Part shown: positions 1 to 64,000 of the stretch, one piece after another
Position numbering within the stretch: position 1 is the stretch's first letter
How the letters are laid out: each line of letters starts with the position of its first letter
IMG/VR virus record: IMGVR_UViG_3300027969_004705
Span: 8,672-72,671 of that record
Length of the DNA stretch: 64,000 bases
Source of the DNA: a virus
Strand: one strand, 5' to 3'
Translations under genes and position numbers: made by a program
The notes under the pieces: model-generated
The model's input: the letters and a program-made list of their open reading frames with translations, nothing else
The model's database searches: none
Told to the model about the DNA's origin: nothing

Positions 1-1
1 T

Positions 2-166
2 TTAATTGTACTACAAGAAGAACGCTTGCGTAACATACTTAAGGAGCTATTATGTATAGATACTAATTATGAATTAGTTATGCTATTTATAAAGTATGAC
101 CCCCTAATTTCAGTTAGTAAATATGTAACTAGATTCTTGAATGTAAATACAAATCTTAAACTATGA
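2..166 (+). CDS. 3' part of a hypothetical protein (truncated by window edge)
   Basis: Open frame LIVLQEERLRNILKELL...NLKL* whose TGA overlaps the ATG at 163 (ATGA). Not in the ORF track. Confidence 0.6.
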   Translation, partial: LIVLQEERLRNILKELLCIDTNYELVMLFIKYDPLISVSKYVTRFLNVNTNLKL

Positions 167-810
167 TTAGCGAAAAGCAAAAATTAATATATAATTTCTT
201 TCAAACAGCTTCTCGTAAAAGCCAAAACAAACCATATAAACTAAGAGAAGATTTTACGAAAATAGATGATACAACTCTATTATGTATCCAAAAATTAGAG
301 TCTTTCTTTAATTCAAATCATAATATTAATTACACTGATTTCTTTATCGCACCGTATAAAATATTCACTGATACAACATACTTTGATATTAAATTCTATA
401 CAACGCGCAAAGCGATTATATGTTATACTGAATATAAAAAAAAGAAAGAATTTGAAAATCCTGATAATATTGATGTAATAAATAACTGTAAAGATGTTTG
501 CTTTTTTATCTATAAATTCTGTAAACTTAATAATTTAACTCTTGATGATTATAAAACTCGTTATAATGGATCAACTCCTGTTGTAATACAACATTTAAAA
601 GATCATAAAATTAACTTTTATGTACTTCAAGGATTAGCAATTGATAGTATTATTAATAAATATGATAAAAGTATAACTAATTTTATTATTAATGATTTCT
701 TTACTACATACAATACTACTCGCTCATTATTTATTAAATCAAATAACTTAAAAACAATCGTTCGAACTGCACTTCAAATAGTAGAAAAGAAACTATTGAA
801 AAGCGAATGA
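163..810 (+). CDS. Putative gp59-like helicase loader
   Basis: 215 aa, basic and aromatic-rich, directly upstream of the gp32-like SSB as gp59 is in T4-like phages. Call rests on size and synteny. Confidence 0.45.
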   Translation: MISEKQKLIYNFFQTASRKSQNKPYKLREDFTKIDDTTLLCIQKLESFFNSNHNINYTDFFIAPYKIFTDTTYFDIKFYTTRKAIICYTEYKKKKEFENPDNIDVINNCKDVCFFIYKFCKLNNLTLDDYKTRYNGSTPVVIQHLKDHKINFYVLQGLAIDSIINKYDKSITNFIINDFFTTYNTTRSLFIKSNNLKTIVRTALQIVEKKLLKSE

Positions 811-823
811 ACTGCTATATAAT
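806..823 (+). promoter_or_regulatory. Early-type promoter motif AATGAACT-N4-TATAAT, with TTGAAA at 796-801
   Basis: AATGAACTGCTATATAAT, one of 12 similar 18-mers in the window. Confidence 0.75.
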
Positions 824-846
824 TTATATATATCAATTGATATATT

Positions 847-880
847 AAAACCAAAAAAACAAAAAACAAAAAAACAAAAA
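847..880 (+). repeat. A-rich C(A)5-7 repeat leader upstream of the SSB gene
   Basis: aaaaccaaaaaaacaaaaaacaaaaaaacaaaaa, ending just before ATG 882. Confidence 0.7.
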
Positions 881-881
881 T

Positions 882-1724
882 ATGCTAAACTCAACAATGT
901 TTCAATCAATTAAAGCCGCGCTAAATAAAAATAATGACAATAGTAGCGGTGGTCTCTATAATGAAATTATGAAAACTGCTGTAGGTAATACTTATACAGT
1001 TAGACTATTACCTGATAGTAAGTCTCCTGCTGATACTTTCTTTCACTATTATGTTCATGGCTGGAGTTCTTTTGCTACTGGTGCTTATGTCCAAGCTATT
1101 AGTCCACAAACCTTTGGCGAGAGAGATCCGATTTCTGAAGAACGCTTTAGAGCAAAGCGTGCTGGAACTGACGATGAAAAGTCAAAAATGGAAGCTGTTC
1201 GTCGTTCAGAGAAGTGGCTTGTAAACGTATATGTTGTTGACGATCCAGCTAATCCTGAAAATAATGGGAAAGTTAAGATTCTTCGATACGGAAAACAACT
1301 TCAAAAAATTATCCTTGAAGCAATCGAAGGTGAAGATGCTGAAGAATATGGTGTTGAGAGGGTGTTTGATCTAGGACCTGAAGGCCTTAATTTAAAAATT
1401 AAAGTAGAGCAACAGGGCGATTATCCATCTTATGTTTCTTCACGTTTTACAGCATCCGGTAAACTTAAGCTATCTGAAGATGCACAGCAAAAGATTTACG
1501 ATAGTGCTTATACTCTTAAAGATGTATTTACTGTTAAGTCCTTTGATGAACTTAGACAAATGGTAGACGAGCATGTTTATGTTAAACTTGATAAACCTGC
1601 AGCTCCTGCTGTAGTGACTCCAACTGTACTTACTAATACCGTTAGTCAACCTACAAATGACTTTAAAGATCTTAGCGAATATAATATTGACGACGATCTC
1701 GATAACCTCTTAAAAGACCTCTAA
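882..1724 (+). CDS. gp32: Single-stranded DNA-binding protein (T4 gp32-like)
   Basis: VRLLP, YYVHGW, NVYVVDDPANPENNGKVKILRYGKQL, YPSYVSSRF, acidic C-tail DDDLDNLLKDL. Confidence 0.9.
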   Translation: MLNSTMFQSIKAALNKNNDNSSGGLYNEIMKTAVGNTYTVRLLPDSKSPADTFFHYYVHGWSSFATGAYVQAISPQTFGERDPISEERFRAKRAGTDDEKSKMEAVRRSEKWLVNVYVVDDPANPENNGKVKILRYGKQLQKIILEAIEGEDAEEYGVERVFDLGPEGLNLKIKVEQQGDYPSYVSSRFTASGKLKLSEDAQQKIYDSAYTLKDVFTVKSFDELRQMVDEHVYVKLDKPAAPAVVTPTVLTNTVSQPTNDFKDLSEYNIDDDLDNLLKDL

Positions 1725-1725
1725 T

Positions 1726-2142
1726 ATGACTCCAGAAGAAAAGCAGACTCTACTCCAGTTTATGGGAGTAACATACGGACAAGCACTTAAAACCGATCGT
1801 GATATTGTTGCTCATGCTGGCAATTTACGACCTGTAAGTGAACAGCTAAAACAGCAATTTGAGCAAGTAATGGCAACGCCAGTAGACAATAATACTACAT
1901 CCCCTACCCAATGGTCTCCACCTCCGACACAAAATGTGCCTATTATAGCTGAGGCAGCTGCTACGTATATTCCTCCAATTGTTAGTGCTCCTCCTGGAGT
2001 ACCTGTTATTACTAGTGAAGATAATATTAAGTTAATTGACGTTTTAACAAATATACAAGTAGCTTTAGAGAATATCGCTACTATACTTGATAAAAACACA
2101 ATACCTAATGTCAAAACAACGAAATCTAAAACTAAAGAGTAG
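1726..2142 (+). CDS. Hypothetical protein with Pro-rich linker
   Basis: 138 aa ORF tightly packed between SSB and clamp. Confidence 0.7.
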   Translation: MTPEEKQTLLQFMGVTYGQALKTDRDIVAHAGNLRPVSEQLKQQFEQVMATPVDNNTTSPTQWSPPPTQNVPIIAEAAATYIPPIVSAPPGVPVITSEDNIKLIDVLTNIQVALENIATILDKNTIPNVKTTKSKTKE

Positions 2143-2833
2143 AGTTGAATTTATAAAGTTCATAGATTCTTTTGCAAAAGTAAATGATTCATTTATTGCA
2201 GAAGTAACTACTGATAAAATATCGGTAATCACATCCTCGCCGGATAATACACTAATATTATTCGGCGAGCGTGAATGCTCATCGGAATATAGTACTAATC
2301 TAAATATACCTGATAGCAAAAAGCTAGTGCGAGTTTTAGATACAATTAATTGCACTGATCTAGAATTTACTCTTAATAATAACAATCTTGAATATAAAGA
2401 TTCCAATATTAAGTTTAAGTATCATCTTTTCGATGATGGTTTTTTAAGTAAACCGGCTCTTAGTATAGATAAAATTAAAAACTTTACTTTCGATGTTAGT
2501 TTTAAATTAACTAAACAGCAAATACAAACTATTATAAAAGGTAGTACTTTTGCGACTGAGACTAATAAGGTTTATTTATATACCGAAGAAGGTCGATTAG
2601 TAGCTGAGCTGACTGACAAAGCAAGACATAACACTGATTCATATGTAATGTCGTTAGGTGAAACTGATATTACTCTTGCTCCAATACCAATTAACTTTGA
2701 AAATATTAGACTTCTAACATTGCTTAGTGATGAGGTTTCTGTAAATATCAACACTAAGCATGGTGTTATTATTATTAATACAACAGTTAATACTACTAAA
2801 TTGTCTTATGTTATTACCTCTCTAACACAATGA
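2108..2833 (+). CDS. gp45: DNA polymerase sliding clamp (gp45-like)
   Basis: About 240 aa, clamp-like beta/alpha pattern (LNIPDSKKLVRVL, SFKLTKQQIQTII, INFENIRLL), replication context. ATG 2108 preferred over TTG 2087. Confidence 0.7.
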   Translation: MSKQRNLKLKSRVEFIKFIDSFAKVNDSFIAEVTTDKISVITSSPDNTLILFGERECSSEYSTNLNIPDSKKLVRVLDTINCTDLEFTLNNNNLEYKDSNIKFKYHLFDDGFLSKPALSIDKIKNFTFDVSFKLTKQQIQTIIKGSTFATETNKVYLYTEEGRLVAELTDKARHNTDSYVMSLGETDITLAPIPINFENIRLLTLLSDEVSVNINTKHGVIIINTTVNTTKLSYVITSLTQ

Positions 2834-3144
2834 ATATACACAAAAAAAATAAACTATCAACACCTAGTTATTTCTTGAAAAGACTTAAAGATAATCGATT
2901 CACGACCTTTAAAATTTTTCAAAATTATTCTAATGCTGATCCTCGTAAGTGGACGGTATTAGTAGATCCAGGAGGAGCTTCAATTTTTATCACTTGTTAT
3001 GAAAATAAAATTCAGACTAATGAAATATTATTTGAGTTTGCTGATGGTAATCAACTGTTTAATAAAAATATATTCATTAAAACCGAATCTATTGAAGTAA
3101 TAGTAACTATGTTACTTGAAGCAGGAGTACAACAACGACAATAA
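2830..3144 (+). CDS. Hypothetical protein
   Basis: 104 aa, ATGA overlap with the clamp gene, followed by a terminator. Confidence 0.7.
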   Translation: MNIHKKNKLSTPSYFLKRLKDNRFTTFKIFQNYSNADPRKWTVLVDPGGASIFITCYENKIQTNEILFEFADGNQLFNKNIFIKTESIEVIVTMLLEAGVQQRQ

Positions 3145-3159
3145 CCATACTATAATAAG

Positions 3160-3193
3160 CTGCTACAATAATTTTATTGTAGCAGTTTTTTTT
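3160..3193 (+). terminator. Rho-independent terminator
   Basis: ctgctacaataa / ttattgtagcag stem followed by T8. Confidence 0.8.
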
Positions 3194-3203
3194 GCTTAAA
3201 AAT

Positions 3204-3500
3204 ATGTCAATTAAAATATCTAAAAAAATAATACCAGCACAAAAAAACATCTTTGCATGTCTCCATGGTGATTATGTAGGAGAGATGTTTATATACATAG
3301 ATAAAAAAGATGATAACTATTTATTTTTATCTGTACCTAAAAATATTAATCGAATTATTCCAATAAAATCCTTTGATTCCGGAATGAACTTGGGTATACT
3401 TGAGTTTGTAGAAGTTACTCTTAAAGAAATTTATGATGTAGCAAAAGCTCAATTTATATATAACGAAACAAATGAAAACTCTTCTCATAGATGCAAATAA
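3204..3500 (+). CDS. Hypothetical protein
   Basis: About 98 aa from ATG 3204, overlapping the start of the RNase H gene. Confidence 0.6.
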   Translation: MSIKISKKIIPAQKNIFACLHGDYVGEMFIYIDKKDDNYLFLSVPKNINRIIPIKSFDSGMNLGILEFVEVTLKEIYDVAKAQFIYNETNENSSHRCK

Positions 3501-4332
3501 TTTAATACATCGCACATATTGGATCGCCAAAAATAGATCATCTGAAACACCAGATCAAATTAATAATTTCCATATCTTTTTAACCCTGAATGCTATCTTT
3601 TCATATGTTAGTGCATATGTTCCAGATGTTATTTACGCTGCTTGGGACGAAAAACCTGATTATGAAGCTAATGTTCGTAAGACAATGCTTACTGAATATA
3701 AAGGCAACCGTTCTAATGATATTTCTCCACATCAAAATAATGAGATTATTAAACAACTGTTTACCTGTTTATCTATCAAATCTATCTTTCCTCGAGAACT
3801 AGAAGCAGATGATGTTATTGCATATATCTGTAATGAGACTCCTGGTCATAAAAAGATCTTGTCTGTAGATAAAGATTTCCTTCAGTTAGTTAATGAAAAT
3901 ATTGTTTGGTTCGACCCTATTCGTAAAGAAGAGATTAATATCCATAATTTTGCTGCAAAAACAGGGTATCCTAATACTAAAGAATGGATGGCAGCTAAAT
4001 GCTTAAGTGGTGATAAGTCAGATAATGTATCAGGTGTACCTAAATTTGGTAAAGTAACGATTCAAAAATATCTTAATGGATCTATTGAACTAAATGAAGA
4101 GCAAAAAGAGATCTTTCATAGAAATCAAGAAATTTTCTCATTATCTAAATACTCTACTATGGAAAGAGAGATGACATACTATGCAGACCAGCTTAAAGAT
4201 GGAATTGATCCAGATTGGGATAAATTTATGGATCTTTGTAATGAAAGAGAGCTATTTAGCATTACAAAAAATAAAACTAAATGGTATAACTTGTTTTTTT
4301 TAAAGTCTAAGCTAACATCAATGTTTAGCTAA
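3472..4332 (+). CDS. rnh: 5'-3' exonuclease / T4 RNase H (FEN family)
   Basis: LLIDANN, YKGNR, LEADDVIA, SVDKDFLQL, LSGDKSDNVSGV motifs. Confidence 0.92.
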   Translation: MKTLLIDANNLIHRTYWIAKNRSSETPDQINNFHIFLTLNAIFSYVSAYVPDVIYAAWDEKPDYEANVRKTMLTEYKGNRSNDISPHQNNEIIKQLFTCLSIKSIFPRELEADDVIAYICNETPGHKKILSVDKDFLQLVNENIVWFDPIRKEEINIHNFAAKTGYPNTKEWMAAKCLSGDKSDNVSGVPKFGKVTIQKYLNGSIELNEEQKEIFHRNQEIFSLSKYSTMEREMTYYADQLKDGIDPDWDKFMDLCNERELFSITKNKTKWYNLFFLKSKLTSMFS

Positions 4333-5381
4333 TGTTACCTCAAGATTATGTTATTTTAAAGTTTTATGAGCTTGGTTATTATCCTAAGCATAACAAGTTC
4401 AATAATACCTATCAATGTGGCTGTCCGATATGTAGAGAAGGTACATCATCTGGTAAAAAACGTCGCTGTTATTATCTGCCAGAAAAAGATAATATTTTCT
4501 GTCATAACTGCGGTTGGTCAAGTAAGCCTACTAAATGGATTTGTGAAGCATCTGGATGCACTCCTGCAGAAGTATACAAAGAAGCTAAAGAGTATATACC
4601 AACTCTGACTGACTCCTCAGCTGCAGTAGTACAGAAGATTAAGAGTGGCACCTTACCTCAAGATAGTATTAACTTATCAGATAGTAATCAACTTGAATAC
4701 TATAAAGACAATGATACTCTGCGTGTATGTCTCCAGGTTATTAAGCAAAGACGATTAGATGTAGCCATAAATCGACCTGATAACTTGTATATTTCTTTAA
4801 CAGATTATACTCATAAAAATAGGCTAGTGATACCATTCGTAAATGAGCATAATGACATAGAATTTTATCAGTCTCGTACAATATTATCATACGATAATAA
4901 GAAACCTAAATATCTATCAAGAATCAATGCTGAGAAGACCTTATTTAATATTAATAAAGTTGATATTAATAGTGACTTTGTTTATATCTTTGAAGGTCCT
5001 TTAAATGCATTCTTTACAAAAAATAGCGTAGCAGTTGCTGGTATTACGGAAGGTAAGAATACCTTTACCCCTCGACAGCAAGAACAACTCGATACAGTTC
5101 TTAAATTACATAGTAAAATATGGGTTCTTGATTCACAATGGATAGATAAAGCTAGTTTTACTAAAACGAGAGTATTACTCGATCAAGGTGACAAGGTTTT
5201 TATTTGGCCTGAAAAAATTGGAAAGAATTTTAAAGATTTTAACGATATAGCTATCAGAGGTAAATTAAATGAAATAAAAGAAGAATTTATACAAAAAAAT
5301 TCCTACAGTGGTATTGTAGGAATTTTAAAGTTAACTGAGATTGCTAAGTTTAGAGGTTTAACTAACGTTAAACATACTTAA
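4332..5381 (+). CDS. gp61: DNA primase (T4 gp61-like)
   Basis: Zn-binding CPIC...CHNCG, RLVIPF, YQSR, PKYL, TOPRIM FEGPLNA, KDFND. Confidence 0.92.
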   Translation: MLPQDYVILKFYELGYYPKHNKFNNTYQCGCPICREGTSSGKKRRCYYLPEKDNIFCHNCGWSSKPTKWICEASGCTPAEVYKEAKEYIPTLTDSSAAVVQKIKSGTLPQDSINLSDSNQLEYYKDNDTLRVCLQVIKQRRLDVAINRPDNLYISLTDYTHKNRLVIPFVNEHNDIEFYQSRTILSYDNKKPKYLSRINAEKTLFNINKVDINSDFVYIFEGPLNAFFTKNSVAVAGITEGKNTFTPRQQEQLDTVLKLHSKIWVLDSQWIDKASFTKTRVLLDQGDKVFIWPEKIGKNFKDFNDIAIRGKLNEIKEEFIQKNSYSGIVGILKLTEIAKFRGLTNVKHT

Positions 5382-5799
5382 ACTGAGAATTATTTGACTG
5401 AGCGAGATAACCTTTGAATGATTCAGTTAAAGCTGCTAGTTCTGTAGCTACTCGAGCGATTTTCCGTTGCTCGGACTGCTTCATTCTTTCAAAAATAGTA
5501 TCTGGTTCTGCTCGTGATAATATTGTCTGAATAGAGTCAGAACTTGTACCGTTCAGAAATATAAGAAATTCATCACACTTTGCTACCCAGGAATTAAGTT
5601 GATTTTGCATTTGCTGAGCCTGCTTTGTCCTTATTTGAGAAGCTTGCCGAGTTAAATCTGCATAATCATTATCAGTTGGCTCATTATCAAGATCAAAATC
5701 AGATGGATTTGTATCTTTATCTAAAGAAGCTTCCATAGCCGCTCGTTCATTGTCTTGCTCCATGATGTGCTGGAAAAATCTATTTTGAAACTTATTCAT
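5368..5799 (-). CDS. Hypothetical late protein, possible capsid-internal protein
   Basis: 143 aa; N-terminus MNKFQNRFFQHIME; divergent from 5831 across an AT-rich promoter region. Confidence 0.65.
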   Translation of the reverse strand: MNKFQNRFFQHIMEQDNERAAMEASLDKDTNPSDFDLDNEPTDNDYADLTRQASQIRTKQAQQMQNQLNSWVAKCDEFLIFLNGTSSDSIQTILSRAEPDTIFERMKQSEQRKIARVATELAALTESFKGYLAQSNNSQFKYV

Positions 5800-5830
5800 A
5801 TGAATATTTATTCTTAAGATAAATAATTAT

Positions 5831-6157
5831 GTGAATATTTCTCAAAATCCCTATAGTATATCTAAAGCTAGTAACCCTATCTTTAAACAGAATATTTCTC
5901 CAGATAGTTTTAAAATTATGCAGGATGAAGAGAATAAAAGTAAAGCTCCAAAAACTCTACCTGAACCACTTCCAAAACTTACAGATATATTAGGTACTGT
6001 ATATGTATCTATGCTACAAGCAAAAGGTATAGTTAGTCAAACCGCCAGTAATGTTACTTCAGATTCTAAAAAATTAGATATTATAAAAAATAAAATTGAC
6101 AATATTAATAAAGAAATAGTTGATTTATCTTACCATCTTTCTATAATGTCATTATAA
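5831..6157 (+). CDS. Hypothetical late protein
   Basis: GTG start 5 nt after GATAAATA (5818-5825); coiled-coil C-terminus. Confidence 0.65.
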   Translation: MNISQNPYSISKASNPIFKQNISPDSFKIMQDEENKSKAPKTLPEPLPKLTDILGTVYVSMLQAKGIVSQTASNVTSDSKKLDIIKNKIDNINKEIVDLSYHLSIMSL

Positions 6158-6582
6158 TGACTTTTATTCCTAAATCTTTAATAATTACTTTCTGCATTAG
6201 TGTAGCTGCCGGCTTTGCACTTCGCTCTTTTTTAGGCTTTACTGAAATATTTGTCTTAGCTACAATTATACAGTATCTTCTTTTTTATTATATTAATTTA
6301 TACTTTAATAAACAAACCTCAGCTGAATCTCTTTCAGCTGAGTTAACTGAACTAACAACTAACATGGATACTTTAGTATCAAAGCAAGAAGTTCAAATTG
6401 AATGTCCGTGTGGCAATAATACAATACCTGTTGTGTTGTTTATGGATGAGGAGTTAGTGATTAATTGCAATAAATGTAACAATAAACTTAAAATAATTCC
6501 CGAAGTTAATGTATCATTAGTAACAGAACCAATTAATCTTGAAAATATAGAACCTATTTTTAATAAATTAAAAACGAACTAA
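6157..6582 (+). CDS. Membrane protein with Zn-ribbon (CPC...CNKC)
   Basis: Two N-terminal hydrophobic helices plus four Cys. Confidence 0.65.
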   Translation: MTFIPKSLIITFCISVAAGFALRSFLGFTEIFVLATIIQYLLFYYINLYFNKQTSAESLSAELTELTTNMDTLVSKQEVQIECPCGNNTIPVVLFMDEELVINCNKCNNKLKIIPEVNVSLVTEPINLENIEPIFNKLKTN

Positions 6583-6590
6583 CATATAAT
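6573..6590 (+). promoter_or_regulatory. Early-type promoter motif
   Basis: AACGAACTAACATATAAT, 6 nt before ATG 6597. Confidence 0.75.
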
Positions 6591-6596
6591 ATCTAT

Positions 6597-6839
6597 ATGA
6601 AACAGTTTAGTTTTGATTTAAAAGATGGTACTACAAAGGTAATGGAATTCGATGAATTTGTTAGGTGGATGTGTTTAGTAGAAGGTTTAGATGTTATTTC
6701 TAGAGCGTGTGAAGACCGTAATATTAAAGCAAATAATGATAACTGGATTAAACCTCTAGCTATTCAAAACTATATTGATGAGCGCTTTCATTCTATGAAA
6801 CATGACTTAACTGTTGAAACGTTACTTGGTAATATTTAA
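6597..6839 (+). CDS. Hypothetical protein
   Basis: 80 aa downstream of the promoter motif. Confidence 0.7.
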   Translation: MKQFSFDLKDGTTKVMEFDEFVRWMCLVEGLDVISRACEDRNIKANNDNWIKPLAIQNYIDERFHSMKHDLTVETLLGNI

Positions 6840-6842
6840 AAT

Positions 6843-7661
6843 ATGAAGTTTGTTACGATTACTGATGACAATCAATGGCGATATAGTTTAATTAATATTT
6901 TTGCCTTATATACTTTAAAATTAAAGTATACTTTTTACATATATACTACAACTCAGTACGCAAAAGAGTGTATATTAGAGACTCTAAGTAAATTTTCTTA
7001 TTTATTTAACTTTTTTGGTCAAGTTCATGTAAATGTAATACCTAGTTTTCAGGAGACATTTAATATTGAGGTAGCTAATACTAATCATAAATGGATTAGT
7101 ATTGCTACTTTAGATCGACTAGTTATACCTACTTTAGTACAACATAAAAATGACCGACTTTTATGGTTAGATACAGATACTTTAATTATTGATTCTGATA
7201 TTACTAAACTTTACTCTGAGACTATAACCTCTAATAGAGGTATTGCAGCTGTTCCTACAGATACGCTTTTATATAATCATATTCTTAATTTTAGTAATAC
7301 TCCTAATCTCTTAAGCCTCGCTAATACAAATAAAAGTACATTTAATGCAGGAGTATGTGTATATGATATAGAAAAATTTAATATGCAAGAATATACTCAG
7401 TTTATAGATGATATATTTGAACGAAATAATGGTGAATATGTTAATGATGAAATGATTTTAAATCTATACGATCAAAAGTATCAAGCTATCTCTAGTAAAT
7501 ATAACTGTCAGCCTTATAATAAATATATACCATCACAACAATCTATTATTCATTTTACAGGATCTGATTATAAACCATGGAATAAAAATATATACTCATC
7601 AGGTACTTATGTTAAGTATTATAAACTGTGGGAATATTACTTTGCTTGTTTATTTTCTTAA
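6843..7661 (+). CDS. Glycosyltransferase family 8-like
   Basis: RLVIP, WLDTD (DxD), FNAGV, NDEMILN, IIHFTGSDYKPW (HxxGxxKPW). Confidence 0.85.
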   Translation: MKFVTITDDNQWRYSLINIFALYTLKLKYTFYIYTTTQYAKECILETLSKFSYLFNFFGQVHVNVIPSFQETFNIEVANTNHKWISIATLDRLVIPTLVQHKNDRLLWLDTDTLIIDSDITKLYSETITSNRGIAAVPTDTLLYNHILNFSNTPNLLSLANTNKSTFNAGVCVYDIEKFNMQEYTQFIDDIFERNNGEYVNDEMILNLYDQKYQAISSKYNCQPYNKYIPSQQSIIHFTGSDYKPWNKNIYSSGTYVKYYKLWEYYFACLFS

Positions 7662-8704
7662 GCTTCAGACCAACTATAATTTATATAGTAATCAAAAAAG
7701 TTCATAAAACTTGAAACACCTGCGTAACTTGTCCCACCTGTGTAAATAGTGTTCGTTTCGCAACACTCGCAATTAATATTGAGAGCACTTAAAGTGTTAA
7801 TAGGAGTTCGATATAAAACAAGAGGAAATTTTAGTCTCGATATAAAAAATTTACTTGCTCTGTCTACCGTATTATCCCTTGTTAATATTAAAGAATTAAT
7901 ATCTTTATAAATTCCAAGGGGATTAGAAGATATTTTATAAAAAACTGTAGATACAGTATATGTACGGGTGCTATTGTTAATAGAGCTGCCCAATTCTGTA
8001 GAATAAAAGGTGGAATATGTTTTATTTACTATACCATAAATAATAGGATCTGGATAATTACGACCAAATTGCGGTAGACTTTCATTATTTTTACAGACAA
8101 TTAATGTACTTCCAGTTTTATACGTTCTATCAGCGTAAGGCACTTGATAGACTTGACTTGTAATAGGTACATAGTATGTATAGTTATCTAGAGTATTAAA
8201 TTGTAGTGATGTTTTGCTGTTTGTGTTCCAATTTAATTTAAGTCTATACGTAAATTCTAAGCTATCGCCTTTACTTATTAAAATAGGTTCAGCAAACACA
8301 TTTCTTGCAAAAGAACTAGCATTTATACCTCCCTTAATACTAAATTCATTTAGTTCTAAATCTATAACTGCTTGCGATGTATTATATACATTATAATGCA
8401 CGACAGTGCTTAAGTTTTCGTAAGATGTATTTGCTGTAACACGCGGAACATTAAGAAAATTACTATCTAATTGCGGAGTAATAACGCCTGAAAGTTGAAA
8501 GCCTAAAGATCCTTTTAAATCAGTACTAGTACCAAAATCTACATACCCTAATAGATCAGTGATGTTATTATTATACAAAGAAGCTAAACCTCCAGCGAGA
8601 ATAGTATTTCTACACCAATCACTTTCAAATGTTATAGTATTATTATTGGTAATTTTTACCTTATATTCTCCTACCAACCCTATGTTAAAGTCTAATTTAT
8701 TCAT
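7658..8704 (-). CDS. Putative virion/tail structural protein
   Basis: GEYKVKI...WCRNTIL..G, FARNVF, GDSLEFTYRL resemble tail-protein N-terminal domains; last gene of the structural block. Confidence 0.55.
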   Translation of the reverse strand: MNKLDFNIGLVGEYKVKITNNNTITFESDWCRNTILAGGLASLYNNNITDLLGYVDFGTSTDLKGSLGFQLSGVITPQLDSNFLNVPRVTANTSYENLSTVVHYNVYNTSQAVIDLELNEFSIKGGINASSFARNVFAEPILISKGDSLEFTYRLKLNWNTNSKTSLQFNTLDNYTYYVPITSQVYQVPYADRTYKTGSTLIVCKNNESLPQFGRNYPDPIIYGIVNKTYSTFYSTELGSSINNSTRTYTVSTVFYKISSNPLGIYKDINSLILTRDNTVDRASKFFISRLKFPLVLYRTPINTLSALNINCECCETNTIYTGGTSYAGVSSFMNFFDYYINYSWSEA

Positions 8705-9947
8705 TTGCGTATGTAATAGCGAAAGTTGTTAATAAAGTAGATGCACTTGTATATATACCTACCGGCCTGATATTATTCTCACTATAATATATACCATTCT
8801 TAGTTACTAATTGCCACTTACTTGTTACATCAAAACTAGTTAATGATAACAGTAGTGAATTATCTGTAGACGCGTAATTAAAATAATCTGTTCTATATAA
8901 AACAGTGTTTGTACAAGGTCCAAATATATTTAATTTATAGCCAAAATTAAAGTAGTCATGAGATGTAGTATATACAACCATATTTTCATCCAATCCAAAA
9001 CTACCGTTTATAACATATTTAGGTTGAAGAGAAATATTAGTATTATCAGCTGACTGTTCAATATCAGCACTATTAACTACAGTACTAGGGTCTACAATTA
9101 ATAATTTAGGTAAAGCTGTCGGTGTTGCTAGTATTGGATCAACATAAGGGCAACCTGAAATTAAACAAGTTGAAGTGTCTAACGATAAAGTTGTTAGTGA
9201 TTGAAATACAGATCCAGACTGTAGTGAAGGACTATCAGATTTACCTTCTACCGTTAGATTTCCAAAAAAGACTCTAGTCACACTACTACTGCCAGAGACC
9301 TGCGTAGCGAAGGTTATTCCGGGTCTTATCCTACTGCTAGGAGCTATTGTAAAAGTAACATCTTGTGTTAGAATATTTATAAAATCTTCGTTAGCAGAAT
9401 ATCTATAATCTATATATAATGTCCTACCTATGTTACCCAATCTTGCTCTTATTGTTTTTTTATTACTATCAACAACATTAAAATTATAAGCTGATAGTCT
9501 CCGATTAACATTATATTCACTATATTTATAATATGGCGCAGCACCTCTTATAGAAATAGAATTACTAATACGTTGATTATCTGCAACACCATCACGTACG
9601 GCAGATAAGCTAGAAGTAGCTGATACAGCAAAACAACCAGTACTATCAAATCCGACACCTATTAAAGCTCCAGATAATCCTGCACTTAATGACGAAGCAA
9701 TCGTCCATGGTGTATTTTTAGCTGATAGACCCGAATAACCTAAATCTATTGTGCTATTACCGCCTAAATACGATGAGAGAGGTAAATTGTAAGAATCTTG
9801 TAAGAATACACAAAATCCTAACTGTGTATCTGCTGATATATTTGCGACATAGTAATCAAATGACCAGACGATATCAGAATACGGTGTAAAGTCCTTTTCA
9901 AAGAATTGAATGACTTTCGTATTAGAATTGCTAATCGGATACTCCAT
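8697..9947 (-). CDS. Virion protein with legume-lectin/ConA-like domain
   Basis: WSFDY, GFCVFL, LGYSG, LIGVGFD, NSISIRG motifs; TAAATA 6 nt upstream. Confidence 0.6.
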   Translation of the reverse strand: MEYPISNSNTKVIQFFEKDFTPYSDIVWSFDYYVANISADTQLGFCVFLQDSYNLPLSSYLGGNSTIDLGYSGLSAKNTPWTIASSLSAGLSGALIGVGFDSTGCFAVSATSSLSAVRDGVADNQRISNSISIRGAAPYYKYSEYNVNRRLSAYNFNVVDSNKKTIRARLGNIGRTLYIDYRYSANEDFINILTQDVTFTIAPSSRIRPGITFATQVSGSSSVTRVFFGNLTVEGKSDSPSLQSGSVFQSLTTLSLDTSTCLISGCPYVDPILATPTALPKLLIVDPSTVVNSADIEQSADNTNISLQPKYVINGSFGLDENMVVYTTSHDYFNFGYKLNIFGPCTNTVLYRTDYFNYASTDNSLLLSLTSFDVTSKWQLVTKNGIYYSENNIRPVGIYTSASTLLTTFAITYANE

Positions 9948-9961
9948 ATATCATATTTAAT

Positions 9962-10174
9962 TTAAGACTCTTTTATAAACACACATGTAACAGTATTAGA
10001 TTCAGCAAAGCTACTAGAGTGTACTAATTTATAGTTAAGTTTTTTATACTCTTTAACTAAAGTCTTTAATAACTCCGTCTTTAAATTAATTACAATACTA
10101 CCCCGCTTAGGATCTACAATAAGAGAGTCAGTAAATTCTTCTCCTAATGCTACTATGCGACTTTTAATTTTCAC
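9962..10174 (-). CDS. Hypothetical protein
   Basis: GTG start 5 nt after TTAAATA. Confidence 0.6.
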   Translation of the reverse strand: MKIKSRIVALGEEFTDSLIVDPKRGSIVINLKTELLKTLVKEYKKLNYKLVHSSSFAESNTVTCVFIKES

Positions 10175-10182
10175 ATAGTTAT

Positions 10183-10344
10183 TTAATAGTCAAAATAACT
10201 TATAACTTTTTCTATTTTTTTTACCAATTTTGCAACATCATTTAATTTTTGATTATCATGTATAGTAAACGTCATATTTGATAGACATTCATGTAATAAT
10301 AAAAAATCTTCCTGCTCGATACCTTCAACTATTAATTCATTCAT
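10183..10344 (-). CDS. Small hypothetical protein (53 aa), possible fibre chaperone
   Basis: MNELIVEGIEQEDFLLLHECL...YFDY*. ATGA overlap with the upstream fibre gene; fills the gap. Not in the ORF track. Confidence 0.6.
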   Translation of the reverse strand: MNELIVEGIEQEDFLLLHECLSNMTFTIHDNQKLNDVAKLVKKIEKVISYFDY

Positions 10345-12080
10345 AAAGTATAACCTACTATTCTTATTTTTGCTTCAACCATATGGTTTGGACTCATTCT
10401 TAAACCAAATACTAATTTTCCAGCATTATCTGCTGAAAGAGGTATAAATGTTTGTGCTGTGTTTGCTTGATGGTCAAATGAACCTTGAGCCCAGCAAGAA
10501 GCTAAACCATATTCATTGTTAGTTGGACCTCCAACATTTCCACTATCTAATAAACTAGCATTTGGAGCTGCTACAATATTTAATTGAGTAGGGTTACCCC
10601 ACGCATCTTTACGAACTATTGTTTCAATAATTAAATTCTTTGCATTATATGGTACTGATGCTGCTGGTGTAACAGATAGACCAGTAACAAGAGTAGTATA
10701 TACACCCATAGGGTCTGTTATTCCTGTGATATATGGATATGCAGTAACTGCAGTACTAAACGAATAATTTGTATTAGTATTCGCTAAACCTACATCTTTT
10801 TGATATATAGTAACTGGATTTTTAAAGAATACTATTGGTGATGTTTGATTTATAAATTCAGTATTTTGTGGTGCCAATGCTGTTATTGCACCAGCATTGG
10901 TATAGGATCCTGCTACAGATCCAGTTACTCGACCATATTGATCGAATGTAAAGTCATCAGTCCTACCTCTAACTGTACCTCCAGATCCTAGAACAGATAA
11001 TCCAACAGCTAGATTACCTGTCAATGTAGATACTGTAGATCCAGTAGATGCTACACCATTAACAGACGCAGTTAATCCATTACTAATTGTTATGGTTGAC
11101 TGTACAATATTATCAGGTACCGCTTTAATAATATACAACATACCTGTCGCGCTTAATGTACCGATATTTGTTGTTCTAGCACAAAGAGAGTATACAGTTG
11201 AACTACCCGGATCGTTTGATACACCGTATATTGTTTTATTAATTAAATTAGGTACATTAAAACTAGCACCACTACCGCCAAATGTTGTTTGAATGACAGC
11301 TGACAGGTAAGGATAAGTTGAACCTAATACTGATTGACCGTTACATAGTAGCCAGCCTGTTGGAGCATTAGCAGATGATACAAACGGCATTATAGTACCT
11401 ACAGGTATCTGACCTGCAGTACCTGCAACAAATAATGTTGTATTAACTAATGACGGTTTCCATGATAAATTACCAGATATATCAGTAGTTAGTACTAACT
11501 CTGTACCAACACCACCAGTTGGCCAGTTATAATTAATTGAATTAATAGATAAACTAGGTGGGAGGGTTAAATAAGCTGAATCATATGTAGATATGCTATT
11601 CGTCTTAATATTAGTAGAACTTAGTGATATTTTATTGTTAAAATCTAGTTCAAGTGAGTTACCTAACGCATTTGGAGAAAAATTGCCTGCAGATAGTACA
11701 CCTGCACTAATTGTATTAGTGGAAGATATAACAATACTATTATTAGCTTTTGTATAAACGCCGCCAATTTCTTCCCAGTTTGCTAAAATAGAACTATCGC
11801 TATTTTTCAATCTATATAGCTTGTTTGTACTTGTTGAATATGCTAAATCTCCTATTACAACATTAGATAATGCTGTAATATTTGCGACAGAGCCTTTAAA
11901 AAGATTACCTACAAGATTGCCTCCAGGATTTTGATTATCTCCTACATATAACCGCTCTGTATCAGTAGTATAACCTAATTCACCTTCTGATAATACAACT
12001 TGCTGCCTATCTACATCGGAACCTCTACGTACAAGTAGTTTTAACAGAGTATTTTCGAGAATTTCTATTTTTTTCGCCAT
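10341..12080 (-). CDS. Tail fibre protein (Mtd N-terminal-like domain + tail collar domain)
   Basis: LLVRRG...LSEGELGYTTDTERLYVGD; collar PVGTIMPF...PTGWLLCNG...FNVPNL...YIIKA. Confidence 0.85.
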   Translation of the reverse strand: MAKKIEILENTLLKLLVRRGSDVDRQQVVLSEGELGYTTDTERLYVGDNQNPGGNLVGNLFKGSVANITALSNVVIGDLAYSTSTNKLYRLKNSDSSILANWEEIGGVYTKANNSIVISSTNTISAGVLSAGNFSPNALGNSLELDFNNKISLSSTNIKTNSISTYDSAYLTLPPSLSINSINYNWPTGGVGTELVLTTDISGNLSWKPSLVNTTLFVAGTAGQIPVGTIMPFVSSANAPTGWLLCNGQSVLGSTYPYLSAVIQTTFGGSGASFNVPNLINKTIYGVSNDPGSSTVYSLCARTTNIGTLSATGMLYIIKAVPDNIVQSTITISNGLTASVNGVASTGSTVSTLTGNLAVGLSVLGSGGTVRGRTDDFTFDQYGRVTGSVAGSYTNAGAITALAPQNTEFINQTSPIVFFKNPVTIYQKDVGLANTNTNYSFSTAVTAYPYITGITDPMGVYTTLVTGLSVTPAASVPYNAKNLIIETIVRKDAWGNPTQLNIVAAPNASLLDSGNVGGPTNNEYGLASCWAQGSFDHQANTAQTFIPLSADNAGKLVFGLRMSPNHMVEAKIRIVGYTL

Positions 12081-12091
12081 AAAATTATATA

Positions 12092-13189
12092 TTAATATCT
12101 AAAGATGGGTATAGCTACTCTACTACCCATAGACGTAAGTAACGACATAAATCCTGCTGAGCTTAATGTTATATTAGATGATATTGCTGGATTAGCAGGA
12201 TTTGCAGACATTGCAGTTAATAATGTTTGATTAGTAAATGTACTTTGATCTAGATATCCGTTAAATACTGATAATGGTGATCCTGCATTTTGACCAGTTA
12301 AATTTTCATATATTACTGATGTTTTACCTGTTATTTGTCCGTATGTATTATAAGATATATTATCAAATGCAGTTGTACTAGCAGCTACAATGCTTTTTAA
12401 CTTAACAGCATTAGACACAAGCTCAACAGTTACATTATCTGTAGATTGTAATGTAGACACAAGCTTATTACTAGATATAGATAAGCCAGCTCCAATCATT
12501 CCACTACTTAATGTGGTTGTTGTTACAATACCTGATGGTAGAGCTGATAAAATAAGTTGATTAGAACCATTATAACCAAATGTAGCAGGGTCAGATTTAA
12601 CTTGTATTACATTGCCACTACCGCCTTCTAAGCCTCTACCTAAAATTGAATTAGGTAGATTACTAGCATTTATAGATCCGACCGCTAATTTATATTGATT
12701 ACTAGAGTTTAATACAATCGTACTATTATCAACATTTGCAGATAAACCATTAGTCGCAGTAGCAACTAAACCTCCAGATACATAAGCTGCAGTACTTGCA
12801 AATTTACTCCCTGTTATTCCGTTATCCTTAATAACTAACTGCCCACTACCATTATATTCTAAGCCTTGTCCGCTACCAGGTAAAGGACTTATCATAGTCC
12901 ATGAACCTGATAAACTATAATCAGAGCTTGTTAGTTGATACAATATATTTTGATCTTGTACTATATCGCCCAGTACAGCAGATGCGAGCGTTAATCTATA
13001 ATTAGGTGCTGTACCAGGTGAGTAAGCAATATTACCTACAATGGTGCCGCCTGTAGTTATACCATCACCAACAAATACCCGCTTTGTATCTGTTGTGTAT
13101 CCTAATTCGCCCTGCTCTAATATAACACTCTGGCGTTGCGCGTTAGAGCCGCGTCTTATTTTTAACTTTACTATTGTTATATCAGGCAT
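12092..13189 (-). CDS. Tail fibre protein (Mtd N-terminal-like domain)
   Basis: KIRRG...LEQGELGYTTDTKRVFVGDG; fibre repeats; YNTYGQIT. Confidence 0.8.
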   Translation of the reverse strand: MPDITIVKLKIRRGSNAQRQSVILEQGELGYTTDTKRVFVGDGITTGGTIVGNIAYSPGTAPNYRLTLASAVLGDIVQDQNILYQLTSSDYSLSGSWTMISPLPGSGQGLEYNGSGQLVIKDNGITGSKFASTAAYVSGGLVATATNGLSANVDNSTIVLNSSNQYKLAVGSINASNLPNSILGRGLEGGSGNVIQVKSDPATFGYNGSNQLILSALPSGIVTTTTLSSGMIGAGLSISSNKLVSTLQSTDNVTVELVSNAVKLKSIVAASTTAFDNISYNTYGQITGKTSVIYENLTGQNAGSPLSVFNGYLDQSTFTNQTLLTAMSANPANPAISSNITLSSAGFMSLLTSMGSRVAIPIFRY

Positions 13190-13213
13190 ATATTTATTAT
13201 TTATTGTAAAATG

Positions 13214-14077
13214 CTAGTACACCCAACCATCTAATGTAACATCTAGCGTTGCCTCATTATAATTACCTTGAGTAGATCCATCGAGTCTTGTTATTTTCAT
13301 TTCAAACGTTGAAGCGACTAGTGAAGGTGTTGAGGATAATATGAAAAATTGAGTATTTGTATCAACCATTGTATCAACACCAAGGTCATTACGATCCTCT
13401 CTTACTCGTCCATAAGCTATCTCTTTTCCAGCTAGCATACCTGTAACTGTAAAGTCAGAAGCTCTCGACTCCATAACAAGTCTAGTTTTAATGATCGCAT
13501 ATCGCGGCGGTGGAGTAACTACATTATATAGTCCCCAGCTGAATACTGCTGATGAGGTATACGTTCCTCCTTCACCTAATCCGTTTAAAATATTATTAAT
13601 AGACGGATTGTTTTGATAACTAAAGAGAGATATAGGTGTAGTTAATAACACGACTGACGGACTTGACTCAATATTAGTTATTAACCCGTTTGCTACCGTA
13701 ATTTTAGGATTTACATAAACTCCATCAGGATAAGAACTATAAACAGCATTAAATACATTACTAAATCCAGATAGAGAAAGAGTTCCAGCACTAGATCGAA
13801 CTACAATATCGTTAGAGCCTCCAGTATCTATTCTTGGCATAGCCAATTCATTGGCAACTAATGAATTTCCTTTAATAATCGCATTACTGGAGAGTAATCC
13901 TGTTATACTTGCTCCCTGATTTTGTCTGCCTAAGGATAATGCTGATACTTCACCTGAACCGTCATGAATTTTTGTTTGACCTGTAGCTGATAGAGGCACT
14001 CCTCTCGCGTGCAATACTCCTAGATACGTATCACTAATGTTAGTATTGGTAAGTTGCGATGTGTTAATAGTTGCCAT
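13214..14077 (-). CDS. Putative tail fibre/virion protein
   Basis: IHDGSGEVSALSL, GVYVNPKITVANGLIT fibre-type motifs; TTAAATA 5 nt upstream. Confidence 0.6.
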   Translation of the reverse strand: MATINTSQLTNTNISDTYLGVLHARGVPLSATGQTKIHDGSGEVSALSLGRQNQGASITGLLSSNAIIKGNSLVANELAMPRIDTGGSNDIVVRSSAGTLSLSGFSNVFNAVYSSYPDGVYVNPKITVANGLITNIESSPSVVLLTTPISLFSYQNNPSINNILNGLGEGGTYTSSAVFSWGLYNVVTPPPRYAIIKTRLVMESRASDFTVTGMLAGKEIAYGRVREDRNDLGVDTMVDTNTQFFILSSTPSLVASTFEMKITRLDGSTQGNYNEATLDVTLDGWVY

Positions 14078-14094
14078 ATAGTTATTTAATACAT

Positions 14095-15981
14095 TTAATC
14101 TATTACTAATGTACCTGATGATGTGAATACAGGCGTAAGTTTACTTCCGTAATCAGTATTAGTTATGTTAATCAGTTCATACTGCAACTTATAAATATTA
14201 GTTAATATTCGATTTACTACTCCTAATATATTCTTTTCATTTTCATGGATATAATACTGATTTTGTTCTATATTCGGTAAGTCTCTTAAATCTACATTGT
14301 AGTTATAATCTGTTAATGTAAATATATTACGAGAATCATAATTACCAGTAAATCTACCTAATAAGTTGTTTTGAATAGTTAATAGGTCACTTATAATTTT
14401 ATAAACCTCTTTATTTATTGTAGAGGCTTGAATATATTCATTTGTTGATAGGGAAAAATTATTAATTCCGTAGTTTTCATAATTTTCAGCTTTAGTTACT
14501 CGTTTAAATACATAAGGCTCTTCAAAAATATAAATTCTTGAGGGAGTAAGCAAGATTACATTGTCATAACTTGCAGATGTCTGCATAATATTAAGACTCT
14601 TGTAACTATTACTTAAATATGCTGAATCTTCTGCATTTCCTCCTGGTGATAATTTATTCCATATAAAATTAGCAGACTTAAACGGTATTTCGACATAATT
14701 CCATATATTAGTGGTTTCAGTCGTATCACCATCTTCCGCTAACAGTCGTTTAGCTTGATATCTGCCTACAATTTTATCAGGACGATTTTTTAAATGCTGG
14801 TAAACATTAAAGTTAGTACATATATGCCAATAGTTATTATTACTATTAGAAAAAGCTATGTTATTAACCTTTTCATCTTGTACTAGTTTTTCTTCTAATA
14901 CATATGTTTCCTGTAACTTATACTCACTATCATAAATATAAACTTTTAATGTATCTTTATAGTAAGTTAATACATAAAGTCTATTTTCTAACTTATCAAA
15001 CTCTGCTGCTGCTAAAGGTTCACTCTTAAATCGAGGACCAGCTAACCGTAACTTATAATTAAAGTTTATACTAAATATTTTACATACATAGTTACCAGAA
15101 TCATATACTAACAGATCATTATTATTACAGCATATAAAAGTAGGTGTGTTAAATCTTGACGGATCTGTACTACTACCTGTACCTCCTATTAATTCTATTA
15201 AGTTTCGTTTATTAGCTAACGCTTTATCATTGTTATAATATCCAGCGACCTCATACTTAATAATTACATTATTAGCTGAGTCAGATATAAATACATGAGT
15301 ATCATTTAAGCATATATTTTCTAGCTTACCAAATGTTAGTTCGTTTTCTATGGTCTCTATCTTATTTGATATCTCTATATAGTTTGTTTCTACACTATTA
15401 GTAGATAAACTTACAAAGCTACTACTTGTTATACCAAATATAGTAAAAGTATCTGTATTATCATCATACTGCTTTGATACACAATGTGTAATATTACCAA
15501 GATCTATAAAATTAGGATTTTTATTAAACCGACTCGCTTGATTGTAGTTGTCATATAGATCTAACTTTGTGGCGGAAAGCTGACTATCACCTATTCCCGA
15601 TAGACCTATAAATTTAACATTATTAGAAGAAGGTAAATCGTTGTTGGGAATAAACATTCTAGAGTAAACATATGAATTATTTATGTGTAGCTTCTTTAAT
15701 TTATCACTTATAAGATTATAAGTTAAATAATCATTAGCACTTACATTTATATCATGTAATGTATAAGGTAGTGAAATTATATCTGATATTAATCTATCAT
15801 AGGTTAATTCAGATGCTAATATATCTGATGCAAATGATTGTTGAATAGTTAACGGGTAATTAGTTATATATGTGTGTATATCTCCATCATTTATCTCTAC
15901 TTCACCTATATAATTCTCATTATTTAGTAAAAACTCTCCGCCATTAGTGTAGAATTTTTTGTATTTAGTATAATTTATCAT
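14095..15981 (-). CDS. Virion protein with NHL/beta-propeller repeats
   Basis: VFISDSANNVI, RFNTPTFI, LLVYDSGNY. Confidence 0.6.
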   Translation of the reverse strand: MINYTKYKKFYTNGGEFLLNNENYIGEVEINDGDIHTYITNYPLTIQQSFASDILASELTYDRLISDIISLPYTLHDINVSANDYLTYNLISDKLKKLHINNSYVYSRMFIPNNDLPSSNNVKFIGLSGIGDSQLSATKLDLYDNYNQASRFNKNPNFIDLGNITHCVSKQYDDNTDTFTIFGITSSSFVSLSTNSVETNYIEISNKIETIENELTFGKLENICLNDTHVFISDSANNVIIKYEVAGYYNNDKALANKRNLIELIGGTGSSTDPSRFNTPTFICCNNNDLLVYDSGNYVCKIFSINFNYKLRLAGPRFKSEPLAAAEFDKLENRLYVLTYYKDTLKVYIYDSEYKLQETYVLEEKLVQDEKVNNIAFSNSNNNYWHICTNFNVYQHLKNRPDKIVGRYQAKRLLAEDGDTTETTNIWNYVEIPFKSANFIWNKLSPGGNAEDSAYLSNSYKSLNIMQTSASYDNVILLTPSRIYIFEEPYVFKRVTKAENYENYGINNFSLSTNEYIQASTINKEVYKIISDLLTIQNNLLGRFTGNYDSRNIFTLTDYNYNVDLRDLPNIEQNQYYIHENEKNILGVVNRILTNIYKLQYELINITNTDYGSKLTPVFTSSGTLVID

Positions 15982-18900
15982 TTAAAATCTACAAAGTTTA
16001 TGTTGTTTATTGTTACTCCGATAGGTAGTAAAGAAGTTGCTTGTGCTAAAATATTATTTATGATATTATTCCGAAAATCAATATTCGTAACATTTAAATT
16101 CTTAATATATATATCAATAAGCTTGCTTGAATTAGTTTGCGAAAATTTAAAAAATCTTTCTATCTGTTCAAGATTATTACGCTGACCGGCTGGCATTGAT
16201 AACACTAACTGATCAATTTTCTTGCCTAATAAAGTAAGAGCAGCAACTGTATCATTAGATACCGGTCGATTATATATCAAAAGATTTTTTATTCTAAAAT
16301 CTTTGGTATAGTAATATCCAGGCTGCCTAAGATATGTTGCGAGATCAATACCATTAAAGAATCCCGTTGTTCCAATAAATAAATCATCGTTAAATATATT
16401 TTGTATTTTATATTTACCAGGTGATACATTTATGGTTGCATAACTAGCACCATTTACAAATAGCGTAATATTTCCTTGTACTGAATCAAATCTATATGTT
16501 AAAGTATGATATCCTGTATCAATATTAGACGTATTAAAATTTATATTTGTATCTAATATATCTTCACTTGATAAATAATTGGTTAATGTTAATTCAAAAC
16601 TAATATTTTTAGGTTTGTATATATTATTAAAGTAATTATAATTAGTTTGAGTATATCTTCTTGCTGTTAAACTGTTATATTCGCTATATTTACCTGTACT
16701 ACTTAATTTAGCAAACACAACTGATGCATTACCAGAAGTATTGTATTTAATAATATTTAAATTATTACTAGAATCTGCTATTAAGCTGGTGACATATGTA
16801 TTAGTTGATGTGGATGTGTATTCTTTACCAAAATCAATATTTAAAACCTTACCTCCTGCGGATAATGCCGGTATATAAGATGAAAGAGGATAAGAAGACA
16901 CAAACTGCCTTAATGTAGTATATACGCTAATTTTATTATTATGACCTATATAGATATTTTTATTACTATCTATGTTAAAGTCGGTAATTCCTGCTTGACT
17001 AATAAGGAATACTTCTGATTCATTATTAAGTAAATTATGCTTTATAAGATTTACGTCACGTATTGTATAGAATATATAATTTGATCCATACCCTTCATAC
17101 TTTAACCTCTCTCCAGGTAAATATAGTAAAGTATCATTATATCTAATTAAACTCTTTGCATAATCATACTTAGTGTCTTTATATTTAGCAAACGGTACAG
17201 CATTTGTCACAGTAGTAGGCTGTAATGTCTTAAGATTAACCTCTATACAGCTGCCTGAACTGGAAGTTAAGAATGTGATTCTATCCTTTTCTTGTAAATA
17301 ATTAATATAATTATTAAGATTAGGGATTGTTTCTAATTTTATTTTATTTGCTTGAGCATTTAGCTTATATATCTCACCAGCTGAACAAACTACAAAAAAG
17401 TCTTGCAGTGGTTCGTATATAATAATATCTTTTATATCTGAACTAAATACATTTGTTGTTATTAAAGTATAATCACTATTATATACATATAATTTTTTAC
17501 CACTATATGTATATATAAACGGCGTTATAATTTGGTTATTTCTAACGCCAAATCCAGCGTTAGTTTTATTACCGAGTAGTTGAAACCCATAATCTTTATT
17601 AGGCTGAATATAAATATCGAACGATATAGTAAATTGATTAGTTTGATTTACTTCCGCTGCAATTAAATATTTGCTATAGTTTGTACCGTCATATATTACT
17701 TCTGTCTCAGTATATGCTGATTGAACATTGTTTATGTCGTATATATATGGAAACCCGCTAGCAATCGGATTACTATTATTAATAAAATTACTAATATCTG
17801 CTTCTCCTAAGCGTTCATATTTATATGAAACATTAGGCTCGATAGCTAAAGAGCTTTTATAATCTACAATAGGAGTATCTTTATTTACATTTTCATCATA
17901 ATATCTATCTACCCACATACCAGCTGATCCAGGATTATCAGCCGATAACCATGTACACATATACCTACCATTATTATTCTGAGTACTATACTTTTGATTT
18001 ATATAAATTTTATCTGAAACAAGCGGAGATGTTCCGCCTAAGCTACCATTTTGCGCAAAATCTGTATCATTTATATTAAGCTTGTCATAAGGGTATATAC
18101 TCGAAGGTGCTTTAAAAAATGTATCTGTACCATTCTGTATTATTATGTCTTTATTATAAAAAACGTAATTTAATGCTATTTTATTATTACCACCTTCTTG
18201 GTCATTACCCGTGAATATACTAGTATATTCACGGAAATCTACATCAGGATGATTTACATTACCTATAAGCATATTTGTTCCGCTTTTTATATAATTTTTC
18301 TCTGATCGTTGATTGTTTAGTGTAATATAATTTAAATTAAAAGAACTTAAGCAAGTATTGTAATTGGTGTGTAGCAGATACTGTGACTTTAAGTCGTAAA
18401 CACTTCTTTCTTCGTTAGCTATTAAATCATTTAGACGAGCAGTATCATATGTTATCCAACTAGTTCCTGTTTTATACTGTATATCTTTATAGTTATAATC
18501 TATTTTAATTAAACTCTTAACTCTAGAAATTGATTGACCTGCGGTAACAGTATTAAACACTAGTTTATCGCTATCATATATTAAGACACGAGTATCACCA
18601 CTACTAATATTTTTATATAGAGTTAAATATCCAATATCGTCTATTTCATACGTAAACATATCATTTCTTTCATATGTTATCGTCTGTGGATCACTTTCAT
18701 AATTATAAAAACATACACTATTATTAGTATAATTTAAATAATAATCCGCTATTCCATTATTATGCTTTATTCTGACATATTTACCGTTTATAAACTCTAA
18801 TTCAAAAATAGTATTATTATCAAAAATATTAATAGGTAGAGCATATACCCCAGCTGGTTTAATTTCATCACTATATGATGAATTACTTTGCTTAAAAGTG

Positions 18901-19214
18901 TATAAGTACTTATTATATTGTAAATTTCTAGATGAACTTAAACTAGCAAAAATTAACGACGTTGTTAATGTATTAATTGTATTTTCTTTTGTAAGTATTT
19001 TAAAAATATCACTAATATTTTTTTTACCTGTTAAATAGTGAGCTGTATAGTTGTTTATAGAACTATCATAGATTTCTGATAGTGCATCTATTTCTGTAAA
19101 CTTAAAGCCTTCTTCATAAGAGATACTTCTTTGATTATAAGTAAAGAATGGGTCACTATATAGCAGCAGGCGTGTGTATATAGATGAAACGCTGTATTTT
19201 TGAAGAGTAGTCAC
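15978..19214 (-). CDS. Large virion protein with ConA/LamG-like C-terminal domain
   Basis: FTISFDI, YHTLTYRFDS.QGNITLFVNG, LFIG, LLIYNRPVS; GTG start 6 nt after TTAAATA. Confidence 0.65.
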   Translation of the reverse strand: MTTLQKYSVSSIYTRLLLYSDPFFTYNQRSISYEEGFKFTEIDALSEIYDSSINNYTAHYLTGKKNISDIFKILTKENTINTLTTSLIFASLSSSRNLQYNKYLYTFKQSNSSYSDEIKPAGVYALPINIFDNNTIFELEFINGKYVRIKHNNGIADYYLNYTNNSVCFYNYESDPQTITYERNDMFTYEIDDIGYLTLYKNISSGDTRVLIYDSDKLVFNTVTAGQSISRVKSLIKIDYNYKDIQYKTGTSWITYDTARLNDLIANEERSVYDLKSQYLLHTNYNTCLSSFNLNYITLNNQRSEKNYIKSGTNMLIGNVNHPDVDFREYTSIFTGNDQEGGNNKIALNYVFYNKDIIIQNGTDTFFKAPSSIYPYDKLNINDTDFAQNGSLGGTSPLVSDKIYINQKYSTQNNNGRYMCTWLSADNPGSAGMWVDRYYDENVNKDTPIVDYKSSLAIEPNVSYKYERLGEADISNFINNSNPIASGFPYIYDINNVQSAYTETEVIYDGTNYSKYLIAAEVNQTNQFTISFDIYIQPNKDYGFQLLGNKTNAGFGVRNNQIITPFIYTYSGKKLYVYNSDYTLITTNVFSSDIKDIIIYEPLQDFFVVCSAGEIYKLNAQANKIKLETIPNLNNYINYLQEKDRITFLTSSSGSCIEVNLKTLQPTTVTNAVPFAKYKDTKYDYAKSLIRYNDTLLYLPGERLKYEGYGSNYIFYTIRDVNLIKHNLLNNESEVFLISQAGITDFNIDSNKNIYIGHNNKISVYTTLRQFVSSYPLSSYIPALSAGGKVLNIDFGKEYTSTSTNTYVTSLIADSSNNLNIIKYNTSGNASVVFAKLSSTGKYSEYNSLTARRYTQTNYNYFNNIYKPKNISFELTLTNYLSSEDILDTNINFNTSNIDTGYHTLTYRFDSVQGNITLFVNGASYATINVSPGKYKIQNIFNDDLFIGTTGFFNGIDLATYLRQPGYYYTKDFRIKNLLIYNRPVSNDTVAALTLLGKKIDQLVLSMPAGQRNNLEQIERFFKFSQTNSSKLIDIYIKNLNVTNIDFRNNIINNILAQATSLLPIGVTINNINFVDFK

Positions 19215-19323
19215 TTTAATTATTTAATAACTGAGACTTAAAACACAGTATCAATCTCTACACCTACTTTTCGTCTTGTGGTTCTAGGGTTTTATATTTG
19301 TTGGATGAATTGACTATCAAACA

Positions 19324-22300
19324 TTAAAAATTAAAAATTAAAGTAACTAATCCAGGAGCACCATCACCGCCAGCGGCACCGTCAGTGCCACCATTAGTGC
19401 CTCCACCTGCACCTGACCCGCCTATTCCACAGTAGAGAGGACCAGTAAGGATAGCAGCAGGTGCGAAACCTCCTCCACTAGCATTAGCTGCACCTCCATT
19501 AGCAGCCCCACCATATCCAATACCACTGAGTCTAACTGTTTCAGTGGTATCTATGCTTCCTCCACCTGCACCTCCAGTAGATCCATTAGGATTAAAAGAA
19601 GTCGAAGTTCCGCTAGTGGACGCAGATACACCATATCCCGTGAATCCAGCATATGTGCCTGTTCCAGCGTTACTAGAAATTGAGCCTCCTATCGAAGTTG
19701 CTGATGTTCCTCCAACACCGGTATTACCATTGTTAACACTGCTTCCGCCTTGGTTGACTCCTGCGGATATAAGAGGTGTACTACCTCGTAGTATTCCTGA
19801 TGCACCACCAATAGATCCAGGATTTCCATTAGTGTTAGCACTTAATGCTGGTATGCCCGCGCCCCCTGCACCTCCTGCTCCAACAGTAACAGTCCAAGTT
19901 CCTGCCGCAACATTTGCAGAAAAAATAGTTCTAACTGTTCGCCAGCCCCCGCCACCACCTGTTCCTCCAAGACGGTTTGTGCCGACTGCTCCCATTCTGC
20001 CACTACCGCCTCCTGCACCGCCTTGTATTGCTTCAGCCATACAAGTCACCCAGCCAGTAGGAGGAGTAATTGTAGACACACCAGACAGCACAGCAACACC
20101 TGCGTTATTGCTGGCATACTGGAAAATGTAGGTTACTGGAGATGGTGCAACCGGGGTACCATTTACGGTTATTGATGTTGCAGAAATACTTTTAGATGAA
20201 ACACTATTAGAAAATGTTCCATTAACTGCTGATAATGATGTAAAGTTTGCCGTATTACTACTAATATTATTAGTTACTGTAATATTAGAAAATATACCAT
20301 TAACTGCTGATAATGATGTAACTGAGAGTGATGCAAATATTGGACTACTAGAGAGTCCAAGACCTAAATTAACTCTTGCTCCAGAAGCAGTAGTTGATCC
20401 AGTACCTCCTACTGACAACGGTAATGTGGTAGATAGTGTATCTGCCATAGGTGCTACTGCTAGATTGGCTAAGCTGCCTAGCACAAGAGGTGTACCGAGC
20501 CGTGTGCTGTAATAAGCTAAGTGTTTGACTGAAAGATTGGCTTCACCCCATCGAAGTTGATTTTGCGTACTATATGGATTTAAGCCAGAGTCAAAAGCAG
20601 CTGTTTGTAAAACGCCATTAAGCCATACTTTATGACGGTTTACTGTGTCGGTTGAGCTCCAGTCAATAACAATATCAAAGTCTGGAACCGTTCGAGCAGC
20701 GAGATTGTAGTTAATTATGTCTCCACCGGATAAATTTCGGAAACGTACTTGTAGTGCGCTGGCAGAGTCGTAAATGGTAGGACCAGGACTATAACCTCCA
20801 GAGTCAACCATCGCAAATAATTCAACGAGACCAGCAGAAACTGGACGACTACCGCTAAAGCGTATGGTACCGCCGCTTGAATAAAAGACTGAACTGAAAG
20901 CCGTACTAGACAAGGTACCAGAATCTGCTCCAGTATCCCACGCAGGGAATGCATTTCCGAGTAGTCCAGTTACTGGTTGAACAACAGTAGCAGTAGCAAT
21001 CTTTAAGTCGTTGCCGCTTCTCCATAATGTTCCAGGTGATCCTGTACCTGGGTCGGCAGTTAGAATAGCAGCAAGTGATAGATTAATAGATGTACTAGCA
21101 AATGTTGCAGTAGTAACTCTGTTAGGTTTAATGTAGACGGGCTTATCAGCACCTGTTCCGATACATAAGCTATCCGTTGCTCCAGATCCTTCAATTATGG
21201 AATTGCTTCCTGCGTTGCTAAATAACTGGAACAAATTATCATATGAACCAAATAACGGGTAGGTATTTATGGTAGTATTTGTAGGAACTGAGGTTCCGGT
21301 CTGTAATGTAAGTGTTTGCGGAGCGGCTATTGTTATATTAGAAGTTTCGCTTTTTACAACACCTGCATTAATAAAAGTAACTCGATTATCAAGTCGTGCA
21401 ACCCACGAATATCTGCCCGTAACTAGTGAATCCTTATTGCCTAATATAGTCTGTCCTGTTCCCCTATCAACAAAAGCATATGACGTAAAAGCAACATCTA
21501 ACCCTAATTCATAATTATCAGTTCCGGTTACTATTACGCCAGTATTATTTCCTGGTAGATACTGCCCACCACTAATATATGTACCGCTTCCAGATACGCC
21601 AGATAATGCAAATCTATTAAAATCTATAGCACTAATAGCTACATTAGTCACATTCGCATTAGGAATTCCAGTAACACCAAAAATGGTCACTTTGTCGCCA
21701 GTAGATCTTCCATGACCGGTATACTCTAAACCAGCGGGTATGTCTGAAGTTATGATGATAGGATTACCACTAGTAACATTAGTTATAGTTCTTAAATATT
21801 TAGAAGTACTTGTTATTGGCATAAATACCCCTGTACAATTTTTAAGTCTTACACCAGTAGACACTTCTTCTGCTTGGAATGCATTAATATTAATACCTCT
21901 ACAATTTTCAGCATATAGAGAAGGATAATAGTCGCCATCACTATCTTTTGCCCATTGATTATTGTTAATAAAAGAACAGACTACCTGCTTTGCTGCAAAA
22001 CTATAACAAGTATTTAGACTTATTCCAGGTCCACGAGTAACTCCTTCAACATTCAAGTAGCCTACATCGACAGAACCACCGTTGATATCGGTTACAAAAC
22101 CTCTTAGACCGCATTCATAAATCCCTAAAAATCCAATTGTACCTCTTTGCGCACATGAAAATCTTAATCCACTACTATAAGGGTTATTATTATTGTATCC
22201 ATTAACAAGAGATCTATTTCCACTAATACATATATTGTTAATATATGCTGCGAATGTATTTGCAGCACCAGGTCCGTTACTTTCATTGGATAACATATAC

Positions 22301-23592
22301 ACCACAAATTTTTCAGAAACAGTAGCAACATTATTTTTAAAGTTAATATATATGTATTTATTTTCTCCTATTAAATTAGTGAATGCAGATATATACCAAG
22401 TGTCGGAAATGTAGTAAATTGCGGATTGTTTAGCACTACTTTGTGGGAAATATATAATCCCTATACGAAGAGGTGTGCCCGCGCCTTTTATATACATTTT
22501 AGTAGCAGTAGGAGGAATAGCCTGCTTTAGGCCCGGAGAAGCGATGGTAATAGTTCCAGGTGCAGATACGCCAGCGGTTACGGTGTATTGATTACCGTCA
22601 CCATTAAAGGTAATAATATCACCAACAAGAACATTACCAGTACCTGCAATAATAGGAATAGAAGTAGCACTTACCGCAAATCCTGCTGCTGTAGTAGTGT
22701 ATCCTGTTCCATCACCTTTATTTGGAGGAGGAGTTTCTCCTACACCTCTGCCAGTAGTCGAGTCGTAAGATCCAGGAGAAATTGGTAACGAATTATAGGC
22801 AGCTTTAATAGCAGATAAACAGTCTACAGCAGTAGCACCTGCATTAAAATCATCAAAAGTCGGCAATGCTCCGAAATTTAATACATTTCTAGGACCTTCG
22901 TAAAATCCAGAATCTGCTGTAGCATCGTCTGGATTTGCATATATTACAGCAGACCCTTCATTAAATTTAATATTGACATTTGATGCATATGTGGATAATG
23001 GAAATCCTGAAGTAATTCCAAAATTTCCTTGAGATAATTCTGCAACAGCTGGACTTGATGGAGTGAGTTGTGCGTACTGTAATGCTTTTTTCAATGCATC
23101 CATTCTAGCAGCATTAGTATCAGCAGACGATTCGAATTTTTTGACATTGTTACCTTGTTTCACTAACACATATCCATACTCCGGAGGATTAAAGTCTGAT
23201 ACCCACGCATTCAATCCATTACTATTTAAAATTGGAGATGCATATGGTATGTTTATAACTCTACTAGAAGCTCCGTTAATAGTAGCAGCACCAGCATATA
23301 AAGTAGCATAATTGGTAGTATTTAACTGACCATTAACATCTGAAAATATTAATGTAGTTCCAGTCGGATAATTAACAGGGCTAGGGAGACTATATGTTCT
23401 CGGTCCGGTTAATGTTGCAGTCAAACGCGCAAACGTAGTGCCAGCAGCAATAGTTGCATCAGCATCTCCAAGATTTTGAACTTTAATAGGAAGTAGTCCA
23501 AGTCTGGTTTGACCCCATGCTTGATCACTACTAGTTGGTGTTAGACCTTCGACAAAAAGTCTATCTGCTTCTGGTTTTAAGTATGTACTCAT
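19324..23592 (-). CDS. Tailspike/receptor-binding protein (pectate-lyase-like beta-helix, Gly-rich C-terminus)
   Basis: NVLNFGA...AIKAA...IIYFP...YYIS beta-helix entry motif, beta-helix repeats, and a Gly-rich terminal domain (GGAGGGSG, GGDGAPGLV). Confidence 0.75.
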   Translation of the reverse strand: MSTYLKPEADRLFVEGLTPTSSDQAWGQTRLGLLPIKVQNLGDADATIAAGTTFARLTATLTGPRTYSLPSPVNYPTGTTLIFSDVNGQLNTTNYATLYAGAATINGASSRVINIPYASPILNSNGLNAWVSDFNPPEYGYVLVKQGNNVKKFESSADTNAARMDALKKALQYAQLTPSSPAVAELSQGNFGITSGFPLSTYASNVNIKFNEGSAVIYANPDDATADSGFYEGPRNVLNFGALPTFDDFNAGATAVDCLSAIKAAYNSLPISPGSYDSTTGRGVGETPPPNKGDGTGYTTTAAGFAVSATSIPIIAGTGNVLVGDIITFNGDGNQYTVTAGVSAPGTITIASPGLKQAIPPTATKMYIKGAGTPLRIGIIYFPQSSAKQSAIYYISDTWYISAFTNLIGENKYIYINFKNNVATVSEKFVVYMLSNESNGPGAANTFAAYINNICISGNRSLVNGYNNNNPYSSGLRFSCAQRGTIGFLGIYECGLRGFVTDINGGSVDVGYLNVEGVTRGPGISLNTCYSFAAKQVVCSFINNNQWAKDSDGDYYPSLYAENCRGININAFQAEEVSTGVRLKNCTGVFMPITSTSKYLRTITNVTSGNPIIITSDIPAGLEYTGHGRSTGDKVTIFGVTGIPNANVTNVAISAIDFNRFALSGVSGSGTYISGGQYLPGNNTGVIVTGTDNYELGLDVAFTSYAFVDRGTGQTILGNKDSLVTGRYSWVARLDNRVTFINAGVVKSETSNITIAAPQTLTLQTGTSVPTNTTINTYPLFGSYDNLFQLFSNAGSNSIIEGSGATDSLCIGTGADKPVYIKPNRVTTATFASTSINLSLAAILTADPGTGSPGTLWRSGNDLKIATATVVQPVTGLLGNAFPAWDTGADSGTLSSTAFSSVFYSSGGTIRFSGSRPVSAGLVELFAMVDSGGYSPGPTIYDSASALQVRFRNLSGGDIINYNLAARTVPDFDIVIDWSSTDTVNRHKVWLNGVLQTAAFDSGLNPYSTQNQLRWGEANLSVKHLAYYSTRLGTPLVLGSLANLAVAPMADTLSTTLPLSVGGTGSTTASGARVNLGLGLSSSPIFASLSVTSLSAVNGIFSNITVTNNISSNTANFTSLSAVNGTFSNSVSSKSISATSITVNGTPVAPSPVTYIFQYASNNAGVAVLSGVSTITPPTGWVTCMAEAIQGGAGGGSGRMGAVGTNRLGGTGGGGGWRTVRTIFSANVAAGTWTVTVGAGGAGGAGIPALSANTNGNPGSIGGASGILRGSTPLISAGVNQGGSSVNNGNTGVGGTSATSIGGSISSNAGTGTYAGFTGYGVSASTSGTSTSFNPNGSTGGAGGGSIDTTETVRLSGIGYGGAANGGAANASGGGFAPAAILTGPLYCGIGGSGAGGGTNGGTDGAAGGDGAPGLVTLIFNF
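20219..20321 (-). repeat. 25-bp direct repeat inside the tailspike (TSLSAVNG x2)
   Basis: ccattaactgctgataatgatgtaa at 20219-20243 and 20297-20321 (78 bp period, in frame). Confidence 0.85.
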
Positions 23593-24233
23593 TGAATTTT
23601 AGTTTGTATTTTTAAATTAGTCGTCGGACTATAAATAATTTGCTCATAGGATGGACTATAAAGAAATTGATAACCATTATCCGGATTTATTAATTCGATA
23701 CTAGTTGGCAACTGTAGAATACTGACGTATGTTTGTTTATTTATCTTACCTTCTAGGTTAACAAAAGTATTATTAGTAGATAAAGGAGATATCTGACTGC
23801 TTAGTATACTCAACTCACCAATTTCATCATAATACGACGCATTATATATATTAATAGGCTGTATAAATAAAGTTTTACTACCGTCTTTAAATGTAATTAA
23901 AAACTGAGCCGTTATAAGGCTGTTAAAATTTGATGTTTCTTTAGAATATGTATTTTCATACATACTCATTATTGTACCACCAGGCTTATCAAAAAGAATT
24001 TCATTAAAAATACTTTTATTTTTATAATCATATATTAAATCTCGCTTTATGTGAATATTTTCAGTTGAATTGCCGTAATTAATAACAAGATACGTAGCAT
24101 AATTACTCGCTTCATTTATACCAGTAAGTACAAATGTAATTGAGGTCTTACCTTTAACAGAGACAGTCGGCAGTATTTTCTGCATATCTCCTGTAGTACT
24201 CGTTAAATTGTAATATAAACTAATATTTTTCAT
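23589..24233 (-). CDS. Putative virion protein
   Basis: 214 aa with ATGA overlaps on both sides in the structural block. Confidence 0.6.
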   Translation of the reverse strand: MKNISLYYNLTSTTGDMQKILPTVSVKGKTSITFVLTGINEASNYATYLVINYGNSTENIHIKRDLIYDYKNKSIFNEILFDKPGGTIMSMYENTYSKETSNFNSLITAQFLITFKDGSKTLFIQPINIYNASYYDEIGELSILSSQISPLSTNNTFVNLEGKINKQTYVSILQLPTSIELINPDNGYQFLYSPSYEQIIYSPTTNLKIQTKIQ

Positions 24234-27187
24234 ATTATGATTTGATTTCCAGATAATGTATATGTACCTAAGTTAGATTTTATAGTTGTAAAAGTATAAT
24301 TAACAAAATCTGACGTCCTTACAGTATTATTGTGATTAAAATACTTACAATCAATGAACGTAACAACTTTATTTTGATCAATATTAAAGCTGTAGTCGAA
24401 TAAGTGAAAGAGGTTATTATTATCAGTACATATATAGGTTAGCTTATATATATCGTTTAATGAGTTATAAGTTATTATAGGTTTTTGAATTTTTACTATG
24501 TTAAAGTTCGTCTCACTATTAAACACCGCAGACAAAGTAAATGCACTTGATATAATAGGTATTTGAGAAGTAATTGGGAATATTTTCTCAGTAATATTAT
24601 CAGTAATGTTGTATTGGTATATATCAGGTATAAAGATTTTATTATTATTATTATAAATTTTTATAATATTATCTGCAGTATTTTCTATTATAAGTCCTGA
24701 TAAAGACTGAATCCGAGGATACATAACACAAAATGTAACCGTTTTATTTTTTTCAATAAATAATCTATTAGAGAAAGCTTGTAAAGTAGAGCTTGAACTA
24801 ATAGTATATACAAGATTTGAAGTAGATGGTTTTTGAAAACTCCCATCTTCATATAGAACTTTATCAAAAACAAGGTAATTAGGAGTTTCTATACATATTG
24901 TATTATAGAAAATCTCTAAGTTTTTAGCTGCTGTATATACTTCCGTTTGTACAGCAGTGTTATACTTACTAAACGTGCTAGTAAGTGCAGTAGATAGAGG
25001 AATAGATAAAGTACTTGTGCCTTGCTGTACGAAAATACTACCTTGAAGTCGGTCTTTTACAGCCTGAGACTTTAATTCATTTACACTTGATAAAGGAGAG
25101 AGAGTTGTTAGACCGTAATCATAAACTGTACTATTAAACGGAATTTGATCTTTATAAATATTATCATTCGGTATTACTATTTCATCGGTATAGTAGCCGC
25201 AGTTATATTCTTCGACATTAGCAGCAGAAAGGGCAAACTTTACATCATAAACAAAAGATGCAGTTAAACTCGGTGTTATAGATAGATCTATTGCTCGAGT
25301 CACCGGATTTAAACTTGAAACGCCTGCTTCAGCTAATTCATTATAGTAATAAGTACCATTACCATAATCAGCTGGCCAAGAGGTAGCATAACTATCAGGC
25401 AGTGCTGTATTATCTGCGAACGTAAACTCACCTGCATCTCTAATTTTAGGTATTATATTTCTTGAACTTTGTAATAATTCTGTATATGGTGTAAATTCTC
25501 TAAAGAATAGTGTAAGGTAAGATGAGCTAAGAGACGAAAATCCACTAACACTTAAATTACTTGTAGTATTAGTAGATAAGCCGCTTCTAAAAGTATTACC
25601 AACTACAGAAGCAGTACTATAATTAAAATTTATACCTTCTGTTTCATCACGAAATACGTGACCGTCTAATAGTAAACTTTTAATAGCTTCATCTTCTAAA
25701 GTCTCTACAGATTTAAAAGTATGACCTAGTTTATCTTTAAATAATGCATAACTATTACCATATATATCATACTGTAAAGTAGTTATATAACCTTTATTGT
25801 ATAAATCACTGAAGTTTAAATTTATGTCATTTGTTATAGATTGAGTATATGATTGCTCAGTAGCATAATAAGGTGCAAACGTTTGATCACTACTATTTAT
25901 TTTGGGTGTACCAGTTGCAAATCCGCTTGATACGTTATTTACATCAAATCTATAATCATAAATATATACTAAAGGATAATCTAATTGATTATTAATAGTT
26001 ACGTTCCCATATTTATTTGGATCAGGAAATATATAAATTTTGTTAGGTTCAAGCTTAGTATAATCAATGCTATATGTAAAATTATTAGCATTTAGCTGAA
26101 ATATACCTTGACTATCTGTATTAAAAAACAGACCTAAATTTCTGAGCAATATCGTTTCATTAGACTGTACAGCAGCTGTATTTGCTTGCTGTAGATTGTT
26201 AATGTTATTAGAAGGTGTTTCAGCTCTAACCAATATACCTGTTACTGTAGTGTTATTACTCGTATCTATATAGTGTATATCTGTTCCTAAATATTTCTCT
26301 AATAATTTTTTCCTATATACCGTAACATCAGCAGTAGATAATCCACTTATATCATTATTTTGTAGTAAAGTTAACGGATTATCAGGATTACATATTGCAT
26401 CAAACTTTAATGTAACGTTTACTATTAAAGGTATTTCATTTAAGAATGCAGTACTGCCAAATATTTGCTCATAACTATCACTTAAAAATAAAGCTGTATC
26501 TACTTCATTTATATTTGCAGTATAATAGTTTATTCTTTGTTGATTTGTTTCTGTTACTCTAGGTATGTTAGGTATATCAAAGTAATTACCATATACATCC
26601 ACATATTCGAGTATATCAATATTAAGTGACTCTGTTATACTTGCTAACGATTTACCGAGATCAGAATATTGTGGCTGATCTTGAGCTGCAAATATGTAAT
26701 TATATATACTATCAAATAATCCTTTCTCAATTGATGTAGAACTACCTTTTATTTTATTTCTATCAATAACATACTTTGCATCATCACGCTTTGACTTATA
26801 AAACAAAATAACTTGTCTAATTTTATCAGTAAAAAAGGGTATCGCTACATCTAAATCAGCTGGATCATTAAAGTTAATAGTAGATAAAAATTTACGCTCT
26901 TGATTTGTCGCGTATGTTAGTACTATCTCTTTTAAAAACTCTACATAATACTCAACAAAACTCTTTTGCTCTGTTGTACTACTGGTATTCTTTATTTTTG
27001 CCCAATCTTTTAGATACGATATATAAAAGTTATTATACTCATCTGGAGTATAGTCTACACGTGTTATTGTTATAAACTGTAAAAAAGAATAGGGACTACT
27101 ATTATCTGCAGCAGCTGATTTATCTACATCTGGATTAGTAATCGAGTTACTAATTACTGCAGAACTATATGTTATTACTGATGACAT
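24230..27187 (-). CDS. Large putative baseplate/virion protein
   Basis: 985 aa in the structural block; ATAAATA 6 nt upstream. Confidence 0.6.
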   Translation of the reverse strand: MSSVITYSSAVISNSITNPDVDKSAAADNSSPYSFLQFITITRVDYTPDEYNNFYISYLKDWAKIKNTSSTTEQKSFVEYYVEFLKEIVLTYATNQERKFLSTINFNDPADLDVAIPFFTDKIRQVILFYKSKRDDAKYVIDRNKIKGSSTSIEKGLFDSIYNYIFAAQDQPQYSDLGKSLASITESLNIDILEYVDVYGNYFDIPNIPRVTETNQQRINYYTANINEVDTALFLSDSYEQIFGSTAFLNEIPLIVNVTLKFDAICNPDNPLTLLQNNDISGLSTADVTVYRKKLLEKYLGTDIHYIDTSNNTTVTGILVRAETPSNNINNLQQANTAAVQSNETILLRNLGLFFNTDSQGIFQLNANNFTYSIDYTKLEPNKIYIFPDPNKYGNVTINNQLDYPLVYIYDYRFDVNNVSSGFATGTPKINSSDQTFAPYYATEQSYTQSITNDINLNFSDLYNKGYITTLQYDIYGNSYALFKDKLGHTFKSVETLEDEAIKSLLLDGHVFRDETEGINFNYSTASVVGNTFRSGLSTNTTSNLSVSGFSSLSSSYLTLFFREFTPYTELLQSSRNIIPKIRDAGEFTFADNTALPDSYATSWPADYGNGTYYYNELAEAGVSSLNPVTRAIDLSITPSLTASFVYDVKFALSAANVEEYNCGYYTDEIVIPNDNIYKDQIPFNSTVYDYGLTTLSPLSSVNELKSQAVKDRLQGSIFVQQGTSTLSIPLSTALTSTFSKYNTAVQTEVYTAAKNLEIFYNTICIETPNYLVFDKVLYEDGSFQKPSTSNLVYTISSSSTLQAFSNRLFIEKNKTVTFCVMYPRIQSLSGLIIENTADNIIKIYNNNNKIFIPDIYQYNITDNITEKIFPITSQIPIISSAFTLSAVFNSETNFNIVKIQKPIITYNSLNDIYKLTYICTDNNNLFHLFDYSFNIDQNKVVTFIDCKYFNHNNTVRTSDFVNYTFTTIKSNLGTYTLSGNQIII

Positions 27188-27207
27188 TTAATTTATTTAT
27201 TCATTCA

Positions 27208-29262
27208 TTATTGTATTAGCTGTAAGCCTTTGTATAATTGATTTGATAAAATATTTGAAATTACACCATTTTCTTTCGACCAGTCGTTGTATGAAGATGT
27301 GCTAAAGTTGAGTGTATTATTTTGATCTGTAAAGTTTATAACACTATCATATATAGAGCCCTCTGTCCCTGTTATATATTTATAGAAAGTATAATACTCG
27401 TTAAGTCTTCTACCGCTCGCTGTTGGATCTACTACAAGTCCCCAACCCCAAGTGTTATCATATGCACTTATAACATAAGTTTTAGACATTACCCCAACCG
27501 CACTAACCGGTTGATAAGTGTTTAGTCGTTTATATGTGTTACTATACTTTTCATATGCGACAATATCTTGACCAGCGGTAATTTTATCGTAAATTGATAG
27601 TTCAGCACCTAAATTAAAGCCATATATACTACTATTAACATAGCCATAGTCATTAAAGTTCTCTGCAAACTGATTTCGTACACCAAAAAGTCTACTTTTG
27701 TTTATAGATAGTATGTCTATAAGTCGAGTAAGCTCAGCTGGATAGTTATAGTTAGAGGAATTATACCGCTGATAATCAATATTATATTCTTGGAGAATAG
27801 ATAATAGACTACTAACATTAGCGTAATCTAGCACACTATTATTAGATATAAAGTTAGTAATTTTTTCATATGTAACTTTACCTAAGCTAGTTTGATCTGA
27901 AGAAATAGTTCCTACAGCATAGTCTAAGAATTTATTATATAGATTATAATTATTATTAAACAGTGGTTGAAGAGATATATCTCTAAATTTCTGGCCCATA
28001 TCTATATCTTCTCCATGTTTTGCAATGGTATATACTCCGCTGGATGGATATATGGTAAATGTGCTTGATCTGCCTGTTAAAGAACTACTTCCGATAGTAG
28101 TTCTTGCTGATAAAAATAAATTAGCTGTAGTCTGTGTTGTGGTATATTTAAAAGTACCTTTTAATACACCACTTAAATTGAAATTAGATGAATATACAAA
28201 CTGAGCTGATAATATACTTACACCATTTGTTAATACAACCGTTGTATTAGAACTATTAAGAGATAGACTATTTTTTATTGTATAATTTTCTGTATCTTTT
28301 ACTTTTATAACAAAACTAACAAGAGAATTACTGAACTTTATAGGATTAATATCAAAAGATGCACTTGTATTACCCTCTGCATCTAGTCCATTAGAAGTAA
28401 TTGATAAATGATTATAATCCAGATTTTTAACTACATTCGCAGTTACAGAAGCTGTTGCTGTATTTGTATACGGTAGAAGTTCACTAGGCGAATAACCAAA
28501 GCAAAGTTTAACAGAACTTAATGGCATATCACTTTTAAAGTATACTAAAGCATCACCGGAGGTACCATATAAAAATGAATTTTCATCTGTCTCTAAACAA
28601 TTTATAATTGCCTTACCTGATAACTTACAATATAATTTTTCTGACGTTGTCTTAAATGAAGATATCTCAACAAACTCTGTTAAATCTTTTAACCCTTTCT
28701 CTAATGTATAAAAAGATGAGTATGGATATAAATGATTATAGTAAATATTGTAAGTGCTAGTATCAAAATAGTTATCTGTAGCTCCAGTTGCAAAAGGTAT
28801 TATATCTAGATCATTTAAAGTATTATATGACTGATAAGAAGTAGATCTTATAACTTTAATTGGATTAGTAATTTTACCTGCTGTTAATATTAAATTACTG
28901 CTCGTGGATAATGTTATATTATTTGTAAGGTAATTGTATACTGTAACTTGCTGGGAAAAGGAATCTATATAAGATTCACCAACGTTATCGTATAAATAGC
29001 ACGTTACTTTATATTCACCAGGTAGTAGGTAAGCATGACGACCAGTTACAGACTCTGATATCGTACCATCACCATAATCCCATACTATACGTTTACTTGA
29101 AAATATATCATCAATTCCCTCTAATATAGGTATAAATACAAACTCAGCAAACGGTAGAGCGTAACTTGATAAGGCTAAATTACCAGTATAGTTATATGTA
29201 TAGAAATACGAGTACACTGTATTTATAATTCCATAATCTTGATATCTAGAGGTACTCGCCAT
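27208..29262 (-). CDS. PKD/Ig-domain baseplate-associated protein
   Basis: WDYGDGT...HAYLLPGEYKVT PKD signature; adjacent to gp6. Confidence 0.7.
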   Translation of the reverse strand: MASTSRYQDYGIINTVYSYFYTYNYTGNLALSSYALPFAEFVFIPILEGIDDIFSSKRIVWDYGDGTISESVTGRHAYLLPGEYKVTCYLYDNVGESYIDSFSQQVTVYNYLTNNITLSTSSNLILTAGKITNPIKVIRSTSYQSYNTLNDLDIIPFATGATDNYFDTSTYNIYYNHLYPYSSFYTLEKGLKDLTEFVEISSFKTTSEKLYCKLSGKAIINCLETDENSFLYGTSGDALVYFKSDMPLSSVKLCFGYSPSELLPYTNTATASVTANVVKNLDYNHLSITSNGLDAEGNTSASFDINPIKFSNSLVSFVIKVKDTENYTIKNSLSLNSSNTTVVLTNGVSILSAQFVYSSNFNLSGVLKGTFKYTTTQTTANLFLSARTTIGSSSLTGRSSTFTIYPSSGVYTIAKHGEDIDMGQKFRDISLQPLFNNNYNLYNKFLDYAVGTISSDQTSLGKVTYEKITNFISNNSVLDYANVSSLLSILQEYNIDYQRYNSSNYNYPAELTRLIDILSINKSRLFGVRNQFAENFNDYGYVNSSIYGFNLGAELSIYDKITAGQDIVAYEKYSNTYKRLNTYQPVSAVGVMSKTYVISAYDNTWGWGLVVDPTASGRRLNEYYTFYKYITGTEGSIYDSVINFTDQNNTLNFSTSSYNDWSKENGVISNILSNQLYKGLQLIQ

Positions 29263-29290
29263 TTATTTATATTTATAGTAAGATGAGGTC

Positions 29291-31111
29291 TTAGCTGTTC
29301 TCTATAATTATATTATTAACTATATCAGATACTTTATAGAAATATGCATATTGAAAGTCTTCCAATTTATAATCTTTAGAGGTTATCGTTATGTCATTAA
29401 ACTGATACAACGGATTCCAGATAATAAGACTTAATAAAGGAGTTTCATAAGTAACTCCATCAACAACACGTCTTGTTCCTATTCTTTCAACACCGTAAAT
29501 ATTTAAAATATTGTTTTGTATCTCACTTATACTAACAGTTGATCCTAATAATACTTTATTAAAGGTAGCCTTAAAGACATCTTGTATACTAGATTTTAAA
29601 TTAGATACATTAACAATATTATTACGATCTTTGTATATAACTAACTTTGTTTCAGCTAATACTTCAGTTAGTACAGTTTCACTATTAGATGCAACACCTA
29701 AAGCAAATGCTTTAAAGATAGGATCTGCAAATACTACATTATGGGTAATGTCTTTAATAGCATTACACTCAGTAAGAATTAATTGTTTTTGTGTTGGATT
29801 GGTATAGTTAGGAATTTGCTCATTAATAATTGAGTTCTTTGGTACAGTAAATAAATTGACATTATTAAATGAAGTTGAGTTTGCATACCTAACTTGGTTA
29901 AACAATACTCTACTATCTTCATTAGGTCTATTAAGACCTATATCATAGTAATATTTTAATACTTTACTTGTATATGTATCATTTGATATTGCTTTTACAG
30001 ACTGAATAAATCCATTAAAGTTTTTAGTTATAAAATATTCATAGTCTGCACTTGTAACTAATCTATTTTGTAACGAGAATATTTTAGGAGCATTATTCTT
30101 AATTTCTTCTGCTGTTTCAGCGCTTGATACAGCTATAGATTCATTTAAGTTATTAGCTGTTATATATGATGTATTTAAAGAACTAATAAAATTATTATCT
30201 GCACTATATATATTTGTACTTATTTCACTAAATGTTGGTGTGTTATAGATAATAAAACTACTATTACTTAAACCATTAGCAGATACGTATCCAGCTATAT
30301 CATCAGATTTAATATAAAATATTTGTACTTTATCATCAATTTGAAGTTGTTTGCCGTTTAGTCCGTTACCAAATTTAAATTCATAATTGCCATTCTCATT
30401 ATATCGCTTTTCATACTTTAAACTACCAGCTGACTCTAAGAATAAAGAAGATGTTTCTGTCCATTCCTGCCAAGTGTCTGTATTTCGACTCTTAACAAAT
30501 ATAGTAAATGTATTATCTGCAATAAATTTGTTATCTGCATTAGTTTTAATATCAGTGTTTCTATTAATTATTTTAATAACTTCAAAAGGTTCGCCGATAG
30601 ATGTGTAGACTGGATGCTCTACAATATTACCTTGATAAAGCATACTATTACTAATAGATAATCCTTCATTACTTGCAGTGGTTTTTTCAAACGATATGTC
30701 TTTGAGTGTAGCGTAGCTAACACCATCTTTAGATAAATATGAAAACCTCTTTATAATATATTGACCTACGCCTAGTGAAGATGATCCAGTCAAATCTATA
30801 TTAACAAGTGATGTTTGTTTGCCTGTAGGTTTATAACCAATATTGGATACTAGTTTATTTATGTTTTCATATAATTCTGCTGTTGTAAATGTCGATTCTG
30901 ATGCAGTTGTATTCAAATAAAATAACAATACATGATACATGTACGCTACTATATCTATAAAGGAGTTTATATTTGAACCTTCAAAATTTTGATCTCTAAA
31001 AACTTCAGATTCATTTAATTTATTTATAATTAAAGTTTTTAACGATGTAGCATCAAAAGCCGCATACGCTTCTTGAGGTAAGTTATACTCAGTAAAATTT
31101 TTAACACTCAT
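29291..31111 (-). CDS. gp6: Baseplate wedge subunit (gp6-like)
   Basis: FRDQNFEGSN, ESTFTTA, IGYKP, FKFGNG.NGK, AETAEEIK.NAP, QNRLVT.ADYE. Confidence 0.92.
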   Translation of the reverse strand: MSVKNFTEYNLPQEAYAAFDATSLKTLIINKLNESEVFRDQNFEGSNINSFIDIVAYMYHVLLFYLNTTASESTFTTAELYENINKLVSNIGYKPTGKQTSLVNIDLTGSSSLGVGQYIIKRFSYLSKDGVSYATLKDISFEKTTASNEGLSISNSMLYQGNIVEHPVYTSIGEPFEVIKIINRNTDIKTNADNKFIADNTFTIFVKSRNTDTWQEWTETSSLFLESAGSLKYEKRYNENGNYEFKFGNGLNGKQLQIDDKVQIFYIKSDDIAGYVSANGLSNSSFIIYNTPTFSEISTNIYSADNNFISSLNTSYITANNLNESIAVSSAETAEEIKNNAPKIFSLQNRLVTSADYEYFITKNFNGFIQSVKAISNDTYTSKVLKYYYDIGLNRPNEDSRVLFNQVRYANSTSFNNVNLFTVPKNSIINEQIPNYTNPTQKQLILTECNAIKDITHNVVFADPIFKAFALGVASNSETVLTEVLAETKLVIYKDRNNIVNVSNLKSSIQDVFKATFNKVLLGSTVSISEIQNNILNIYGVERIGTRRVVDGVTYETPLLSLIIWNPLYQFNDITITSKDYKLEDFQYAYFYKVSDIVNNIIIENS

Positions 31112-31113
31112 AA

Positions 31114-31602
31114 TTATTTAAATATATATCCTCCATTATTTAAGGCTGTTTTTAGAGATACACCATAAATGTTTAAAGAGGGTACAGATAGATTTATATC
31201 AATATCATATTCCATATCGTCTATTAAAGCTACAACATTAATATACTCTATTACAACTCTTGGTTCTTGTACAGGTAAACCGAATAAGATTTTTTGAGCT
31301 AAAAAATATGCTTTTACCTCTGATACTGTTTCAAATAAATAATCACGTAAATCGAGTCCAAAAGTTGGATTTAAAAGCTTTTCACCAGGAGATGTAGTTA
31401 GTATATTTTTTAAAGATGTAACAACCGCTTCAATATCATATATTGCTTCTAAATCTTTTACACTATTTGATCGCAGCAGCTCACTTCCTTTTGCACTGTA
31501 TGATGTTTTTAAGTCAAACAGGATATCTTTATATAAGTATCCTGCTTTACGCGCTGTTTCTACTGCTGTTGTTGGTTTAACTATATCTAATCTTATAGCC
31601 AT
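31114..31602 (-). CDS. gp25: Baseplate wedge subunit (gp25-like)
   Basis: SLKNILTTSPGEKLLNPTFGLDLRDYLFE, EPRV. Confidence 0.92.
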   Translation of the reverse strand: MAIRLDIVKPTTAVETARKAGYLYKDILFDLKTSYSAKGSELLRSNSVKDLEAIYDIEAVVTSLKNILTTSPGEKLLNPTFGLDLRDYLFETVSEVKAYFLAQKILFGLPVQEPRVVIEYINVVALIDDMEYDIDINLSVPSLNIYGVSLKTALNNGGYIFK

Positions 31603-31658
31603 TTATAATTATTTAATAACAACATCAGGCATACTATATAAATTAATTGGTAGTTTTA

Positions 31659-31676
31659 AACGAACTAATATATAAT
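31659..31676 (+). promoter_or_regulatory. Early-type promoter motif
   Basis: AACGAACTAATATATAAT, 6 nt before ATG 31683. Confidence 0.75.
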
Positions 31677-31682
31677 TAAATT

Positions 31683-31976
31683 ATGAAAATTCCGGTTACT
31701 TATATTGAAAAGAAAGATATTACTGTTGAAGTCACTCCTATCTCACTTGTAAAGTATCTTGATGAGTATATAACTAACTCATTTAATATGCCTATTGGAG
31801 CATTTATAACGAATGTTAATTCTATGCCTTGTTGGGTGAGAGCTGTATATAGTTCACATGGTCATGATGAATTTGTTCAAACTGCAACAGCAGAAGAAAT
31901 TCAAATTATGGAAGCTTTAAAACTTGTTAGAAGTTATATACGTAGTAAGTCTGCATTACCAGTTTGCGCACGATAA
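31683..31976 (+). CDS. Hypothetical early protein
   Basis: 97 aa downstream of the promoter motif. Confidence 0.65.
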   Translation: MKIPVTYIEKKDITVEVTPISLVKYLDEYITNSFNMPIGAFITNVNSMPCWVRAVYSSHGHDEFVQTATAEEIQIMEALKLVRSYIRSKSALPVCAR

Positions 31977-32228
31977 CGCTTTAGCGGTACCTGGTTTAGC
32001 AGAAGAACATTTATGTCTAGCCCTGAAGGCCTTGCGCTTTTTAGGGTTAGACTTTTTTATTCTTAAATTTGGGTCGCCGTAATGGACACGTTTAAGCTTA
32101 CCGTCTACTCTTACACATCTCATATATTTTTTATCAGATCTAGTAGATGATTGTTGCTTTGTAACTTTTGTACAGCGCGATCCTGCTTTTTCTAGTAAAA
32201 TCTCTGCTACTAGTTTATTAAATTCCAT
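31956..32228 (-). CDS. Small basic late protein (HYGDPN...RKAFRARHKC type), possible capsid-internal protein
   Basis: Motif recognised from small phage proteins; ATAAATA 5 nt upstream; N-terminus MEFNKLVAEILLE. Confidence 0.7.
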   Translation of the reverse strand: MEFNKLVAEILLEKAGSRCTKVTKQQSSTRSDKKYMRCVRVDGKLKRVHYGDPNLRIKKSNPKKRKAFRARHKCSSAKPGTAKALSCANW

Positions 32229-32260
32229 ATAATTATTTATTATATAGCATAAATAAAGTT

Positions 32261-32845
32261 ATGGGGAAAAAATATTTAACTTTAGTTGAGACGTACTTAT
32301 CTAGATTTGAGAGAGGAGGGTTTCTTGTTGGCGACGTATTTAAGTTTAACGATAACTTTAAGTCATCTGAAGCTTATAAAAAGCTAGGTTACAATAGTCA
32401 AGAGCTTATAGATCAAATGATAGAAACTGGTCTACATGTCAGGGTAGTTGGCATAAAGGATACTACTTCTCCAAGATATCCTGGCAATCCTCAAACCTCT
32501 TCTGCTGATGTATCTCTAACTCTTGCTGTCGATAATGGCGGCGGTCGTTATTCTCACTATGTTAATATCTCTCCAGATTTAGGTACTCCTGTTTCTTACT
32601 ATCCTAACTTACCGCCTATTCCTGACGCTGCTATACGTCCAAATAATAATAACGTTAAGCCTAAAGAACTTGAAAAGCAAGACCATATCTCAAATAAAAC
32701 AGATAAAGGTAATGGCAAACTTAGTGATACAAATATTAGTCTTGCTAAGTCTAACACAGACATTAAATCGAGTTCAATTTCTGCAGATCCGGCTGTAAGT
32801 GCAAATAACCACGAATACTTAAAAGGTCTACAAGATTATAAATAA
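32261..32845 (+). CDS. Hypothetical late protein
   Basis: CATAAATA (32248-32255) 5 nt before the ATG. Confidence 0.7.
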   Translation: MGKKYLTLVETYLSRFERGGFLVGDVFKFNDNFKSSEAYKKLGYNSQELIDQMIETGLHVRVVGIKDTTSPRYPGNPQTSSADVSLTLAVDNGGGRYSHYVNISPDLGTPVSYYPNLPPIPDAAIRPNNNNVKPKELEKQDHISNKTDKGNGKLSDTNISLAKSNTDIKSSSISADPAVSANNHEYLKGLQDYK

Positions 32846-32850
32846 TTATA

Positions 32851-33279
32851 ATGTATCAATATAAATGTACAATCTTAGAGGTAATTGATGGAGATACTGT
32901 AAAGGTTGATATTGATGCTGGTTTTAATATATGTATTAAAAATCTTAATATAAGACTTTTAGGTATTGATACTCCTGAGAGTAAAACAACTGATTTAATA
33001 GAAAAAGTCTTTGGTTTAGCTAGTAAATCAGTTGTGCAGCAACTCCTACCTGTCGGAAGCACTCAAATTGTTAAAACAACAATTGATGATAAGTATGGTA
33101 GATTATTAGGTGATTTTTTAATAGATGGCAAGTCACTATGTCAGTTACTAGTAACTGATGGATACGCTGTAGAGTATCACGGTCAAAATAAAACTGATAT
33201 AGCTAGCTTACATTTATTAAATAGAGAGAGACTAATTAAAGAAAATAAAGTACATCTACCTAACAAAGCTCCAAAGTAA
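32851..33279 (+). CDS. Thermonuclease (SNase family)
   Basis: VIDGDT, IRLLGIDTPE, DKYGRLLG, L...GYA motifs. Confidence 0.92.
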   Translation: MYQYKCTILEVIDGDTVKVDIDAGFNICIKNLNIRLLGIDTPESKTTDLIEKVFGLASKSVVQQLLPVGSTQIVKTTIDDKYGRLLGDFLIDGKSLCQLLVTDGYAVEYHGQNKTDIASLHLLNRERLIKENKVHLPNKAPK

Positions 33280-34195
33280 TAAAACAAGCAAAGCAATTAA
33301 TTTCCTTATCAGTTACAAACGAGCTCTTATATAAGTGATCTGCAATAATTGATATCATCTTCTTCTTTCTTAAATCGTCAATATTTTGAGCATATATATG
33401 CTCTAACAATTCTACAAGAAGATTATCATAATCACTATTAAATCTACTCTCATTCTCAATGAGATATTTACGCAAAGTAATAACATCTTTATTCGAAATA
33501 TGATTATAGATATTTTTTAGCAGCTCACTATCTACATGTATGTTTTCTATACAGAGCTCTTTGTCTACGCAGTTCTTTTGAAGTTCATTGATAGTCTTCC
33601 TAATATCAGGAAAATTGACTTTGACGAGCTCTATGAACTTCTTTTTCTGTTCTTCGCTAACAGTAATATCTTCACTTTTAAGTATAGAATAGCACCTACG
33701 TACAGCAGCTTCGATTACTGGCTTAATCTCAATCGATTGACATCTTGACTGAAGAGCTGGGATAATTTTATGCTTATAATTACCTGTTAAGATAAAACGA
33801 GTAGTCTTAGAGTACGACTCCATAGTATTACGCAATGCAGCTTGCGCCGGTCCGGTCAAAGAATCACCCTCATCTAAAATAACCACCTTAATACCTCCAT
33901 CAAATGACTTAGTCTGAGCAAAGTTAGTAATATTATGTCTGATTATATCAATACCTGACTCATCTGATGCATTAATATATAGATAGTTACATTTCAATAT
34001 ATCATTTACAATAATACGAGCAAGCGAAGTTTTCCCTGTTCCAGGATTACCGACAAATAATAGGTTAGGTATTTCTGACTTAAATCCCTTAATAATATCT
34101 AATGTTCGATCATCAAGAATAATATCATTTAAGGTATGTGGTCTATACTTTTCACACCAAATACCATTAAATACACCCTTTACATCTAAATTCAT
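33260..34195 (-). CDS. gp44: Clamp loader large subunit (gp44 / RFC-like AAA+)
   Basis: WCEKYRP, GNPGTGKT, INASDE, ILDEGD, ALQSRC. Confidence 0.95.
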   Translation of the reverse strand: MNLDVKGVFNGIWCEKYRPHTLNDIILDDRTLDIIKGFKSEIPNLLFVGNPGTGKTSLARIIVNDILKCNYLYINASDESGIDIIRHNITNFAQTKSFDGGIKVVILDEGDSLTGPAQAALRNTMESYSKTTRFILTGNYKHKIIPALQSRCQSIEIKPVIEAAVRRCYSILKSEDITVSEEQKKKFIELVKVNFPDIRKTINELQKNCVDKELCIENIHVDSELLKNIYNHISNKDVITLRKYLIENESRFNSDYDNLLVELLEHIYAQNIDDLRKKKMISIIADHLYKSSFVTDKEINCFACFITLELC

Positions 34196-34211
34196 ATATG
34201 TTTTCTATCAA

Positions 34212-34646
34212 TTATTTACCAGAAGAACCGAACCCTTTAGCTCCACGTTCTGACTCTTCTATATTTTCAGCCTCACTCATTTCAACAGAATAATTCCTAT
34301 ACACAATTAATTGAGCTATTCTTTCTCCCTTCTTAACTGTATATTCAGTATCTGTATTATTATATAGCTTTATGCCAGCAGTTCCTCTATAACCTTGATC
34401 GATAATACCAGGATGAGGAGTAATTCCATGCTTAAACCCCAAACCACTACGTCCTTCAATTTTACACCAATACCCTGGTGTTATATAGGCAAATGACAAC
34501 CCTACATCGACAACAGTACTTCCTCTAGCTGGGATAACTATACTCTCTACACTATATACATCAAACCCCGTATCAGTATTAAAATTGCGGGTAGGTATTT
34601 GTGCGTCATCATTAGTTTTAGTGAATTTAATTTCTACTTTCGTCAT
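34212..34646 (-). CDS. dut: dUTPase (trimeric)
   Basis: GFDV, GRSG, GIIDQGYRG, ERIAQL, ERGAKGFGSSG. Confidence 0.95.
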   Translation of the reverse strand: MTKVEIKFTKTNDDAQIPTRNFNTDTGFDVYSVESIVIPARGSTVVDVGLSFAYITPGYWCKIEGRSGLGFKHGITPHPGIIDQGYRGTAGIKLYNNTDTEYTVKKGERIAQLIVYRNYSVEMSEAENIEESERGAKGFGSSGK

Positions 34647-34652
34647 AATATA

Positions 34653-34680
34653 ATTATAGTAGTTGAAATGAATAAGTCAA
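34653..34680 (-). promoter_or_regulatory. Sigma70-type promoter for dUTPase/gp44
   Basis: TTGACT-N16-TATAAT on the minus strand, 6 nt before the ATG. Confidence 0.65.
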
Positions 34681-34697
34681 GCTTAAATAAGTAATAA

Positions 34698-35138
34698 ATG
34701 GATACCGACATAGATAATACTGTAAATGATATAATCTCACAGTTAAAAACAAGCAGTTTATCAAATGCTTCGCCACAAAAAGAAGAGGTTAAATTAACTA
34801 AAGATAATCTTGAGGAGTTTATTCTAACTAACTCCGGTAAACTTGTCACCAAATCATTAGGACTTATTGATAATATAGAGTCTTTTGTCTCTACTTCTCC
34901 AGAGCCTGATGATGTAGCTGCTTTATCCGAATTAATAAAAGCTGCGGCATCTGCAGTTGAATCGCTTAATAAAATATATATCGCTGATAGTAAAAATGAT
35001 AATCAAATGAAGATGAAAAAACTAGACATTGCTGCTAGAGAAAAGTTATCTTTAATGGATAACCAAACTAAAATTTTACTATCACGTGAAGATATTATGA
35101 AAGCTCTTATCAACACTAATGACGTTATTGATGTATAA
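34698..35138 (+). CDS. Putative terminase small subunit (gp16-like)
   Basis: Helical 146 aa (SPEPDDVAALSELIK, SREDIMKAL) resembling T4-like gp16; TTAAATA upstream. Confidence 0.55.
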   Translation: MDTDIDNTVNDIISQLKTSSLSNASPQKEEVKLTKDNLEEFILTNSGKLVTKSLGLIDNIESFVSTSPEPDDVAALSELIKAAASAVESLNKIYIADSKNDNQMKMKKLDIAAREKLSLMDNQTKILLSREDIMKALINTNDVIDV

Positions 35139-35139
35139 T

Positions 35140-37023
35140 TTAAGGTGTAGGAAATAATGTACTATTTGGCTGTCCATCTGCTGTTTTGTCGTTAGTTGGT
35201 AAAGCTGGCAAATCTACTTTTTGTGCTGCACTATCAGGTGATTTAAAATTTTGTGAGCTATTAAGTGCTGCTAAAACTTGACTCTTACTGCCGACGCATA
35301 TTTTTACATACATGGAACCTATATTTGGTACACTAGATACTGTTCTCTCTGTCCATGTTTTATAAGGTACTGATTGTCTGCTTATAGGTTTTTGATTTGT
35401 TACTTTGTAAAAAGCATAAGGTGTAAAATCAATAATACGCTCACCGTCATTAGAAGATCCTTTTCTATCAATTAATTGAATAAGTTCAGATTTACCATTA
35501 TATCTAACATACGCAAATAAATTATTATTCTTAGCTAAAGTTGTAAATTTATTTAAGCTTAAAGTTATACCAGTATTCGCAATTAAAGCGTTTACTAATA
35601 CTTCATTAAATGCTACTCCATGATTAAACTTATCAGCATTAATAGTTGTTAGATCAGTATTGTTATCTGTACCTCTACTCCATCTACCTGAGTATCCATT
35701 ATTTTGATCTGTTTCTGATCTACTCATACAATTATCTACTAATTGTGCATCTCCTGTTATACCTTGAATGCTCGGAGTTAATACTTGACCTATGTTTGCT
35801 ACGCCCATTCGCGTTTCGACATCACTAGATGTTGCTGCATAACTATCTACCCATATTGTCTTATCATCTGTATCAATCCAACTAGCAAATATCGTATATT
35901 TATATCCTGAGCTTGAAGATGCTAATAATTCAATGTCGTCTGAAATTAATACTTCATCAGTATACGGTTTGTTTGTAATATTTGCTTTTTTATAACCAAG
36001 TGCAATATTATCTGATGTAGAAGTTCGATCTGATTGACCTATAGAGTTACCTGAATATGCTGATCCATTAACATTATAAGTAATAGGAGTAACGCTTACA
36101 GATTTTCGATTCTGCATAGGGTCATAAGGATTATACTTTAACGCATATTCATATCTATTAAAACATGGTCCTAGGTTCTTTGAGATATTAGCAAGTATTT
36201 CAGGAGCAGTTGTACTAATATCTATATATGATTTTATATCAGGAGTATACTTATAAGGTGAACTTTCTTTTCTTAAAGTTTCACCTGTTTCTGCTGCATT
36301 AATAAAAGTAGATTTATCTTTTTCATCAACCATACTGCCCTGTATAACACCCCATGCATCACTACAAGTCTTAGACAATGACATAATTCCATGCTGAAAA
36401 GCTTCTGGTATTTTATGAAATACAGCTAAATCTATACCATTTATCACTGACGCCATTGAATCCTTTAAACTATCCATTGATAGCATAGATGCGCTATTCA
36501 TAGTAGGTAGTATTTGAGTTGTTTTGCCTATACTATTAGATAAAGGACTAAAGGGATTACAAGGCGCATTTATACAATCTTTAATAGCTGCTTTGAGCTT
36601 ACTATTAAAGTCGCCATTAGTTGTGCTATTCGGATCGACTAGATTACCTGCACTATCTCTCACATTTCGTCTATCAGCATTTATACCTTGAAATGTCTTC
36701 GGTAAATTATCTATATTATTAAATGTCTCTATTACCCTATCTATTTCATATGTGAATATAGGATAATTCAACATTTTAGTTGTGTAGAAGTTAATGGTAG
36801 CAGGGTCTAAATACCCACTACACAACATAAATGTATTAGTGAATGTCTCTCTCGCACTTAAGTTTCCATTTATAGCTTGATTAAAATTTATAGCTAAATC
36901 AAAGTCTAAACTTAAGCTCGGATCATCAAGCAAATCACATAGAGGAGAACTATATTTAATAAATTCTCTACTTATAGCGTAGCCGAATAATTTTTCAGCT
37001 AAATTTGTTTCATAGATGAGCAT
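35140..37023 (-). CDS. Baseplate hub-associated protein with C-terminal RlpA/DPBB-like lytic domain
   Basis: VRYNGKSELIQLIDRKG...RIIDFTPYAF resembles the DPBB motif; follows the hub gene. Confidence 0.55.
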   Translation of the reverse strand: MLIYETNLAEKLFGYAISREFIKYSSPLCDLLDDPSLSLDFDLAINFNQAINGNLSARETFTNTFMLCSGYLDPATINFYTTKMLNYPIFTYEIDRVIETFNNIDNLPKTFQGINADRRNVRDSAGNLVDPNSTTNGDFNSKLKAAIKDCINAPCNPFSPLSNSIGKTTQILPTMNSASMLSMDSLKDSMASVINGIDLAVFHKIPEAFQHGIMSLSKTCSDAWGVIQGSMVDEKDKSTFINAAETGETLRKESSPYKYTPDIKSYIDISTTAPEILANISKNLGPCFNRYEYALKYNPYDPMQNRKSVSVTPITYNVNGSAYSGNSIGQSDRTSTSDNIALGYKKANITNKPYTDEVLISDDIELLASSSSGYKYTIFASWIDTDDKTIWVDSYAATSSDVETRMGVANIGQVLTPSIQGITGDAQLVDNCMSRSETDQNNGYSGRWSRGTDNNTDLTTINADKFNHGVAFNEVLVNALIANTGITLSLNKFTTLAKNNNLFAYVRYNGKSELIQLIDRKGSSNDGERIIDFTPYAFYKVTNQKPISRQSVPYKTWTERTVSSVPNIGSMYVKICVGSKSQVLAALNSSQNFKSPDSAAQKVDLPALPTNDKTADGQPNSTLFPTP

Positions 37024-37060
37024 TTAATTATTTAATGTTATGTCTTTTAAACAGTAGGTA

Positions 37061-38479
37061 TTATGGCAATGGTGGTAGACCTACAGGCTGGTTCGTAGTA
37101 GGTGCTATGTTATTTGGTTTAGTACAGAATTTAACCGCTGTAATTTCATTTTGATACATTTCATTCTCAAAAATATGTTTTATGCTAACTATAAACCAAT
37201 AACCTGTAGGTGATTCTGTTTGATCTTTTTTATCACCGTTTATTAAAATAAACATACCTGGATTCCGATAAGGATTGCCTGTAGTTCTAAAAGTAATCGC
37301 TGAATTATCGAATATAAAACTCCTTGTTACCATCGCTTTTATACCCGCTTCAATTATTTTTACAATATCTGTGCTACTTTCCTTAAAATCGCAAATATAT
37401 TCTGAGGTTTTTAAATCATCAGCATTATTTTCTGTCTGATCTTTTGGGACATTTATTTCTTGTTGTGAATTAAGGGCTGCTGATTTAAACAAATCTCTCA
37501 TATCACTATACTTTATAATGTTGGTTGTAACATCAGTAATATTATTATCTACCATATAAACTACTTTATGATTCGTCCATGTTGTTAAAAGAAGTTTATC
37601 TAAATCTGCTTCTGCTACGACGTACTGCTCTATAGTATTTTCTCTAAGTATTGGATTTGCTTCACCTTGACCTCCTATTACAAACGTTTCAGATACATAA
37701 TCTTGCAGATCTTTTTCATTTCTCTCTAGCTTAGTATTGAAGTCTTTTATTATTTTAAACAAAGGTCTCATTGTAAAGCGTCTTTGTATATTACTATTAG
37801 CTTCATTTAATTGAAAGTTCTCTAGCTGCAATAAACCTGGGCTACTTAGTTGTCCATTTTCATACCATAGATATTTATATAATAAACCAATTAAATCATA
37901 ATAACTTTGCATTGGTTTAATTACCTGATCTAAAGGTACAATAAGATCAGTATGCTGAAATTCTTCTTTGTGTACATAAAAATTTGTACCGCCTTTATCA
38001 AGACATGTAGTTAGTAAATGTTGAATAGTCTCTGTGAGATTTTTAGTACCAGATATCTCTCGTGGATTTACTTTACGTTCTCTAAGAAGTCTTACCGCAT
38101 ACTCTTCAAAATTATATGTTAAATTTTTATCAACAGGATTTTTTGAATCATCGTCTCCTAAGCCTAACTGTACAATTACTTGTAGACCTTTATCAATAAT
38201 ACTTACTTTATCTCCGAAATCCTTATTTTTAAAATTAATATCAAATAACGTAATGCCTTGATTAACGCCTCTACCTAAACCTAATTTATCCAAAATACCA
38301 AAGAAGTTATTAAACACAACTTTACCCTGAACTCCAAAATTAGCTAAATTATCTTCTATCTCGAGATACAGCACCATTGCCTTACTAATCGGAATAAAGT
38401 TGTAATCATTCTCAACAACTCTTGTTAAGGATAAATCAAATTCATAGATACTACTACCTATATTTACTAGCTTATTCAT
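37061..38479 (-). CDS. Baseplate hub protein (gp27-like)
   Basis: LEIEDNL...GKVVF; C-terminal GNPYRNPG.FI...GYWFIVSIKHIF...NEITAVK. Confidence 0.7.
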   Translation of the reverse strand: MNKLVNIGSSIYEFDLSLTRVVENDYNFIPISKAMVLYLEIEDNLANFGVQGKVVFNNFFGILDKLGLGRGVNQGITLFDINFKNKDFGDKVSIIDKGLQVIVQLGLGDDDSKNPVDKNLTYNFEEYAVRLLRERKVNPREISGTKNLTETIQHLLTTCLDKGGTNFYVHKEEFQHTDLIVPLDQVIKPMQSYYDLIGLLYKYLWYENGQLSSPGLLQLENFQLNEANSNIQRRFTMRPLFKIIKDFNTKLERNEKDLQDYVSETFVIGGQGEANPILRENTIEQYVVAEADLDKLLLTTWTNHKVVYMVDNNITDVTTNIIKYSDMRDLFKSAALNSQQEINVPKDQTENNADDLKTSEYICDFKESSTDIVKIIEAGIKAMVTRSFIFDNSAITFRTTGNPYRNPGMFILINGDKKDQTESPTGYWFIVSIKHIFENEMYQNEITAVKFCTKPNNIAPTTNQPVGLPPLP

Positions 38480-38853
38480 TTGTTAATTTGGTCTGATATA
38501 TTATTAAGTACAATATCTAAGTATTGAGGTAATATATATTTATATGCTGTACCAGCTTCCGCATAAAATATATTATCTGGACTATTCGTAATAAATATTA
38601 ACCACCATAAGTTAATATCTTTATATAGTTTGTAAGCTAATGTAGTCCATGGCAATTTAGAGCTTAATACTATAATACCAAATAAATCTGAGTTTAATGA
38701 AGTAGGTACTACTACTTTATTTAAAATATTAAAAAATGCATAGCTATTATTTGCATCTTTAACAATTTTATACAACTTAAAAATTTGTTCATATCTTGTT
38801 TTATCAAAAGATGTGTTGATAGGAATTTGATTAATGGAAGTTGTTGTACTCAT
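38476..38853 (-). CDS. gp53: Baseplate wedge protein (gp53-like, LysM-like)
   Basis: TLAYKLYKDINLWWLI..N motif. Confidence 0.8.
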   Translation of the reverse strand: MSTTTSINQIPINTSFDKTRYEQIFKLYKIVKDANNSYAFFNILNKVVVPTSLNSDLFGIIVLSSKLPWTTLAYKLYKDINLWWLIFITNSPDNIFYAEAGTAYKYILPQYLDIVLNNISDQINK

Positions 38854-38854
38854 A

Positions 38855-39961
38855 TTATTGTTGACTCACACGTATTTTAGAACCTGTAAAACCTTTAGCG
38901 ACCATCATATTACTTACGTCAGATATTAAACTCTTAAATGTAATTGATACATTATACGCTTCAGGAATTGCAGTACTGACTATATCACCTGTAGGTAATG
39001 TAACAGGTAAATTACGCCTGGTACCTTTAAAATCTACAGTAAGATTCTCTATAAAACAATATGGAAAGAATTCTTGACCAGGAATTGTAAGAGTATACAT
39101 TTTAGCTGGTGAGACTCCAGAGAATGATGTGCGGTAGGGTTTATTTTGGAATGCTAATATCCAAAGAAGTTCATAGTTCTGCTGATAAGGCAGTTTATTA
39201 TTTGATATACTACCAGTACCTCTTGTTACTGTATTAAAGAGAGGAAAAGTAACTGTAACTGATTTATTATCAGTATTATATTGAAAATATTTTGGCTTCT
39301 CTATAAACGTACCAGGCTGATTAATATTAATTGTATTAGAAAGTCTTTCTCCTGCGGCTTCTAAACCTTCTAGAATTTCTTTAGCAAATCCTGGTCCTTG
39401 TGCTGCTTCTCCCCAAGAATTTGAAACAGCTTTACTATTATTATCAAAATAAGGTAACGCATACTCAAATTTTGTTACTTCAGTCTTATATATACCTATA
39501 TAAGACTTAAGATCCTCTAATAACGCTACATCACTCTCACTACCAGCTTTAAAAGCATCTATAGATTTTATAAGTTTTTCTGCTCCAGCCGCTAAATTGT
39601 CTGCTGCTTTTGGTAATAATGTATTTATTTTTGTTGCAATATTATTAATTAAATTAGCTGTACCAGCCACAGCGTTAGTTGCTACATTGCCAGCTACATT
39701 GCCAGTTGCATTGTCACCTGCGTTTAAATAATATAGTGCTGAAGCTAATAAAGAATTGAGAGTTTGCTTTCTTTCAGTAAGGTATAATATAGGTACTTTT
39801 TTAAATTTATTAATCTGCGGAGATGCTGTCCACATAAAATCATTAATAACATCAATAACTCCAGGTCCACTTGGTATTAATATTTTTTCAGTAGTGCTTG
39901 TACCGAGGAGATCTGATTTAGTTTGAGAGTTTTCTATTTTAGCGTAATATGGTCCTGGCAT
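38855..39961 (-). CDS. Baseplate/tail-tube junction protein (gp48-like)
   Basis: TVTFPL, CFIENLTVDF, IPEAYNVSITFKSL; lies between tape measure and gp53. Confidence 0.6.
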   Translation of the reverse strand: MPGPYYAKIENSQTKSDLLGTSTTEKILIPSGPGVIDVINDFMWTASPQINKFKKVPILYLTERKQTLNSLLASALYYLNAGDNATGNVAGNVATNAVAGTANLINNIATKINTLLPKAADNLAAGAEKLIKSIDAFKAGSESDVALLEDLKSYIGIYKTEVTKFEYALPYFDNNSKAVSNSWGEAAQGPGFAKEILEGLEAAGERLSNTININQPGTFIEKPKYFQYNTDNKSVTVTFPLFNTVTRGTGSISNNKLPYQQNYELLWILAFQNKPYRTSFSGVSPAKMYTLTIPGQEFFPYCFIENLTVDFKGTRRNLPVTLPTGDIVSTAIPEAYNVSITFKSLISDVSNMMVAKGFTGSKIRVSQQ

Positions 39962-39963
39962 AA

Positions 39964-41925
39964 TTATATAGGCTGAAGGTTATGTGAATTATTAAAGCTG
40001 CTTCTTAAAAAAGTAGCTGCAGGTATTTCCTTAGTATCTCTACTGTTTGTTTGGTATGTATTATTAGAAGTAGAGCTTTCTTTATTCTTAGTTAATAAAA
40101 TTATACCATCGCGTATTTGTTCAAGAATTGAAACTTGCTTGCTGGCTACAAATAGTTGTTTTTTATTATTAATAGAGCTACTTTGTAATAACTCATTAAC
40201 AGCTCCGCCATTTTTCATACCCAGTATTTCATCTTTATTACTAAATTTATAAACTTGATTATTCTTAATAATAAAGTCTTGCATCTCACCAGTCTCACCG
40301 ACTGGTAACATAGTACCTGTAACGGCAGCTTTGCCTACATCACTGATAGCCGACTCTGGTATTATATATGAAGCAAATTGAGATGCATAACGACCAGCTT
40401 TATCACCTAAGTATCCACCAAATAAAGCACCTAATGGACCTCCGACTAAACCAAGAGCTGCACCTCCTGCACCGCCGAGTACACCACCTATACCTTCAAG
40501 TACACGGTTACCTGCTTTTTTATATAATTCTTGATCTGTTGATATTTTATTTTCCGCTCTTTCTTGTTTATAATCTGCAATATCACCTTTTGCAAAAAAT
40601 AACTCTATAAGTGAGCTAATAATAGGTATTCTTTTTGCTACAGGCATTAAAGTTTTTACAAATTTACCTAAAAATCCTAATGTTCCTCCAGCTGCACCAA
40701 TTGAACCTTTTACTGCATTAATAGCTGCATTTATTGCTTTTGTTCCTATCTGCTTTATAGGTGTTACTACTGTATTTACAGCTCGTTTACCTATATCAAC
40801 GACCCTACCGCCAAAGTTCCATGCTGAATTTAATATAGCGCGTCCGGTTGATATAGCCGGCGCTACTGCTGTTTGAACTTTTGATATAACAGGAGCTGCA
40901 TACTTCGCAATAGCACCTCCTACAGAACTTGCTTTCTCCATAAAAGCAGATCCTGCACGAGCTGCAGCACTTTTTATACTAGCAAAAGTCTCACCTACAC
41001 TAGTAGTTAATGAACTAAAACGCTCTCCTATACTCTTACTGATTGATTTAAGAGTCGTTTTAATTGCTTCATAAGTTTTACTAGAAGTAACTTTAGTTTT
41101 TAACTTACTTAAGTTAGTTTTAAGTTTACCATATTGTTTTGATACAGCAGCAGCTACTCTGCCAGCTACTTTCATTGCGGCTTTTGCACCCGCTTTAATT
41201 CCTTGCCATACTCCTTGAGCTACAGACTCGAAGTTACCAGCTAATACATCAGCTAACATCCAACCTAGTCCTAAATCTGTTAACATATCCAGAAGACCTT
41301 TGCTTTTACTCTTTTCACCGGTAGGTCCTGTAGGTACCGCAATACTACCCTTTGTTACTTCTTTTATTTTAGATTCCTTTAAATTTGCTTGTAACCGACC
41401 TGCTTCTGGTCCTTCAGCAAACTTACCGATTCCAAGCGCCTTACCTAATATTGTAAATACTCTCGTATAGTATTGAGTTTCATTACTTGAAGCACTAATA
41501 GGGTATTGCTTATCTAATGCTTTAGATAAAGAGTCAGTTGGTTTATCTAATGTGGTTTTAAATAGAGATTCTTTTATTTTTTCTATTACTCTATTAGATA
41601 GAGATTCTTTGGAGGTATTTGTTGTATTGCTTCTATCTTCTCTTAATACTTGTTTATCTGGAGATATTTCACTTTTTGTTGTAGTGGTAATTGGTCTAAT
41701 CTTAATTATTTTATCTAAAGCATTATAGTTACTATTTAAAGCTTCAGAATTTTTATCAACATTATTACTTAAACTCTGTAAAACTTTAGTAATTTCATCA
41801 ATAGGATTTTTTTTATTATTATCAATAACATTAATAGTGCGATTATCTATCTCCGCATTTTTACTGTTCGACGCTTCAACTAAAGCTGTCGCTGCTGAAA
41901 TTACATCTGTATCATCATTATTCAC
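39964..41925 (-). CDS. Tape measure-like protein (gp29-like)
   Basis: Long Ala/Gly/Lys-rich helical protein with KRIPII and GGAALG...GGYLG motifs; GTG 5 nt after TTAAATA. Confidence 0.7.
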   Translation of the reverse strand: MNNDDTDVISAATALVEASNSKNAEIDNRTINVIDNNKKNPIDEITKVLQSLSNNVDKNSEALNSNYNALDKIIKIRPITTTTKSEISPDKQVLREDRSNTTNTSKESLSNRVIEKIKESLFKTTLDKPTDSLSKALDKQYPISASSNETQYYTRVFTILGKALGIGKFAEGPEAGRLQANLKESKIKEVTKGSIAVPTGPTGEKSKSKGLLDMLTDLGLGWMLADVLAGNFESVAQGVWQGIKAGAKAAMKVAGRVAAAVSKQYGKLKTNLSKLKTKVTSSKTYEAIKTTLKSISKSIGERFSSLTTSVGETFASIKSAAARAGSAFMEKASSVGGAIAKYAAPVISKVQTAVAPAISTGRAILNSAWNFGGRVVDIGKRAVNTVVTPIKQIGTKAINAAINAVKGSIGAAGGTLGFLGKFVKTLMPVAKRIPIISSLIELFFAKGDIADYKQERAENKISTDQELYKKAGNRVLEGIGGVLGGAGGAALGLVGGPLGALFGGYLGDKAGRYASQFASYIIPESAISDVGKAAVTGTMLPVGETGEMQDFIIKNNQVYKFSNKDEILGMKNGGAVNELLQSSSINNKKQLFVASKQVSILEQIRDGIILLTKNKESSTSNNTYQTNSRDTKEIPAATFLRSSFNNSHNLQPI

Positions 41926-41933
41926 AAATATAT

Positions 41934-42671
41934 TTAATCATTAGTTAGAAAACTAGCATCTATTGTTAGTTCAATGTTTTCATTAAAACAAAAATTCTTC
42001 TGTTCTGCATTTTTGTAGTTAGCAATATATTCGATTATATCATTGTTAAGCTTTAGAGGTATGTTATCTAGTATACTCTTTCTTTCGCTTACACTATATT
42101 GATTTAAATTAATAAGTGTTTCATCTATCTTAAGTGTATCGACAAACTTTATCATCTCGTAAGTAAGTAGAGTAGTAATATAATCACTATCTTGCTTAGT
42201 TTCATTTTTTGTTTTTGCTATTTCGACTAAGCATTTCTCAATAACTTGACTTTCAAAATCTAATGTAGGTATTTCGACAGTTGCACTTATATTCTGATAT
42301 GTGAGAGTATTCGATTTTTCTACAGTTTGTTGTGCATATGGCGGCAACTCGTTCAAATCATATTCCTTGCTATCTATTTTAATAGCAGATCCAATATTAG
42401 CTTTTCTTAGCTGTACTAAAATATAATTTCTATCAGACAATTTAAAGGAAGTAGGTTCAATTGAATTCTCTTTAATAATATTATTAAAGATATGATTTAA
42501 TCGAACACTACCTTCAAAACCATCCATTGCACATTTAATTATATCTTTGTGTTGTTTTACAGTTATGGATTTAAACTTGCATACTTTACCTGTAGAGGGT
42601 ATCTCAATTGCTGTAATGTCATTATTATTGATATTTTGCAATTCTAAAACAAGATCTTTTATGTTACTCAT
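41934..42671 (-). CDS. gp26: Baseplate hub assembly protein (gp26-like)
   Basis: IEIPSTGK..KF..ITVKQHK, DRNYILVQLRK..IG, IDASFL. Confidence 0.8.
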   Translation of the reverse strand: MSNIKDLVLELQNINNNDITAIEIPSTGKVCKFKSITVKQHKDIIKCAMDGFEGSVRLNHIFNNIIKENSIEPTSFKLSDRNYILVQLRKANIGSAIKIDSKEYDLNELPPYAQQTVEKSNTLTYQNISATVEIPTLDFESQVIEKCLVEIAKTKNETKQDSDYITTLLTYEMIKFVDTLKIDETLINLNQYSVSERKSILDNIPLKLNNDIIEYIANYKNAEQKNFCFNENIELTIDASFLTND

Positions 42672-42684
42672 TTGATTAATTATG

Positions 42685-43500
42685 TTATTCTTGCTGCGAT
42701 TTCAACTCTTCATTCCTCTTTTCAATTTCTTTATTACGTATATTCACAATTATTTTTGTTTCAAGTGGAGACAAGTTATTATAAAAATCTATATCGGAAC
42801 TTATATTAGTAAGATAACTATATATTAATTCATAACAATGCAATAAGTTAGTCGCATATATAGAGCTTAAGAAAGTAATTGCTCCATTTGAAATTATATC
42901 TATTTTATGCTGCTTTATATCAAATTCTTTAACTTCATCTATTAAGATAAAATCTGTTAATAAATTAGAAAGCTTAGCTACATATCGCTTTAAACTATAA
43001 AAAACTTTTGAGGGTAAGTATGCCATTACTAATTCTTTTTCTTTATTACTTAAAAGTGTGAAATCGGTAAATTTGTCTTTGTAGTTAATGGATTTAATAA
43101 TATTATTATATATATCATCAATGTTTGTAAAGTACAAAGTAGTAGGTAACCCAACTGTTAAAGATATATCATTAACGTTTATTACTTCTACAAAATCCTC
43201 ATAAATGTTATTAATTTTATCTAAGATAGTATTTAGGCTTAAATCTAATACTCTATCTTCTACTTGAAGATGTATACTCTCATTTACAAAAATCATCCTA
43301 TAATATACAAGGAGATAAAATCTATCTAAGATATCTAAATTTTTAGGAATATTAAGATGTACATTTATAAGCTCATTAAATCCTTCATAATCTTCATTTT
43401 CACAATACTTTACAAGTACTAAGTAAATTTTATTATCTAACTCTGGTACTCTAATTGTTGTACCGCTTGGTAGCAATACTTTAATACTAAAATTCATCAT
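42685..43500 (-). CDS. Second gp26-like protein with gp51-like C-terminus
   Basis: LLPSG, DRFYLL..YR, and C-terminal NLSPLETKI...IEKRNE. Confidence 0.55.
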   Translation of the reverse strand: MMNFSIKVLLPSGTTIRVPELDNKIYLVLVKYCENEDYEGFNELINVHLNIPKNLDILDRFYLLVYYRMIFVNESIHLQVEDRVLDLSLNTILDKINNIYEDFVEVINVNDISLTVGLPTTLYFTNIDDIYNNIIKSINYKDKFTDFTLLSNKEKELVMAYLPSKVFYSLKRYVAKLSNLLTDFILIDEVKEFDIKQHKIDIISNGAITFLSSIYATNLLHCYELIYSYLTNISSDIDFYNNLSPLETKIIVNIRNKEIEKRNEELKSQQE

Positions 43501-43515
43501 AATATTAAAAAAATA

Positions 43516-44718
43516 TTAAGTTAATGGGTTTAATGGCGCCATTAAACCTAATGGGTTTACTGTCTCATTGTTATATTTTGAGGCAGGATTAGGCACAGTA
43601 GATTGCATCGGTGCAGGGGTCAAACCATCAAAAAGACCAGGTGTAGACGGTGTATCAAAAAACGATGGCTTATTATTTGGAACACCTTGATATGTCGCTG
43701 CGGGATTATTGAGCGGTCGATTTAAAAGTTGGTAACGCGACGCTGTCGTATTTGATGTTGATGTTGCAGTATTAGGTATAGGTGACTGTAGAGGACCGAT
43801 CGGTATACTATCAAGTAAACTTGGTATGGCTGGCTCATCGAAGAATCCCGGCGCTGTGCTAGGAGTACCTTTATATGTTGCAGCTGGATTAGATTGAATT
43901 GGTCCTACAAACTCTGCCTCATTTACTGCTTGTGGTTTAATTACTCTTGCAGCAGGTACCGGAAGTGATGTGGATCCTTGTGGTGCTGCTTCTCTACTAT
44001 AATAAAGTTCTACAGTATTATAGTGAGAGAAAGCAAATGATACTATCTTATTACTTAATTCTGTAAAACTCATTTCTCCATAACTTATAGCATCTCCCGC
44101 TACATTAAAAGGCACAGCGTTAAAAAACACTATTTTTTTTCTAGGTTCAAGTTTAGCGTTTGCAGAATTAAACCGACCTGTAGAACTACTCGCATTTTTG
44201 TCTCTGGTATAAAGTGTTATAGTTATAGTGCATTTAATATCTTCGTCTGCATTACCATCTTCTATTAAACCTTTATGCGAATTAGCTATAATCCACGGCT
44301 TAATAAAATAATCTATTATATCAATATTAGTCTCTAAAAACGTAATATCAAGTTTATTTTGTGAACCATATGATGCTCTATCTCCCGATACATATCCCAT
44401 TAAAAATCCTCCACTATTTCGTAGCTCCTCTGTTGATATACTATAGCTTTCAGTTGGAAATCCAACTGCTTGTGCTAATAAATAGCCATTATTTCCAGAG
44501 CTATCTGTTTGATCTTTTATAAGACTCTCTTCTATTTTCCAATCTCTTGCTTCACGTCTTTCATATTGTGAAAAGACGGTATTTATGCGTTTTCCTAGAG
44601 TAGCAGTATCGTTACCATCACGAGTTGCAAAATCTATAGTCCATAGAGATTTTAAAGGAAGATCATTCTTCCAATTCTTGTGTAAACTGAGTCTTGTTTT
44701 AATAGGTGAATTAGCCAC
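43516..44718 (-). CDS. Tail-tube-fold protein (gp54-like) with Pro-rich duplicated C-tail
   Basis: AVGFP, LDITFLET, FIKPW, FFNAVP, VSFAFSHY. Confidence 0.6.
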   Translation of the reverse strand: MANSPIKTRLSLHKNWKNDLPLKSLWTIDFATRDGNDTATLGKRINTVFSQYERREARDWKIEESLIKDQTDSSGNNGYLLAQAVGFPTESYSISTEELRNSGGFLMGYVSGDRASYGSQNKLDITFLETNIDIIDYFIKPWIIANSHKGLIEDGNADEDIKCTITITLYTRDKNASSSTGRFNSANAKLEPRKKIVFFNAVPFNVAGDAISYGEMSFTELSNKIVSFAFSHYNTVELYYSREAAPQGSTSLPVPAARVIKPQAVNEAEFVGPIQSNPAATYKGTPSTAPGFFDEPAIPSLLDSIPIGPLQSPIPNTATSTSNTTASRYQLLNRPLNNPAATYQGVPNNKPSFFDTPSTPGLFDGLTPAPMQSTVPNPASKYNNETVNPLGLMAPLNPLT

Positions 44719-44744
44719 CTAAATATTTAAGAGGTTAACTACTT

Positions 44745-45284
44745 TTATAGAGTTTTTTCGTAAAAGTGGTAGGATAATGTAACTGAAACATCTACAGTAG
44801 CGCCTGTACCACCTGATATATTATACTCTATATCATTAATATTTTTTAACTGCACTCCTATGAGTTTATATTCAGATATAACATTTAACTTTTTATCGAC
44901 CTGCCCTAAGACAATATAAGAATTATCATCAGGTGTACCATAAGCACCAGTAGAGGTTGTATCGTTAAATAAATTACGCGAAGCTTCTTCAAAGAAACTA
45001 CGTAGTTCACTGTTTTGATCTAAAAAGAAAGTAATGCTATATCCATCAGATCCTGGATATGTTGCTGTACCTGCAGAATTAAGATTTAATCCCATGTATG
45101 GTACAGCAATATTAGTAATGTTACGACCAGGTAATTTAGCCGTCTTAGCGTATACAAGCTGATCTTCAGATAAAGCTGGCATTCCGTCTAGTTTAAAATC
45201 GAGTACTCTAAAAAGAAAGTCTCTTGAGAAGTCTTTAGTTGCAGCAACTCTGTAAAAGTTTTGTATATTTTGATTTACGGCCAT
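44745..45284 (-). CDS. gp19: Tail tube protein (gp19-like)
   Basis: RDFLFRV, AKLPG, VPYMG, YSITF, QVDK, YKLIG, VTLSYH; TATAAATA 5 nt upstream. Confidence 0.85.
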   Translation of the reverse strand: MAVNQNIQNFYRVAATKDFSRDFLFRVLDFKLDGMPALSEDQLVYAKTAKLPGRNITNIAVPYMGLNLNSAGTATYPGSDGYSITFFLDQNSELRSFFEEASRNLFNDTTSTGAYGTPDDNSYIVLGQVDKKLNVISEYKLIGVQLKNINDIEYNISGGTGATVDVSVTLSYHFYEKTL

Positions 45285-45334
45285 ATTATTATTTATATCT
45301 GTATACGTAATATTTATTATTTTTTTGCTAAATC

Positions 45335-47044
45335 TTAAGTGACAGTCTTAGTATATAAAAAAACTAAATTACCACAATCATATATCTTACGATATCCTTC
45401 CTCATACATAATTTCTGTTTCTGTTTTAATATTGTCGAATGCTTGAAAGTGTTTTAATTTATGTTTTTGAAAATTGAGTCTACTAAGTAGATTTATAGTA
45501 TCTTTCGTATAAAAAAAGTTAGGTTTAGATGTTCTTATTAATTTAAAGCCATTTTTTAAATATGATTTACCATCTGAATATCTTAAATCGCAGTAAGATA
45601 TAATATCTTCATTTATCTGACCAGCACAATGTTTAAATAACTTACTAAATCCTCCTACTACACTAGTATTTAGTTTACAACAATATCTGACTAGTTCCAC
45701 TTGATTATTTGCATTTATTTTCCTATGTGAAAAAGACATAGCTGCGTAAATTTCATTATCTATTTTTAGTCCATAATCTAAAAAACTTTGACAGTTACCT
45801 TGTATGTGGTTCTGTATATAAAATTGTTTTTTTTCATCTTTTGTAAGTCTTACGAGGGTACATTTTCTTGCGTATTTTCTGGTTTCTAATTTATTTAATT
45901 TAGCTAAAATAATTGATTTCACGATGTCTTTTTTTAAAATCCATTCATTCTCAAATACGGTAATTAAATTGATGTTATTAGTTTGACATATTTGATTTTT
46001 AATTGAGTGTTTTTGACGGCCGGATGCTTCATGATGACTATTACAAGGATAAGTAGTACCATATGAATGCCAAAGAACACCATTATATTCAATACCTACT
46101 GCTTTATCAGGTATAAATAAATCGATTTCAATACCATTAACTTTTGCATTTTTTATAGTATTAATATTGTATTGTTGTAAAAATTCATTAATTTCATCTT
46201 CAGCCCGACTTCTGTTTTTGCCATACCCGGTGCAATTGTTACAACAAATTTCCTGCCATAACCCGCAAATAAATAATTGTTGTTTTACACTGTTACATTT
46301 TTTGCATTTAATATCTATCACACGTTGCTTATTAATATTGCTAATATCTGTTAAAATGATAAAGTTTTTTGTTACTTCTTTTTTTATCTGCTCTATCTCA
46401 TAACTATGTTTATTTTCTTTAGAACTAAACTTACTATATCCTAATGTACTATTAATATAATTACAAAATCCTTTATCATATGATATTTGTCGCTGATCTA
46501 TATTATTTTTTAAACAATAAAATCTTTCACCCCACTGTGCATCTATTGGTAGAAAGTCTGTCCAATATCTAACACTACATAATAGATCTATATTTTTTTC
46601 TATATCCCAAGCTTTAATATTAGTTTTAAATTTAACAATTTGCTGTGTAACAGCATCTTTAGATATAATATTAAAAGTGTGTGTTTCATAGCACTTATTA
46701 AAGTGGTTTTTAATATCAGAATATCGTTGCTTTATTGAAGATGTGTTAACTATTCTATTTTTATACATCATTGTTTTACTTTGACTGTACTTTTGAGCGT
46801 TTGGTGACCACTTTAAGTATTCACTAGTCATTTCACATACACATCGATTAGTTATATTATTTCGTATACAGTAAATTCGTTCTGACGCACTTGCAGTACT
46901 TGGTAAGAACTCTGTAGCTTTACATATATCAGTTTTTAAACTAATATTATCTTTAGCATTATACTTAGTTGTTGAGATTGTACCTACAGATGAATATATT
47001 TTGTGTATGTTATCTAAGATATGAGTCCTCAATAGTGTGTTCAT
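45335..47044 (-). mobile_element. Free-standing putative homing endonuclease (Hef-like; Vsr/DUF559-type nuclease plus extra C-terminal domain)
   Basis: SRAEDEI, EIDLFIP..AVGIEYNGVLWHS, LITVFENEW; CxxC pairs; inserted between gp18 and gp19. Confidence 0.75.
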
Positions 47045-47067
47045 ATAAACATTTAATACTATAAGTT

Positions 47068-47105
47068 AAAAAAAGCGCGGATTTAATTTAAATTAAATCC
47101 GCGCT
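47068..47105 (-). terminator. Terminator of gp18 formed by a perfect 32-bp palindrome
   Basis: agcgcggatttaattt|aaattaaatccgcgct (47074-47105), followed by a T-run on the minus strand. Confidence 0.85.
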
Positions 47106-47118
47106 ATAATTTACTTAA

Positions 47119-49515
47119 TTAATTACTACCTACAAGCTCTTCAAACTTAGTATCTGTTCTTGTAGCGTAGAAGTTAACTTGTATGAACTCTACTGTCTTA
47201 ACAGGTTTCAAGTAAATATCGACTACAAGCTCGTTATTATCAATTACTTCTGCGCTGTTATTTCTTTCATCACAAACGATAAGATAATCATACAACCCAC
47301 CAGCTGCCTTAACTCTTTCAAAGAAAGGAGATAGAGTGTTAACAACACGAGTTCTAGTAAAGAGTGTATTGTTTTCAAACAAGAAGAACTTCATTACCGA
47401 CTTAGTAGCTTTTTCAAGATATAAGAAGTTACGACGAACATTAATTCTATCAAAAGCACTTGGTTTCTTAAGCAATGTCTTTTGTCCAAAAACAACGATA
47501 CCTTGATCAGGGAAAGTTGTAATAGGATTAAGACTTATTGTATATAAGTCATCTCGTTGACGTTGATTAGGAGAGAACGCTACGTCAATAGCATCTGTAA
47601 TAATACCTCTGTTAAAACCAGCAGGTGCTCCCCATGGACCAATTTCAACATCAGTTGCTACCATTTTAGCAGCAGCATAACCTGAAGAAGGTATATACAC
47701 ATTAGTACCGCTATAAGCATCATACACTTTTAAATAATTTGCATATGTTGTAGCATATGAAGTGTTAGCAAAGCTGAATTGATTTCGTAATGCCCAATAT
47801 ATATTGGTAGAGAAGTTTTTACTTGCATCATTTACAGTTTTGTTATTTTTACCAGTTACAAGAATTTGTCTAATTGGATCAGCAATAAATATTAAATCTC
47901 CGCGGCCACCGTCTTTTACAGCACCCGCGAAGGTTGCAAATCTACTAAATACAGTATTATAAGCATCTCGAGCATTAACTCCTGCAGTAGTTAAATCACC
48001 AGAAGTTCCTAAGTCTGTTATACCTTGTGTTGTTTGTAAATCATCAAAATAAGCTGAAAGAGCTGTAATTGTCTGAGTTTTAACATATGTGTGTATAGTA
48101 CCTAAACCACCTTCAGCAATAATATCAATATTGAATAGGTCGGGATTACGAATACGAGTTAAAGCTCTATCAATCTTAGTAGGTATATCACCAATAATTT
48201 TTTGTTTAACACTAGCCTGAGCAAATGCACCTATAGGATATAATGAATCAGCAAAACCGTAACTTGATAAGAGTGCAAAAGCACCTGAAGATGCTCCGTA
48301 AATAGAATAATTTGCGCTAGTAGATGTGATAGCTGTTTGAAGTTGATTGGATATAACACGAACTTTCTTTTTAGGGGTACCGTCAGTATTTAACTGAACA
48401 CCGGTAAATGCATCTGCAACATATGGATTAACTAATACATCAACATTTGCTGATTGGTCACCCACATTACCGAGGAAAAAGTTAATAGGTGCACCACCAT
48501 TTACATTATTTATTTGACGAGCAGCACCAATTGATCCGTTATAACCTTCGTCTAATACATAATCAAGTTGATTGGCATCTGTAGAGAAAACAGATTGTCT
48601 TAACTTAAATATCCCTAAATTAAGTGTATCATCAAATTCACGAGTACCAGTATTATATCCCACCAGTTTTTCTTCCATTATCTGGGATATAGTATTTACT
48701 GCAGGATTAGCACCTCCAGCTGATGTTGCAGATAGTCCAAATAGTAATCTTGATTGAGGTATTCTAGTAAAGTTAGATGCAGCTAAGCCTGTACTAGGAG
48801 CAGATTGAGTAACTGTAAAGGCGTTAAGCACACCATCGTAATTACTTGCTGGATTAATGTTTGTATTATCAGCTAATGCTGTATAATATCCAGTATACTT
48901 ACCATCAATACTAGTCTGAGCTTTATTTACAATTATAAGAGCAGCAGAAGATAAAGCAGAAATAGATGCAAACACTCCGGTAGTATTAGCAGAACTTGTC
49001 GCGCTCCATGTAAATAAAGTACCATTTAAAAGTTTTAAATAATCTGTTTTTGTGATATTAAATTGTGTTGGACTTCCAATAAAATAATTAGTAGAAGATA
49101 ACCCTGCCACTCCAGTTGTATCAAATGTAGTTTGAAGAGTATATCCAAATGCATCAGATGTAGCTGACGATGCTCCTTGAGTTACAGTTATAGCTGGGAA
49201 AGCTAATAGAGATATAGTAGAACCAAAGCCTTCACCTGTACCGTCTCCATAAGGTAAGCGATTTACTAATATTTGACCAGTTGAATTAAATGCAGCTTTT
49301 ACGGTATAATAAAAATAACGCTCAGCGGGATTTTTTGGAGTTCCATAAATTTGTTCAAATTCAGAAAAACTTGACACTCCGACAACTTCATCTGTCGGAC
49401 CTTGATCAGCAAAGCCGGTTGTATAGATGGTTGTGCCAGCAGGAGAAGGGAGTCGTAGTGATAAATCTATTTCTTTAATTTCAACACCAGGTGATTGAAT
49501 AGTACGTTTAGCCAT
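47119..49515 (-). CDS. gp18: Tail sheath protein (gp18-like)
   Basis: SPGVEIKEIDLS, PWGAPAGFNRG, GQKTL, SAFDRINVRR, IVCDERNN, IYLKP; TATAAATA 5 nt upstream. Confidence 0.97.
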   Translation of the reverse strand: MAKRTIQSPGVEIKEIDLSLRLPSPAGTTIYTTGFADQGPTDEVVGVSSFSEFEQIYGTPKNPAERYFYYTVKAAFNSTGQILVNRLPYGDGTGEGFGSTISLLAFPAITVTQGASSATSDAFGYTLQTTFDTTGVAGLSSTNYFIGSPTQFNITKTDYLKLLNGTLFTWSATSSANTTGVFASISALSSAALIIVNKAQTSIDGKYTGYYTALADNTNINPASNYDGVLNAFTVTQSAPSTGLAASNFTRIPQSRLLFGLSATSAGGANPAVNTISQIMEEKLVGYNTGTREFDDTLNLGIFKLRQSVFSTDANQLDYVLDEGYNGSIGAARQINNVNGGAPINFFLGNVGDQSANVDVLVNPYVADAFTGVQLNTDGTPKKKVRVISNQLQTAITSTSANYSIYGASSGAFALLSSYGFADSLYPIGAFAQASVKQKIIGDIPTKIDRALTRIRNPDLFNIDIIAEGGLGTIHTYVKTQTITALSAYFDDLQTTQGITDLGTSGDLTTAGVNARDAYNTVFSRFATFAGAVKDGGRGDLIFIADPIRQILVTGKNNKTVNDASKNFSTNIYWALRNQFSFANTSYATTYANYLKVYDAYSGTNVYIPSSGYAAAKMVATDVEIGPWGAPAGFNRGIITDAIDVAFSPNQRQRDDLYTISLNPITTFPDQGIVVFGQKTLLKKPSAFDRINVRRNFLYLEKATKSVMKFFLFENNTLFTRTRVVNTLSPFFERVKAAGGLYDYLIVCDERNNSAEVIDNNELVVDIYLKPVKTVEFIQVNFYATRTDTKFEELVGSN

Positions 49516-49551
49516 ACTATTATTTATAAAAAAATTTACACTTTTATAAAA

Positions 49552-50130
49552 TTACACTGCTAAAAGTTCTGTCTGCAACTGAGAATATACAAAAGTGAAA
49601 GAAGATTCAATCTCACCTCCGTCTCGATAATTATATGTAACACCTCCTAAGGTAGTTGGAAATGCTTTTACATATTTAAATTTTATACGTTGATTATCAA
49701 ATTCATCCAATCCAAAAATAGAGATGTCAGTTTGATAATCAGCAAAAATTGCATTGTCGGTTAGAGAACTCTGATCAAATAAGCCTGTTTTTTCATCATG
49801 TAATAATTCTAACCACTTATAAATAACCCAATAATTATTATATTCATTATCTATTGTAAAATTAACTGTTACTGGTGGATAGGGATTTTTAGAATGAGAA
49901 GAATTATACAAAGTACTACCTGCATATCTAATCTCTAATGCAGGTACTGTTATCTCTGGTACTATTGATCCATATATAGAAAATTGTAGCGAGTTTTCTA
50001 TTATGGTATTATTAGATCTTTCTTGTCTTGTATTTATTTTACGTAAGGCTGCTGGTACTTGAAATACAAGTTTGAATTTATCAGCTCTTGATTTATTTAA
50101 AGAGGATTGTTTATAACTATTCGACGCCAT
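49552..50130 (-). CDS. gp3: Tail completion/tube terminator (gp3-like)
   Basis: VTVNFTIDNEYNNYWVIYKWL, KAFPTTLGG, FVYS; TATAAATA 5 nt upstream. Confidence 0.75.
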   Translation of the reverse strand: MASNSYKQSSLNKSRADKFKLVFQVPAALRKINTRQERSNNTIIENSLQFSIYGSIVPEITVPALEIRYAGSTLYNSSHSKNPYPPVTVNFTIDNEYNNYWVIYKWLELLHDEKTGLFDQSSLTDNAIFADYQTDISIFGLDEFDNQRIKFKYVKAFPTTLGGVTYNYRDGGEIESSFTFVYSQLQTELLAV

Positions 50131-50138
50131 ATTAATAT

Positions 50139-51842
50139 TTATAACAAACTCCAGCCATTGCTTTGTAAATCAAATAAATCATCTCCTTCATTGTCATCTC
50201 CCATACCAAATACGACAGCTTGAGTTGTACTGCCTCCAATACTTGTAATTTCATTATCTAAATATATAGAAGTAGGTTTTTCAAATAAGGATACTCCAAA
50301 ATCCATTGGTCTAATATCTTTTGGTTTACCTCTTTCATCTAACTCTATGATTTCAAAAAATCTTTCTGTTAACTCTCTTTCTAATATATAAAGAGCATAC
50401 ATTAAAGACATTACTCTATCATCATGAGCTGTACCTCTAGCTCTCCAAGTTCCGTTAGGCTGCCTAACAAAGTCTTTTAACTCTTTTAATGTGTCTATAT
50501 CGTTAAATTCAATACATTTTACTTCATTAAGGAAATATCTCATATTTAAAATACCTTTATATTTGGTATTAGTATGAGCTATCATTCCCATTTGCGCTCT
50601 ATTTCTACCTGCTACTTTTGCTCCATAAGATACAATTTTTTCATATCCCATGTCGAAGACTAGTCTATCAACTACTTGCGCGCCGCAGTTATTACGTTCT
50701 ATTAAAGCAATTGGACTGCCCCAATTACGCAGTATGTTATAGAGCTTATTTGTAAATTCGAGAGGCGCAATATTATTATTATGATATACTGCTACTTGTT
50801 TAATTTGTGCTAAATCAGTAATATCTAATATTTGAATAACTGAAGCATCAACCCCTACTCCTTCTGCTATATCAACTCCTGCTACATATACACGAGCCGC
50901 GTCAGGTTCTTCCCATATCTGATAATGATCTTCATCTAATATTATAGGTGCTGGCTTACAATTTTGAGATAGTTTATAAAATAATTCTTCATCTAAAGAA
51001 GAGTCTCCTGTTGCGAGAAATACCGTTTCATATTCTTGTAAGAATGATTCTGTAGAACCTAAAGCTCTAATTTGCTTCTGCTTCCACTCTTCATCTCTTC
51101 CTGGTATAGCTGACCAAAGAACTCTCTCATATACAAATTCATTTTCTTTCTTTTCAGCACCATCAAATAAAGTATGGAAAAGATTACCAGTACCATTAGG
51201 TGTAGATGCAATTAGTACTTTTGATTTTTTCGAACGTGATATAGTAGGAAATACTGAACGCCAAAAGTCTTGTAGTATTGATTCAGGTTCAATAAAAGCC
51301 ATTTCATCAATAATTAATGTATTAATGGATGCACCACGAGCCGCACTACCTGTTGTAGTACTAATACCGATACGTGAACCGTTTTCTAACTCTAGTGAGG
51401 TTTTGCCATATTCCTTAACACCAGGTTTGGACCAATTTGGCATCTCTTCGTATGCTAACCTAACTCTTCTAAATATTTCTATAGCCGTAGATTCTTTATT
51501 AGCTACAATAATAATATTTTGATATTCATTAAAACAAGCTATCCATAATGCGTAAATTGTCAGCATTGTCGTTTTACCGATCTGCCGACTTGCTAATAAT
51601 ATAACTTGTCTATTGTTTAAAAGAGTATTAAGCGCTTTCTTTTGATAATCGAAAAGCTCTATCTTAAGCTTACCTTTATCTGGATCAATAATATAAAAGA
51701 AATTTTCTGCAAAGTAAAGTAAATCTTCTTTACATTGTTTTAAATCATTTACCATTTCTAAGGTATACTCTTCTTTCCAGTGCTTATTTGGCAAATTTGG
51801 ATTACCTAAATAATATTCGCTTTTTGAACTTTTTTTTGCCAT
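50139..51842 (-). CDS. gp17: Terminase large subunit (gp17-like)
   Basis: YLGNPNL, SRQIGKTT, IIDEMAF, ASTPNG, FLQEYE, GVDIAEG, HDDRVM. No intein present. Confidence 0.97.
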   Translation of the reverse strand: MAKKSSKSEYYLGNPNLPNKHWKEEYTLEMVNDLKQCKEDLLYFAENFFYIIDPDKGKLKIELFDYQKKALNTLLNNRQVILLASRQIGKTTMLTIYALWIACFNEYQNIIIVANKESTAIEIFRRVRLAYEEMPNWSKPGVKEYGKTSLELENGSRIGISTTTGSAARGASINTLIIDEMAFIEPESILQDFWRSVFPTISRSKKSKVLIASTPNGTGNLFHTLFDGAEKKENEFVYERVLWSAIPGRDEEWKQKQIRALGSTESFLQEYETVFLATGDSSLDEELFYKLSQNCKPAPIILDEDHYQIWEEPDAARVYVAGVDIAEGVGVDASVIQILDITDLAQIKQVAVYHNNNIAPLEFTNKLYNILRNWGSPIALIERNNCGAQVVDRLVFDMGYEKIVSYGAKVAGRNRAQMGMIAHTNTKYKGILNMRYFLNEVKCIEFNDIDTLKELKDFVRQPNGTWRARGTAHDDRVMSLMYALYILERELTERFFEIIELDERGKPKDIRPMDFGVSLFEKPTSIYLDNEITSIGGSTTQAVVFGMGDDNEGDDLFDLQSNGWSLL

Positions 51843-51860
51843 ATAATTATAAATACTTAT

Positions 51861-52811
51861 ATGTCAAAAAGAAAAAATACAGATCTTAATTCAATTGGTA
51901 GCATATACGGTGACATGCTTAGTAATGTACGTACAATTGAAGAAAAAGTAAATGAGATTGGAGAGGCACCTTTACAAGATGGTGGACCTCTTGAAAGAGG
52001 TGGATTTACAAAGAAAGCTGTTGATAGACGTACTCTATCAGATAAAGAAAAAAAAGGTAATTTATATAATAGTGATAACTTATCTGAAGAGGATGAGGAA
52101 GGTGAAAAAAAACATTGTAAGCATGCTGAAGAGGGTTGTGATTGTGATGAGTGTGCTGAATGTAAAGCTAATCAGAAAAAAAACTTAGGAGAAAGTAGAA
52201 AAATAGTTAAGAGAAGCTTAAATAATTTTATGAGTAAGAAATCTGTATTCGAAAAACTTTATGAAAATGTAATGGGTAATAACTTCTCTTCACCTGATGT
52301 TAGTGAAGATAATGTGAAGTTAAACGATAGGAATGCCCTCGGCTTGGCTGATGCTGACACTGACGATGAATATGGAGACGAGGTTGAAGATCAAGTGACC
52401 TTTACTCTTGATCGTGAGACAGCTCAAAAGCTTATTGACGTTATGCAAGCTGCCCTAGGTGATGTAGAATCTGATATGGAGGACGATGGTATGGAGGATG
52501 ATGGGATGGAGGATGATGGTATGGGAGACGAAAATGATATGTATGATGAAGATGAACAAACAGCTGTTAGTCCTAGCTCTACAACTAGTCATGCTAAGCC
52601 AATGAATACCAAATATAACAACGGTAAGAATAACAAAGTTGGTAATTTAAAAGCTCCAAAAGAACAGGTACATTCAAAGTATACTGATACCGTAGGACAT
52701 GTCGGTGATTATGGTCATGCTTTAGTTAATGCAAAATATGCTGACGGTAAGGTTAACAAAGTACAATCTGATACCAAGTCTGAAATTGGTAAGAATATGT
52801 TCGAGCTGTAA
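51861..52811 (+). CDS. Acidic late protein, possible prohead core/scaffold component
   Basis: TATAAATA 5 nt upstream; Cys cluster; MEDDG repeats; several LxE/IxE sites; internal in-frame ATG at 52230. Confidence 0.6.
   Translation: MSKRKNTDLNSIGSIYGDMLSNVRTIEEKVNEIGEAPLQDGGPLERGGFTKKAVDRRTLSDKEKKGNLYNSDNLSEEDEEGEKKHCKHAEEGCDCDECAECKANQKKNLGESRKIVKRSLNNFMSKKSVFEKLYENVMGNNFSSPDVSEDNVKLNDRNALGLADADTDDEYGDEVEDQVTFTLDRETAQKLIDVMQAALGDVESDMEDDGMEDDGMEDDGMGDENDMYDEDEQTAVSPSSTTSHAKPMNTKYNNGKNNKVGNLKAPKEQVHSKYTDTVGHVGDYGHALVNAKYADGKVNKVQSDTKSEIGKNMFEL
52476..52530 (+). repeat. 15-bp tandem repeat encoding MEDDG x3
   Basis: atggaggacgatggt atggaggatgatggg atggaggatgatggt atgggagacg. Confidence 0.85.
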
Positions 52812-52832
52812 CATAATTATATAAAAAAAGAG

Positions 52833-52865
52833 AACCCAAAGGATGTTATGTCCTTTGGGTTTTTT
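52833..52865 (+). terminator. Rho-independent terminator
   Basis: aacccaaagga-tgttatg-tcctttgggtt followed by a T-run. Confidence 0.85.
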
Positions 52866-52879
52866 ATTAAATAATAATA

Positions 52880-53227
52880 ATGACATCTTTTCGGAAATAC
52901 ATTTTAGAATACTATAAAGGTAACTCCATTTTAAATGCTAAGATGGTAGGTAATCACAAAGACCCTAATAGAGTGTTCCAACGCAAGAAATCCAACACTG
53001 TACCTATCCAGCATAAAACCATACACCCCCTTATACGTAAAATAAGTGACGGTGAAGTAAATACCAAAACTATAGGAGGATCCGAGCTTAATCATTTATT
53101 AAAATTATATAATATGAAGTTTGCACCTGGAAAAACTAAGGTAATAGGAAATTCTAATGTTTCTATTACTATGAGAGTTAGTCGCGGCGGTATTCAACAA
53201 GGTATTTGTAGAAACAGAAAATTATGA
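52880..53227 (+). CDS. Small basic late protein, possible capsid-internal protein
   Basis: N-terminus MTSFRKYILE; TTAAATA 6 nt upstream. Confidence 0.65.
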   Translation: MTSFRKYILEYYKGNSILNAKMVGNHKDPNRVFQRKKSNTVPIQHKTIHPLIRKISDGEVNTKTIGGSELNHLLKLYNMKFAPGKTKVIGNSNVSITMRVSRGGIQQGICRNRKL

Positions 53228-54000
53228 GTTGTAATACTAATACCGCAAATTGTGACCCTTTAAATATTTTTGCTGCTAATGCAATACCTCAATGTGGTCA
53301 GATATTTAGTCCGCATACTTTTCAAGCTGAGCAATTAATATATAGCAATGCATATAGCGATTTAATTAATAGTTTAGGAGTACCTATTAATTATTATGTT
53401 AATACTTTTAACTTTAATACTGCAGACTTTATATACGGAGAGGAACCAACAAGTAAATTTTTAGGACCTTTTGTTATGCAAATGTTTGTTGAGCTTACTG
53501 AGGCATCGATTAACCTTTCAAAATTTGGGTATGCCGCGGGGGACGACCTAGTTGGTTATCTTCACATTAATACCTTTACAACCACGTTATCTCCGCAAGT
53601 TAATTACGCTTTATATAACCAATCTATTGAACCTAAATCAGGTGATTTAATAGAGATGACAGCTCTTGGATGCGATAGACCTAATGGTAGAGGTTCTAAA
53701 ATCTTTGAAATTACTGAAAGAGTTGATCAAGATGTATCTTCACTTAATCCTTTGTTAGGTCATTATGTTTATAGATTGAAAGCGAAACGTTACGAGTATT
53801 CATTCGAACCAGGATTAACTGGTGAGTCAGTTAATGATCAAGTTTTTGATAACTCTTTCTCTGGCATTGTTTCTTCTAGTCTTGTTGGACAATTATCTTC
53901 TCAAGCTAAATTATACAACTCAGATATTGATATTACATCTAAACAAGTTGTTTTGGATATGGATGCTAATAAGACAGATATATATGGAAGTTATTATTAA
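53224..54000 (+). CDS. gp14: Neck protein (gp14-like)
   Basis: IYGEEPTSKF, LSKFG, EPKSGDLI, FEITE, YRLKAKRYEYS. Confidence 0.8.
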   Translation: MSCNTNTANCDPLNIFAANAIPQCGQIFSPHTFQAEQLIYSNAYSDLINSLGVPINYYVNTFNFNTADFIYGEEPTSKFLGPFVMQMFVELTEASINLSKFGYAAGDDLVGYLHINTFTTTLSPQVNYALYNQSIEPKSGDLIEMTALGCDRPNGRGSKIFEITERVDQDVSSLNPLLGHYVYRLKAKRYEYSFEPGLTGESVNDQVFDNSFSGIVSSSLVGQLSSQAKLYNSDIDITSKQVVLDMDANKTDIYGSYY

Positions 54001-54017
54001 TAACACCTTGATATAAT

Positions 54018-54035
54018 AATGAACTACCATATAAT
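54018..54035 (+). promoter_or_regulatory. Early-type promoter motif
   Basis: AATGAACTACCATATAAT, 6 nt before ATG 54042. Confidence 0.75.
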
Positions 54036-54041
54036 CATTGT

Positions 54042-54737
54042 ATGGTATTCTTTAATGAGGAGCAACACTCTTACACTAATGCAGAAGGCGAGAACTATAT
54101 CTCTGTAACAACTCTATTATCAAAATATAAAAACAAATTTGATACAGAAAAACATGCAACAAGGGTAGCTCTAAAAGAAGGTGTTACAAAAGAATTTGTA
54201 ATACAAATATGGGAAGATATTACAAAAACTGCTACAGATAGAGGAACAGAGATTCATAAAGCTTTAGAAGACCACATTACAAAAGCTAAAAATAATAGTG
54301 ATAAACATAGTGATAAACATAGTGACATATGTAAAAGCTATGACGATATTGTTTACAATAATATTGATAAATATAATGTAGTTCTTAGTGAAAAATTATT
54401 ATACATCGATGAATATAAGGTAGCAGGTACAGCTGACTTAATTTATGAACATGATAAATACTTTACAATAGGCGATTTTAAAACCAATAAAAAGTTTAAT
54501 TTTTCAAGTAAGTATAATGAATACTTTAATGAACCTTTAAGTCATCTTAATTATTGCGAGTTTAATAGTTATGCTTTACAGTTATCACTTTATGCATTTA
54601 TGTATGAAAATTACTCAGGTAAACAATGTCGAAAGATTGTTATATTTTATTTAGAAAAGGATAAATTCATTCCTATACACTGCAACTATTTAAAGAGTGA
54701 TGTAATTAATTTACTTAAACATTATAAAAATATATAA
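54042..54737 (+). CDS. PD-(D/E)XK exonuclease (RecB/Cas4-like)
   Basis: SVTTLL, RGTEIH, SE, AGTADL, IGDFKT, YALQLSLYA. Confidence 0.85.
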   Translation: MVFFNEEQHSYTNAEGENYISVTTLLSKYKNKFDTEKHATRVALKEGVTKEFVIQIWEDITKTATDRGTEIHKALEDHITKAKNNSDKHSDKHSDICKSYDDIVYNNIDKYNVVLSEKLLYIDEYKVAGTADLIYEHDKYFTIGDFKTNKKFNFSSKYNEYFNEPLSHLNYCEFNSYALQLSLYAFMYENYSGKQCRKIVIFYLEKDKFIPIHCNYLKSDVINLLKHYKNI

Positions 54738-54771
54738 AAAGTTTCTTTTTTGTATTATATATTTATATAAT

Positions 54772-54987
54772 ATGAAAAAAACTGCTATACTTAAAAAGCT
54801 AAGTCAGTATGTAGATAATATTTTCGAAAATCTTGATAATATTTCAACATTACTTGAATTAGATCTAGAAGATGATGAACTATGTCTTTTATCTGAACAA
54901 TTTAAAAAAATTGTTGAAGAAGCAATTAGTGAGAATGAAGATTGTAACTACAACGATATTGTAGAGTATATTAACAATACTTATTAA
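54772..54987 (+). CDS. Small acidic hypothetical protein
   Basis: 71 aa; stop overlaps the next start. Confidence 0.65.
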   Translation: MKKTAILKKLSQYVDNIFENLDNISTLLELDLEDDELCLLSEQFKKIVEEAISENEDCNYNDIVEYINNTY

Positions 54988-55847
54988 TGAAAAAGATATT
55001 AATAATTGGTAAGGGATATATTGGTAATATATTATTTAATAACTTACGTCAAAATAATTTACATGTACAAATTATTAGTAAGCAAGATATAGACTATACT
55101 AATAATGATATATTCACAACATTTTTATTATCTAATAAAACGTTTGATTATGTTATAAATTGCTCTGGCTATACTGGCATTCCTAATATAGATCAAGCTG
55201 AAACAAATAAAGCAGAATGTTGGAAGTATAATGTGTCAGTGCCGTATAATGTCAGTAAAATATGCGCGTTACATAATATCGAATTTATTAACATATCAAC
55301 CGGCTGTATTTATTCAGGATACAGTAAAGACTTTACTGAAGAGGATGTACCAAACTTTGGTATGTTCGATACTAGCTCTTACTATAGTAAGAGTAAACAT
55401 GCGTATGAATTAATAAGAGAGTATGGAATGAATATTCGTATTCGAATGCCGTATTGTGATACGAAGTGTAATAAAAATTTCTTAAGCAAAATTATAAGTT
55501 TTAATAATATTTGTAATTTAAAAAATTCTAAAACATATATTAATGATTTGGTAAAGTTTTTAAACTTTTTTATTGAAAGCTCTGAGTTTAAAGCTAATGA
55601 TGTAGGGCTTTTAAATTTTGTTAACCCTACAGCATTGTATATAGAAGATATAGTTAGCATATTAACAGAATATAAGCTCAATAATACATCCTGGGCATAT
55701 ATTGATATTAGTAAATTAGCGCTAGCTGCACCTCGATCTAACTGCGTTTTATCTACAGAAAAGTTAAATCGACTTTTTCCTGAATTTAAATTGCAGGATG
55801 AAAAAGACGCTATTATTAATGCAATAAGTAATTGGGAATTATATTGA
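54987..55847 (+). CDS. NDP-sugar reductase/epimerase (RmlD-like SDR)
   Basis: GKGYIG Rossmann motif, NCSGYTG.PNID.AE, STGCIY, YSKSK (YxxxK), PRSNCVLS. Confidence 0.85.
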   Translation: MKKILIIGKGYIGNILFNNLRQNNLHVQIISKQDIDYTNNDIFTTFLLSNKTFDYVINCSGYTGIPNIDQAETNKAECWKYNVSVPYNVSKICALHNIEFINISTGCIYSGYSKDFTEEDVPNFGMFDTSSYYSKSKHAYELIREYGMNIRIRMPYCDTKCNKNFLSKIISFNNICNLKNSKTYINDLVKFLNFFIESSEFKANDVGLLNFVNPTALYIEDIVSILTEYKLNNTSWAYIDISKLALAAPRSNCVLSTEKLNRLFPEFKLQDEKDAIINAISNWELY

Positions 55848-55865
55848 AATGAACTTCAATATAAT
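55848..55865 (+). promoter_or_regulatory. Early-type promoter motif
   Basis: AATGAACTTCAATATAAT. Confidence 0.75.
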
Positions 55866-55900
55866 ATTAGAATAACAACAATAACTAACAATAAAATCAA

Positions 55901-56761
55901 ATGCCCATTCTAACTAATATTAACACTCTTGAAGATATTCCTACCTTTAACATTATTAAAGAAGAAGTCTTTGATTCAAAAGGCGCTCGTATTCCATCAA
56001 CCTTCTCTCTTATGCGAGAAGATTCTCGAGACCATCTTGGAATTTGTAAAGAAGACTATCGACCTATTCAAATTGATGAAATGCTTGATGTAGTAAAAAC
56101 TGCATGCGAAAAAATCGGTGGCATTACTCACGATGGGTATACTTTACTAAAAAAAGGTCAACGCGTTATGATTCGCTCTGTTATGCCTGAGGTACAGAGT
56201 TTATCTAACGATAAAATGATTGGTCACTTTTATACCATTATTGATAATACTGGTAAATCTGCCAATAAAACGATTCCTTCTTCATTGCGGCTAGTGTGTG
56301 ATAATCAAATGAGCTTGCTCTACGCAGAAGCTAGGCGTAATAATGATAGTAAAGTACGTCGCGATACTAACGGTCAGAACATTAGACATGCCTTTACGTT
56401 TGATCAGAAAGTTCACGCTTTTGCTAATAATATCGCTAATAATATGGAAATGTTAGCTAATTTTGCTGATACAGCAGAACATCTTAGAAATTCTTCGTAC
56501 GATACTGATAAAATGCTGCAACTTACACAACGATTGATTCCTACTGAAAAGAATGAAACATCTCAGCTAATTAGGAAGCGCGAAACTATTGTCGATCTAT
56601 TTACTAATGGTGCTGGTAATGAAGGTAAGTCTCGTTGGGATGCATTAAATGCTTTCACTGAGTTCGAATCTAAGCAGAAATTTACTGCCGCTAAACTACT
56701 GAGAAATCTCACATCTAACAATCTATCTAATCGCGCATTAGCTATTTTAATTAATAACTGA
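55901..56761 (+). CDS. DUF932-family protein
   Basis: LG....YRPIQ, RLVCDN, IRH, WDALNAFTE. Confidence 0.75.
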   Translation: MPILTNINTLEDIPTFNIIKEEVFDSKGARIPSTFSLMREDSRDHLGICKEDYRPIQIDEMLDVVKTACEKIGGITHDGYTLLKKGQRVMIRSVMPEVQSLSNDKMIGHFYTIIDNTGKSANKTIPSSLRLVCDNQMSLLYAEARRNNDSKVRRDTNGQNIRHAFTFDQKVHAFANNIANNMEMLANFADTAEHLRNSSYDTDKMLQLTQRLIPTEKNETSQLIRKRETIVDLFTNGAGNEGKSRWDALNAFTEFESKQKFTAAKLLRNLTSNNLSNRALAILINN

Positions 56762-56764
56762 TCA

Positions 56765-57019
56765 ATGAACATTATAAGATACTTAACTACAGAACCAGAT
56801 AATAAGTGTCTTGTAGATATCGTTCACTCTTTTACTGAAGATATTTTAAATATACACGATATTTTTATTTATCCTATTATAAATAAAGAAGACGATGATG
56901 GTATAATAACAGAAATTGTAGGTACACGAATTCTACTTAGTGATGAACTTAAAATAGACTATGCAAATACCATGCACCAAATATTAGTCAAAGAGCTAAA
57001 ATTAACATTACCTGAATAA
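56765..57019 (+). CDS. Hypothetical protein
   Basis: 84 aa in the operon. Confidence 0.6.
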   Translation: MNIIRYLTTEPDNKCLVDIVHSFTEDILNIHDIFIYPIINKEDDDGIITEIVGTRILLSDELKIDYANTMHQILVKELKLTLPE

Positions 57020-57029
57020 AAAAAAGCCC

Positions 57030-57206
57030 ATGTTTGAAGAAAAAATTGGAGACACACGTTTCGAATACGAAAAAAATAGCAAAAGAATTAACATATATGT
57101 AACAGGAGATATTGACCCTGTATCATACATTACTGTTGATCAAAATTTAACTGAAAAAGACTTTCATTATGAAATTATGACTTGGGCATTGCAAAAAGGC
57201 TATTGA
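57030..57206 (+). CDS. Small hypothetical protein (58 aa)
   Basis: MFEEKIGDTRFEYEKNSKRINIY...QKGY* fills the gap. Not in the ORF track. Confidence 0.6.
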   Translation: MFEEKIGDTRFEYEKNSKRINIYVTGDIDPVSYITVDQNLTEKDFHYEIMTWALQKGY

Positions 57207-57248
57207 TAAAACTAAACTTTCCATCAAGTATCCATTAAATATTATGAC

Positions 57249-57569
57249 ATGGATACTGAAAAGTCATTAGTTAAAGAGTTTATAAACGGTGGTTGGGTAG
57301 TACCTGTAGTGGGCGCATTAGCTATGCTAGCTCGTTTATTAACATCGCCTAATCCTATACCTATTGTAGAGCAGATAAAAAAAATAGTTACTGCTGCTCT
57401 TGCTTCAGGTATATCATGGTTTGTTCTAGAGCAGACTGATATAGGTAGTTTAACTAAAGCAATTACATATGGTATAATTGGTGTAGTCTCTCCAGAAATT
57501 ATAAATGGATTAATTAAGCTAGGTAAACGGTTTGAAAAAAATCCTACTCAGTTTATAGACAAAAAATAA
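57249..57569 (+). CDS. Small membrane protein, holin-like
   Basis: Three hydrophobic segments, basic C-tail; TTAAATA 7 nt upstream. Confidence 0.55.
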   Translation: MDTEKSLVKEFINGGWVVPVVGALAMLARLLTSPNPIPIVEQIKKIVTAALASGISWFVLEQTDIGSLTKAITYGIIGVVSPEIINGLIKLGKRFEKNPTQFIDKK

Positions 57570-57588
57570 AAATATCTTTTAAACTTAG

Positions 57589-57780
57589 GTGTCTATTCAT
57601 AGCATAATATATAACATAATTATTATTTTTTGCTGCTTTAAAGCTAAAGCACAGCAAAAAATTAGACGTGAACAAAAAATACAATTAGAAATTATAAAGC
57701 AAAAATTAGAAAAACAACTCATAATAAAAAGATTAATTGTAATTAAAAACCGTGTAAAAAAAGAACAACAAGCTCTGTAA
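57589..57780 (+). CDS. Possible small basic protein
   Basis: GTG start, hydrophobic N-terminus then Lys-rich; weak call. Confidence 0.35.
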   Translation: MSIHSIIYNIIIIFCCFKAKAQQKIRREQKIQLEIIKQKLEKQLIIKRLIVIKNRVKKEQQAL

Positions 57781-57797
57781 ACGAACTATAATATAAT
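57780..57797 (+). promoter_or_regulatory. Early-type promoter motif
   Basis: AACGAACTATAATATAAT, 6 nt before ATG 57804. Confidence 0.75.
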
Positions 57798-57803
57798 ATA
57801 TAA

Positions 57804-58049
57804 ATGAACTGTGAATGTGGAAAAATTGTCGAATTTGGTCGAGTCAGTCTTGGGCTTACTATTTGTAAGTCTTGCGCTAATCGGGTACCTAGTACTGATC
57901 GTGTGCGTGGTCGTATGGTATATCTTGATAAGTGTACTCCTGTTATGGAGGTTCATTCTCACACAAGTTGGAATGATAATAAAAAATACTTTACACCTAA
58001 CGGCGCACGCTCTGCTGTAAAAAACTTTTCTAGAAACTCCTGCTGCTAA
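57804..58049 (+). CDS. Zinc-finger protein (DksA/TraR C4-like)
   Basis: CECGKIVEFGRVSLGLTICKSCA. Confidence 0.6.
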   Translation: MNCECGKIVEFGRVSLGLTICKSCANRVPSTDRVRGRMVYLDKCTPVMEVHSHTSWNDNKKYFTPNGARSAVKNFSRNSCC

Positions 58050-58052
58050 TAT

Positions 58053-58202
58053 ATGAATAACGGTGCATGGTCTGGAGGCAAAGGCTCAATACCTCGCAAG
58101 GTTAATAAAAAAGCATATGATGATTCCTATGAAAAAATATTCAAAAAGAATATTGAAGTAATTGTAAAAAATACAACCCCTACTGCTAAAGATGCAAACT
58201 AA
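58053..58202 (+). CDS. Small protein (49 aa) with GGKGSxPR...YEKIF motif
   Basis: MNNGAWSGGKGSIPRKVNKKAYDDSYEKIFKK...; motif recognised from small phage proteins. Not in the ORF track. Confidence 0.6.
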   Translation: MNNGAWSGGKGSIPRKVNKKAYDDSYEKIFKKNIEVIVKNTTPTAKDAN

Positions 58203-58722
58203 TCATTCTTCTTTATATACTAAATATCCTAATATTTTTATACCACACTTAACTGATAACTGTGTTTGCTTTCCAGACGAGTGGTTAAATGTTGTTGATC
58301 ATATGTGTAGTACTATTAATACCTATAGTAGTAAAACAAACGCTGTGGTAGTAAGACCGAGATTAAAGTATCGCTATATATTCTATGTTAAATATTGGCC
58401 GAAGTTAAAAGCTTTTGTCTTTAAAATTCTTGACCCTGAGCGTAATTATTATCTTATGTATAAAAAAGTGTGGGTTAATACTGCTTTTGATAATCACCGT
58501 ATTGCTAATACTCTTTGTTACAAACTTCTTGATAGGTTTAATAAATTAGCTTTTAAATTTTTTAATGGTTATTCGTTTTTTGAAAATCAGCCCAAGTTTA
58601 AAATAAATGAAATTACTAATACTGGAGGTAATTTGGTTATGTATTATAGTGGAGGTGATAATTTTATCCGAGGTGTAATTAGTCTCGCGCAGCATATTAT
58701 TAAATCAAAAACAGCCATTTAA
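58192..58722 (+). CDS. Hypothetical protein
   Basis: LYTKYPNIF...W...GGNLVMYYSGGD...GVISLA. Confidence 0.65.
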   Translation: MQTNHSSLYTKYPNIFIPHLTDNCVCFPDEWLNVVDHMCSTINTYSSKTNAVVVRPRLKYRYIFYVKYWPKLKAFVFKILDPERNYYLMYKKVWVNTAFDNHRIANTLCYKLLDRFNKLAFKFFNGYSFFENQPKFKINEITNTGGNLVMYYSGGDNFIRGVISLAQHIIKSKTAI

Positions 58723-58727
58723 TAATT

Positions 58728-58745
58728 AACGAACTATTATATAAT
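58728..58745 (+). promoter_or_regulatory. Early-type promoter motif
   Basis: AACGAACTATTATATAAT, 7 nt before ATG 58753. Confidence 0.75.
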
Positions 58746-58752
58746 TAGATTA

Positions 58753-59448
58753 ATGAAATCTAAAAATTTAATTTGCTTACTCGGTGACGTTCATGGTAAG
58801 TTTAACTACCTGCGCGCTAAAATTATTAATGCTAAATTAACTGATTGTTATCTTATATGCGTCGGTGATTTAGGTATTGGATTTAATTTTCCTGATTTTG
58901 AAAAAAAAGATCTTGAAGATTTAAATTTGTTTTTCAAAAAACGTAATATATCCTTTTTATCTATTCGAGGTAACCACGATGATCCTAAGCCGTTTAACGA
59001 CAACTTTAAATTATCAAACTTTGAACTAATACCTGATTATACTTTTAGAATCATTAATGACGAAAGATTCTTATTTGTTGGTGGAGCACATTCTATTGAC
59101 CGTTATATGAGGCAACAAAAAGGTTATGGTTGGTGGTTAGATGAAGCTTTTGTACTAAAACCTGACCTAATCCAAGAATGTGATATACTTATTACTCATA
59201 GTGCACCTAATTGGTTATATCCATCTCCGTTACCGTCTTATGTTATTCCTAACGAAGACCCTAATTTGTATAAAGATTGTGCAGAAGAAAAAAATAATAT
59301 TGACAGTCTAGTTAAACAGTGTAAAGCTTCTCGTATTTATACAGGTCATTTTCACGAGAGCATTACGTTTCACCATAATTATGAGGAGACTAACTGGTGT
59401 CATGGCAGAATTCTCGCAGAGTTAGAATTAAAAGAGCATAAAAAATAA
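58753..59448 (+). CDS. Calcineurin-like metallophosphoesterase
   Basis: GDVHG, VGDLG, RGNHD, ITHSAP, GHFH. Confidence 0.92.
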   Translation: MKSKNLICLLGDVHGKFNYLRAKIINAKLTDCYLICVGDLGIGFNFPDFEKKDLEDLNLFFKKRNISFLSIRGNHDDPKPFNDNFKLSNFELIPDYTFRIINDERFLFVGGAHSIDRYMRQQKGYGWWLDEAFVLKPDLIQECDILITHSAPNWLYPSPLPSYVIPNEDPNLYKDCAEEKNNIDSLVKQCKASRIYTGHFHESITFHHNYEETNWCHGRILAELELKEHKK

Positions 59449-59458
59449 TCTATATTGA

Positions 59459-59476
59459 AATGAACTTCGATATAAT
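59459..59476 (+). promoter_or_regulatory. Early-type promoter motif for the RadA N-half
   Basis: AATGAACTTCGATATAAT. Confidence 0.75.
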
Positions 59477-59506
59477 TAAGGAAGTAATTAACCTAATATA
59501 TTAAAA

Positions 59507-59770
59507 ATGAATCTCTTAAATCATTCTTCTAACTTTACAAAAGTTTCTGATGTTACTATTCCTAGTATCTTTTACAATCGTATCAAGACGGGAATCGCAG
59601 AGATGGATGAAATGTATGGCGAAGGTATTCTTCCTGGAAGTGCTACTACTCTTACAGCTCAAGCTGGATGCGGCAAGTGTCACGGTCCTAATGAGATTAT
59701 TGAAATTTTTGGATCGGACGATATTATTAATAAATTCCAAACGTGGTTGGCCGCTAAAGCGGGCAAATAG
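59507..59770 (+). CDS. radA: RadA/Sms-like ATPase N-extein (57 aa) fused to split-intein N-fragment (30 aa; 59678-59767)
   Basis: RIKTGIAEMDEMYGEGILPGS...AQAGCGK, then CHGPNEIIEI (intein block A) in place of the Walker A Thr. Confidence 0.88.
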   Translation: MNLLNHSSNFTKVSDVTIPSIFYNRIKTGIAEMDEMYGEGILPGSATTLTAQAGCGKCHGPNEIIEIFGSDDIINKFQTWLAAKAGK

Positions 59771-59780
59771 CTCACGCAGG

Positions 59781-59788
59781 CATAAATA
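59781..59788 (+). promoter_or_regulatory. Late-type promoter for the endonuclease
   Basis: CATAAATA 5 nt before ATG 59794. Confidence 0.65.
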
Positions 59789-59793
59789 GTTAT

Positions 59794-60813
59794 ATGAATA
59801 TAACTCAACGTATACGAAAAAATAAAAAGGCCTATGTAACAGTCATAAAACATTGCATATCTTATAAAGATATAGAAGATTTTTTAATTGATATATCTTT
59901 AAAAAGGGGGTTAAACTTTTTACCGTTTAAAAACTATAATCATGTTAAGAGTTTTTTCGATAGCTGTTTAACAAAAGAGTCTATGTCTGCATGGGATTTA
60001 GAGATTCAATTTAATAAATGGAAAACTGCCAATAACCTGAAGGCAACAGGAATCCTACAGTCAAATTATTATATTTTACGTGGCTATACTAAGCAAGAAT
60101 CAGATTTTATAATAAAAGAACACCAAACTACTCGTTCAAATACAAATAAGTTACAGCGTGTAAAAAAATCAGTAAAAACAAAACGAGATAATAACTTATA
60201 TACAGCAAAACAGCAGGCTAGAGGTCGCAATTTTTACCTTAATAAAGGCTTCTCATATAGTGAAGTTGATGCTATAATGAATAAGAGAAATAATCAATGG
60301 CAAACATCTATGCAGCTAGCTATAGAACGTGACCCTTCTATTAATCCTCGTAAGGGAAGAAACAGACATCAGTTAATAGAACAGTATGGATATACAAAAG
60401 CTTGCGATATTATTGCATCTCGATTAAATGCTTCAATTTCTAAACCAGAAAAAAATATACGGAATTTACTGTCAGATAATTGGCAATCTCAGTGGTATAT
60501 AAATACAGGTAACAAATTTTTTATATATGATTTTATTAATCATGCAGCTAAAATTATATTAGAATTTAATGGTGATATATGGCACGCTAATCCAGAATTA
60601 TACTCTGAAAATTGGATTAACCCTGTAACAAAAAAAACAGCAAAAGAAATATGGAAACATGATAAAGAAAAAAAAATTATAGCTGAATTATTAGGTTACA
60701 AAGTTGTAACTTTTTGGGAAAAAAACTATAACGAACTCCGATATAACGAACTCCGATATAATAATAAAGCAATACAAAATAAACTATATGAAATCATTAA
60801 CGGTAACATTTAA
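59794..60813 (+). mobile_element. Free-standing Vsr/DUF559-like putative homing endonuclease between the split-gene halves
   Basis: SKPE, YDF, IILEFNGDIWHANP, HDKEK, GYKVVTFWE. Confidence 0.8.
60727..60762 (+). promoter_or_regulatory. Tandemly duplicated early-type promoter for the RadA C-half, inside the endonuclease 3' end
   Basis: 15-bp unit tataacgaactccga x2; the second copy completes AACGAACTCCGATATAAT (60745-60762). Confidence 0.75.
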
Positions 60814-61903
60814 AGATCTATTCGATTTCCTTAACATTGGTGATGATATTAATAATATCGAGTTTACAGATACTCAACTTTATGTCTTAACACCAACAAA
60901 GGAAGTAGTACCTATTAGAGGATATATTAAAAAAACGGAACATGAGATTGTAAATGTTAAGCTTGAAAACGGAGATGAATTTAATGTTTCATCTCGGCAT
61001 TTAGTCTTTGAAGAAGGTGAGTGTAAATTTGTAAAAGACTGTCAAACAGTTGATACGATTTATGGTTCATCTAAAATTTCTTCAATTCAAACTGTTAATA
61101 CAAATGCGGAAGTTTATGATATATCAATTGATGCACCTCATGTCTATATAACACCGAATGGTGTTATTCATCATAACACTTCCTACCTTCTGCAGTTGAT
61201 GGAAGCTCTCTCAAACAATGGGTATGAAACTGGATACGCTTCAGGTGAAGAGAATCAATACCAAATTGCGTTTACATGTAAGCGTTTGAACGTTCAAAAT
61301 ATTCAAATTGCTAATATTCAAGATATTGATGAGCTTGTTGAAGCGACTAAGAGCTTTGATGTTTTGGTTATCGACTCCTTTCAAGCGCTAACTACTAAGA
61401 ATAAGCTCAATCAAGCTGAGCTTGAACGTTATGCTGTAAACGAATTAATTAAAGCAGCTAAAGAAAACGAATGCGCTTTGTTCTTTATTATGCATCTTAC
61501 TAAAGATGGTAAATTGAAAGGATCTTCTCTGGTACCTCACTCTGTAGATGTCAATATTCAAATTATGATTGATACAGAGGGTGATAGCTCTGGTCGAATC
61601 TTCTCTGTCTATAAGAACCGGTTCGGTCCTACGAACGATTATAACGCAACTCTTGGACATAATGGCTTTCAATTTACCGGTAAGCGTGAAGGTGAAATGG
61701 GTAAATCTAAAAAAACTCGTAAACAAGATATTAAGAAAGAAATTCTTGAGCTTGATCCTCCTCTTATCACTAAAAGTCTCATTATTGAAAAATTTAGTAT
61801 TACTCCTTCTCAAGCCTATCTTACTCTCAAAGAGCTTGTTGATGCAAATAAACTTGTTAAAATTGGACGCGGTGAGAGTAGCGTCTGGAAGAAAACTATT
61901 TAA
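60788..61903 (+). CDS. radA: Split-intein C-fragment (130 aa; 60788-61177) fused to RadA/Sms-like C-extein (241 aa)
   Basis: Intein blocks B (SSRH), F (VYDISI), G (NGVIHHN|T). Extein YASGEE, LVIDSFQ, HLTKDG, KNRFG, plus a wHTH-like C-terminus. Confidence 0.9.
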   Translation: MKSLTVTFKDLFDFLNIGDDINNIEFTDTQLYVLTPTKEVVPIRGYIKKTEHEIVNVKLENGDEFNVSSRHLVFEEGECKFVKDCQTVDTIYGSSKISSIQTVNTNAEVYDISIDAPHVYITPNGVIHHNTSYLLQLMEALSNNGYETGYASGEENQYQIAFTCKRLNVQNIQIANIQDIDELVEATKSFDVLVIDSFQALTTKNKLNQAELERYAVNELIKAAKENECALFFIMHLTKDGKLKGSSLVPHSVDVNIQIMIDTEGDSSGRIFSVYKNRFGPTNDYNATLGHNGFQFTGKREGEMGKSKKTRKQDIKKEILELDPPLITKSLIIEKFSITPSQAYLTLKELVDANKLVKIGRGESSVWKKTI

Positions 61904-61906
61904 ACT

Positions 61907-62332
61907 ATGAAAACACGAATTAGCCTTTGCTTAGCTGCTTTGCTTGCCTCATGCCAGAGCATTCAACATAATACTTATACTGCAGTACGAACGGCACAAT
62001 ATAAAAAACTTACTTGTCGTGTAACTTATTATACTCCTGATAAAAAATGGGGTACTCAAGTATCTGCCCCTGGCGTTAAGACAGCCACTCAAGGAGTGAC
62101 TGTCGCTGCTCATCCTGACTTTAAATTTGGTACGAAGGTATCTATTCCGAGACTAAAAGGAATCTTAGATGATGGACTTTTTATTGTACAAGATAGAGGC
62201 AGCGCTGTAACAAAAAAGAAAGCTTCAAAAGGTAAAGCATACGTCGTTGATATCTATCTAGCTAATACTAAATCTCTTAAATTTTATACAAATTTACCTG
62301 AATATATGGATGTATACTTTGCAAAACCATAA
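61907..62332 (+). CDS. Lipoprotein with 3D (MltA-like) domain
   Basis: Lipobox LLASC; VTYY, VAAHP, FGTKVSIP, VQDRG, VDIY. Confidence 0.75.
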   Translation: MKTRISLCLAALLASCQSIQHNTYTAVRTAQYKKLTCRVTYYTPDKKWGTQVSAPGVKTATQGVTVAAHPDFKFGTKVSIPRLKGILDDGLFIVQDRGSAVTKKKASKGKAYVVDIYLANTKSLKFYTNLPEYMDVYFAKP

Positions 62333-62348
62333 TGAACTAGTATATAAT
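62331..62348 (+). promoter_or_regulatory. Early-type promoter motif
   Basis: AATGAACTAGTATATAAT. Confidence 0.75.
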
Positions 62349-62375
62349 AAGTTATAATAAAAACTTTAATTAAAA

Positions 62376-63680
62376 ATGAATAAACTGACTATTGAAAACA
62401 GTGAAAATTACGCTGCACATTATGTTACTTTGAAAACGCTGCTGGAGATTCCAGGTGCAAACAACATTCAGCACGCCGTTATTAACGGGAATCTTGTTAT
62501 CGTTTCAAAAGACTCTAAAGTAGGTGATAAGGGTGTATTTTTTCCAGTAGAGAGTCAACTGGCTAGTAGTTTCACATCGAGAAATAATCTTCATTCTGAC
62601 CAAATGTTGAATGTTGATCAGACCAAGAAGGGATACTTTGGCGATAAGCGACGTGTTCGGTGTATCAAATTTATGAAAGTTCCAAGTGAAGGATTGTTTT
62701 GTCCTCTGGAATATTTTGAGGTTTGGCGAGGAATTAAAGTTTCTGAATGGGATAATGTAGCTGATAATCACGCTTTTGATCACATTGATGGTGAGGAATT
62801 GTGCCGCAAATATCTTATTCGCGAAAAGCAGATCCCAGGCATCGCAGGTAAAAAAATAAAAAAACTGCCAAGCCGTTTGATTAAAGGTCAATATCATTTA
62901 CACTACGATACCTCTAAGCTAGCCGATAACATTCATTTGATTGACCCTGATGATTATATTATAATCTCTAATAAATTTCACGGTACGAGTCTTAATTGTG
63001 GTCGCGTTTTACTTAAGCGAAATTTATCCTGGTGGGAGAAAATTAAGAATTTTTGCGGATTAAATGTTCAATTAGCTGAATACGAAAACGTTTATGCTAG
63101 TCGTACAGTAATTAAATCACTATGTCCGCAAAATAATCATTATTACAAAGAGGACGTATGGCACGCAGGCTTTAAAACAATCGAACATGCACTGTCTGAT
63201 GGTATTCAGATTTACGCGGAAATCGTAGGTTATACACCATCTGGAAGTGCAATTCAAGGCCGTTGGACTTATGGCTGCAAGCCTGGAGAATATAAAGTAG
63301 TAGTTTACCGAGTGACTCACACTTCACCAGAAAACGTAGTGATGGAATATTCAATGCAAGAAGTTATTCAGTTCTGTCAGGATAATCAATTGCAACATGT
63401 TCCTATTTTTTATCGAGGTCCAGCGAAAGATGTATTTCCAGATCTTAATCTGAACGAGTCTTGGCAGGGTGAATTTCTTAAACAGTTAAAGACTTCTTTT
63501 AATTTAGAGAAAACTTGCAAAGAATGTAATACTGGAGTTCCAGCTGAAGGTATTTGTTTAAGAAATGAAACTAAAGGTCTCAAAGCGCTAAAGCTTAAGG
63601 CGTTTGCGTTTAATCTTAAAGAATCAGAAGCGCTAGATAAAGGTATTGTTGATATAGAATCGGATGATTTAGCGGATTAG
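62376..63680 (+). CDS. RNA ligase (DRB0094/Rnl5-like, N-terminal OB-fold)
   Basis: IPGANNI, GDKGVFFPVES, SEGL, KFHGTS (motif I), YAEIVG, EGICLR, LK. Confidence 0.8.
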   Translation: MNKLTIENSENYAAHYVTLKTLLEIPGANNIQHAVINGNLVIVSKDSKVGDKGVFFPVESQLASSFTSRNNLHSDQMLNVDQTKKGYFGDKRRVRCIKFMKVPSEGLFCPLEYFEVWRGIKVSEWDNVADNHAFDHIDGEELCRKYLIREKQIPGIAGKKIKKLPSRLIKGQYHLHYDTSKLADNIHLIDPDDYIIISNKFHGTSLNCGRVLLKRNLSWWEKIKNFCGLNVQLAEYENVYASRTVIKSLCPQNNHYYKEDVWHAGFKTIEHALSDGIQIYAEIVGYTPSGSAIQGRWTYGCKPGEYKVVVYRVTHTSPENVVMEYSMQEVIQFCQDNQLQHVPIFYRGPAKDVFPDLNLNESWQGEFLKQLKTSFNLEKTCKECNTGVPAEGICLRNETKGLKALKLKAFAFNLKESEALDKGIVDIESDDLAD

Positions 63681-63728
63681 AACACGCTATTTAACTTATA
63701 ATCTATGACAAACTAGCTTATCATGAAT

Positions 63729-63746
63729 AATGAATCTCTATAAAAT
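63729..63746 (+). promoter_or_regulatory. Degenerate early-type promoter motif
   Basis: AATGAATCTCTATAAAAT, 6 nt before ATG 63753. Confidence 0.55.
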
Positions 63747-63752
63747 AAAGGA

Positions 63753-63959
63753 ATGAACAACTTTACCGCTTATAAAACTGTTGCGAATCCTGTAATGTAT
63801 TCTACAGTGTATTCTGTAAGGGATTCTGTATGGGATTCTGTATGGGATTCTGTATGGGATTCTGTAAGGGATTCTGTAAGGCGTTCTGTAAGGCGTTCTG
63901 TAGAGGCTTCTGTAAGGGATTCTGTAAGAGATTCTGTAGAGGATTACTTTTTAAAATGA
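63753..63959 (+). CDS. Small tetrapeptide-repeat protein (SV[R/W]D)n
   Basis: SVRDSVWDSVWDSVWDSVRDSVRRSVRRSVEASVRDSVRDSVED. Confidence 0.7.
   Translation: MNNFTAYKTVANPVMYSTVYSVRDSVWDSVWDSVWDSVRDSVRRSVRRSVEASVRDSVRDSVEDYFLK
63813..63944 (+). repeat. 12-bp tandem repeat (tctgta[a/t]gggat and variants), 11 units
   Basis: Read directly from the sequence; in frame with ORF 63753. Confidence 0.9.
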
Positions 63960-63972
63960 ACTTCGCTAAAAT
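63955..63972 (+). promoter_or_regulatory. Early-type promoter motif before a truncated ORF (ATG 63979, MNNSNIY...)
   Basis: AATGAACTTCGCTAAAAT, 6 nt before the ATG. Confidence 0.6.
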
Positions 63973-64000
63973 AAAGCAATGAATAACTCTAACATTTATA

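Follow-up and report, generated by a model that had tools for sequence, protein, structure and literature searches.

The question raised by this locus is whether a RadA/Sms-like ATPase gene that is broken inside its Walker A codons still yields one protein, and by what means its two halves would be rejoined. The window, i.e., the whole stretch of 64,000 nucleotides that was analysed (positions 8,672 to 72,671 of IMG/VR record IMGVR_UViG_3300027969_004705), contains at this place three ORFs on the + strand: 59507-59770 (87 aa), 59794-60813 (339 aa) and 60788-61903 (371 aa). Their motifs, structural models and relatives argue that the gene is very probably a fractured one, in which a split intein would rebuild the ATPase by trans-splicing, with a putative homing nuclease between the halves. 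The features are assigned as follows:

59507..59677, + strand: N-extein, 57 aa, ending in Walker A GCGK; same sequence as the uninterrupted protein P0002 over residues 1-57; profile basis, Pfam KaiC for residues 26-57 and phrog_26214 at positions 24-69.
59678..59770, + strand: predicted IntN, 30 aa from Cys1 (CHGPNEIIEI...), then stop codon; missing from the empty allele L004.
59771..59793, no strand: spacer, 23 nt, from the N-fragment stop to the nuclease start; identical in L003, a second phage.
59794..60813, + strand: homing-endonuclease-like ORF, 339 aa, free-standing; basis, phrog_22677, AF2 and Foldseek.
60788..61177, + strand: predicted IntC, 130 aa; motifs SSRH (block B), VYDISI (block F) and HHN (block G); basis, Pfam and Hint fold.
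61178..61903, + strand: C-extein, 241 aa and stop, with the +1 Thr of Walker A, Walker B VLVIDSFQ and KNRFG; basis, AAA_25 and P0002.

The element comprises 1500 nt (59678-61177) and lies in frame within the Walker A codons (GCGK/T, slash marking the insertion point) of the ATPase gene; its order is IntN, spacer, free-standing Vsr/EDxHD-like nuclease gene, IntC. The first ORF reads ...TLTAQAGCGK, then CHGPNEIIEIFGSDDIINKFQTWLAAKAGK, then stop; the third carries NVSSRH, VYDISI and GVIHHN, then TSYLLQL, YASGEE, VIDSFQ, HLTKDG and YKNRFGP, and its first 26 nt lie within the nuclease ORF. In the initial annotation the ATPase part of the first ORF had been read to AQAGCGK, continued by CHGPNE... 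and a stop, and blocks B, F and G had been placed ahead of TSYLLQL in the third; both readings were confirmed from the ORF translations. A joined product of about 298 aa with intact Walker A, also predicted there, agrees with the exteins (57 + 241 = 298 aa) and with P0002, which has exactly this length. The last 80 aa or so of the C-extein form a C-terminal tail.

An extein-IntN ORF, an endonuclease ORF and an IntC-extein ORF, adjacent on one strand, constitute the fractured-gene layout of Dassa et al. 2009 (PMC2677866). The genes described there likewise consist of two same-strand ORFs with extein and intein halves and an endonuclease ORF between them; this ORF is free-standing, Vsr-like or GIY-YIG, and overlaps the downstream ORF, as it does here, and the hosts (gp41-1 to -9, NrdA, NrdJ, IMPDH, DnaE, DNA ligase, terminase) are, as here, DNA-metabolism genes in phages of aquatic metagenomes. 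The present locus differs in its RadA/Sms-like host ('rada' and 'sms' occur 0 times in the main text of PMC2677866); its IntN has 30 aa. Literature searches at the level of article text found no RadA/Sms-type host for a split intein. Selfish elements of this kind are known; new, relative to earlier descriptions, is the host gene that carries one here. It had been put forward in the initial annotation as a possible new split-intein locus; the novelty holds for the host, unreported in that literature, and does not extend to uniqueness, since at least seven RadA-like clusters carry the intein.

The identity of the host was taken from profiles. N-fragment residues 11-58 align to positions 24-69 of phrog_26214 and C-fragment residues 131-285 to positions 69-227; since both fragments abut at position 69, the split arrangement is not a matter of chance. 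The RecA-like ATPase domain with Walker A/B and KNRFG (YKNRFGP; presumably the RadA signature) is present. TIGR00416 (bacterial DNA repair protein RadA) was matched at E 2e-30 with 105.9 bits, under the equivalog cut-off of 403.05, and bacterial RadA 5lkm was matched by the uninterrupted form at E 5.3e-22. Full RadA has an N-terminal zinc finger and a C-terminal Lon-protease-like domain; the full architecture was not found, only positions 73-267 of the 454 of TIGR00416 being covered and the spliced protein having 298 aa. Because of the sub-threshold score, the partial coverage and this length, the name RadA-like is used, not RadA. Judged by its sequence, the host amounts to a RadA/Sms-like ATPase domain and falls short of a full RadA, so that of the earlier RadA/Sms assignment the ATPase domain and KNRFG stand and a complete RadA does not.

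An empty allele was then located among the relatives. The uninterrupted orthologue P0002 (298 aa) reads ...AQAGCGKTSYLLQL..., and at P0002 and the syntenic locus L004 the junction is ...AQAGCGK/TSYLLQL..., with GCGK/TSYLL as had been predicted. Relative to these the insertion is removed exactly at the Cys1 and Asn/Thr+1 boundaries (59678-61177); the neighbours of L004 are the same as in the window (phosphoesterase upstream, 3D-domain protein downstream), and over P0002 residues 58-298 the C-extein has 95% identity. In L003 the element departs from that of the window at 8 of 1500 nt, versus 84 of 726 nt for the adjoining C-extein; a near-identical element beside a diverged C-extein indicates recent lateral spread. 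Set against other fractured alleles of RadA-like genes, the window has higher identity in IntC (55-99%) than in the C-extein (33-94%) in 8 of 8 cases.

Of the 120 homologues listed, 118 are without an intein domain, so that interruption is the exception among relatives, as would be expected if insertion of a homing endonuclease with intein remnants had inactivated a dispensable RadA-like gene whose pieces are now decaying. Such a dead gene is, however, very improbable: the same three-ORF layout with all three ORFs intact is found in the window, L003, L009 and L010; the N-fragment and C-fragment families are kept down to 52% and 28% identity, respectively, with conserved ends; and among differing extein codons of the window and L003, 63 are synonymous and 15 non-synonymous. 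Extein changes being mostly synonymous, the host gene is still under selection.

The residues needed for class 1 splicing form a complete set: Cys1 (block A) is present in 6 of 6 N-fragments, and each of the 8 C-fragment clusters has SxxH, the block F Asp, His-Asn and Thr+1. In IntN, C58, H59, G60, P61, E63 and I65 are invariant in the 6 N-fragments (52-99% identity); in IntC, S68, H71, D111, H128, H129, N130 and T131 (Thr+1) are invariant in all 8 clusters (28-72% overall identity). Pfam PF14890 (Intein_splicing) gave 29.9 bits on the C-fragment, under the gathering cut-off of 35.8; a partial score is expected, because of about 160 intein residues this ORF encodes just the last 130. The AF2 model of IntC (pLDDT 73) had 27 PDB matches in Foldseek at E <= 0.001, and among the matches listed all with this E-value are intein structures, including the atypically split Cat (6dsl) and VidaL (6vgv) inteins, yet at low sequence identity (16-20%). 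IntC is predicted from this model to take the Hint fold, as the initial annotation implied. Closest of the solved inteins, both by sequence (E 4.2e-4) and by fold (top match, E 2.7e-6), is the Pyrococcus horikoshii RadA intein (4e2t, 4e2u, 2lqm), which also resides in a RecA-superfamily recombination ATPase, its insertion point presumably being the P-loop; unlike the present one, it is a contiguous archaeal mini-intein of a Rad51-type RadA, unsplit and without nuclease.

By its lengths the candidate intein is atypically split, with a short IntN (30 aa) and a long IntC (130 aa); natural IntN lengths are given as 15-37 aa (PMC13014065). AceL-TerL (25 aa), GOS-TerL (37 aa), VidaL (16 aa) and PolB16 (15 aa), as listed in PMC11766414, share the short IntN and long IntC; unlike these, the present intein has another host and its insertion site is the P-loop GK/T. 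Its nucleophiles are Cys1/Thr+1; the TerL inteins have Cys or Ser at 1 and Cys at +1 (same source).

Co-folding of IntC (1-140) with IntN (48-87) gave a score of 0.60 (runs 0.64/0.60/0.60; best of three controls 0.00), which likeness to solved split-intein complexes may explain; the runs share at least 77% of contacts, the partner has a pLDDT of 68 or more, and the output named no interface. Of 80 solved complexes, 58 attain the co-fold mark, as do 2 of 110 mismatched pairs; scores of 0.60 or less belonged to only 7 of the 80 solved complexes and to both mismatches that passed. The pairing of the fragments proposed in the initial annotation thus gains weak support over the controls. A weak co-fold would also suit intein pieces that no longer splice and act only as a non-covalent dimerisation module holding the ATPase halves; a precedent is a phage ribonucleotide reductase in fragments, with interaction domains that originated from a mobile element (PMC3045599). 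We regard this as unlikely: all class-1 splicing residues (Cys1, S/TxxH, block F Asp, HN, Thr+1) are invariant across diverged copies, which is unexpected were binding the sole selected function, and with the P-loop broken between Lys and Thr a non-covalent joint would probably leave no working ATP site. Trans-splicing is the reading retained.

Joining of the halves at the RNA level had been named beforehand as an outcome that would speak against protein splicing; such joining, by an intron containing the nuclease gene, or a split produced in assembly, is hardly credible. No Rfam family or group I intron was found over 59000-62400 at E <= 1, the insertion keeps the reading frame and codes for intein blocks, and a 59677/61178 joint was listed in none of four runs (X21 RNA-library contigs cover part of the stretch). 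The arrangement recurs in several independent contigs and runs; in run X4 a 12.6-kb contig spans 59504-62000. Runs with small shares of words were left out of all claims. Co-transcription finds its support in a single RNA-library contig, which bridges IntN and the nuclease start, though such a library can contain DNA. None of the three ORFs has a Shine-Dalgarno-like sequence ahead of it; over 58600-62500, a scan for sigma-70 promoters and terminators gave about as many sites as shuffled sequence, and on the + strand none of its terminators lay between the ORFs. The T4 late-promoter motif TATAAATA was tried and rejected (32 matches in the window vs 26.9 expected, not enriched), and neither scan serves as basis for a regulatory claim.

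The nuclease ORF consists of a helical N-terminal part and a C-terminal Vsr/EDxHD-like domain (about residues 228-320); it matches phrog_22677 (E 3.6e-13), has 4934 representative homologues and is homologous to the nucleases of related loci L010 (E 8e-49), L012 (3e-23) and L016 (4e-20). Foldseek of the AF2 model (pLDDT 88.5) gave, at modest E-values, Vsr 1cw0 as top match (E 2.5e-3, probability 1.00), then I-Bth0305I 3r3p (C-terminal nuclease fold; probability 0.99, TM normalised to target 0.66) and 3hrl (TMt 0.66). In an alignment of 41 sequences D246, E257 and G260 are invariant and D261, W263, H264, D290 and K293 nearly so; in the HMM alignment IIEFNGD stands opposite IEVNG of I-Bth0305I and DKEK opposite DKRK. 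Some of these residues may correspond to the conserved Glu/Asp/His/Asp of I-Bth0305I, a one-to-one mapping onto EDxHD being putative. By sequence the likeness is marginal (profile vs PDB sequences: 3hrl E 0.029, 3r3p E 0.13); phmmer against PDB sequences gave nothing at E <= 10, the NCBIfam search gave no family, and DUF559 scored 15.9 bits, under its gathering cut-off of 20.6. Of the Vsr/DUF559-like label given earlier to the 339-aa ORF, Vsr is upheld by fold and, less firmly, by conserved residues, and DUF559 stays sub-threshold. I-Bth0305I, the prototype of EDxHD (Vsr-like) homing endonucleases (PMC3239194), is intron-encoded in recA, in contrast to the free-standing gene between intein halves here; by comparison with it, the long helical N-terminal region could serve in DNA binding. 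Window and L003 nucleases differ by 5 non-synonymous and 2 synonymous codons; these differences, few in number, would fit a nuclease under relaxed constraint.

The following course is proposed. The three ORFs would probably be co-transcribed; the 87-aa N-fragment and the 371-aa C-fragment would pair via the 30-aa IntN and 130-aa IntC to complete the Hint fold, and class-1 trans-splicing (Cys1 thioester, attack of the +1 Thr, cyclisation of Asn130) would deliver the 298-aa ATPase with intact P-loop, as motifs, fold and empty allele suggest. In co-infection the endonuclease may cut intein-less alleles of the L004/P0002 type, whereupon repair would copy the element in; the nuclease family and the population pattern point to this step.

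A similar arrangement is found in the fractured gp41 of Vibrio phage vB_VmeM-32 (KU160494, L001): its IntC is 36% identical to that of the window over 131 aa (E 4e-17), its IntN is short (about 27 aa after GVN/C) and the start of its C-fragment overlaps the nuclease ORF. The intervening nuclease (378 aa) is weakly homologous to that of the window (E 2e-5), and between the two N-fragments no similarity was detectable; unlike in the window, the host gene is a DnaB/gp41-type helicase. In record KU160494 neither the N- nor the C-fragment ORF of gp41 is annotated. In phages, DnaB/gp41-like helicases and gp44/RFC-like clamp loaders also harbour related inteins, at the P-loop site occupied here. A tentative reading, held with a little under even confidence, is that one lineage of atypically split, P-loop-specific inteins with an EDxHD-like nuclease moved among at least three non-orthologous ATPase genes (RadA-like, DnaB/gp41-like, gp44/RFC-like) of large aquatic phages, each time at ...GK/T of Walker A. 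Resolution of the tree of 16 IntC sequences is poor (of 13 inner branches 1 is starred, and two branches are very long), and the tree was left out of any ordering of transfer events.

The source is a freshwater phage. The nucleotide search of 57000-64000 against GenBank phages gave nothing and the protein search only matches under 60% identity, so that the phage is without close cultured relative in the GenBank phage collection. A PHROG scan of ten large ORFs (E <= 1e-5) matched three (one to tail sheath, one to tail fibre and collar families, one, along 82 residues, to a major head protein family) and left seven without match, which indicates a tailed phage with contractile tail and little else. 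When the 72.7-kb contig was searched with PF14890 and with the nuclease protein, no locus besides this one was found.

Few naturally split inteins have a short N-piece, and those that do are wanted as tools in protein labelling and semisynthesis, since chemical synthesis of the short piece is feasible; the locus provides a new candidate (IntN of 30 aa, Cys1/Thr+1) and a series of its natural variants. The matched occupied and empty alleles in closely related phages make homing by the free-standing nuclease directly testable. With this locus a RadA-like recombination ATPase joins the list of fractured phage genes and, together with the gp41- and gp44-type loci, offers material on how inteins jump between unrelated genes via conserved P-loop sequences. 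If the transfer of one lineage is true, the shared P-loop codons would be a portable homing site, and the RadA-like locus would capture one moment of ectopic intein transfer and not be an isolated case.

The fractured gene lies in three plus-strand ORFs, and all motifs quoted for it in the initial annotation are present in the ORF listing and translations. The parts and neighbours are:

59507–59677, + strand: N-extein, the first part of the ATPase (57 aa, C-terminal end ...AQAGCGK)
59678–59770, + strand: IntN, the N-terminal intein piece (30 aa, CHGPNEIIEIFGSDDIINKFQTWLAAKAGK, followed by a stop)
23 nt: spacer between the IntN stop and the nuclease ORF
59794–60813, + strand: nuclease ORF (339 aa)
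60788–61177, + strand: IntC, the C-terminal intein piece (130 aa, C-terminal end GVIHHN; start overlapping the nuclease ORF by 26 nt)
61178–61903, + strand: C-extein, the second part of the ATPase (241 aa, N-terminal start TSYLLQL)
58753–59448: metallophosphoesterase (phrog_1649, E 6.5e-24), kept in L003, a second phage contig with the same element, and in L004, a syntenic locus with the intein-less allele
62376–63680: RNA ligase (phrog_968, E 5.5e-56), kept in L003

No Shine-Dalgarno-like sequence was found within ~15 nt upstream of the four starts examined (59477–59506, 59764–59793, 60758–60787, 61877–61906), which may be informative on translation initiation in the host. The source is a linear virus contig (72.7 kb; completeness estimate ~35%; G+C ~30% in the window) encoding tail sheath and tail-fibre proteins, and so belongs to a large contractile-tailed phage; no close relative was found among GenBank phages (nucleotide search of 57000–64000; protein search). 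Near-identical DNA is contained in freshwater metagenome runs, with at least half of the sampled words in 6 runs; all 6 date from 2017, thus possibly from one campaign, and the source sample may be among them. At E ≤ 1e-5, no PHROG family was obtained for 7 of 10 large neighbouring ORFs scanned. A 1421-aa ORF (19324–23592, − strand) is matched by the major head protein family phrog_283 at residues 289–370 only (E 7e-8); a 68-aa ORF (63753–63959) consists mostly of DSVW/DSVR repeat units, and its overlapping frames are repetitive too.

Of 1545 candidates screened with the C-extein, 478 proved homologous at E ≤ 0.001. An intein domain is present in two of the 120 that were listed, P0015 and the protein of the window itself; the remaining 118, 273–322 aa long, are uninterrupted. 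The uninterrupted orthologue P0002 has 298 aa, as had been predicted (~298 aa) for the joined product; its residues 1–57 are identical to the N-extein and are followed directly by ...AQAGCGKTSYLLQL... This uninterrupted gene lies at L004, where, as in the window, the metallophosphoesterase precedes it and a 3D-domain protein follows; the window and L004 DNA match up to 59677 and again from ~61175. Independently, the two fragments divide the profile of phrog_26214 at position 69, where the match of the N-fragment ends and that of the C-fragment begins. By these alignments the gene break is a clean insertion.

Joining of the halves at the RNA level was considered as the alternative to protein splicing: Rfam gave no family in the fractured-gene region (59000–62400), and the direct junction 59677|61178 was absent from the contigs of four runs compared with the window. 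The contigs cover the interrupted form: 12.6 kb of DNA across 59504–62000 in run X4 (105 differences), and 1.7 kb across 60040–61746 in run X2 (0 differences). A 211-nt metatranscriptome contig (59670–59880) bridges IntN, spacer and nuclease start, though such libraries may contain DNA and contigs cannot reveal transcript ends; the three ORFs are presumably co-transcribed.

The uninterrupted form is matched by Pfam KaiC and AAA_25 and by bacterial RadA structures (E 5.3e-22, residues 12–213). TIGR00416 (sms/RadA) gave E 2e-30 (105.9 bits; cut-off 403) over profile positions 73–267 of 454 only; of the RadA/Sms-like host proposed initially there thus stands a RadA-type ATPase core with KNRFG, and the N- and C-terminal domains of RadA/Sms are missing. 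Nothing beyond a weak winged-helix-like match (Ribosomal_S25, E 0.031) came up for the C-terminal tail (~80 aa). The protein should be named RadA-like.

The inserted pieces are an intein, which would act by protein splicing. Pfam Intein_splicing against the end of IntC stays below the cut-off (29.9 bits; 35.8). Among solved structures, the RadA intein of Pyrococcus horikoshii comes nearest both in sequence (E 4.2e-4) and in fold (E 2.7e-6, with the IntC AF2 model; 8-row alignment, pLDDT 73). Of the PDB matches of this model, 27 lie at E ≤ 0.001, all inteins among those listed, so that IntC is predicted to fold like an intein; the listed matches include the atypically split Cat intein within E 0.001, and gp41-1 and VidaL beyond it. 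All 6 N-fragments (52–99% identity) share Cys1 and the HGP.E.I that comes after it; across the 8 C-fragment clusters there is no variation at S68 and H71 (block B), D111 (block F), H128-H129-N130 or Thr+1. Co-folding of IntC (1–140) with IntN (48–87) gave 0.60 (0.64/0.60/0.60), and none of the 3 controls exceeded 0.00; this passes a mark that 58 of 80 solved complexes and also 2 of 110 mismatches attain; at 0.60 or lower were only 7 of the 80 complexes, plus both mismatches above the mark. The runs shared at least 77% of their contacts, with a partner pLDDT of 68 or more. The co-fold hints at IntN–IntC association; the pass may reflect likeness to known structures, because split-intein complexes are solved. 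According to PMC13014065 and PMC11766414, IntN has ~100–130 aa in canonical split inteins and 15–37 aa in a few natural atypical ones (AceL-TerL, GOS-TerL, VidaL, PolB16), which the window's 30 aa (IntC 130 aa) resemble; the split is atypical.

The 339-aa ORF matched phrog_22677 (E 3.6e-13) and, weakly and under the cut-off, DUF559 (E 0.012); at E ≤ 0.001 its representative homologues number 4934. Across 41 aligned sequences D246, E257, G260, W308 and E309 do not vary, and D261, W263, H264, N266, P267, D290 and K293 are nearly invariant. In the AF2 model (pLDDT 88.5) the N-terminal two-thirds are helical and the C-terminal domain is alpha/beta; best PDB matches of the latter were E. coli Vsr (1cw0; E 2.5e-3, probability 1.00), I-Bth0305I (3r3p; probability 0.99, TM 0.66 of target) and the DUF559 protein 3hrl, in keeping with the Vsr/DUF559-like nuclease first proposed. 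Profile search was marginal (3hrl E 0.029; 3r3p E 0.13). The EDxHD homing endonucleases, of which I-Bth0305I is the prototype (PMC3239194), are a Vsr-like family originally discovered between the halves of split inteins (PMC3239194; PMC2677866). Fold and motifs together support well the prediction of an EDxHD (Vsr-like) nuclease.

L003 carries the same three ORFs. Differences from the window: element (59678–61177), 8/1500 nt; adjoining C-extein, 84/726 nt; N-extein, 5/171; in 100-nt bins the divergence step sits at the C-terminal splice junction. Codon differences are 63 synonymous and 15 non-synonymous in the exteins, 2 and 5 in the nuclease. IntC identity (55–99%) exceeds C-extein identity (33–94%) in 8 of 8 comparisons with other RadA-like fractured alleles. 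The pattern fits an element moving between diverged alleles of a host gene still under purifying selection; for distant pairs, higher IntC identity would also be expected from strong constraint on the intein, and the window/L003 contrast is the stronger argument for mobility.

Relatives of the N-fragment fall into 5 further clusters and an odd deletion form; C-fragments group into 7 clusters that are RadA-like and a single one that is clamp-loader-like (P0132). In the deletion form (P0124, 81 aa) the N-extein, to ...TLTAQA, is fused directly to the last 28 C-extein residues (YLTLKELVDANKL...); either intein, nuclease and the greater part of the ATPase were apparently lost between two '..QA' sites, or the form is an artefact of assembly. 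Of 101 pattern matches to the IntC alignment in viral contigs, 9 loci were confirmed, namely:

L008: same contig as L003
L009, L010: RadA-like; nucleases of 377 and 304 aa
L011, 168–1740: DnaB/gp41-like helicase interrupted at ...HVGK|C by a related intein; ~215-nt gap without nuclease ORF
L012–L016: gp44/RFC-like; nuclease of 170 aa in L012 and 502 aa in L016, none in L013 and L014

All loci from the scan break after ...GK, and the C-extein begins with Thr; the nucleases of L010 (E 8e-49), L012 (3e-23) and L016 (4e-20) are homologous to that of the window. The clamp-loader C-fragments of L014 (4001–5721) and L015 (2633–3547) are apparently broken again: after ...VVIDE (or LLDE), at Walker B, comes another intein-like segment that opens with Cys and in L014 scores 54.8 bits with Pfam Intein_splicing. 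There the following ORF closes an intein (...TVSN) and then reads CDGLTKDAQKILRG. The gene would therefore be three pieces with two split inteins.

Vibrio phage vB_VmeM-32 (KU160494; locus L001) has an unannotated fractured gp41 helicase (halves at L001 2095–2793 and 4004–5170) with an IntC 36% identical to the window's; its IntN, which follows GVN|C, is short, and behind it come a nuclease of 378 aa, hypothetical in the record, and then IntC plus helicase. A fractured UvsX with a SegG-like nuclease adjoins it.

Fractured hosts in Dassa et al. 2009 (PMC2677866) include gp41, IMPDH, DnaE, NrdA, NrdJ, DNA ligase and terminase; 'RadA' and 'Sms' are absent from its main text. The five RadA mentions in PMC4760082 concern archaeal RadA. 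In open-access full text, nothing joined intein, Sms, RadA and bacteriophage; by titles and abstract starts, neither a split-intein RadA locus of phage or metagenome nor a split-intein clamp loader was described. The suggestion of a new host thus holds for the open-access text covered. The window locus is a genuine fractured gene in a good state of preservation; its intein is split atypically, its nuclease is EDxHD-like, and protein splicing and nuclease cleavage are predicted for it. The RadA-like gene is a new host for split-intein/nuclease elements, and the locus is part of a wider P-loop-targeting intein lineage.
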